From IMG/VR virus record IMGVR_UViG_3300049219_000004: DNA of 25,367 bases. One strand, given 5' to 3'. Below, in pieces: positions 1 through 25,367 of this stretch. Position 1 is the first letter of the stretch; every line of letters starts with the position of its first letter. The notes under the pieces were generated by a model. That model did no database searches and was not told the origin of the DNA. It saw only the letters and a list, made by a program, of their open reading frames with translations. Source of the stretch: a virus. Lineage: Duplodnaviria > Heunggongvirae > Uroviricota > Caudoviricetes. Made by a program: the position numbers and the translations under genes.

Positions 1-19
1 CCATTGCTTTTAGCACAAC
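1..19 (+). repeat. 19-bp exact direct repeat, copy 1 (CCATTGCTTTTAGCACAAC); may extend beyond the window
   Basis: Identical to 769-787. Confidence 0.9.
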
Positions 20-127
20 CCAAGCCATACAACGCCAAGGCTCAGGAGGCTTATATTCAAGCCGTGGAGGTATGGAAAGCTGAGAGCACGACATCATCAG
101 AAGTAGTGCTACTATAATTTTTCTCAT
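1..127 (-). CDS. N-terminus of a gene running off the window edge; hydrophobic signal/anchor-like start (MRKIIVALLLMMSCSQLSIPPRLEYKPPEPWRCMAWVVLKAM...)
   Basis: Not in the ORF track. ATG at 127-125 overlaps the HNH stop as ATGA, is preceded by GGAGAGG, and the frame is open to base 1. Confidence 0.65.
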   Translation of the reverse strand, partial: MRKIIVALLLMMSCSQLSIPPRLEYKPPEPWRCMAWVVLKAM

Positions 128-711
128 GTTCCGTGCCTCTCCGTGTAGCCCGCACCTTGAGTATTTAGTTCACTAATTATAGCATCCCTGTACACACAAG
201 CTTGCTTAAAAGCTGGAAGAAGTCCTAAAGAAGCTACACTGAAATATTTAGATTTTCGCTTTCCTTTTAAATCATTCCATTGTGCTTTGCAGTACAGATT
301 TCCGGCTTTATTAGTATGAAACCCTACTCCAGTGACTCCTGAAGAATTGTTAGAAAACGTCCCTTTGTTACGAGAGTTTTGAACATTCCCAACTAGCCTA
401 AGATTCCATGATTTGTTGTTACTTCTGTCCCCACTTTCATGGTCAATTTCATCACCTTCGCCTAGTTCAACCTGATACACAATAGAATACACTATTCTAT
501 GACACTTTAGCTGTCTGCCTCTATGGCGTGTAATCCAGTAGCCAGTAGCTTCATGGAAATGCCCTACTTCGTCACCTTTTCGGTTAATCACTGTAGTATG
601 CTTTCTTCCTCGGAACTTGTCCTTTCGTAGTCTCAGACAACTTTTACTTGTTTCGTCGTAGTAGAAAGCCGCACTGAGTTCCTTCAACGATATTTCAGTG
701 CTCGCTCTCAT
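124..711 (-). CDS. HNH homing endonuclease with C-terminal AP2-like DNA-binding domain
   Basis: Motif HRIVY...IDHESGDRSNNKSWNLRLV...N followed by NxSGVTGV...W...K.K.F. Start placed at ATG 711 after AAGGGGTGAT (the track starts at 726). Confidence 0.9.
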   Translation of the reverse strand: MRASTEISLKELSAAFYYDETSKSCLRLRKDKFRGRKHTTVINRKGDEVGHFHEATGYWITRHRGRQLKCHRIVYSIVYQVELGEGDEIDHESGDRSNNKSWNLRLVGNVQNSRNKGTFSNNSSGVTGVGFHTNKAGNLYCKAQWNDLKGKRKSKYFSVASLGLLPAFKQACVYRDAIISELNTQGAGYTERHGT

Positions 712-712
712 A

Positions 713-871
713 TCACCCCTTAGCAAGTAGGTAATGATTACTAACTACCTTGAACGAGAAATCCTTGTCCATTGCTTTTAGCACAACACCTTCTCGCATG
801 ACGCCCGGAGCAGCACCATCTCCGTCTACGCAACGAATCTTATCACCTACCTTAAAAATTTTCTTACCCAT
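713..871 (-). CDS. Small hypothetical protein (MGKKIFKVGDKIRCV...), possibly truncated by the HNH cassette
   Basis: AAGGAGAG RBS before ATG 871; SH3/KOW-like phage start FKVGDKIRCV. Confidence 0.65.
   Translation of the reverse strand: MGKKIFKVGDKIRCVDGDGAAPGVMREGVVLKAMDKDFSFKVVSNHYLLAKG
769..787 (+). repeat. 19-bp exact direct repeat, copy 2
   Basis: Identical to 1-19; encodes VVLKAM on the minus strand in both ORFs. Confidence 0.9.
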
Positions 872-920
872 TGTTCTCTCCTTGTTGGTTGTCCCTGTAG
901 GGAATTTGTAAAGAAACGCT

Positions 921-949
921 ATCTTACTACTTACCTGTCGTGTTGTCAA
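921..949 (-). promoter_or_regulatory. sigma70 promoter TTGACA-17-TAAGAT
   Basis: Read directly on the minus strand; TAAGTAG box in the spacer. Confidence 0.75.
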
Positions 950-1158
950 GTACTTTGTTTACCTAGCGTCTTCAACACCACGTCAGCATAATGTGCTGGA
1001 TTGTGATGCCCTTTAGCAATGATCTTCAAACACAGGATGTAGTTGTCGCGTTCATTGATAGTCAGATCAAGCATACTCTCCAGCCCTGAGTTCCGGGCCT
1101 TCAGTTGCTCAACGTGTCTTTCCAGATGCTTCATGAGCTTTGGCAAATGTACGCACAT
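946..1158 (-). CDS. Hypothetical protein (coiled-coil)
   Basis: Abuts the upstream stop codon; co-oriented in the operon. Confidence 0.65.
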   Translation of the reverse strand: MCVHLPKLMKHLERHVEQLKARNSGLESMLDLTINERDNYILCLKIIAKGHHNPAHYADVVLKTLGKQST

Positions 1159-1353
1159 CTACGCCACCACAAGCTTGAACGGAGCGTTCACGTAAGCTGC
1201 ATACAGTAAACCAAAGGCGATTGCACCAGTGATGATGAAGTAGTCGAACGGAAACTTCCCGGTAAACAACACTTGTACGTAGGTGCCTCCCAGTGTCACC
1301 CACAGGAAGTACAAGCCCAGTGCTACCAAAAACAGAAATCCGATGATTGCCAT
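1159..1353 (-). CDS. Small membrane protein, two hydrophobic segments
   Basis: AAGGAG RBS before ATG 1353 (MAIIGFLFLVALG...), directly after the ligase stop. Confidence 0.75.
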   Translation of the reverse strand: MAIIGFLFLVALGLYFLWVTLGGTYVQVLFTGKFPFDYFIITGAIAFGLLYAAYVNAPFKLVVA

Positions 1354-1354
1354 G

Positions 1355-2737
1355 TTATGCTCCTTGTTTAGCAGCTTCCAACTGGGCGTAGATACGCTCC
1401 GTAGTGTCAGCTTTGTTCTTGTCCACGCCACTTCGTACTTCAACGAAGATTGGCAACGATAGGGAAGGCTTCTTACCTACTTCCCGGCTTTGAGTGATGT
1501 CGTTTGCTTCCACAGTGACAACAGCACCTTCGATCAGCCACGGCTTCTCCCAGAATTCCTTGCGCTGAGGGTCACTGAAGCCAGAGCCACATGCACACTG
1601 GATGCCAGAGTCCTCTGATTCAATGTAGACGCCACCAAGCATGCCTTTGGCTTTACCTTCGCCTTCATACATACCGTTGACACGCATCTCCACAGCGAAC
1701 TTGATCTTCAGCTTAACGATGTCCTTTGCCGTGCCATCCTTCCACAACGAAGCCGGGTCTTTGATGATACAGCCTTCCAGCCCACGTTGCAAGTGTTCTT
1801 GGTAGATAGCGAACGCTTCATCCAGGTTGGTTACTTCCTTCGTGTAGATGACAGAGACACGTCCCGGAATTTTGTCCACTTCATACTCAAGGCTTTCAAG
1901 ACGATCTTCGTAAGTACGCAGGGATTTGCCAGCTTCGAACTCTTCTTGAGTCAGCAAATCCCATGCTTCCATGTGAACGGAGTACCGGGATTCATCGAAC
2001 TTCTCACCGTCCTTCAATGCGGAGTTGAGCAAGCCGTTAGCAGTCTTACGCTCCAACGATTGACTACCCAGACCTTGCATCTTTTCGTCTACCAGCAGTT
2101 CGCCTACCAATACCTTACCCGGCTTCAGGCCGTATGCGAGTTTCTGAGCAAACCATTGTGGGTACTTGCTACCTTGGCGGGTAATCACGTCTACAGTGTC
2201 ATCCAGACGCTTCACAACGTACGCAAACGATCCGTCAGCTTTGGTCTGTACATAGAACTTCTTTAGCTTTGCAAAGCGCTGACGAGCCTTCACATCCAGC
2301 AGCGAACAACGTTGGTATGGTGGCAGGAAGTATAAGTCAGGCCACGTCTTCAACACCATCGTATCACCTACGGATGCACCAATCTTACGATCCAACATGT
2401 ACCCGACAAGTTCTTTGCCTTCTGGCGAAAGGGAACACAGCAAGTCCTTCAGGTGACGTACTGCCTTGTCGCCAGTGTAGGTACGGTTAGCCAGTTCGGC
2501 CATCACTTCCAGCATTGTCGTTGGATCGTATTTGCCGTCCGGGTAGTCAGACCAGTCCATATTCCAGTGGTACGGCCCCTTTGGTAGCTTTTTCTGATAG
2601 TAGTTGATACCTACGTCGTACACAGCCTTCATGTACGCCTTGAACAACTCATTGTCCTTGTTGGCGTCGAGAATGGCTTGCTTCTCGATATTGCCTTGAG
2701 CCTCTTGCAGGCTTTTGATGATGTTATACAGCTTCAT
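1355..2737 (-). CDS. lig: ATP-dependent DNA ligase, T4 gp30-like
   Basis: Motif I QTKADG, GELL, EGCIIK, KLK, C-terminal OB-fold GSGF...LPIF; AAGGAGG RBS. Confidence 0.95.
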   Translation of the reverse strand: MKLYNIIKSLQEAQGNIEKQAILDANKDNELFKAYMKAVYDVGINYYQKKLPKGPYHWNMDWSDYPDGKYDPTTMLEVMAELANRTYTGDKAVRHLKDLLCSLSPEGKELVGYMLDRKIGASVGDTMVLKTWPDLYFLPPYQRCSLLDVKARQRFAKLKKFYVQTKADGSFAYVVKRLDDTVDVITRQGSKYPQWFAQKLAYGLKPGKVLVGELLVDEKMQGLGSQSLERKTANGLLNSALKDGEKFDESRYSVHMEAWDLLTQEEFEAGKSLRTYEDRLESLEYEVDKIPGRVSVIYTKEVTNLDEAFAIYQEHLQRGLEGCIIKDPASLWKDGTAKDIVKLKIKFAVEMRVNGMYEGEGKAKGMLGGVYIESEDSGIQCACGSGFSDPQRKEFWEKPWLIEGAVVTVEANDITQSREVGKKPSLSLPIFVEVRSGVDKNKADTTERIYAQLEAAKQGA

Positions 2738-3030
2738 TTATGTCTACCCTCCTTAACCATTTTAATCATGTTGTTCAGCATGCAGATGCGGTAGCTGTTC
2801 ACCACCTCATTGGCGATGTACGTATACGGCTTCATCTTCCACTTCTTACGTAAAAACTTTTCCATTGTATACATTTTCCCGATATGCATCTCTACCATCC
2901 GTTTGATGCAATGTTCTCCTGCTTCAAACATAGCTTCAACGCAAACATAATTACTGTACGAAGGCTTACTGTCAATCTTGGATTTTATTTTCTCGATTGT
3001 TTCTAGAATCTGATGGTCAAATGTGTTCAT
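2734..3030 (-). CDS. Hypothetical protein
   Basis: AAGGAG RBS; ATGA overlaps at both ends. Confidence 0.75.
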   Translation of the reverse strand: MNTFDHQILETIEKIKSKIDSKPSYSNYVCVEAMFEAGEHCIKRMVEMHIGKMYTMEKFLRKKWKMKPYTYIANEVVNSYRICMLNNMIKMVKEGRHK

Positions 3031-3377
3031 GCCATCAACTCCTTACGGATGTCTTCCAGCATCTTCTTGCGGAAGGCTTGTGCATACTGGTAAGTTTCAT
3101 CGTAGTTATCGTCTTTCTCTCGCAGGTAGGAGCTGGCGGTGAAATATCCGTCAATGTACGTATCAATCCGTTTAAGCACCCAGAGAGTGTCTGGGTGCTC
3201 CTTTGCTTCACCGTACTCTAGTCCCAGGATTAGCATCGCTGCTTTAACCGTTGCATAACATGCATACAATTCAAATACTCGTACTGAATTTTTATCGTAT
3301 TGAGATCTAACGTTATTGCCATCCCACAACTTTTGAATTGCTGCATCTACAATAGCTACTTTCATTACATTGGTCAT
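3027..3377 (-). CDS. Hypothetical protein
   Basis: AAGGAG RBS; first gene after the promoter at 3448. Confidence 0.8.
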   Translation of the reverse strand: MTNVMKVAIVDAAIQKLWDGNNVRSQYDKNSVRVFELYACYATVKAAMLILGLEYGEAKEHPDTLWVLKRIDTYIDGYFTASSYLREKDDNYDETYQYAQAFRKKMLEDIRKELMA

Positions 3378-3419
3378 CTTTTTCTCCTTGTGTGTGCCGG
3401 AAGGCGTTGGTCAAACTGC

Positions 3420-3448
3420 ATTCTCTTCTAAAAATTTTCCCTTGTCAA
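3420..3448 (-). promoter_or_regulatory. Probable sigma70 promoter TTGACA-17-GAGAAT
   Basis: Perfect -35 and weaker -10, upstream of the ligase operon. Confidence 0.55.
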
Positions 3449-3940
3449 GCATGTAGCACTACCTAAATTGTAACAAACCCCCACTTGTTTTGGATTTCAT
3501 CTCAGATATCTAAAGGTAGAATTTTCACAGGAACTGGGGAATTTTCAGATTCTTTTTATACGAAATGCTTCCTACTTGTCTCAGAAAGTGACTAGTGTTT
3601 CATTCTTACAACACTTCGTATTTCTTCCATGCAATAAATTACATTTAGGCAATGCAGCGGCTTTTCCTGCTAAGACCTCCTTGTAGGCTTCCTCCAGTAT
3701 AGGTCGGCACACACATAAGAGCAAGAAAATACTGGTTGCACATACAGTGGTAGCTAGCGTTACATACCTACATAACTCGGCAGGATGTAATTTTAGAAAG
3801 GTTCCTCTAATTTGTTGCACGAAAGCTGCGCACGATTGGAATTCCCTTGAAATTCTGAAGAGCTTGACTAAACTTGGAATTGTCCACTGGACGTAAGCAT
3901 CCAACCCTTCAAAACTTGTGTTCACTAAAGGAGAAATAAC

Positions 3941-4654
3941 ATGGCCACCGATATCCTCTGCCGCTTTGACCCAGCTAAACGTGAAGCTGTCGTGTTCCTC
4001 GCTGACTCCATGAAAGGCAACAAGATTCAAGCATGGAATGGCTCTGGTAATCCTCAATTCGTTCCTCTTGATTACTATCATATGACCGCACCGTTGTCGG
4101 CTGCTGACGAAAAGGTGTTGATGGAGCGCTTCAAACAAGCCACCAACCGTGGGGATCAAGTGGTAAGGCTTCGTCAGCGTTTGCCACGTGTCTCTCGTCC
4201 TCTGCCTAACCTGCTGTCCAACGAAACGTCCAAGTCTGTGTTGCAGCCTGAAGCACAACCTAGTGTTCTGCCTATTGCTACGGCTCCAGTGGTTCCTATT
4301 GCTGGCGAATTGCCTAGTGCTGCCATCTACCGCCAGATTGTAGCCGATAATGATCGATTGATGCAAATGCAATCTTCCATCGGCGTTCTCACCCAGCAAA
4401 TGGATAGCATGATGGGGCAGCTCAAACAAGTACAAACCGATTTTGATGCTGCCAAAGCTGCTTACAACACGTTGACGGTTAAGTATAGCGAGGCTATTGA
4501 ACAGGAAGCTAAAGACATTCTGGCCCAGCGTAAAGCAGAACTGGCTGCTGTCGGCTCTCAGCCTGTTGTAGAACCTTCCGTCGTGGCTCCCAAGGCTTCG
4601 CCTAAGCGTGTTCGTAAGGCTCCTGCTAAGAAGGTGATTCGCCAGCGTAAATAA
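3941..4654 (+). CDS. Hypothetical protein with Pro-rich linker, coiled coil and Lys/Ala/Pro-rich basic tail
   Basis: AAGGAG RBS; C-terminus APKASPKRVRKAPAKKVIRQRK. Confidence 0.85.
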   Translation: MATDILCRFDPAKREAVVFLADSMKGNKIQAWNGSGNPQFVPLDYYHMTAPLSAADEKVLMERFKQATNRGDQVVRLRQRLPRVSRPLPNLLSNETSKSVLQPEAQPSVLPIATAPVVPIAGELPSAAIYRQIVADNDRLMQMQSSIGVLTQQMDSMMGQLKQVQTDFDAAKAAYNTLTVKYSEAIEQEAKDILAQRKAELAAVGSQPVVEPSVVAPKASPKRVRKAPAKKVIRQRK

Positions 4655-4672
4655 GGGCTACCGCCTACAAGG

Positions 4673-4694
4673 CGTGGAGACATGCGTCTCCACG
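4673..4694 (+). terminator. 9-bp hairpin after the ORF; terminator-like or stabiliser, weak U-tract
   Basis: CGTGGAGAC-ATGC-GTCTCCACG. Confidence 0.45.
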
Positions 4695-4748
4695 TCGTAT
4701 TTCCTTCCTGTATTAAATTCCCCACATTAAAATATTTTCAAATAATTC

Positions 4749-4777
4749 TTGCACGGACAGGAATTGTTAGGTATAGT
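4749..4777 (+). promoter_or_regulatory. Strong early sigma70 promoter TTGCAC-17-TATAGT with AT-rich UP element
   Basis: Preceded by AAAATATTTTCAAATAATTC. Confidence 0.75.
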
Positions 4778-4850
4778 GACTTCATTGCAGCGAGAAACGC
4801 AGCAAAATTTAGCTAGCACTACTAACCTACTCCCTTGAAAAGAGAACAGC

Positions 4851-5342
4851 ATGAACAACATCAAATACAAAGGCTTCAACATCGCAGAACGTAAGGCCCT
4901 CGGCTCTATTGTTATCCAAAAGAATATTCGTTACTACGTTCAAGTGGCTGACTTCATCTGTCCCGGCACTCACCCTTTCCGCGAAGATGGCTACCCTACG
5001 CTGAACCATGCCAAGGGCGCTGTCACTAACCACTTGAAGGCTGTTGAAAAGCAGCACGAAGATCTGTTTGACGATGTATCCGATTTGGTGAAAGAAGATG
5101 ACATGGACGTAGCCCTGTCTCATCTGGAGCATGTGATTGCCTCCAAGATTTTCACCAAATCGCCTAAGTCGGTGGTAGCCTCCCGTAATAAACGTGAGGG
5201 CCACATGTTCGGCAAGGTAGCTGGTGCGGTTTGCCGTGGTAAAACTCGTAAAGGTAGTGGCTGGCTGTGTTCTGCTGGTAGCTACAACGACACTCGCAAA
5301 CAACGCAAACAGTTCAAACTGCAAGCATCCCGTAACATCTAA
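4851..5342 (+). CDS. Hypothetical early protein
   Basis: First ORF after promoter 4749; purine-rich RBS. Confidence 0.8.
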   Translation: MNNIKYKGFNIAERKALGSIVIQKNIRYYVQVADFICPGTHPFREDGYPTLNHAKGAVTNHLKAVEKQHEDLFDDVSDLVKEDDMDVALSHLEHVIASKIFTKSPKSVVASRNKREGHMFGKVAGAVCRGKTRKGSGWLCSAGSYNDTRKQRKQFKLQASRNI

Positions 5343-5361
5343 CGAGTAGGAGCATTAGAAC

Positions 5362-5529
5362 ATGCAAGGTAATAGCAATTTCGAACGTAAGCAACGCACC
5401 AGCAAGAACGCTCGTCCTCCTCGTGGCAATGAGCAAGTGGAACGTCAGCAGCAAGAGAAGCGTGGTAAGCAGTGGAGCCGCGAGAACAACAAGCGTGACC
5501 AGTGGAATTCGTTTGATTCCTTCCAATAA
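5362..5529 (+). CDS. Small, highly charged hypothetical protein, 55 aa (MQGNSNFERKQR...FDSFQ)
   Basis: Below the track cutoff; AGGAG RBS; fills the gap between co-oriented genes. Confidence 0.75.
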   Translation: MQGNSNFERKQRTSKNARPPRGNEQVERQQQEKRGKQWSRENNKRDQWNSFDSFQ

Positions 5530-5543
5530 ATCGAGGTGACATC

Positions 5544-5831
5544 ATGAGCCGTATCATCAAAACTAAATACTGGGTTGACTATCGCGCACGCGAGGAGGAT
5601 ACCATTCGTGTGAACAGCAGCAGCAATGCTAACGTGGCAGTGGCTACCTGCATCATGCACATGCAGATTGACCACTACGGGGCAGCTCTGGCTGAAGTGT
5701 GGGATGATGATACGGGAGCTTTGCACGCTGTAATTAAGCGTAAGAGCAATGGGAATATCGAAATCATCTACAAGCGCAACCCGAAGAAGTTTGAGGTGCG
5801 TTTGGCTACCGACGTAAAACGTCGCCTGTAA
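5544..5831 (+). CDS. Hypothetical phage early protein
   Basis: GAGGTG RBS; LAEVWDDDTGALHAVIKR resembles small phage early proteins. Confidence 0.8.
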   Translation: MSRIIKTKYWVDYRAREEDTIRVNSSSNANVAVATCIMHMQIDHYGAALAEVWDDDTGALHAVIKRKSNGNIEIIYKRNPKKFEVRLATDVKRRL

Positions 5832-5842
5832 GGAGATATGTA

Positions 5843-6093
5843 ATGACTACCAACACCAAAGAGAGCGCACCAGCCGAGTTGCCGCCCTAGTAGAGCAGCA
5901 TGAAGCGCAAGAGCCTGTGGGCATTCGCGGCCCGATGCGGGACCAGGATCGGCAGTATTGCATGTCCTATGCGCGGACACTGGGTGTCAGTCAAGAGACT
6001 GCCGATGCCATCATTTCTTGTGTCGCGCCAAAAGCTTATGTGAATGGATTCAAAGACAATGAGCCTACCCTAGCAGCCACGCAAGCATATTGA
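5843..6093 (+). pseudogene. Frameshifted ORF: RBS-led MTTNTK... stops after 15 codons, while the -1 frame stays open to 6093
   Basis: AAGGAG-7nt-ATG at 5843. The -1 frame reads RERTSRVAALVEQHEAQ...AATQAY and is followed by a terminator. Confidence 0.5.
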
Positions 6094-6121
6094 GATATTT
6101 CATTCCTGATATTTCAAATCA

Positions 6122-6149
6122 AAAGCCTCCTTGTGAGGCTTTGCTTTTT
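6122..6149 (+). terminator. Rho-independent terminator
   Basis: AAAGCCTC-CTTGT-GAGGCTTT followed by GCTTTTT. Confidence 0.65.
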
Positions 6150-6188
6150 GGTCTACAATTTTATATTCCAGCAACTAGGGAGAAAGTC

Positions 6189-6521
6189 ATGGCAGTACGT
6201 CAGTACAGGCACTATGTTGTGTTGTTGGAACACTTCACGATGGATGAGGATAATAATCCTCTGGCCTATTATACTATCTTCGGAACTGACGGGCCTGTAG
6301 ATAACTCTGGCCCTACCTTTGCAGCTCCAACGTTGTTCCGTAGCAAGAAGCGGCAAAAGACAGGCTTCATTCCCCACAGTGATGTATATGTTTCAACGGC
6401 TCTTCATAAGATTGGAGCACCGAACGCATGTACGCTCATGAAACGGGAAGGTTCAATAATCAAGGATGAAATATGGCTGGTGTATAACAGCCCAATCTTA
6501 CAGCAAGGAGAAATTATATGA
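6189..6521 (+). CDS. Hypothetical protein (MAVRQYRHY...)
   Basis: GGGAG RBS before ATG 6189; the track start at 6090 would span the terminator. Confidence 0.7.
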   Translation: MAVRQYRHYVVLLEHFTMDEDNNPLAYYTIFGTDGPVDNSGPTFAAPTLFRSKKRQKTGFIPHSDVYVSTALHKIGAPNACTLMKREGSIIKDEIWLVYNSPILQQGEII

Positions 6522-6916
6522 ATGTATCTTCTGTCCCAGCTTTGAAAGTCGATAGCATCCTCTTCAAAAACACCTTGATGCACCAGCGTGCAAAGAATGA
6601 ACGTCGTGTTGTGCACGCCTTGTTTGAAATGCTTGTATCACATGGCTTCCGCATCATTGCCGTATGGGACGGTGAGACGATGGAGAAAACCTACTCTGAA
6701 GCTACGCAGGTGACGGATGCTATGGAAACTGTTTTCAATCTAGACGAATCTAGCGTCTGGGTGGTTAAACCGGGATTCAAAGAGCATTATATTTACATTG
6801 TTCTGGGTAACGCGGATGACGGGTCAGAAGTTGTTGCAGATTACTCGTACAGCAATAATGATCCCGACAATTTCAACGCTCTCATGGAAGCCTTTGAGCC
6901 AGAGAAATACGTCTAA
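6518..6916 (+). CDS. Hypothetical phage early protein
   Basis: AAGGAG RBS, ATGA overlap; WDGE...FNLDE...VLGN...ADYS pattern typical of small phage early proteins. Confidence 0.85.
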   Translation: MNVSSVPALKVDSILFKNTLMHQRAKNERRVVHALFEMLVSHGFRIIAVWDGETMEKTYSEATQVTDAMETVFNLDESSVWVVKPGFKEHYIYIVLGNADDGSEVVADYSYSNNDPDNFNALMEAFEPEKYV

Positions 6917-6941
6917 ACTTAAAATAGCTCCAGAACGATTT

Positions 6942-6970
6942 AAACCGCCTTCAGGGCGGTTTTCTTTTTC
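6942..6970 (+). terminator. Rho-independent terminator ending the first early cassette
   Basis: AAACCGCC-TTCAG-GGCGGTTT plus TCTTTTT. Confidence 0.85.
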
Positions 6971-7171
6971 GTTTGATGGGAATGTTCAGGCCACTCGATT
7001 TAAACGCCTCAGAGAACGTTTTCGAATCCTATCAGGAATTGACTAGGACGAATTTGCTGGTGGACTGGGGAATTTTGGAGTTCTTTCTTAGAGCCAGAAT
7101 GTCCTACTCTGACCCCAGAAAACGGGGAGGGCGTAGCAGAATTACAACATATTTCACACAAGCAACGTTTC

Positions 7172-7268
7172 TGTGGATAAGCTGTGGACAACTCCGGTTT
7201 TGGACGGATTTTGGGCCTAGCCTGTGGACAACTTTATTGAAAGTTGGTCTGAAGACATGTTATCCACA
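7172..7268. promoter_or_regulatory. DnaA-box cluster 1 (four boxes)
   Basis: TGTGGATAA 7172, TGTGGACAA 7183 and 7223, TTATCCACA 7260; consensus TTATNCACA. Confidence 0.75.
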
Positions 7269-7461
7269 TCCGTTGTCATAGATATAACACTCCCTGACAC
7301 AAAGACAATATTACTTTTGTGAAACATGTTAGGGAGTGTTACATTCTTGCTTGTAGGAAATGTACCCTGTTTCTTTCATAGGTACATGCCTATCTTTATT
7401 CCTTCCATCGTAGCAATTTCAACGCCCTAGTAACAGGTTATGGAGCATACCTTAGTAAAAG

Positions 7462-7489
7462 TTGACACTACGGAAAGTTATGATATAGT
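7462..7489 (+). promoter_or_regulatory. Promoter TTGACA-16-TATAGT with TG extension
   Basis: Directly upstream of the endonuclease ORF. Confidence 0.6.
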
Positions 7490-7519
7490 AGTAATTTTGT
7501 TTGACATAGAAAGGAAAGT

Positions 7520-8080
7520 ATGAGTGTTAAACGTGGTAAGTACGCAAGAAACAGACAAGGAAAGTACGCAAAAGAGTATCTAGCTTGGCTAGCAATGTCT
7601 GATAGGTGCAGTGACAAGTTTCAAATAGCTAACCCTACATATAAAGGTTGCTATATGTCTGAAGAGTTTAAAGATTTTGATACTTTTGTTGACTGGTGCC
7701 ATACGCAACCCGGATTTAGTTTTCCAGATGCCCAGTTAGACAAAGATTTACTTGTGACCGGTAACAAGTTGTACGGTTCAGAAACTTGTGTTTTCCTGCC
7801 TAGAAAAGTGAATCAAGTTATTAATAAGAGGGCGGCAAGTCGTGGCAATCTGCCTATTGGAGTAAGTAAGGTAGCTAGCAACACAAAACCTTACTTGGCA
7901 CAGTGCAACAGAGGTGCATCAAGGTTCAGGCAAGGCTTTGCAACAGTAGAAGATGCTTTCTTAGCTTATAAGCAAGAAAAGGAGCGGTACATAAAATACT
8001 TGGCAAAATTGTATGAAGGTAAGATTGACCAAAGAGCTATTAACGCTTTGCTAACGTACAAGGTAAATATCAATGACTAA
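7520..8080 (+). CDS. Free-standing phage homing-type endonuclease (His-Me finger family, LDKDLL...GNKLY...ETCVFLP..VN) with AP2-like C-terminus
   Basis: Recognisable pattern W..M..RC...Y..C...EF.DF..F..W...LDKD; AAGGA RBS; own promoter. Confidence 0.75.
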   Translation: MSVKRGKYARNRQGKYAKEYLAWLAMSDRCSDKFQIANPTYKGCYMSEEFKDFDTFVDWCHTQPGFSFPDAQLDKDLLVTGNKLYGSETCVFLPRKVNQVINKRAASRGNLPIGVSKVASNTKPYLAQCNRGASRFRQGFATVEDAFLAYKQEKERYIKYLAKLYEGKIDQRAINALLTYKVNIND

Positions 8081-8087
8081 CTAACTC

Positions 8088-8270
8088 CTATAGAGGACTG
8101 ACAACTAGACAAATAATCAATGTCCTCTATAAGAGTGCTCTTCTATAAGTTAGAAGAGATGTCTTCTATAAGACATTAGACCTAACTTCAAAGTAAGCCT
8201 TATTCTATAAGGTTGTCCCACTTCCTCTGCATGTAATTTCATGTAAGTGTGTCCGTGTATTGCATGTAAA
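8088..8270. repeat. Iteron-like short repeats: TCTATAAG x4 and CATGTAA x3
   Basis: TCTATAAG at 8126, 8142, 8165, 8204; inverted pair TATAGAGGAC 8089 / GTCCTCTATA 8122; CATGTAA at 8230, 8240, 8263. Confidence 0.7.
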
Positions 8271-8309
8271 TTCACACAAATAACTGTCCTAATTTACATA
8301 AAACACTAC

Positions 8310-8474
8310 TTATCCACAGCTTTTCTAAGTTATACACATGCCATTTAAACGCGTTTTAAGGGGCCTAGGAGGCGTGCAAGGATGAGTTAAGGGCAAACCC
8401 TAGGCCAGCTCTTGCGTTGAAACGGGGGCCTTTATAATCGATTCTAGAGGCATGTGTATAACCCTTGTGGATAA
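8310..8474. promoter_or_regulatory. DnaA-box cluster 2 (two inverted pairs)
   Basis: TTATCCACA 8310, TTATACACA 8330, TGTGTATAA 8453, TGTGGATAA 8466; 13-bp perfect inverted repeat 8330-8342 / 8449-8461. Confidence 0.8.
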
Positions 8475-8581
8475 CTAGGAAATACTACCTTCTAAGCTGG
8501 CATACTACTTGCTACGCGTGCACGCGCATTTTTCTTTATGAAGCTTGCTAGAGTGGAAGCAACGAAGAAAAGCAACACTAC

Positions 8582-8631
8582 AAAAATAATTTGAAAAGGG
8601 TATTGCGCATACCTTAGTTATGCCCTATTAT
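8582..8631 (+). promoter_or_regulatory. Strong pre-early-type promoter: UP element plus TTGCGC-17-TATTAT
   Basis: AAAAATAATTTGAAAA upstream; -35 at 8603, -10 at 8626. Confidence 0.75.
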
Positions 8632-8639
8632 CTCTACAT

Positions 8640-8890
8640 CGGCGCACACAACGATGCACGGTGAATCAGGTAACAGTAGAAGTCTCTAGTTGATTGCCCT
8701 AGTAGGTGGATGCCGAAAGGGATGAGACAGACACTAGAGCCAAGAAATACGGTCTTTAACAACTAGCTAAACTAGGCGCTGCTAATGTCGGGAGACATGA
8801 GAATACAGCGCATCACACTAGTCGCATGGGAATGCCGCTAGCAAGGAATAAACCTAGATAGTCTTAGCAATAGGGCTATCGAATTTATTC
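8640..8890 (+). ncRNA. Structured leader RNA with boxA-like GTCTTTAACAA (8752-8762) and GNRA hairpins
   Basis: Stems CTCTAGT/ACTAGAG, GCGCTG/CAGCGC, ATGTC-GGGA-GACAT, GCAT-GGGA-ATGC, CC-GAAA-GG. Confidence 0.55.
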
Positions 8891-8907
8891 ACCTGAAAGG
8901 AAATAAA

Positions 8908-8985
8908 ATGATTATCGAATTTGAAACTAAAGACCCTGACATGGTTGCATGGGCAGCAGCTTACGCTGTAATGCTAAAAGGTTAA
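8908..8985 (+). CDS. 25-aa peptide MIIEFETKDPDMVAWAAAYAVMLKG
   Basis: AAGGA RBS with good spacing; first ORF of the cassette. Confidence 0.6.
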   Translation: MIIEFETKDPDMVAWAAAYAVMLKG

Positions 8986-8987
8986 TC

Positions 8988-9197
8988 ATGCGCCTCTTAA
9001 GCATAATCAAGATTGCCGGTTTTGAAGAAACAGGACGGCAAGTCAAAGTGTACCGGGACAGTGAAACAGACGAATATGTTTGCAAGCTGTTTGTGTACGG
9101 TAAATATGATGATCTTTGCACCTACTTTACTGAAAATAAAGAAGATGCAATTGGCACCGCAAGGAAAATGTGCGAATGCCCGTTCAAACGTACCTAA
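8988..9197 (+). CDS. Hypothetical early protein (KVYRDSETDEYVCKLF family)
   Basis: In-frame ATG 8988 after the preceding stop; motif typical of small phage early proteins. Confidence 0.75.
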   Translation: MRLLSIIKIAGFEETGRQVKVYRDSETDEYVCKLFVYGKYDDLCTYFTENKEDAIGTARKMCECPFKRT

Positions 9198-9272
9198 CAT
9201 TTCAAGCCGTAGCCTTTCGGCGTATGCTGGAGGGCTACTACATGCAATGTTGCATATTAGAAAGGAACTATC

Positions 9273-9833
9273 ATGTTTAAAGTAATTTTCGCACTGCTGG
9301 CCTTCGTTGCTAGCACGGCACAGGCTTGCCAATTCACTGACAAACGTATCTGCGACATTGATGCTAAGTTGCAGCTTGAAACGGGCCACAAGGTGCAATT
9401 CGTAGTGGACTACACGGCCCGGGTTGCAGATTATGAATGGGTAGTAGGAGCGCCTGACATTGTTCATTTGGGAGACACTACGGTGTTGGCCGATGATGAA
9501 TTATTCTTTGCCTTAGCCCATGAATTCGGGCATTCGGTAATGGGCCACGGACGTAAATTTGTTGAAAGCTTTGCCCCTGCTGGCGCTAAATTTGAAAGTG
9601 ACACTGACCTGTTGAATAAATACGGGAAACTAGCTAGAGACGGCGAAGGTAGTCAATCGCTTAATCATGGGCAGGAATATCAAGCCGATGAGTTTGCAGC
9701 GCATATCATGGCCAAGCATGGCATGGATTGCGTTAAAGCTATGAAAGGTCTGTTAAAGCCTTCCGGTGCAAGTGTTTCGCATCCTAGCAAAGGTGCACGC
9801 ATTGAGAAAATCAAACAAGTTATTGGAGCGTAA
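9273..9833 (+). CDS. Exported zinc metallopeptidase, M48 (HtpX/Ste24)-like
   Basis: Signal peptide MFKVIFALLAFVASTAQA; HEFGH (HExxH); QEYQAD (ExxAD); SHP...R; AAGGA RBS. Confidence 0.85.
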   Translation: MFKVIFALLAFVASTAQACQFTDKRICDIDAKLQLETGHKVQFVVDYTARVADYEWVVGAPDIVHLGDTTVLADDELFFALAHEFGHSVMGHGRKFVESFAPAGAKFESDTDLLNKYGKLARDGEGSQSLNHGQEYQADEFAAHIMAKHGMDCVKAMKGLLKPSGASVSHPSKGARIEKIKQVIGA

Positions 9834-9836
9834 ATC

Positions 9837-9992
9837 ATGGCAAAGATTCAATTGAAAAATAATGTCTCTCAAGCTGAAAGGGCACGAATCATTAAGCGCA
9901 CCTTAGGGGTTAGCGTAGCGGCCCGTTACCTGAAAAACAGGGAATGGAGCGTAGAAGCTGCAATGTTTATTCTCTTGGGGGGTATAACATGA
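9837..9992 (+). CDS. 51-aa hypothetical protein (RTLGVSVAARYLKNREWSVEAA)
   Basis: Below the track cutoff; ATGA overlap with the next gene. Confidence 0.75.
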   Translation: MAKIQLKNNVSQAERARIIKRTLGVSVAARYLKNREWSVEAAMFILLGGIT

Positions 9993-10240
9993 AATTAATC
10001 GACAGAACATTAGCACGTATTAATTTCCAAACTAATACCGAATGGATTGAGTGCTATTTGCATGAAGATGAAATGGCAGGGCATCGATTCATTGTGGTAG
10101 AGCGTGCAAGCGTCGGAGAATTCGGTATAAGGGAATACGACGATGAAGAAAAAGCACGGACAGATTATGCCAATGCGGTAAAAAGAACTAAGGCCCGGAT
10201 CATGGCCCATATGTCAAAAATTACAGCCTACGGGGACTAA
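9989..10240 (+). CDS. Hypothetical protein (MKLIDRTLAR...)
   Basis: GGGGG RBS and ATGA overlap at 9989. Confidence 0.75.
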   Translation: MKLIDRTLARINFQTNTEWIECYLHEDEMAGHRFIVVERASVGEFGIREYDDEEKARTDYANAVKRTKARIMAHMSKITAYGD

Positions 10241-10378
10241 ATGAAACAACACTCGCCTATGACCGAACAGGAATATAACGAAGCATTGGCCAACAAAGAA
10301 AAGCAATTGCCGTTGATTGTTTCAATTGCTACGGCACTCGCAATTGTTATTAGTGTATTCAATTGGCTGTTTAATTAA
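10241..10378 (+). CDS. 45-aa protein with a C-terminal transmembrane segment
   Basis: Starts right after the previous stop; LPLIVSIATALAIVISVFNWLF. Confidence 0.65.
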   Translation: MKQHSPMTEQEYNEALANKEKQLPLIVSIATALAIVISVFNWLFN

Positions 10379-10387
10379 GGAGAATAA

Positions 10388-10480
10388 ATGCACGTCGTTA
10401 ATGCAAATAATCAGGCAGCACGTTATCAAGCTTACTTGGCTTTTAAAGCATTCAAACAACAATTGATTAATAAGAGTTAA
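10388..10480 (+). CDS. 30-aa peptide MHVVNANNQAARYQAYLAFKAFKQQLINKS
   Basis: AAGGAG RBS. Confidence 0.65.
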   Translation: MHVVNANNQAARYQAYLAFKAFKQQLINKS

Positions 10481-10537
10481 TCAGCCAATGCCCTACAAGC
10501 TAGGGTATTACCGGACTAATTCAAAGGAGGGCAGGAC

Positions 10538-10840
10538 ATGCAATTGCTGCATAAAGATGGAAGCCCGAAGGGCATTAGCTTTCGACGCCAAAAGCAAAAC
10601 GCTAATAGCTTCATCATTCGCATTATGGGAGCGGGACTACAAACGGACATTGGAGCATGTCCTAACAATCTGCCGGAATGCTACGAAAAGGCCATAGATA
10701 GGCGTCTAAGCTTCTTAGGGCTAGAGAATGACGCGGAAGCCTTCCAAACGCTTGCAAGCGCCTATGGCGCGTTTCTGACGCATTACGGGATTGAGTTTCA
10801 ACCCGTTACGTACATCGAATTTAAATTGAAGGGAAATTAA
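10538..10840 (+). CDS. Hypothetical protein
   Basis: AAGGAGG RBS. Confidence 0.8.
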   Translation: MQLLHKDGSPKGISFRRQKQNANSFIIRIMGAGLQTDIGACPNNLPECYEKAIDRRLSFLGLENDAEAFQTLASAYGAFLTHYGIEFQPVTYIEFKLKGN

Positions 10841-10841
10841 A

Positions 10842-11615
10842 ATGAAAAGCATTGAAGAGTTCAAAAAAGAACAGCAAGCGGCAATGGAAAAAGCGATTAA
10901 GGCTCACGAAGTAATGCTTAAACGTGCTGAAGATTTTGCCGCTTTAGGTTTGCCGATTCCTGAATATATCGCCGATGGTAAAACTCACGGTGCAGTGCAT
11001 ATTACCTATCGCAATAACAAAAGCTATAAAAGCGAAGAGCTGCGCAGCATGACCGAAGCTGTAGCATTGTTTGCTATGTTCGTTAATGCAAACACTGTGA
11101 TTGCCCATCATGTATTGAAAGATGGAAGTTTTACCAGCTTGCATCCTGAAAAGTACATGCCTACGAAAAAGGCCAGCCAGCAACAATATAAACGCGATGC
11201 GTATAAAAACTCAGGCTATGCCGTTCGCCTTGATGTAAATCATGCTGCGGAAAGGGGGCATACCTCTGCTGAAATTGAATTCTTCGCTATGGTAGGAAAT
11301 ACACTTTATGCCGTTAGCATTGAATTCGGACAAGGCTATATTGGAGTCTGTCCCCGTTTGGCTCCAAGGCGAAACGAGGTAAGGCGTTTTAATCGTGTTG
11401 AGTCTGTCTCATTTGTTCCAAATGAAGATGTTAGCGCTTTAGCTGACGGTTATGTCTCTTATAGCTACGGCGGGGACATGGGCAGCATTAAAACTGGTGC
11501 TGACCATCGTTTCTTGTTTGTAGCTGATACTGACGAGGATGATAACGGGCCGGTAGAATGCACTCACGCTATTGCGCAGCTTGAAAACCTAGCTGCAATC
11601 GTTGACGGGAAATAA
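10842..11615 (+). CDS. Hypothetical protein, 257 aa
   Basis: RBS present; long ORF within the operon. Confidence 0.85.
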   Translation: MKSIEEFKKEQQAAMEKAIKAHEVMLKRAEDFAALGLPIPEYIADGKTHGAVHITYRNNKSYKSEELRSMTEAVALFAMFVNANTVIAHHVLKDGSFTSLHPEKYMPTKKASQQQYKRDAYKNSGYAVRLDVNHAAERGHTSAEIEFFAMVGNTLYAVSIEFGQGYIGVCPRLAPRRNEVRRFNRVESVSFVPNEDVSALADGYVSYSYGGDMGSIKTGADHRFLFVADTDEDDNGPVECTHAIAQLENLAAIVDGK

Positions 11616-11617
11616 CC

Positions 11618-11914
11618 ATGTTCAAAATCAAAACATCAAGTGACCTTAAATATGCCGTCGAGAGTACCGGCACAGAAACACACTTCTTTGATCGTAAATC
11701 AATGAAGTTTTTCGGCGATACCATGCGTAATTATGGCGTGCGCAAAGCCGTGATTAAAACCAATTGGGATAATGAAGGCAATTACTCCCATGAGGGAGTA
11801 GAAAAGGCCGTGTATGAACTCTACCGGCGTAGGCCAGTAAAGGCAGGGAATCAAAAAAGCGCTTACTTTGACATGGAAACGTTTAAAGTAGTGCATGAGA
11901 AAATCGAGATATAA
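11618..11914 (+). CDS. Conserved phage early protein (HFFDRKSMKFFGDTMRNY family)
   Basis: Recognisable motif; function unknown. Confidence 0.8.
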   Translation: MFKIKTSSDLKYAVESTGTETHFFDRKSMKFFGDTMRNYGVRKAVIKTNWDNEGNYSHEGVEKAVYELYRRRPVKAGNQKSAYFDMETFKVVHEKIEI

Positions 11915-11999
11915 CGAAAGAACTCTTCAGCCAATGCCCATAATAAAACGTGGGCATTAACGGAATTGTTTCTAAAGTAACTAACACAAGGAAAACATC

Positions 12000-12608
12000 A
12001 TGCGCATTATCCCTACTGAAACTCAAGCCTTTAAATTCTCCGAACTGTCCGAAGAGGCAAAACAAAAAGCATTAGAGCAATACCGGGCAGGATTCGATTT
12101 TAGCTTTCACTCAGAATGTACGCTGGATGATGCAAAAGACATTGCCGCATTGTTCGGATTAGACATTGACAAGATTTATTATTCTGGCTTTTGGTCACAA
12201 GGAGACGGTGTAAGCTTTATCGGGAATTATCGATACAAAGCCGGTGCATTGAAAGCTGTAATGTCTCATGCGCCCAGTGACAAGGAATTGCATAGCATTG
12301 TTAAACGTTTGCAAGAGGTACAGCGCAAGCGCTTCTACGGCATTTCCTGCCGTATTCTGCAACGTGGCAACTATGTGCATGAATACACGATGCTTATTGA
12401 CGAGATTTTCATTAATGGCGACCGTGTTTATTTCGATACTGGCGACATTGAAGATGAGGTAATTGATTGTCTCCGGGATTATGCACGATGGATTTATAAG
12501 CGCTTGGAAAGTGAATATGAATACCTCACTTCTGATGAATCCATTGCCGAGTATTTCAATGAATCGGCAAGCAATACAGAATTCACTATTGACGGTGAAA
12601 TTATTTAA
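12000..12608 (+). CDS. Acidic phage/plasmid early protein (F.ELSEEAKQKA...YYSGFWSQGDG...YKRLESEYEYLTSDE family)
   Basis: Recognisable family motif; AAGGA RBS; function not established. Confidence 0.8.
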   Translation: MRIIPTETQAFKFSELSEEAKQKALEQYRAGFDFSFHSECTLDDAKDIAALFGLDIDKIYYSGFWSQGDGVSFIGNYRYKAGALKAVMSHAPSDKELHSIVKRLQEVQRKRFYGISCRILQRGNYVHEYTMLIDEIFINGDRVYFDTGDIEDEVIDCLRDYARWIYKRLESEYEYLTSDESIAEYFNESASNTEFTIDGEII

Positions 12609-12619
12609 GAGGGAATAAA

Positions 12620-12841
12620 ATGGCAATTATGACCAAACGAGAAAAGAAAGCCCTTGCTAATAAGCTTGATGCTATTGCAATGGGTGAAACGTTCTACATG
12701 TGCGCTATTGTTGAAGCTGAAAACATTAAATGGCTTAGCCTTGATGAAAAGGCTTGCTTGCGCCGCTATCGCAACGGTAATCAATCCGACACTGACCATA
12801 TTACATTGCAGGACATCGCAATTAAAATCAGGGGAAAATAA
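12620..12841 (+). CDS. Hypothetical protein
   Basis: GAGGG RBS. Confidence 0.75.
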   Translation: MAIMTKREKKALANKLDAIAMGETFYMCAIVEAENIKWLSLDEKACLRRYRNGNQSDTDHITLQDIAIKIRGK

Positions 12842-12915
12842 GCTGATTAGCTAATGCCTTACGTGTTAGGGCATTGACGAATTAACTTTAGTTAAAACTT
12901 AAAGGAGGGCTTTAT

Positions 12916-13125
12916 ATGTCCCATGAGATTAAATACGAAAAGGGTATGATTGTATCCTTGCATGACGTACCAAATGAGGCAAAACACTTGTTTGGCGATA
13001 CGCAACAATACTACTGGAATCATCCATACAATGAAATTGTAAGCGGTGGCCCTTACTTCAAAATCTACAAAAACATTACGATTATCTTCATTGATGATGG
13101 ATCAATCGTTTTGTCTTTCAACTAA
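12916..13125 (+). CDS. Hypothetical protein
   Basis: AAGGAGG RBS. Confidence 0.75.
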   Translation: MSHEIKYEKGMIVSLHDVPNEAKHLFGDTQQYYWNHPYNEIVSGGPYFKIYKNITIIFIDDGSIVLSFN

Positions 13126-13136
13126 AGGAAATGAAC

Positions 13137-13745
13137 ATGAAGCATTTTAAACGCGAAGTGCCGGAAGCCATCCAAGAGAAAATTCATGCACTGGCCCAAT
13201 ACGTGCATGAGGAGTGGAGTAACGTAATTGTTATTAGCTCACGTTCTTACGGTGCAATGGGTGAGGTTCAATTGTCTGAAATTCAGGGTAATTATGTATC
13301 CGGCTGGATGCCTAATCAGGATGGTGGATTTTCGATTGATTGCCTGTACCAGAACGATCAAGACAAAACGTATCATTTCACCGAGAAGCAAACCGAAGCT
13401 GCTAGCAGCCAAGCTACTACTTGCTGGGAAATGTTCTTACATGATAATGCACTAGACTCTGAATTGTCTTATGACGATTTAACAGAGGAGCAAAAGACAT
13501 CATTTGCCGATTATGAAAATGAATGGTTTGATCCTGCATTGCTTCAATTCCAAGTATTCACCGAAGGATGGAAAAACTACGATAGCGAGGATAAGCCAAC
13601 TATTACCATGCGCCTAAGCATTAATTACAAAGATGCCCCTTATTATCGTGAAGGCGGCGCAGAGGACATTAAATCTGTCATTCTGGAAATTGACGAATTC
13701 ATGAATACCGACATTGAGGTATTGGCCGAACAATTCGACGTGTAA
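13137..13745 (+). CDS. Strongly acidic hypothetical protein
   Basis: AAGGA RBS spacing favours ATG 13137 over 13131; about 40 D/E versus 14 K/R by hand count. Confidence 0.85.
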   Translation: MKHFKREVPEAIQEKIHALAQYVHEEWSNVIVISSRSYGAMGEVQLSEIQGNYVSGWMPNQDGGFSIDCLYQNDQDKTYHFTEKQTEAASSQATTCWEMFLHDNALDSELSYDDLTEEQKTSFADYENEWFDPALLQFQVFTEGWKNYDSEDKPTITMRLSINYKDAPYYREGGAEDIKSVILEIDEFMNTDIEVLAEQFDV

Positions 13746-13756
13746 AGGGTAACAAA

Positions 13757-13912
13757 ATGCGCTCTATTCTTATTGCTTCATACCTCGATTATGTCAATAA
13801 CTATCTGACCATTGAAACGTGGGCAGAACATAACGGGCTTACAAAAGAGCAAGGCGAAAGGTTTATTTCCCTTGCACGCGAAGTAGCTAATTCACCTCAC
13901 CCTGATGAATAA
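13757..13912 (+). CDS. 51-aa conserved phage protein (YLDYVNNYLTIETWAEHNGL)
   Basis: Below the track cutoff; AAGGG RBS; last gene before the terminator. Confidence 0.8.
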   Translation: MRSILIASYLDYVNNYLTIETWAEHNGLTKEQGERFISLAREVANSPHPDE

Positions 13913-13915
13913 ACA

Positions 13916-13951
13916 AAAAGCCAGCCCTTAAACAAGGCTGGCTTTTCTTTT
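13916..13951 (+). terminator. Strong, potentially bidirectional Rho-independent terminator
   Basis: AAAAGCCAGCC-9nt-GGCTGGCTTTT plus CTTTT. Confidence 0.9.
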
Positions 13952-14064
13952 GTCTACACTGTTAACACAATATCAACATTTCTCTACAGAAATATATCCT
14001 CTCTTCTGCCTACCTCCTAGGCTGTCTCCGAAAGGCTTCAGCAGGGCACCATACAGGCCCTATA

Positions 14065-15276
14065 GCGCCATTGGCGCATGTCCTGCTAGTGGCCTATGGC
14101 CTAGCCTACCTCTTTCCCTATTGGCCCCTCTCTACAAGGGGCCTTTCCTAGGGTATTCCCCTCTAGGGCCATAGGCCCATAACATAACTCTGTCCCTATG
14201 GGACTAGTGTACTATCGCCATTGGCGAATATATAGATAAATACAATTAGACATTTCTTTCATCTACCCGTATCGCTGGCCGCAATACGGAGTAGGGTAGC
14301 ATACAAGTTGCATTTTGTCAATTATATAGAATTGCTCTCTTATACCTGAAAGTTATATAAGAACATGCTCCAATGGAGCTAGCCTGTTCTGTGCCAATGG
14401 CACTATAGGGCATCTAAGCACATGGCAAGGGCATACCCTACAGGGCAGGACGTGGGCCAATGGCCCTATGCTATACCCCGTCCTATGGACGTATGTTGCT
14501 ATGCTCCAATGGAGCTATACATACTATTGTCTATTACTCATGATACAGGGAGGGGCGGTTTGTTATGGGCCTATGGCCCCTGTTATACCCGGCTCCAATG
14601 GAGCTAGTGTTACTCATACAGGATAGTTATATCTATACCAACGATACAAAGGAGGGCGTTTGTTTAGCCCGACCCTTAATGAAACGTTCTTTCTTAACAG
14701 AAATTATGTGCCAATGGCACCATATACTATCCTCAGAGTAATAAAAACTACACCGAGTAGTGTACTTGTGTCTCTTAGGCAACACTCTACGCCAATGGCG
14801 TTACAAGACGTTTATTTGCCTATGCCTAGGCCACCCCACTAGCCCACCTCTAAACGCGTCTCCTAGGGCCTCCTAGTGGATGCTATGGCCATTGGCCGAT
14901 GACGTCTTATGTAGGGTTATCCACAGTAGAGGTAGCTTGTACATAAACCCAGACGGGCGTCTAACTCTTATACACAGGCTCTAAAATCGATTTAAACGCG
15001 TTTTGAGACGACTTCATATTAGGGCTATCTACCCCTTACCCCTCCCTCAAAGTCGTCCCTATGATATTTCTGGAGGCAGCTAGGCCCATCTGGCCTATGC
15101 CCGTCGCCTATTAAGCAACCAATTCGCTATTTATTGGCAACCCCCTCGACCTTTATGCCATTCCCTCTTCCCGCCTTATGCCATAAGCTCTTATGCCATA
15201 ATTTTCCTCGTATTCTTTCCTGTATTATTTCCAGTGATATATTTCGCCATTGGCGACAGTGGCTAGGCCATAGGCC
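14065..15276. repeat. Array of 17 short palindromes NNN-CC-WWW-GG-N'N'N'
   Basis: 14 perfect 5-3-5 copies and 3 with 4-bp arms; centres at 14071, 14096, 14172, 14198, 14221, 14373, 14397, 14460, 14485, 14509, 14573, 14598, 14714, 14795, 14892, 15250, 15271. Confidence 0.9.
14917..14976 (+). promoter_or_regulatory. DnaA-box group 3
   Basis: TTATCCACA 14917 and TTATACACA 14968. Confidence 0.65.
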
Positions 15277-15348
15277 AATTTTAAAATTTATTTTTAAAAT
15301 CAAAGAGTTACGGAATAATGTCAAGGATATTTAAGCTTATAAAATGAC

Positions 15349-15379
15349 AAAAGCCCCACGCAGAGGTGAGGCTTTCTTT
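15349..15379 (-). terminator. Rho-independent terminator for the minus-strand operon
   Basis: Minus strand GCCTCAC-loop-GTGGGGC-TTTT. Confidence 0.75.
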
Positions 15380-15451
15380 AGGCAATTACGTAGAGAGGCG
15401 TTGGAGGCATCCAGCTATCTAGCCATGCCTTCAGTTTGCGAAGGAAGACTT

Positions 15452-15760
15452 TCATGCGAACATACCTTTGATACGAAGCAAGGTAGCTTCCAGTTCTTTC
15501 GCTTCTGCCAGAGCAGCGGTGATGTCGGAATGATCGATATTAACCTTGAACGAGAGAGGGTCTGTCTTCTCTTCTGCTGGAGGTAAGAGTTTGTAACTCC
15601 CATTTTCCAGCCAACCACGCACAGTGCTTTCATTATATGCGTCTCGATAAGTAACGCCTTCGTCATGGCACGTCATGTTCACTCTACCCTCTGTGTCGCC
15701 TTTTGTTAGAGTGTAGCGGACGTTCTCGCATTCAATATCGAACGGGTATTTCAATTCCAT
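15452..15760 (-). CDS. Hypothetical protein
   Basis: AAGGAG RBS. Confidence 0.8.
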   Translation of the reverse strand: MELKYPFDIECENVRYTLTKGDTEGRVNMTCHDEGVTYRDAYNESTVRGWLENGSYKLLPPAEEKTDPLSFKVNIDHSDITAALAEAKELEATLLRIKGMFA

Positions 15761-15773
15761 CGTTTGTTTCTCC

Positions 15774-15977
15774 TTAGAAAATTTTGGTTGTCTCGTGACG
15801 CTTGTTGGCGTAGGAAGGGTGGTAACGATTGTTACAGCCCATCTTAATAGCCCACTCGGTGAAACGATTGTTAGTTGGCACTAGGCCACATTTGCTACAG
15901 CACATCTTTCCGCTACGCTTGCCGCCAGTACGTAAGGAGAAGTCATGTGCTTCATACGTATAATCTTCATCATCCAT
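15774..15977 (-). CDS. Small Cys-containing (possible Zn-binding) protein
   Basis: CCSKC...C motif; start probably ATG 15977, overlapping the upstream stop. Confidence 0.7.
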   Translation of the reverse strand: MDDEDYTYEAHDFSLRTGGKRSGKMCCSKCGLVPTNNRFTEWAIKMGCNNRYHPSYANKRHETTKIF

Positions 15978-16284
15978 GAAAGGAATCCGTCCCTCGTACA
16001 ACGTCAGCAGGAATGCCTGTAGCTTTCTCCCACTCGTCCCAGCTACTCTTCTCGTCTATATCACCCCGGTATTTCGGAGGTGGAGCAGGACGAAGATAGT
16101 CAGGAGATGCGCAAATCTCTCTGCCATTAGGGAAGCGGATGAGGTAGTTGCTACGGTAGGTATGATGGTAGCCGGGAAGCTTCGCAATAACTACAATCTC
16201 TCCGTTCAGAGCATTCTGAGGATTAACGTTCACTTCGTTCATGCCATGAATCTCTACAGGTTGTCCTATTTTAAATCTTGACAT
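15970..16284 (-). CDS. Hypothetical protein, SH3-like N-terminus
   Basis: AAGGAGG RBS; FKIGQPVEI start; SWDEW near the C-terminus. Confidence 0.8.
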   Translation of the reverse strand: MSRFKIGQPVEIHGMNEVNVNPQNALNGEIVVIAKLPGYHHTYRSNYLIRFPNGREICASPDYLRPAPPPKYRGDIDEKSSWDEWEKATGIPADVVRGTDSFHG

Positions 16285-16549
16285 CTACATATCCTCCTTT
16301 CTCTAGCCTCCTTACGAATTTCCCTTGTTTGTCGTATTCCGCATCCTCTGCAACAATCTTCCATTGCAGAGGCTTCTTTTCGTCTGGGATGACGACACGA
16401 GGAACAGACAGTTTATTTAGGGTTGCATGGTTACGAGCTGTCGTATCTGCGTAGACTTTTAAGGCTTCTTCCATACGTCCTTCCGTCAACGCTTCGTAGA
16501 GCTGGCTACCCTTCGATGCGAATGTGCCTTTATATTGGATACCCTTCAT
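16271..16549 (-). CDS. Hypothetical protein
   Basis: GGAGG RBS; ATGA overlap. Confidence 0.75.
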   Translation of the reverse strand: MKGIQYKGTFASKGSQLYEALTEGRMEEALKVYADTTARNHATLNKLSVPRVVIPDEKKPLQWKIVAEDAEYDKQGKFVRRLEKGGYVDVKI

Positions 16550-16767
16550 TTCGCCTCCCAGAATTTACCTTCATGGTTACATTTGTCCGCCCAATTAGGG
16601 TAGTGTGTTCGCCGCTCCAATGAGGCGAACAAATTCTCAGGCTTACCTGACACCGGGTCAATTCTCCTCCCCGTGCGTAGGCAAGCTTTAAGTGAGTTTC
16701 CAAGAATCATTGCCATTATTCCCGTTTGAAGATGCTTGCAATCCGCACATGCTTTTATTGTAGCCAC
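16546..16767 (-). CDS. Small Cys-rich phage protein (CADCKH...C...DPVSG...ER...C..EGKFWE)
   Basis: GGAGGTGA RBS before GTG 16767 (the track starts at 16872). Confidence 0.75.
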   Translation of the reverse strand: MATIKACADCKHLQTGIMAMILGNSLKACLRTGRRIDPVSGKPENLFASLERRTHYPNWADKCNHEGKFWEAK

Positions 16768-16985
16768 TTCACCTCCCCACACAATATATCTCCGAGCATC
16801 CATGCGAAGCCTGCTAAGGTGAGGACAATCAGCAGCATCAAAGGTATGAGAAGTAGTGAAGGGTATAGGCACAATGCTGTAAGTAGGAAAAGCATAGTGG
16901 TCGTTATGATTCCGCCAACTACGAAACGCTTCGCATCATGGCCCAAGTTCTGATAGGCCCTTTTGATTTTAGATTTCACAGCCAT
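16755..16985 (-). CDS. Membrane protein, two TM segments
   Basis: AAGGA RBS before ATG 16985 (MAVKSKIKR...). Confidence 0.75.
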   Translation of the reverse strand: MAVKSKIKRAYQNLGHDAKRFVVGGIITTTMLFLLTALCLYPSLLLIPLMLLIVLTLAGFAWMLGDILCGEVKWLQ

Positions 16986-17197
16986 TTTCCATCCTTTGCA
17001 TCTTCCCATATAACCATAATCAGCAGATACAGGATGATTGCGCACAGTGAAACAAGCACCAACTCCAAAAACCAATTCACAAGAATAGCAAGGACAGCTA
17101 ACAGCAACGACGCCGCTGCCAGTGTCGTTACAACGTGAAACACAACCCGGAAAGCCGTAATTGTGTAACGATTTTTAATTTTATCAAGAAATTTCAT
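16976..17197 (-). CDS. Membrane protein, two TM segments
   Basis: AGGAGG RBS; long hydrophobic run. Confidence 0.8.
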   Translation of the reverse strand: MKFLDKIKNRYTITAFRVVFHVVTTLAAASLLLAVLAILVNWFLELVLVSLCAIILYLLIMVIWEDAKDGKWL

Positions 17198-17550
17198 TGT
17201 AAATATCCTCCTAACATTTCAAAGTCTTTCGTATACAGCCGGATCACACCGGCACGTTTGCACATCGCTTGCAGCTTCTCAAGTTCTTCTACTGTTCCCC
17301 ATCCCCAGTTCATGATTTGGTCGTAGCGAGAACCGAATAAGAAGAAATCCCGTTCATCCCGTTTGAGAGCAGCAATAGCATCCTCTCGGGAATCGTAACG
17401 AGGAACCATACGGAACCAACGAGGCTTCACTTCCGCCATCAGCTTGTCCACGGCACGGTTCAAGCTGGCTTCCCGCTTCTTGTTGATGTAGTCAAGGTAG
17501 AGAGCACAAGCAGCAGCTACATCTTCAGTGCGACGAATAATGCTAGCCAT
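17194..17550 (-). CDS. Hypothetical protein
   Basis: AAGGGAG RBS; abuts the rtcB stop. Confidence 0.8.
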   Translation of the reverse strand: MASIIRRTEDVAAACALYLDYINKKREASLNRAVDKLMAEVKPRWFRMVPRYDSREDAIAALKRDERDFFLFGSRYDQIMNWGWGTVEELEKLQAMCKRAGVIRLYTKDFEMLGGYLQ

Positions 17551-18762
17551 TTACGCTCCCTTGCAGCACATTACTTGCTTCAAGACGTGTACAACGTCCA
17601 CCAAGGACTTCTGGTTCTCCATCACTACGTCGATGTCTTTGTAGGAAGCTGGAATTTCGTCCAGTACGGCATCATCTTTACGGCATTCGACTCCTGCTGT
17701 CTGTGCTTTAAGATCCTCAAGTGTGAAGAGTTCTCGTGCTTTCTTTCGGGACATTTTACGCCCAGCTCCATGTGAGCAGGAGCAGTAGGCTTCCTTATTC
17801 CCTTTTCCACGGACAATGTAAGAACGCTGCCCCATGCTGCCGGGGATGATTCCCAGATCGCCTTCATCAGCTCGTATTGCTCCCTTACGAGTGATCCAGA
17901 GGTCTTTTCCAAAGTGATTCTCCTTCGTTACGTAGTTGTGGTGGCAGTTAATGGCTTCTTCGGTGATGCCGAAAGTGATTGGAATTTCTTTGCGGAGAAC
18001 ATCCAGCACAGCTTGCAGCATGGCCTTACGATTTTCCTTCGCATAGTCCTGCGCCCAGCTTACAGCAGCCACGTAGTCTTCAAACAGGTCAGTACCTTGC
18101 GGCAGATAGGCCAAGTCGCCATCCGGCAGCGTAATGTGGAACTGTTCCATCAGCTCCTTACCCTTGTTGATGTAGTAGGAGCCGATCATGTTGCCGATGC
18201 CACGGGAGCCAGAGTGCAGCATCACCCAGACATCTTCATTTTCGTCAATACAGATTTCGATGAAGTGGTTGCCGGAACCTAGTGTGCCAAGTTGGCTAGC
18301 AGCTTTCATTCCTGCTTTATCCCTGTCACCAGAAAACACCGTCATAACAGACTGTGGCATCCCCTTAGAGACGTTATACGGAGTAATGCTAGGGTCTTTA
18401 TGAGCACCGCCCGTACCCATCGGCACAACAGCTTCGATGGCCGAACGAATCTTCGCCAACGAATCGGGCAACTGGTGAGCTTTCAGGCTCAGACGGGTAG
18501 CAACCATGCCGCAGCCAATGTCCACGCCCACAGCAGCCGGGATAATGGCCTTGTCCGTGGCAATGACGGTGCCAACAGTGGAGCCGATGCCTGCATGTAC
18601 GTCCGGCATGCATGCTACGCCTTGACGAGCAATGAATGGTAGACGAGCGAGGTTCTTGAGCTGGGACAGAGCTTCAGGCTCCACATCCTTCGTCCAAATT
18701 TTGATAGGTTTCGATCCCTCTTCAGCTTCGATTACCATCTTTGCGGTAGTACGTTCCTGCAT
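17551..18762 (-). CDS. rtcB: RtcB-family RNA 2',3'-cyclic-phosphate/5'-OH ligase
   Basis: MPDVHAG, VGVDIGCG, GTLGSGNHFIE, HSGSRG, HHNY, RKGA, PGSMG, SCSHGAGR, DEIPASYK. Confidence 0.97.
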   Translation of the reverse strand: MQERTTAKMVIEAEEGSKPIKIWTKDVEPEALSQLKNLARLPFIARQGVACMPDVHAGIGSTVGTVIATDKAIIPAAVGVDIGCGMVATRLSLKAHQLPDSLAKIRSAIEAVVPMGTGGAHKDPSITPYNVSKGMPQSVMTVFSGDRDKAGMKAASQLGTLGSGNHFIEICIDENEDVWVMLHSGSRGIGNMIGSYYINKGKELMEQFHITLPDGDLAYLPQGTDLFEDYVAAVSWAQDYAKENRKAMLQAVLDVLRKEIPITFGITEEAINCHHNYVTKENHFGKDLWITRKGAIRADEGDLGIIPGSMGQRSYIVRGKGNKEAYCSCSHGAGRKMSRKKARELFTLEDLKAQTAGVECRKDDAVLDEIPASYKDIDVVMENQKSLVDVVHVLKQVMCCKGA

Positions 18763-18791
18763 AATTTCTCCTCAGTTAGTTGATAGCCATG

Positions 18792-18821
18792 ATAGTAATG
18801 CTACTTACGTGGTTCTGTCAA
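18792..18821 (-). promoter_or_regulatory. Promoter TTGACA-18-TACTAT upstream of rtcB
   Basis: Read on the minus strand; TAAGTAG in the spacer. Confidence 0.6.
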
Positions 18822-19392
18822 GGAATTCTTGCACAATCTTGTCTAGTTTCGCCCAGAGCACTGGACAACCACCCTCCAGAGCAACATCCAGAAGACGCCG
18901 CGTTTCTCTCGCAAATACCGGGGCAAACTCCGGGTCTTCCGTCAGAAGGGTCATGTTATGCAAGCGGTCGGCTAGCTTAATGGTCTTGACGTGTGCTGGA
19001 GCTAATTTCAATCGGTAACATTCAAGGACTTTCTTTTCAGCACGATTGAGTGGTTTCCCGGACGGGTCTGTTTGTCCACTGTAGTCACGTTTCGTGAGCC
19101 ATTTAACGTCTTCAGCAACAGCTTCACCAAAGTGTTCTTTGATTTCGTCAAGTGTGACATGCGTATCTTCTACGACATCATGCAACAGGGCGACAACTTG
19201 TGTATGAACGTCACTGTGTCCGTGATCGTGCAGGAGGTCAGCTACGTCCATCGGGTGAGTCCAGTAGGGAATGCCAGAGAATTTCCGTTTCTGGCCGCTA
19301 TGGGCAGCTTGACAGAAGCCTGTAGCATGCGAAATATCCGATACGTCTTTCATGTTTTGTTCAATTCGCTGTGAACGTTCAGCAGGATTCAT
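18805..19392 (-). CDS. HD-domain protein, RelA/SpoT hydrolase (Mesh1/SAH)-like
   Basis: AH.GQ.RK.SG.PY..HP..VA, ALLHDVVEDT, V..LTK, KLADRLHNM; no synthetase domain. Confidence 0.9.
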   Translation of the reverse strand: MNPAERSQRIEQNMKDVSDISHATGFCQAAHSGQKRKFSGIPYWTHPMDVADLLHDHGHSDVHTQVVALLHDVVEDTHVTLDEIKEHFGEAVAEDVKWLTKRDYSGQTDPSGKPLNRAEKKVLECYRLKLAPAHVKTIKLADRLHNMTLLTEDPEFAPVFARETRRLLDVALEGGCPVLWAKLDKIVQEFLDRTT

Positions 19393-19448
19393 ATTTCCTC
19401 CTAATTAAGTAGTGTTACGTATAGTTATAAAGCCCTTACGGGCCAAAT

Positions 19449-20111
19449 TCAAGCAGCGAGACGGTCTACAAGGTTTTTCACAGTAGTCGTATGCCATTCG
19501 CCGCCACGAGCAGTTTTAGTGCCACTGGCGTTCAATTCTTCAGCCATTGCACGAAGTGTCATGCCAGCTCCACGCATGCGCATGATAGTCGGACGGAGAC
19601 GGATAGCAAATGCATCGGCTTTCTCAGAAACGGCCTTGCCGGCGTTGACACAAGCCTTGGCACGGATGTCAGCCGAAGCTCCTAGAACCTCTCCACGGGC
19701 ACGTTTAGCCGCCAGAGCGGCCTTTGTGCGGTCAGAAATCATCTTCCGCTCCTGTTCCGCCAAACCCGCGTAAATGTGGAGCATGAATGGGTCAACGTCT
19801 TCCCCGAGCACCGTCACAATGAACTTCGGATTCTGGCGGGTATAGCTGAGGATGAACAGAGCATCACGGGAGAGACGATCCAGCTTGTTTACGACGACGT
19901 ATGCGCCCATCTTGGCAGCACGTTTGGTCACAGCAGCCAACACAGGCCGGGAGTCGTCAGCACCGCTCATAACCTCTTCTGCGATGTCAATCAACTCGTA
20001 GCCGTTGTAGTGACAGAACAGGCGGATGGCTTCGGCCTGAGCTTCCAGACCGTTCCTGTTCTCGCCTTGCTCTTTTGTACTGACTCGCGTGTAGCCGATG
20101 ATTTTTTTCAC
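19449..20111 (-). CDS. Serine recombinase (resolvase/invertase family) with C-terminal DNA-binding domain
   Basis: YTRVSTKEQ catalytic Ser motif, RP.L, KLDRLSRD, AEQER..ISDRTKAAL; AGGAGG RBS, GTG start. Confidence 0.93.
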   Translation of the reverse strand: MKKIIGYTRVSTKEQGENRNGLEAQAEAIRLFCHYNGYELIDIAEEVMSGADDSRPVLAAVTKRAAKMGAYVVVNKLDRLSRDALFILSYTRQNPKFIVTVLGEDVDPFMLHIYAGLAEQERKMISDRTKAALAAKRARGEVLGASADIRAKACVNAGKAVSEKADAFAIRLRPTIMRMRGAGMTLRAMAEELNASGTKTARGGEWHTTTVKNLVDRLAA

Positions 20112-20181
20112 AACATCCTCCTGCCGTTGAATTCGATAGAAGGAGTTTAGTGTATAAAACCCAGACGGGTCAAGAACTATT

Positions 20182-20586
20182 TTACATCATGAGGGAAGCG
20201 CACCCGGCAACACCTCCTGTTGCCTGCTCAGCCAGCAGATCATCCAACATCGCTTCTTGTTCAAAGCTGGTCATAACTTGACCTTTCGCAGGAGCACCAA
20301 ACACCAGAACATACTTCCGCAAAATACGCTCGTTACGGAAGATGGAAGCAATTTCTACTTTGATACGTTTTTGCAACGCTACAGCCTTAGCAAGCTTGAC
20401 CTTGCTCTTCTTCAAGTCTTGGCAGGCAGATACGAAGAAAGCAGTTTCTCCTTGAGCCTTCCACCGTGCAGTTTCCTGCTTCAGCATGCCTACGTCAACT
20501 TGTTGCTTGGTGATTACTTTTGCATTTAGTGCTAGAGAATTGCGAAGGATAGAAAGAGTTGCCATGTTATCAAGTTTCCTTTTCAT
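20182..20586 (-). CDS. Hypothetical basic coiled-coil protein
   Basis: ORF in the operon; start may be ATG 20565. Confidence 0.75.
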   Translation of the reverse strand: MKRKLDNMATLSILRNSLALNAKVITKQQVDVGMLKQETARWKAQGETAFFVSACQDLKKSKVKLAKAVALQKRIKVEIASIFRNERILRKYVLVFGAPAKGQVMTSFEQEAMLDDLLAEQATGGVAGCASLMM

Positions 20587-20719
20587 TAAGTTGTGACAAT
20601 GTGTGAGAATTCATGAAGGTTTCATCAATCATGCATCTAACGCAACACACTATACGTGTTTCCGTCAGAAAACGGAAGAAACATTTTTGAAACTGTTGTT
20701 TCTGCACTGAAGTTGCTAT

Positions 20720-21001
20720 TTAACCACCTTTATTCTTTGCCGCTTTGGCAGCTCGTGCATTTGCGAGAATGGTTGCACGATCAAGTTTTGGCGACTCTTT
20801 CATAGTGCCAACACGGCTACGGAGACGCTGTACGGTCTCTTCGTTGCGGAAGAGTGAGATAGTGAATGTCCCGCCGTACAGCCCTACGACTTCGCCCGGA
20901 CTAGTCTTACTGATGGCCCAGCCATCGAACAACTTACTTTCCAGCTCCTTTGCGAAAATAGCAAGATTGTGCTCTACGATGTCAAAATATTCAGTTTTCA
21001 A
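20720..21001 (-). CDS. Hypothetical protein
   Basis: GGAGG RBS; TTG start overlapping the upstream stop. Confidence 0.75.
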   Translation of the reverse strand: MKTEYFDIVEHNLAIFAKELESKLFDGWAISKTSPGEVVGLYGGTFTISLFRNEETVQRLRSRVGTMKESPKLDRATILANARAAKAAKNKGG

Positions 21002-21216
21002 TTTTTACCTCCGTTGATGACTGCCAGAACTGCTTTGTTTTCAAGTCCATCACCTTCTGCGACAAGACCTTCCTTGACGAAAGTGATAGCTTCCTTGTGC
21101 TTCTTGAAGTTTTCTGCTTTGACGCAGCCCAGAGAGCCATCATCGTTGCGGAAGTAGACATTGAAGTCTTTGTTCCCGGCTTCCGCCGCTGGAACATCTA
21201 CGGATACTTGCTTCAT
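20998..21216 (-). CDS. Hypothetical protein (MKQVSVDV...)
   Basis: AGGAGG RBS before ATG 21216; first gene after promoter 21276. Confidence 0.8.
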   Translation of the reverse strand: MKQVSVDVPAAEAGNKDFNVYFRNDDGSLGCVKAENFKKHKEAITFVKEGLVAEGDGLENKAVLAVINGGKN

Positions 21217-21247
21217 TATTCCTCCTATGAGATTTGCGATAGGAACC

Positions 21248-21276
21248 ATCATACCTTGACTTTCCTTACCTGTCAA
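21248..21276 (-). promoter_or_regulatory. Promoter TTGACA-17-TATGAT
   Basis: Read directly on the minus strand. Confidence 0.8.
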
Positions 21277-21553
21277 CACTACTTACGTAACTATTATCGC
21301 CAATGGCGAAGGTACTGTTACTTGACAAAACAAGGAATCTAAAGTATACTACGACCGAACGAGCGGAGCGAGTGAGGGAGTATAAGTAATATATTATAAA
21401 GTACATCTATAACTTCCCCGTCAAGGGGAAGAATAAATAAGTACTTAAGTATACTATAGAGTATTACTTAGTAGTATAATATACATATATGTAATATACA
21501 TGTATGTTCATAACTACCGTTGCGTATAGTTGACAAAGTTACGTAAGTAGTGT
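21276..21553. repeat. 17-bp perfect inverted repeat (21276-21292 / 21537-21553) around an AT-rich segment
   Basis: ACACTACTTACGTAACT ... AGTTACGTAAGTAGTGT. Confidence 0.85.
21322..21350 (+). promoter_or_regulatory. Promoter TTGACA-17-TATACT
   Basis: Read directly. Confidence 0.75.
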
Positions 21554-21558
21554 AAGAT
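21530..21558 (+). promoter_or_regulatory. Promoter TTGACA-17-TAAGAT
   Basis: Read directly; TAAGTAG in the spacer. Confidence 0.8.
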
Positions 21559-21581
21559 ACTGGTTATTTAGCGGAGTACCT

Positions 21582-21911
21582 ATGTCAGTAGTAGCATTGA
21601 AACCCGGTCAGATTTTCGTCAAGCGCAAGCATGAGCTGAGTGACCTTTTGAAACAACTCGATAGCGTTACACCAGAAGCAGTAGATTTGCTGGTCGATAC
21701 GATGCGTAACGATAAGGTAGAGTTGAAGGAGAGACTGAAGTGTGCGGATAAAATCGTAGACTACAAAATTGCCGTCAGTGAAGCCATCAACAAAGACGAA
21801 CTGACTCGTCAGATTGCAGAAGTCAAGGCTACGGGCCTTAAACAGCCACTTGTGCCAGATGGTAAACCTTCTGCCCCACGACTGGACATGAACAACATTC
21901 AGAAGGTTTAA
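21582..21911 (+). CDS. Hypothetical helical protein; terminase small subunit is possible but unproven
   Basis: GGAG RBS; size, helical pattern and position ahead of the tRNA/structural block. The ORF is solid; the function is a guess. Confidence 0.7.
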   Translation: MSVVALKPGQIFVKRKHELSDLLKQLDSVTPEAVDLLVDTMRNDKVELKERLKCADKIVDYKIAVSEAINKDELTRQIAEVKATGLKQPLVPDGKPSAPRLDMNNIQKV

Positions 21912-21915
21912 CAAG

Positions 21916-22134
21916 ATGGCCAATAGATGGAAAGACCTCTCCTTAGAGGAGGCAGTAGAACGCGCTAAGGGAGTGTCCAGACAAGCCCTGTACATCGCAA
22001 TCAGGACGTACACCGCAAACGGTCGTACAGACATCGCAGAGCAGCTACGACAGGTACGTGTGGTTCTCAAGGCTGACAAATTAGCCGCCAAGCGTAATGC
22101 GAAACTAAGTAGTATCGAAAAACTTGACAAGTAA
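21916..22134 (+). CDS. Hypothetical basic protein
   Basis: Follows the previous stop; co-oriented. Confidence 0.7.
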   Translation: MANRWKDLSLEEAVERAKGVSRQALYIAIRTYTANGRTDIAEQLRQVRVVLKADKLAAKRNAKLSSIEKLDK

Positions 22135-22152
22135 TGCTACTTAGCGTATAAT
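22124..22152 (+). promoter_or_regulatory. Consensus promoter TTGACA-17-TATAAT driving the RNA cluster
   Basis: Perfect consensus. Confidence 0.9.
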
Positions 22153-22203
22153 ACGCAGTATTGAAAGTTAAAGCTTCTAGAGCATACCGCTAGAAGCAGA
22201 ATT

Positions 22204-22348
22204 AGAGTAGTCGCCAGTTATCAAATTCCGAAAGGAGGTTGATCGTATCTCGATAGACTCTTACGCGTTGCAGAGAGTCTTGGCGCATATCCTGTCCCCG
22301 AAACGAGACGCTACGGGTTGCTCCAGTGTTCTCGTAGGCGACTACTCT
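22204..22348 (+). ncRNA. Unidentified structured RNA closed by a 12-bp stem
   Basis: AGAGTAGTCGCC / GGCGACTACTCT with three internal helices. Confidence 0.65.
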
Positions 22349-22430
22349 TCCGTTGTTCTCCTTGGTGTTGGTTGCACCAACTGTTATCGCGTAAGCAGAT
22401 AACCCCGTAAAAGTAAGCGGGACGAATAAT

Positions 22431-22516
22431 GCCCTCTTCGCATAGAAGCCGATTGCACAGCCTTTGTAACGCTGCGAGGAAACTCCACGTAGGTGCGAAT
22501 CCTACAGGGGGCACCA
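22431..22516 (+). tRNA. Atypical tRNA, anticodon UGU (Thr-like), long variable arm
   Basis: Acceptor GCCCTCT/AGGGGGC-A-CCA; loop TT-TGT-AA; GAG-GAAA-CTC arm; T-loop TGCGAAT. Confidence 0.7.
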
Positions 22517-22638
22517 GAATCTCTGAAAAGGGACGACTTTCATCAGTGGTTAAGAAACTGATGGTGTAGCATCAACAGTATGCCGTCACTCCGACGATAA
22601 CAAGCGACCAACAAACGTATGTCGTTAAACTCTTTTAT

Positions 22639-22715
22639 CTGGGCGTAGGATAATCAGGTTAGTCACAGGGATTTGGAATCCTTGAGTGCACGTTCGAATC
22701 GTGCCGCCCAGACCA
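22639..22715 (+). tRNA. tRNA-Pro(UGG)
   Basis: CTGGGCG/CGCCCAG-A-CCA; AGGGA-TT-TGG-AA-TCCTT. Confidence 0.9.
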
Positions 22716-22814
22716 CATATTGCTAGCAGTTGAACGATAGGCGAGAGTTAGAACGGTTGCAAACGTGCCCCAGAATACTAGCTTGCAGCTTCTAGCAATA
22801 TGTGCGAATAATGC

Positions 22815-22843
22815 TTGACAAACAGTGAAGCATGTAGTAAGAT
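22815..22843 (+). promoter_or_regulatory. Internal promoter TTGACA-17-TAAGAT
   Basis: Read directly. Confidence 0.8.
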
Positions 22844-22952
22844 AGCACTATGTTGAGAAATCAACGGTACAAAGAACATTCGCGGAAGCGGCGTGAGTTA
22901 ATCTACTCTCACTGAGGCAGGAGCAGCCAAGAAACAGAAGCTCAGGAACAAT

Positions 22953-23027
22953 TCCCGGTTAATAACGGCTACTATAGGGCCGTCGATATGTTAGCTTACG
23001 TAGGTGCAATTCCTACACTGGGAGCCA
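22953..23027 (+). ncRNA. D-armless tRNA-like RNA ending in CCA
   Basis: TCCCGGT/ACTGGGA-G-CCA; T-arm GTAGG-TGCAATT-CCTAC; single internal hairpin. Confidence 0.7.
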
Positions 23028-23033
23028 AACAAT

Positions 23034-23110
23034 TGCGAGATAGTTCAGTGGTTAGAACGGGGGCCTCATAAGCCTCATGTCGTGAGTTCGATTCTCACTC
23101 TTCGCAACCA
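23034..23110 (+). tRNA. tRNA-Met or Ile2 (CAU)
   Basis: Loop CT-CAT-AA; TTCGATT; ACCA; one bulge in the acceptor stem. Confidence 0.88.
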
Positions 23111-23268
23111 GAATTGACGTCAGTGGCACGAGCTATTTCGGTAGCATGCCTAGTTCGCTAACACGATGCTGATAGTGTTAGCCCCATAACTGCACAGGGC
23201 ATTGGGCGTTTGATAAGTACGCAAGAAGCAGGAGAATTATCCGATTAACCTCCGTAAGAGGGTACAAA

Positions 23269-23344
23269 TTCGCATAATGCACAATGGAGTGCAGCCGGAC
23301 TGTTAATCCGTGTGAGCTACGTTCGATCCGTAGATGCGGAGCCA
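23269..23344 (+). tRNA. tRNA-Asn(GUU)
   Basis: CT-GTT-AA; G73; CCA. Confidence 0.92.
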
Positions 23345-23352
23345 GAATAAAT

Positions 23353-23427
23353 GGCGTTGTGACAGACTGGTAATGGAGCGGATTGTCTATCCGTTATATG
23401 AGGGTTCGATTCCCTTCAACGTCGCCA
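23353..23427 (+). tRNA. tRNA-Asp(GUC)
   Basis: TT-GTC-TA; G73; CCA. Confidence 0.92.
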
Positions 23428-23508
23428 GAATACGGAGGCTTCCAGATCATCTCTGGATGTTCGCACGTAATGGTGCGAGAGGAGGGTTACGGCTTCCGGT
23501 TGTATAAT

Positions 23509-23584
23509 GCGTGTGTAGTGTAGCTAGGTAACACGGTAGGCTTCCACCCTTCAATCGCAGGTTCAATTCCTGTCGCCCGCACCA
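23509..23584 (+). tRNA. tRNA-Gly(UCC)
   Basis: CT-TCC-AC; TTCAATT; ACCA. Confidence 0.88.
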
Positions 23585-23731
23585 AATTTCTAGAAATAGG
23601 CCCAAGGGCCACACCCTAGAATCTGGGTCTAGCAGCATCTAGACTTAGCCGCAACGCGGCGATTACAAAACGGGAAGTTCCTGACAAGGATAGGCGACGA
23701 CTGGCCTACACAGAACTGTCGTATTAATAAT

Positions 23732-23808
23732 GGGCTGCTGGCGCAATTGGCAGACGCGTATGCCTTAGGCGCATAATGTTCTCGGTTCGAATCCGAGGTG
23801 GCCCACCA
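23732..23808 (+). tRNA. tRNA-Leu(UAG) with short variable region
   Basis: TATGC-CT-TAG-GC-GCATA; variable region ATGTT; ACCA. Confidence 0.9.
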
Positions 23809-23809
23809 A

Positions 23810-23908
23810 GTTATTCGTGCGGGGATAAGCCCCTTGTGTCGCAGGTTCGAATCCTGCATCTGGCTCACGGGCCGGATTAGCTCAGTCGGTAGAGCAGCGG
23901 AGCAATAC
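23810..23908 (+). ncRNA. Circularly permuted tRNA mimic (T-arm, closed acceptor stem, D-arm), YrlA/Y-RNA-like
   Basis: GCAGG-TTCGAAT-CCTGC, then ATCTGGC-TCACGG-GCCGGAT, then TA-GCTC-AGTCGGTA-GAGC-A-GCGGA; GCGGA can pair with upstream TTCGT. Confidence 0.75.
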
Positions 23909-23911
23909 AAT

Positions 23912-23995
23912 GCACGAGTGGCGGAATGGCATACGCAGCAGGTTCAAACCCTGTGGCCTTCGGGATTGAGAGTTCAAGTCTCTCCTTGTGTACCA
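23912..23995 (+). tRNA. tRNA-Leu(CAA)
   Basis: GCAGG-TT-CAA-AC-CCTGT; variable arm; ACCA. Confidence 0.9.
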
Positions 23996-24003
23996 AGAAA
24001 TAT

Positions 24004-24091
24004 GCGCGTAATGCCGAAGTGGGTAGGCAGTAGACTTTTAATCTACCGAGACGCAAGTCCAGAGTTGGTTCGATTCCAACTGCGCGTACCA
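24004..24091 (+). tRNA. tRNA with Lys anticodon (UUU) and a 17-nt class-II-like variable arm
   Basis: GTAGA-CT-TTT-AA-TCTAC; GAC-GCAA-GTC arm; ACCA. Confidence 0.88.
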
Positions 24092-24105
24092 AAGTGTTTT
24101 ACGGA

Positions 24106-24178
24106 GTGGCGTTATCTTAGCGAGTAGAGAACTCGACTGTGAATCGGGTAAGCATGGGTGCAAATCCCATACGTCACC
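24106..24178 (+). tRNA. tRNA-His(GUG), CCA not encoded
   Basis: CT-GTG-AA; GTGGCGT/ACGTCAC-C. Confidence 0.85.
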
Positions 24179-24193
24179 CCTTAGAATATTTAT

Positions 24194-24269
24194 GCACTGG
24201 TAACTCAGCAGGTAGAGTGCCGGACTGAAAATCCGGTGGTCGCTGGTTCGATTCCAGCCCTTTGCACCA
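24194..24269 (+). tRNA. tRNA-Phe(GAA)
   Basis: CCGGA-CT-GAA-AA-TCCGG; ACCA. Confidence 0.92.
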
Positions 24270-24275
24270 GACAAT

Positions 24276-24362
24276 GTAGTGAACGCCTCGTAGGAAGGGC
24301 ACCGGGCTGTAACCCCGTGGTCGGCTAGTTCCGTCTAGGTTCGAATCCTAGTCACTGCACCA
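24276..24362 (+). tRNA. tRNA-Tyr(GUA)
   Basis: CT-GTA-AC; long variable arm; ACCA. Confidence 0.9.
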
Positions 24363-24370
24363 TATACAAT

Positions 24371-24448
24371 ATAGCTATCGTCTAACCGGACTAGGACGCC
24401 TCGGCTTTCACCCTTGGAATGCGGATTCGAATTCCGCTAGCTATACCA
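24371..24448 (+). tRNA. tRNA-Glu(UUC)
   Basis: CT-TTC-AC; ATAGCTA/TAGCTAT-A-CCA; weak anticodon stem. Confidence 0.85.
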
Positions 24449-24509
24449 GACTTAAAAGACGCATTGGTTAATTCTCTTGCGCGTACGTGTGAATCGTACT
24501 TAAAACAAT

Positions 24510-24584
24510 GGTGAGTTAATTCAGCGGTAGAAAGCCATCCTTACAAGGTGGTAGTCGTAGGTTCAAATCCTACACTCACTACCA
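24510..24584 (+). tRNA. tRNA-Val(UAC)
   Basis: CCATC-CT-TAC-AA-GGTGG; ACCA. Confidence 0.92.
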
Positions 24585-24702
24585 GAACGTAACTGCAACG
24601 TGCGCGTATGCAGTATAGTAGCCTCTCTGGCCCGTGGTACAGGTCAGCTTTACAGAATCCGTTTAGCCGGTTGAAGAATTCATAAAGTACCGCGAACAAT
24701 AT

Positions 24703-24782
24703 GGGGATTGGGTCTGCATGGAGTGGACACGTGCTTTGCAAGCATGCTAATCAGGTCGGTTCGATTCCGACATTCTCCACCA
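24703..24782 (+). tRNA. tRNA-Ala(UGC)
   Basis: TT-TGC-AA; G3:U70; ACCA. Confidence 0.92.
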
Positions 24783-24787
24783 GAACA

Positions 24788-24861
24788 CACGATATGGCCG
24801 AGTGGCTAGGCACCTGTCTGCAAAACTTGTTAGGCCGGTTAAAATCCGGTTATCGTGTCCA
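24788..24861 (+). tRNA. tRNA-Cys(GCA)
   Basis: CT-GCA-AA; U73; CCA; atypical T-loop TTAAAAT and weak anticodon stem. Confidence 0.82.
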
Positions 24862-24897
24862 AATTTAATCTTATGTCCACGTAACGTGGACAACAAT

Positions 24898-24974
24898 ACG
24901 TCTTTAGTACAACTGGATAGTACGCCGGATTACGACTCCGGGAATGGTGGGTTCAAGTCCTCCGAGACGTGCCA
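24898..24974 (+). tRNA. tRNA-Arg(ACG)
   Basis: CCGGA-TT-ACG-AC-TCCGG; GCCA. Confidence 0.9.
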
Positions 24975-24980
24975 AATATT

Positions 24981-25013
24981 AAGCCCATTACCTTAGTTGG
25001 TAGTGGGCTTTTG
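24981..25013 (+). terminator. Rho-independent terminator ending the tRNA cluster
   Basis: AAGCCCATTACC-TTAGTT-GGTAGTGGGCTTTT. Confidence 0.85.
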
Positions 25014-25071
25014 TCGTATCCGTTTACAAAAGGAGTGCTGCCTTACAGCACATCACATAAAGGAAATTAAA

Positions 25072-25367
25072 GTGAGCAAGGGAAATACATTCGAAAACGA
25101 TTACATGAAGCTCATCTTCAACAACGTGGCTATTCCGCTGATTGGAGACGCGTCAGGTATCCAGCCATCAGCAACAGCCGGCAATCTGTACCTAGCGTTC
25201 CATACGGCAGACCCCGGAGAAGGTGGCGATCAAACAACGAGTGAAACAGCTTATACAGGATACACACGTATGGCCGTAGCGCGCACAACAGGCGGATTCA
25301 CGGTTTCAGCTAACGCTGTTAATCTGGTAGCCAATCTAGATTTCCCAGCATGCACTGCATCTCCGGG
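25072..25367 (+). CDS. Virion structural (tail-associated) protein, truncated by the window edge
   Basis: AAGGA RBS, GTG start; MSKGNTFEND...NLYLAFHTADPGEGGDQTTSE..YTGY.R.AV.R motif of a widespread phage tail-region family. Confidence 0.8.
   Translation, partial: MSKGNTFENDYMKLIFNNVAIPLIGDASGIQPSATAGNLYLAFHTADPGEGGDQTTSETAYTGYTRMAVARTTGGFTVSANAVNLVANLDFPACTASP

Follow-up and report, generated by a model that had tools for sequence, protein, structure and literature searches.

For the uncultured phage (~89 kb) analysed here, we found that a 1502-bp gene-free gap, at positions 13913-15414 of the window (the whole stretch of DNA that was analysed, 25,367 nucleotides), hosts an array of short palindromes whose dyads are selected for self-complementarity. 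This array is a conserved, cis-acting, non-coding DNA element: it is real, its arms covary, it is kept at a syntenic position in related phages, and it behaves as DNA. No previously described element that matches the array was found. Conservation of the pairing potential alone is unusually clear evidence for selection on DNA secondary structure in a double-stranded DNA phage. We infer a location of the element at the genome ends and a role in DNA maturation or entry.

Palindrome census and symmetry grammar

The excess of palindromes in the gap is real and far above chance. A count against shuffled controls and against the rest of the window, put forward by the sequence-only reading as a check on its claim of an array, came out clearly in its favour: the gap has 15 perfect 5-3-5 palindromes (5-bp arms around a 3-nt centre), compared with 1.74 +/- 1.33 (maximum 8) in 2000 dinucleotide shuffles and with 2.0 per 1502 bp in the window outside the gap. 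Moreover, CCWWWGG cores number 17 in the gap against 0.63 expected from composition, and 14 of the 17 have all three outer pairs mirrored (p ~3e-23 in a binomial test with a chance of 1/64 per core). The 14 perfect NNNCC-WWW-GGNNN palindromes were recovered where that reading had placed them, from 14065 through 15244, as were its three 4-3-4 copies (14090, 14886 and 15265). The eight forms of the outer triplet agree with its description, and so does the end of pairing at 5 bp, a sixth pair being present in 0 of the 14 perfect palindromes. As single-stranded DNA, each copy folds at -3.8 to -6.0 kcal/mol.

The same grammar holds over 71 unbiased CCWWWGG cores in five phages, which carry 13 different mirrored arms. 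Pair 4 is Watson-Crick in 68 of the 71 cores, compared with 24 in permutations, and is made up of all four types (GC, TA, CG and AT), and position 6 is paired in 11 of 71 against 23.5 expected, so that the sixth pair is depleted. The centre is AAT, ATT, TAT or ATA in 68 of 71 cores, with an even orientation (35 WAT versus 33 ATW), and G-T pairs show no excess in the arms. The proposal that symmetry and not sequence is under selection is strengthened by the pairing at position 4, by the depletion at position 6 and by double compensatory changes, which separate orthologous copies of the relatives.

On the other hand, the phasing that had been proposed together with symmetry is limited to a preferred distance between nearest neighbours. 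In the window, 7 such distances measure 21-31 bp against 2.8 expected, and when six arrays were pooled 30 of 90 fell at 22-28 bp, whereas distances of 14-21 or 29-37 bp were very rare; a preferred step of ~25 bp is therefore real. The larger gaps are irregular, so the phase is not strict. Two degenerate copies said to fall near the expected steps are weak, the one at about 14422 because, with 4 of 5 pairs kept, its distance to the neighbours is 31-32 bp, and the one at about 14121 since its spacer is 4 nt.

We mapped the gap by palindrome scan and single-stranded DNA folding and compared it with the closest relative (G001), in which the 5-3-5 dyads are kept and the spacer is free to vary. The + strand gene block ends at a terminator-like hairpin with T-tracts on both sides (13915-13947, + strand, 95% conserved in G001). 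The left group then comprises GCGCC-ATT-GGCGC (14065-14077; -6.0 kcal/mol as a single-stranded hairpin, a different perfect dyad in G001), the 4-3-4 copy TGGCC-TAT-GGCCT (14090-14102; GTGCC-TAT-GGCAC in G001), GGGCC-ATA-GGCCC (14166-14178), GTCCC-TAT-GGGAC (14192-14204; same arms in G001, spacer AGA) and TCGCC-ATT-GGCGA (14215-14227), whose G001 orthologue GTGCC-ATA-GGCAC differs by two compensatory pair changes. An A+T-rich, palindrome-free stretch (14228-14366), partly deleted in G001, separates this group from the middle one. There, GCTCC-AAT-GGAGC is found three times (14367-14379, 14503-14515 and 14592-14604), and the second copy is replaced in G001, through two compensatory changes, by GTCCC-TAT-GGGAC. 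GTGCC-AAT-GGCAC is found at 14391-14403 and at 14708-14720 (the latter with the same arms and spacer ACA in G001), and further copies are GGGCC-AAT-GGCCC (14454-14466), CGTCC-TAT-GGACG (14479-14491), GGGCC-TAT-GGCCC (14567-14579; GGCCC-CTA-GGGCC in G001, a compensatory transversion) and ACGCC-AAT-GGCGT (14789-14801).

The following ~440 bp (14802-15243) form a palindrome-poor core which holds the best sequence-conserved blocks and whose arrangement we compared with that of phage phiPsa374. It contains the 4-3-4 copy TGGCC-ATT-GGCCG (14886-14898), found by the palindrome scan, and, on the + strand, a consensus DnaA box TTATCCACA (14917-14925; identical in the relative L235), a DnaA box TTATACACA (14968-14976; kept in every relative examined) and the conserved block ATCGATTTAAACGCGTTTTGAG (14986-15007), which includes a AAACGCGTTT dyad and has related copies near 8343 and 6995. 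A AAACGCGT motif adjoins the DnaA box in G002, G004 and L235. To the right of the core, TCGCC-ATT-GGCGA (15244-15256) belongs to a boundary module conserved in G002 and G003, and is followed by the 4-3-4 copy AGGCC-ATA-GGCCA (15265-15277, from the palindrome scan), by an A+T-rich boundary stretch (15277-15345, conserved in G001 and G003) and by a terminator-like hairpin (15349-15376, - strand, from the hairpin scan) that ends the - strand gene block. The palindrome scan also located two solitary copies, one in the divergent promoter region (TCGCC-AAT-GGCGA, 21297-21309), as previously described, and one that had been overlooked, GCGCC-TAT-GGCGC, at 10758-10770 within the ORF 10538-10840.

Conservation in related phages and action as DNA

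The array is present at the orthologous position, between orthologous flanking genes, in five related uncultured phages (four contigs of ~89-92 kb and one 13-kb fragment). The core grammar, whose presence in relatives had been suggested as a check, is common to 4 of these 5. Between G004 and G002 the palindrome columns are 95% identical, compared with 59% elsewhere. In G002, tRNA regions aside, the array gap is the sole large stretch without genes; the second convergent junction of that genome has no spare DNA, with coding right up to the terminator. A further relative, G005, has a weak array at most, suggesting that the element may be dispensable. All contigs of the window phage are 100% identical, so they hold no usable population variation.

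Searches for more distant homologues gave little. Neither the gap nor the whole window had a useful DNA match among 50,697 phage records, and the neighbouring 204-aa protein had no relative among cultured phages, nor in IMG/VR by pattern. The neighbourhoods of the best 80 RtcB relatives held no array, and the true relatives ranked outside those 80. A loose scan for three cores returned, among the matches listed, mostly coding tandem repeats; L123 and L191 were rejected as arrays, being plain 23-bp tandem repeats, and Pseudomonas phage Lana was rejected as a relative, having one gene in common and no synteny. No Pfam family was found in ten neighbouring ORFs, and no gene for an array-binding protein, partition protein, regulator or initiator was recognised nearby.

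The evidence favours a dyad or hairpin element that acts as DNA and not as RNA, because terminator-like hairpins bound the gap on both sides, promoter-like sites within it are few (1 against 3.5 expected), Rfam 15 at the gathering threshold matched tRNAs alone and none in the array gap, and the cores show the even orientations and the lack of G-T excess given above.

Genome ends and competing readings

The strongest contextual clue, one that the sequence-only reading had not proposed, is the probable position of the array at a genome end or concatemer junction. TerL of G002 is closest to the Pakpunavirus terminases, and the terminase resembles those of phages with a short direct terminal repeat (DTR); identity of TerL to the cultured comparators is 40%, so these are distant. 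Among such phages, PaP1 has a measured terminal redundancy of 1190 bp (PMC3652863), and Pseudomonas phage phiPsa374 (Otagovirus) has a 526-bp DTR determined with PhageTerm (10.1101/2022.06.10.495718), situated in a convergent gap where mini-palindromes cluster. The latter is the closest cultured relative by primase (57% identity) and shares one flanking-block gene only. Phage Aci05 has an annotated 1151-bp end repeat within the same kind of convergent gap, ~6 kb downstream of a homologue of window 12000-12608. Two other candidate signs of ends were discarded. The 'direct terminal repeat' flags of IMG/VR on the relatives are uninformative on real ends because they are end overlaps of 55, 123, 127 and 127 bp, which we read as circular-assembly artefacts. 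The break of an identical 89,355-bp JGI contig inside the array (window 14766/14892) is also uninformative, given its 127-bp overlap and a Logan contig that spans the array.

We tentatively favour the reading of the array as a cis element that is selected for its structure, belongs to the genome-end (concatemer-junction) region and acts in DNA maturation or entry. The gap, the only large one in the genome that is free of genes and insulated from transcription, would then most likely contain the physical ends, in the form of a concatemer junction and a short direct terminal repeat, and the core 14802-15243 would be the candidate for the repeat or the cut site. Unwinding or supercoiling of the duplex could cause the dyads to extrude as mini-hairpins or mini-cruciforms, like the N4 promoter hairpins, which match them in size; palindromes of 13 bp are at the bottom of the size range for cruciform formation. 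A phage protein might bind these hairpins, or the two-fold symmetric duplex, recognising the shape together with the CC/GG pairs and the AT step at the centre, and sites ~25 bp apart would allow it to load cooperatively. The palindrome-poor core with its DnaA boxes would lie between the flanks of the nucleoprotein structure so formed and be tagged by it for end processing, which could mean terminase cutting or repeat duplication in packaging, or the holding or protection of ends at entry. A stronger version, a 'shape code' in which extruded 5-bp/3-nt mini-hairpins mark the concatemer junction or ends and are read by structure by the packaging or entry machinery, with the palindromes of phiPsa374 and T7 as sparse versions, is possible but doubtful. 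If true, the array would serve as a pac or end signal specific for structure, with a mechanism like that of the N4 hairpins but used for DNA maturation.

The DnaA boxes and the A+T-rich stretches are also compatible with an origin of replication, and count against the end-region reading. At such an origin host DnaA would bind the boxes, an A+T-rich stretch would melt, and the dyads would act like iterons for a phage initiator or helicase loader; the ~25-bp steps of the dyads, the insulation of the gap from transcription and the retention of TTATACACA in all relatives fit this as well. We nevertheless consider an origin unlikely, since the iterons of one origin share sequence whereas the arms in the window vary and covary, the A+T-rich stretches lie ~300 and 550 bp from the DnaA boxes with none adjoining, no initiator gene was recognised nearby, other intergenic regions also have DnaA-box clusters, and the gap is a convergent junction at a local maximum, not a minimum, of cumulative GC skew. 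The DnaA boxes bear also on a signal of the T5 kind, in which a hairpin-prone, DnaA-box region would halt transfer until early proteins are made. The architecture is akin to that of T5 repeat region 3 (~1.2 kb, untranslated, repeat-rich, with DnaA boxes, straddling the terminal-repeat end); the two boxes of the gap (14917 and 14968) are direct and form part of a half-copy (14917-15007) of an inverted four-box module found 6.5 kb away (8310-8474), and the tape-measure protein of G002 is long (1819 aa scanned). Such an injection-stop or entry-pausing signal is distinctly unlikely, given that the T5 analogy does not fit the grammar: repeat region 3 consists of conserved 15-bp direct repeats and heterogeneous palindromes, with no covarying 5-3-5 dyads. 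Furthermore, the role of that region is itself a hypothesis, the clade of the window phage has no known two-step transfer or long terminal repeats, and TerL resembles that of short-DTR phages.

The symmetry of the sites could instead reflect the binding of a dimer, the array being a set of duplex sites for a symmetric phage protein (a silencer, a roadblock or a centromere-like array) that is unrelated to ends. The 13-bp dyads, a preferred step that suits a protein footprint, the equal frequency of both orientations and the solitary copies in a promoter region and in an ORF are compatible with this, but a dimer that ignores the outer bases gives no reason for them to be mirrored, and a dimer that does read them would not accept as many as 13 different arms. 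Centromere-like sites are, moreover, normally identical in sequence, and no partition or regulator gene was recognised, which makes this reading quite improbable. Templated correction of quasi-palindromes is an established process, and by template switching it could keep such sequences perfect in a dispensable spacer, as the little or absent array of G005 might suggest. This neutral origin is very improbable, as it leaves unexplained the fixed 5-3-5 size, the avoided sixth pair, the constrained centre, the preferred spacing, the 95% versus 59% conservation and the syntenic retention in five relatives. We give equally little credence to hairpin promoters of the N4 type or to hairpins of a non-coding or decoy RNA. 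The stem, the 3-nt loop, the conserved loop-proximal bases and the variable outer pairs are indeed the grammar of N4 early promoters, but the WAT centres are not purine-rich, the 17 sites lie in both orientations with no downstream genes, the largest ORF of G002 encodes the tape-measure protein, and a search run with no positive control gave no PF00940 (T7-like RNA polymerase) match in G001, G002 and G004. Against RNA hairpins are the missing promoter, the terminators on both sides, the lack of G-U enrichment and the lack of an Rfam family. Two further candidates were set aside: a sigma-54 promoter for the TGGCAC-type arms, considered by eye, has its spacing off by one and most arms differ; a serine-recombinase site, despite a resolvase gene 4 kb away, does not suit the array, as known sites span 26-34 bp.

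Should the array mark the ends, as in the end-region reading that we prefer, it would permit a sequence-only prediction of termini in metagenomic phage genomes and would offer a testable model. To our knowledge, how short-DTR terminases find and process ends is poorly understood.

Comparison with known systems

Besides the N4 promoters, few extruded mini-hairpins with a function in phage DNA are known to us. The stems of the N4 hairpins range from 5 to 7 bp. These hairpins have a short stem, a 3-nt loop, conserved bases next to the loop and outer stem bases that vary but pair; in vivo they extrude from the supercoiled duplex and a protein recognises them, and they are located near a genome end (PMC4496689). 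The window shares this grammar of stem and loop, in which inner bases are conserved and outer bases are variable but paired. In N4, however, three sites in one orientation, with G/A-rich loops, precede downstream genes and serve a 3500-aa virion polymerase, whereas the window has 17 sites in both orientations, WAT centres and no downstream genes. The iterons of lambda ori and P1 oriR, and terminase sites such as the R sites of lambda cosB and the P1 pac hexamers, are clustered, some are dyad-symmetric, and they lie about two helical turns apart. Their copies have one sequence in common, which a known protein reads, and they seed a protein-DNA complex next to a cut site or an A+T-rich one; what is conserved in the window is the symmetry, CC/GG and the AT step at the centre alone.

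A further likeness is with T7, which has CCTAAAG heptamers beside its 160-bp repeat, and with T5, whose repeat region 3 carries the 15-bp DRD repeats (9 copies), heterogeneous large palindromes and DnaA boxes. As in the window, about a dozen short elements lie tens of bp apart in untranslated DNA, and in T7 and T5 the arrays are beside or across the repeat boundary; the T7 repeat itself carries CCCCC-ATA-GGGGG. These arrays, for which we know of no established function, are direct repeats of conserved sequence, whereas those of the window are covarying dyads, which differ from the large T5 palindromes as well, and their border with a terminal repeat is putative. Aci05 differs in having direct TATCTAG repeats and no palindromes.

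The phiPsa374 paper does not describe mini-palindromes, which we observed here in that genome. Their arms, of 5-6 bp, vary and are mirrored around a 3-nt centre, which is recurrently TAC/GTA. They differ from those of the window in numbering only ~7, in their centre and closing pairs, and in lying in a phage with a different structural module. Like the array of the window, they are found in a gap between convergent gene blocks that is largely non-coding and is bounded on either side by terminator-like hairpins; this gap contains the DTR and the densest cluster of N-3-N palindromes of that genome, with most copies on the side of the + strand block, one inside the repeat and one beyond it.

Selection on dyad symmetry in a convergent gene-free gap

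The gene-free gap at 13913-15414 lies between a + strand gene block that stops at 13912 and a - strand block that starts at about 15415-15760. Terminator-like hairpins follow the first block (13915-13947) and mark the end of the second (15349-15376), and no convincing ORF was found in the 1.5 kb between them. All 5-3-5 palindromes (5-bp arms, 3-nt centre) in the window were listed, and 2000 dinucleotide-preserving shuffles served as control. The gap holds 15 perfect copies, compared with 1.74 +/- 1.33 (max 8) in the shuffles and 2.0 per equal length in the rest of the window, as well as 17 CCWWWGG cores against 0.63 expected. This bore out the sequence-only reading, which had described 14 perfect palindromes and three 4-3-4 copies whose pairing stops at 5 bp: 14 palindromes of the form NNNCC-WWW-GGNNN lie within 14065-15256, not one of them with a sixth pair, and the 4-3-4 copies are at 14090, 14886 and 15265. 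The outer pairs are mirrored at all three positions in 14 of the 17 cores (p ~3e-23) and at two of three in the others. The single outlier of that reading, at 21297, is real, but a second solitary perfect copy, at 10758 within an ORF, had been overlooked.

To avoid circularity, every CCWWWGG core in five array regions was taken whatever its outer bases (n=71). Pair 3 was Watson-Crick in 66/71 (permutation mean 48), pair 4 in 68/71 (GC 33, TA 16, CG 14, AT 5; permutation mean 24, max 35) and pair 5 in 47/71 (against 28); position 6 was paired in 11/71, with 23.5 expected, and position 7 at chance level. Among the exceptions to pairing in these 71 cores, G-T oppositions were not enriched. When the gap was aligned with that of G001, the closest relative, orthologous copies showed double compensatory changes (TCGCC/GGCGA vs GTGCC/GGCAC; GCTCC/GGAGC vs GTCCC/GGGAC; GGGCC/GGCCC vs GGCCC/GGGCC), and at one aligned site the entire dyad was swapped for a different perfect one. 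An additional compensatory pair change separates two further relatives, G004 and G002, in which columns palindromic in both are 95% identical, compared with 59% elsewhere; between the window and G001, palindromic columns are 65% identical and the others 45%. The excess of pairs, the compensatory changes and the column identities together indicate that selection maintains both self-complementarity and a defined stem length, in agreement with the selection on symmetry proposed earlier. The array is an element that is conserved, operates at the DNA level and is selected for a 5-bp/3-nt dyad.

Across five phages the centre is TAT, ATA, AAT or ATT in 68/71 cores, so that CCAT occurs on one strand of each such site, and AAA or TTT in 3/71, never TAA/TTA. 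With the sites oriented by their centres, the flanking bases are rich in A+T and show a weak asymmetry (a preference for T at -1 and +1 and for A at +2, and avoidance of G on the 5' side and of C on the 3' side), so that T faces T or A faces A at position 6. Neither orientation predominates (35 vs 33), and both are intermixed along the arrays. In six arrays, 30 of 90 nearest-neighbour distances fall in a sharp cluster at 22-28 bp, with 14-21 and 29-37 bp almost absent and looser groups near 63 and 113 bp. The computed single-stranded DNA fold gives the expected hairpin for each copy, at -3.8 to -6.0 kcal/mol. Several features argue that the element acts as DNA, with both strands equivalent, rather than as a transcript: the flanking terminators, the lack of promoters (1 promoter-like site in the gap, 3.5 expected), the equal orientations, the absence of G-U-type intermediates and the lack of an Rfam family, a search of the gap having returned no match.

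Genome setting and relatives

The uncultured source phage has a circular map of 89,228 bp, represented by identical contigs of 89,355 and 89,259 bp with end overlaps of 127 bp and, presumably, 31 bp (k-mer-sized). The longer, JGI contig Ga0498795_000022, ends at window positions 14766 and 14892 with its 127-bp overlap inside the array, a break that is probably an arbitrary cut of the circular path. The 'DTR' (direct terminal repeat) labels on relatives are assembly overlaps of 55-127 bp and were rejected as true ends. Genes in the window code for an ATP-dependent DNA ligase, RtcB, an HD hydrolase, a small serine recombinase and an HNH endonuclease, alongside 16 tRNAs. The recombinase (19449-20111, - strand; 220 aa, resolvase/invertase type, in an apparently virulent phage) has the same position in G002, 72% conserved, and no target site for it was identified.

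The ligase led to about a dozen related contigs in IMG/VR, 82-92 kb long. A whole-record search with the core pattern gave a single dense cluster each in G002, G003 and G004; in G001 the cluster is thinner, and G005 has a weak remnant at most. A more specific two-dyad pattern matched, among 2.9 million viral contigs, only G002, G004 and L235 (a 13-kb fragment), which makes the clade a small one. Gene by gene, G002 is collinear with the window, with orthologues of 13131-13745 and 15774-16001 on either side of its array; the array gap is its only large gene-free region besides the tRNA cluster, and at its only other convergent junction coding runs right up to the shared terminator. The core grammar recurs in G002, G003, G004 and L235 with a different mix of arms. 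In G001, about ten dyads stand at aligned positions with unconstrained centres (AAC, GTT, AGA, CTA, GGT, ACA), two of them 6-3-6.

The largest G002 ORF encodes a tape-measure protein (78977-84457, - strand; 1-5457 of the segment L224; 1819 aa scanned), which implies a very long tail. Since the replication, NAD-salvage and terminase genes are akin to those of Otagovirus and Pakpunavirus myoviruses, the clade looks mosaic, as judged from its genes.

The conserved core and a possible role in end processing

The palindrome-poor core at 14802-15243 (440 bp) holds the best sequence-conserved blocks of the gap: a DnaA box, TTATACACA, found in every relative examined, a second DnaA box, TTATCCACA, and a block containing AAACGCGT, a motif that also lies beside the TTATACACA box in the gaps of G002, G004, G001 and L235. 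At 8310-8474 there is a symmetric module of ~165 bp with four DnaA boxes as inverted pairs around a ATTTAAACGCGTTTT block, in the order TTATCCACA, TTATACACA and the complements of both; a half-copy with its elements in the same order occupies 14917-15007. The core also carries TTATGCCAT three times (15153-15199; 23- and 15-bp spacing), not conserved in G001.

No cultured phage is close. The nearest by primase-helicase are Otagovirus phages such as phiPsa374 (57%), and by large terminase, with that of G002 as query, Pakpunavirus phages (40%), the 1,343 matches also including Acinetobacter phages. These groups have short exact terminal repeats, of 1190 bp in PaP1 (run-off sequencing; PMC3652863), 526 bp in phiPsa374 (PhageTerm; 10.1101/2022.06.10.495718) and 1151 bp in Aci05 (as annotated). 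The phiPsa374 and Aci05 repeats each occupy a gap with little coding sequence, between + and - blocks that are both transcribed towards the ends, and the array gap has the same layout; in Aci05, two short ORFs have been annotated within the repeat. The only shared protein, the HD hydrolase, is encoded in the phiPsa374 block that extends from the divergent promoters on the tRNA side to the left end, and Aci05 has a homologue of 12000-12608 in its + block, at a distance of about 6 kb from the right repeat that follows. The end region of phiPsa374 is its genome's densest cluster of N-3-N palindromes, five close ahead of the right repeat, a sixth within it and a seventh immediately past the left copy, with 5-6-bp arms that vary yet are mirrored (TAAAGC, GAAAGC, GATAGC, AAACC, TGTCC, TTTCC; centres TAC/GTA). 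The window copies are distributed similarly around 14802-15243, 14/17 on the + block side, one weak copy inside and two beyond.

The phiPsa374 repeat (1-526 of L225) opens with A-GCGAAGC, in which GCGAAGC is the classic stable DNA mini-hairpin heptamer, and carries a promoter-like unit ending in TATATAGTGCAACGGTAAT three times, each copy directed inward from the left end. The PaP1 redundant region (L232 1-1200) has eight palindromes, 5-3-5 or 6-3-6 and mixed in composition, a count, taken for this region only, that seems higher than the usual 1-2 per 1.5 kb.

We infer that the array borders a terminal repeat or concatemer junction and has a role in end processing. As a tentative mechanism, to which we give somewhat less than an even chance, mini-hairpins or cruciforms would extrude, a structure-reading phage protein would bind the extruded dyads and assemble cooperatively in steps of about 25 bp, and the conserved core would thereby receive terminase or another end-processing activity. 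That the gap, with its DnaA boxes, is instead a replication origin we consider unlikely, and a T5-like entry-pausing signal slightly more so. Slightly lower again we place an array bound as duplex with the ends not involved.

Two readings appear very improbable. One is that the array is a neutral by-product of quasi-palindrome correction; the other, which we rate just as low, invokes N4-like promoters or RNA. The sites do not belong with N4-type promoters: their centres are not purine-rich, they occur in both orientations and no genes lie downstream. The tape-measure identity of the largest G002 ORF also counts against N4 membership, and a search run without a positive control found no single-subunit RNA polymerase in three relatives.

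Comparison with known repeat arrays and hairpins

In T7, CCTAAAG heptamers lie on both sides of the 160-bp repeat, about a dozen after it and several before. Three-nucleotide-centred dyads of the same kind as here occur in the T7 terminal repeat (CCCCC-ATA-GGGGG and GTCAACC-TTC-GGTTGAC; 24-36 and 66-82 of the end sequence L238) and just before the right repeat (CCTATGG and CCTATAGG; about 380-405 of L239). Repeat region 3 of T5 (1.2 kb, untranslated, with DnaA boxes) extends across the end of the left terminal repeat and combines a 15-bp direct repeat, present nine times, with heterogeneous palindromes, and in Aci05 six copies of TATCTAG at 12-20-bp spacing lie directly upstream of the annotated 1151-bp right repeat (about 3010-3100 of L233). 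Short-repeat arrays thus recur at the boundaries of terminal repeats, and their function is, to our knowledge, unexplained. Unlike the T7, T5 and Aci05 arrays, the present one keeps dyad symmetry alone. The nearest mechanistic precedent for its grammar is the N4 early promoter, a DNA hairpin with a short stem and 3-nt loop, whose outer stem bases are free as long as they pair; the hairpin forms by extrusion under physiological supercoiling and is recognised by a protein (PMC4496689).

Follow-up and report, generated by a model that had tools for sequence, protein, structure and literature searches.

YrlA RNAs have been described as modular, a tRNA-like effector domain being joined in them to a handle that binds Ro60 (PMC4201824; 10.1101/312249). 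They are bound by Ro60/Rsr and modified by TruB and DusA. The Levitt pair is reported as conserved in YrlA, many of these RNAs have a V stem-loop upstream of the T arm (Chen et al. 2014, PMC4201824), and, in the case of Mycobacterium smegmatis YrlA, a full 7-bp acceptor stem was identified as the determinant of RNase P cleavage (PMC4201824). As to their origin, it was proposed that YrlA RNAs stem from dimeric tRNA transcripts, a proposal of Sim and Wolin that is relayed in 10.1101/312249. Phage and other YrlA RNAs have been published since 2014 (PMC4201824), and structural work on a phage Ro60 and Y-like RNAs is also available (PMC12135203). Sealed tRNA mimics have thus been on record in phages since 2014, and the element presented here is not categorically new; on the other hand, limited full-text searches found no description of a form that lacks both Ro60 and the handle and that resides in a phage tRNA cluster.

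The window, which is the whole stretch of 25,367 nucleotides analysed from a Caudoviricetes genome (IMG/VR record IMGVR_UViG_3300049219_000004), carries in the 103-nt spacer 23809-23911 what is very probably a structured and selected tRNA mimic that neither decodes nor can be charged, corresponding to the YrlA effector module minus the Ro60 module. The spacer, which was read directly from the sequence, belongs to a plus-strand array in which ARAGORN called 16 tRNA genes, 14 of which were also called by Rfam at its gathering level, and it lies between tRNA-Leu(TAG) on its 5′ side and tRNA-Leu(CAA) on its 3′ side. Neither ARAGORN nor the Rfam tRNA model, permissive scan included, called a tRNA inside 23809-23911. 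Other degenerate tRNA-like pieces are also present in the same array. The coordinates that the sequence-only reading had given for the T arm, both acceptor strands, the D arm and TTCGT all proved correct on direct reading, as did the 6-nt linker, the GCGGA/TTCGT pairing and the extra hairpin that it had named, and the segments follow one another in the order listed in Table 1, with a GC dinucleotide between TTCGT and the hairpin and a single A between the D arm and GCGGA.

Table 1. Features of the tRNA-mimic RNA and of its surroundings in the window.
Feature	Coordinates	Strand	Basis and remarks
RtcB RNA ligase gene	17551..18762	-	Pfam RtcB, E 5.8e-123; 5 kb from the element, context only
Sigma-70 promoter TTGACA-17-TATAAT, upstream of the first tRNA	22124..22152	+	12/12, consensus match only
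Flanking tRNA, anticodon TAG, encoded CCA	23732..23808	+	ARAGORN, Rfam; 5′ limit of the RNA
5′ leader AGTTA	23809..23813	+	Directly 3′ of the encoded CCA of tRNA-Leu(TAG)
TTCGT, 3′ strand of the 5-bp anticodon-type closing stem	23814..23818	+	Pairs with 23897-23901; two of the 5 bp are G-U
V hairpin GGGG, loop ATAAG, CCCC, in the variable-arm position	23821..23833	+	Direct reading, folding, L244
Variable-loop remainder TTGTGTC; C23840 as position-48 analogue	23834..23840	+	Direct reading
T arm GCAGG / TTCGAAT / CCTGC	23841..23857	+	Direct reading and Rfam YrlA alignment; T loop TTCGAAT
Sealed acceptor stem ATCTGGC, loop TCACGG, GCCGGAT; 7 bp, no CCA	23858..23877	+	Direct reading; 3′ strand 23858-23864, linker 23865-23870, 5′ strand 23871-23877; 7/7 paired, one G-U
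UA linker (positions 8-9) and D arm GCTC / AGTCGGTA / GAGC	23878..23895	+	Direct reading and Rfam alignment; UA 23878-23879, D arm 23880-23895, GG of the D loop 23888-23889
GCGGA, 5′ strand of the closing stem	23897..23901	+	Direct reading and L244 comparison
3′ tail GCAATACAAT, 10 nt	23902..23911	+	ACAAT end is a generic leader in the array
Flanking tRNA-Leu(CAA)	23912..23995	+	ARAGORN, Rfam; 3′ limit of the RNA

All nucleotides involved in tRNA tertiary contacts are kept on direct reading (U8, A14, G15:C48, G18-G19, T54, T55, C56 and A58), and a Levitt pair can form between G15 at 23885 and C48 at 23840. Since the anticodon loop and the CCA are both missing and the closing stem ends in the RNA's own termini, neither decoding nor charging is expected. 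The folding free-energy z-score of the element, -1.14, is unremarkable. Two alternative pairings were considered and discarded. The minimum free-energy fold pairs TTGTGT with ATACAA, but ACAAT is a generic pre-tRNA leader, given that (A)ACAAT also ends the spacers preceding the Met, Val and Ala tRNAs of the same array, and this pairing is missing in the orthologue of a related contig, L244; the other, a closing helix TGC/GCG plus TTC/GAG obtained by constrained folding, is unsupported by the L244 sequence. At the opposite end, three related contigs (L242, L243 and L244) have the same AGT(T/A) trailer behind their Leu(TAG) gene regardless of which RNA comes next, so that the AGTTA leader is regarded as spacer and not as part of the fold. 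The fold itself adjoins both flanking tRNAs, with a gap of 5 nt on the 5′ side and of 10 nt on the 3′ side. A search for consensus matches found no promoter adjoining the element, and no plus-strand terminator-like site was found from the 22124-22152 promoter to the window end, nor inside the element. It is well supported that the element is one noncoding RNA unit of ~90-100 nt within a phage polycistronic tRNA array, and the array promoter is the likely driver of the transcript that would contain it.

The genome of this phage comprises ~89 kb, and its other assemblies carry the spacer unchanged, which is uninformative on conservation. A search with RtcB led to a large clade of ~85-92-kb contigs, among which L242, L243 and L244 were compared with the window; all three have retained the Resolvase / HD_4 / RtcB module together with a tRNA array, and the order of the two is unchanged. 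In L244, whose RtcB is 76% identical, a copy of the element is found on the minus strand at L244:2929-3032, directly after a CCA-ending Leu(TAG)-like tRNA, and its segments equal those of the window in length except for the V loop (4 vs 5 nt) and the sealing loop (7 vs 6 nt). The UA linker, the Levitt pair, the GG of the D loop and the T-loop consensus are likewise available in this copy. An architecture-guided comparison of the 25 bp revealed 17 pairs unchanged, 8 changed on both sides yet still paired and none broken, and 9 of the 32 comparable unpaired positions differed. The compensated pairs comprise two in the closing stem (TGGGT/GCCCA in L244), all four of the V hairpin (ATCC-GAGA-GGAT), the first pair of the T arm (G-C in the window, A-U in L244) and the loop-closing pair of the acceptor stem (C-G in the window, U-A in L244). 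Eight compensated pairs with none broken indicate that the fold is under selection. This comparison with a syntenic copy, in which conservation is read from one diverged orthologue, supports every proposed helix, including the GCGGA/TTCGT closing stem and the extra hairpin that the sequence-only reading had put forward.

The remaining two contigs are closer by RtcB identity (87% for L242 and 82% for L243) and lack the element; an unrelated 129-nt RNA occupies the same slot, which is itself conserved, with 9 of its 36 pairs compensated, and matches no Rfam family. Because these relatives carry another RNA there, the permuted module is regarded as accessory cargo that is dispensable for the lineage. 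Additionally, two ordinary tRNAs at this spot, the arrangement that could have pointed to a fusion by recent deletion, were found in none of L242, L243 and L244. The spacer between Leu(TAG) and Leu(CAA) could represent an exchangeable slot into which related phages swap different Ro60-independent decoy RNAs, a view that we regard as speculative and rather improbable. Searches for further copies returned little: blastn found no close relatives among GenBank phages, its distant matches being only tRNA-tRNA junctions, e.g. Ile|Val in Caulobacter phiCbK; IMG/VR contained no match to an exact 21-mer from the element or to a degenerate orthologue pattern; the latter pattern found no orthologue in JGI metagenome contigs; and none of 22 IMG/VR loci retrieved through a tail-region protein contained a tRNA cluster.

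Adjacent tRNA genes, i.e. dimeric tRNAs, mimic YrlA RNAs and are a known source of false positives in searches for them (Chen et al. 2014, PMC4201824). In fact, sub-threshold YrlA matches arose from tRNA junctions in 13 of 14 control genomes. To separate sealed modules from junctions, 110 distinct sites were taken from an IMG/VR sample, picked by T-loop sequence, D-arm sequence and spacing only, and at each site pairing was counted between the 7 nt 3′ of the T stem and the 7 nt 5′ of UA. The 75 true junctions, in which both arms belong to ARAGORN tRNAs, formed from 0 to 6 of the 7 acceptor pairs and never 7, as against 5-7 pairs at the 21 sites with neither arm in a tRNA, 14 of which were paired at 7/7. 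This unbiased count was used in place of a covariation count on 38 IMG/VR modules, which is not independent, as the filter that selected those modules required pairing. Given its 7/7 acceptor pairing and the fact that neither arm lies in a tRNA, the window element is assigned to the sealed class and not to the junctions.

The best Rfam match of the element is YrlA (RF02553), which aligned to 23814-23921 with 34.2 bits and an E-value of 2.9e-6 when 161 nt were searched. The score does not reach the gathering threshold of 69, which is a weak criterion here, considering that the classical TROVE-adjacent phage example, L028, scores only 43 bits. The T arm, the acceptor stem-loop and the D arm were aligned at high posterior. 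On the other hand, the outer helix of the alignment (7 bp, 23814-23820/23912-23918) is completed only by using an acceptor strand that belongs to the downstream tRNA, and the middle helix of the model corresponds in the window to unpaired positions or non-standard pairs. The Ro60-binding helix, with the GNCGAAN0-1G motif in its 5′ strand, is missing, there being room for a 5-bp stem only; CGAA occurs in the element solely in the T loop and is not found at all in L244. A GTTATTCG motif at 23810-23817, which resembles GGTTACTTCG, was examined as a possible Ro60 handle and rejected, since the same spacer start precedes a different RNA in L242 and L243. The anatomy, the best Rfam match and the 7/7 class agree with the sequence-only reading, namely a YrlA-type tRNA mimic that is circularly permuted and has a sealed acceptor; the likeness to YrlA holds for the T-acceptor-D core and fails for the Ro60-binding helix, the CGAA-type motif and the Rfam score. 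By its sequence, the window RNA is not a full YrlA but its tRNA-mimic module in a minimal, orphan form. A similarly minimal module, squeezed between tRNAs, was observed in at least one unrelated phage fragment, L163.

The search for a Ro60 partner covered the whole ~89-kb genome, which was walked through nine exact-protein look-ups, eight of which returned loci (the HNH protein had no record). No TROVE, DUF2828 or DUF7788 domain was found by Pfam in any called gene of this genome, and nine long unannotated ORFs gave no relevant Pfam match at E-values up to 0.1. Likewise, tblastn against the genome returned nothing with either the phage-borne TROVE protein of L028 or the DUF2828/DUF7788 protein of L004. 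In the window itself no ORF exceeds 460 aa, and the large ones encode a DNA ligase, RtcB, a resolvase, an HD_4 protein and proteins of unknown function. The sole vWA-like protein, of 456 aa and located ~30 kb away, was considered as a hidden Ro60 and dismissed: it consists of an N-terminal vWA domain and a subsequent beta-rich domain, lacks an alpha-solenoid, and did not have Ro60 among its top 50 PDB matches. As judged from these searches, the phage encodes no recognisable Ro60-like gene, which confirms for the window, and extends to the rest of the genome, what had been noted from the sequence alone, whereas a YrlA gene would be expected within ~4 kb of a Ro60/TROVE gene. With neither a Ro60-like gene nor a Ro60 site, the RNA is proposed to act, probably, without Ro60.

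Sealed modules of other phages are commonly associated with a Ro60-like gene. TROVE is encoded in 15 of the 27 IMG/VR records that contain sealed modules, and in 8 of the 10 of those that are at least 90% complete; the TROVE-linked phage RNAs have long terminal helices (up to ~30 bp) and share a GGTTACTTCG-type 5′ motif. The classical layout is found in L028, in which three tandem modules are followed by TROVE and then by RtcB. In L004, whose RtcB and vWA protein are 68% and 55% identical, respectively, to those of the window phage, the module occurs in the tRNA region, combines a CAGCA motif with a long terminal helix, and lies directly upstream of a 468-aa DUF2828/DUF7788 protein with weak sequence similarity to the solved Thermus-phage Ro60. 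The CAGCA motif is present in L004, L189, L112 and L217 and is not found in 23809-23911. The presence of RtcB in the window, claimed in the sequence-only reading, was verified, but the association then suggested between RtcB and the RNA was weakened: RtcB occurs in 0 of 27 phage records with such RNAs in the pattern scan, where the sole RtcB match was L004's own record, itself found through RtcB, and modules occur in only 2 of 80 RtcB-centred viral loci, those of L004 and L028. On these counts RtcB is not a general companion of such phage RNAs, and its link to the window RNA is circumstantial.

The element also appears to retain traces of its ancestry. Its 5′ half, 23871-23900, differs hardly at all in sequence from that of bacterial tRNA-Thr(UGU) genes, and the 3′ half carries the matching acceptor strand; when a degenerate pattern of the acceptor and D arm was run on JGI contigs, 4 of the 7 matches were located in ordinary tRNA-Thr genes. 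Both halves look derived from one tRNA-Thr-like gene, the pattern expected from a tandem duplicate or dimeric tRNA that shed its outer halves. The element looks like a present-day case of the way in which Y RNAs are proposed to have arisen from dimeric or tandem tRNAs.

Overall, the reading that we favour, with modest assurance, is that of a handle-less YrlA-type mimic that is matured with the tRNA array and acts without Ro60. The RNA would be made within the polycistronic tRNA precursor that starts from the array promoter; its 5′ end would be set by 3′ processing of the upstream tRNA, and its 3′ end by an RNase P cut at 23911/23912, presumed from the complete tRNA that starts at 23912, and by subsequent trimming. 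The T and D loops are probably modified, and, because the acceptor stem has its full 7 bp, the sealing loop may in addition be cut by RNase P, a fate known from M. smegmatis YrlA. Once matured, such a stable, non-decoding look-alike could occupy or recruit a protein that recognises tRNAs by their elbow and acceptor region, possibly a host tRNA-directed defence or processing factor. This decoy or adaptor mechanism is advanced tentatively and is, on balance, doubtful.

Other explanations have to be weighed against it. A genuine Y RNA serving a host-encoded Ro60 (Rsr) would have to rely either on the short stem or on the precursor helix 23814-23820/23912-23918. The 7-bp outer helix drawn by the YrlA alignment, the frequency of TROVE in the near-complete records with sealed tRNA-like modules and the report that a phage Ro60 uses host PNPase, which makes mixed phage-host particles plausible (PMC12135203), speak in its favour. 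However, that helix would use the acceptor strand of the well-formed downstream tRNA, whose release by RNase P is required, and it cannot be conserved, as no tRNA follows the L244 element; moreover, the middle helix is unpaired, a CGAA-type motif is missing outside the T loop and from L244 altogether, and the window spacer has no room for terminal helices like those of the Ro60-linked phage RNAs, which makes this explanation unlikely. Cleavage of the sealing loop by RNase P, which the 7-bp determinant known from M. smegmatis YrlA would permit, could instead yield a two-piece mimic of an anticodon-cut tRNA that engages the phage RtcB or a host RtcR-type sensor. RtcB and the HD_4 hydrolase are indeed encoded 5 kb off in a module kept in relatives, and tRNA fragments are reported as the signal for the bacterial Rtc operon (PMC7790460). 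Nevertheless, RtcB is missing from 27/27 other phage records with such RNAs and the sealing-loop sequence differs between the window and L244. In addition, RNase P and trimming would leave 5′-phosphate and 3′-OH ends, which are not RtcB substrates, and the damaged-tRNA mimic is accordingly quite improbable.

The resemblance to tRNA-Thr raises the question of whether the spacer is merely a non-functional relic, left when a tandemly duplicated or dimeric tRNA-Thr gene was stripped of its outer halves. Thr-like and mutually complementary halves are what a tandem duplicate predicts, the element is absent from two close relatives and degenerate tRNA-like pieces occur elsewhere in the array; but all 16 stem substitutions relative to L244 are compensated with no pair broken, every tertiary-contact nucleotide is intact, and the sealed architecture recurs, with covarying stems, in many unrelated phages, so that decay is a very unlikely account. 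Hardly credible, too, is a true permuted tRNA gene, in which RtcB or another ligase would join the ends, RNase P would open the acceptor and CCA would be added to give a Thr-type tRNA with anticodon AGU. Such a gene would have the 3′ half preceding the 5′ half of one tRNA-Thr-like body, as observed, and the phage does encode RtcB; in both orthologues a 7-nt loop that includes G35 and U36 could be built from GC and AGUUA (window) or AGUAA (L244). That loop would, however, have G32 and C33 in place of the near-universal U33, with U37 in the window; with full tails it would measure 15 nt, so that eight trailing nucleotides would have to be removed exactly to leave GCAGUUA. The AGT leader also follows Leu(TAG) in relatives with other cargo, which marks it as spacer and not as anticodon, G1-C72 of the window is A-U in L244, the expected RNA ends are unsuited to RtcB, and neither a splicing-type endonuclease nor a bulge-helix-bulge motif is evident. 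Re-ligation into a working tRNA, one of the fates suggested in the sequence-only reading, is therefore unlikely, given this end chemistry and the absence of a canonical anticodon loop, and it is only barely conceivable that bacterial viruses have in this element, with the loop GCAGUUA in the window and GCAGUAA in L244, their first permuted tRNA gene.

Returning to the favoured handle-less mimic, its relevance lies in the effector domain being found alone, with no handle and no Ro60-like gene and with a fold kept by compensatory change, which speaks for an independent function of the tRNA-like module. The mimic also offers a simple system for finding a partner, since it consists of one ~100-nt RNA that is dispensable in close relatives and has a defined slot in the array. 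Furthermore, the replacement of this RNA by an unrelated structured one in the same slot suggests that phage tRNA arrays carry accessory noncoding RNAs that ordinary annotation misses.

When compared with known systems, one parallel is provided by the permuted tRNA genes of Cyanidioschyzon merolae and the two-piece tmRNA genes of some bacteria, in which the 3′ half also comes first and which are processed into functional, CCA-bearing molecules. The window element shares with them this order and a likely origin by tandem duplication, but they have an open, CCA-bearing acceptor, whereas for the window RNA no canonical anticodon loop can be restored and no processing pathway of that kind is evident. 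Dimeric tRNA junctions likewise place a T arm and then a D arm within ~25 nt; however, their arms come from complete tRNAs and their acceptor strands are unrelated, and the window has neither trait. The Y-like RNAs adjacent to TROVE or DUF2828/DUF7788 genes in phages, such as those of L028 and L004, have the same sealed tRNA-like core, to which a long terminal helix, often a 5′ motif and an adjacent Ro60-like gene are added, all of them absent from the window RNA. M. smegmatis YrlA has the same full 7-bp acceptor stem, which there makes the RNA a substrate of RNase P with subsequent CCA addition; it differs in that Rsr binds it and its gene precedes rsr, and in the phage RNA such cleavage would be a possibility by analogy. 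Finally, YrlA RNAs as a family (RF02553; PMC4201824; 10.1101/312249) differ from the window RNA, which lacks the Ro60-binding helix and motif, has only a 5-bp closing stem, and is located inside a tRNA array with no Ro60 gene nearby or in the genome; and yet both share the V-T-AS-D order, the sealed acceptor stem-loop, the UA linker, the D and T arms, the Levitt pair, the missing anticodon loop and CCA, and a presumed origin from a tRNA dimer.

The slot between tRNA-Leu(TAG) and tRNA-Leu(CAA) holds, in the window, the permuted tRNA-like module with its sealed acceptor; in two close relatives an unrelated 129-nt stem-closed RNA takes the place of this module. Of the 36 base pairs predicted for this RNA, nine are compensated, and no Rfam match to it was found at E <= 0.01.

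The window array itself contains several unusual members. A 17th tRNA, tRNA-Asn (GTT), was not detected by the Rfam tRNA model; the related locus L242 has a tRNA-Asn at the same array position, flanked by the Met and Asp tRNAs, and a tRNA-Asn was also found in L244, a third related phage, flanked by Met and Gly. The identities of two further members are uncertain, namely the short tRNA with anticodon TAG, which has no long variable arm of the kind that tRNA-Leu usually carries, and the tRNA-Lys(TTT), which at 30.5 bits is barely above the Rfam tRNA threshold. The Pro-to-Met spacer measures 318 nt and comprises a stem-closed structure at its start, a second promoter-like site and, at its end, a tRNA-like T arm followed by GCCA, which may represent a pseudo-tRNA or another small RNA.

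Regarding the protein-coding genes, the block that encodes a resolvase, an HD_4 protein (RelA/SpoT-type hydrolase) and RtcB beside the tRNA array is kept in all three relatives examined (L242, L243 and L244), and it looks like a module for RNA or tRNA repair and counter-defence. The HNH/AP2-type endonuclease ORF has no record in other assemblies of the same phage, in which the adjoining DNA ligase is present, and probably represents a mobile insertion of the homing-endonuclease type, variable among isolates. Outside the window, the same phage encodes a 456-aa vWA protein whose family comprises more than 1000 relatives encoded by phages about 90 kb in size, and whose gene is neighboured by Macro-domain, NAMPT-like and PRPP-synthetase-like genes.

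Features of the window and of the compared loci (L242, L243, related phages; L003, L004, other phages with related RtcB; L101, same phage beyond the window)
Feature	Location	Strand	Remark
HNH/AP2-type endonuclease ORF, 200 aa	window 124-726	-	
Resolvase/HD_4/RtcB block	window 17551-20111	-	adjoins tRNA array
11-bp stem-closed structure	window 22716-22802	+	CATATTGCTAG...CTAGCAATATG
Second promoter-like site	window 22815-22843		10/12
T arm + GCCA	window about 22990-23033	+	
tRNA-Asn (GTT)	window 23269-23344	+	odd D arm; ARAGORN, relaxed threshold only
tRNA (TAG, Leu)	window 23732-23808	+	77 nt only
tRNA-Lys(TTT)	window 24004-24091	+	88 nt, long extra arm
vWA protein	L101:10001-11371	+	N-terminal vWA domain, beta-rich domain
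129-nt RNA	L242:4187-4315	-	
129-nt RNA	L243:3373-3501	-	
tRNA-shaped gene	L003:2979-3050	+	open acceptor, CCA; ARAGORN label tRNA-???
Adjoining tRNA gene, 125 nt	L003:3054-3178	+	
DUF2828/DUF7788 (vWA) protein, 468 aa	L004:316-1722	-	
Permuted tRNA-like RNA	L004:1846-1948	-	CAGCA motif, long terminal helix

Unusual tRNA-like genes were also identified in the phage of L003, whose RtcB is 71% identical. In its tRNA-shaped gene the anticodon arm is replaced by a mere 4-bp stem with a 3-nt loop, and in the adjoining tRNA gene about 55 extra nucleotides are inserted within the anticodon region. In the tRNA region of the related phage of L004, a permuted tRNA-like RNA is found directly upstream of a DUF2828/DUF7788 gene, the product of which shows weak sequence similarity (E 0.011) to the solved Ro60 of a Thermus phage.
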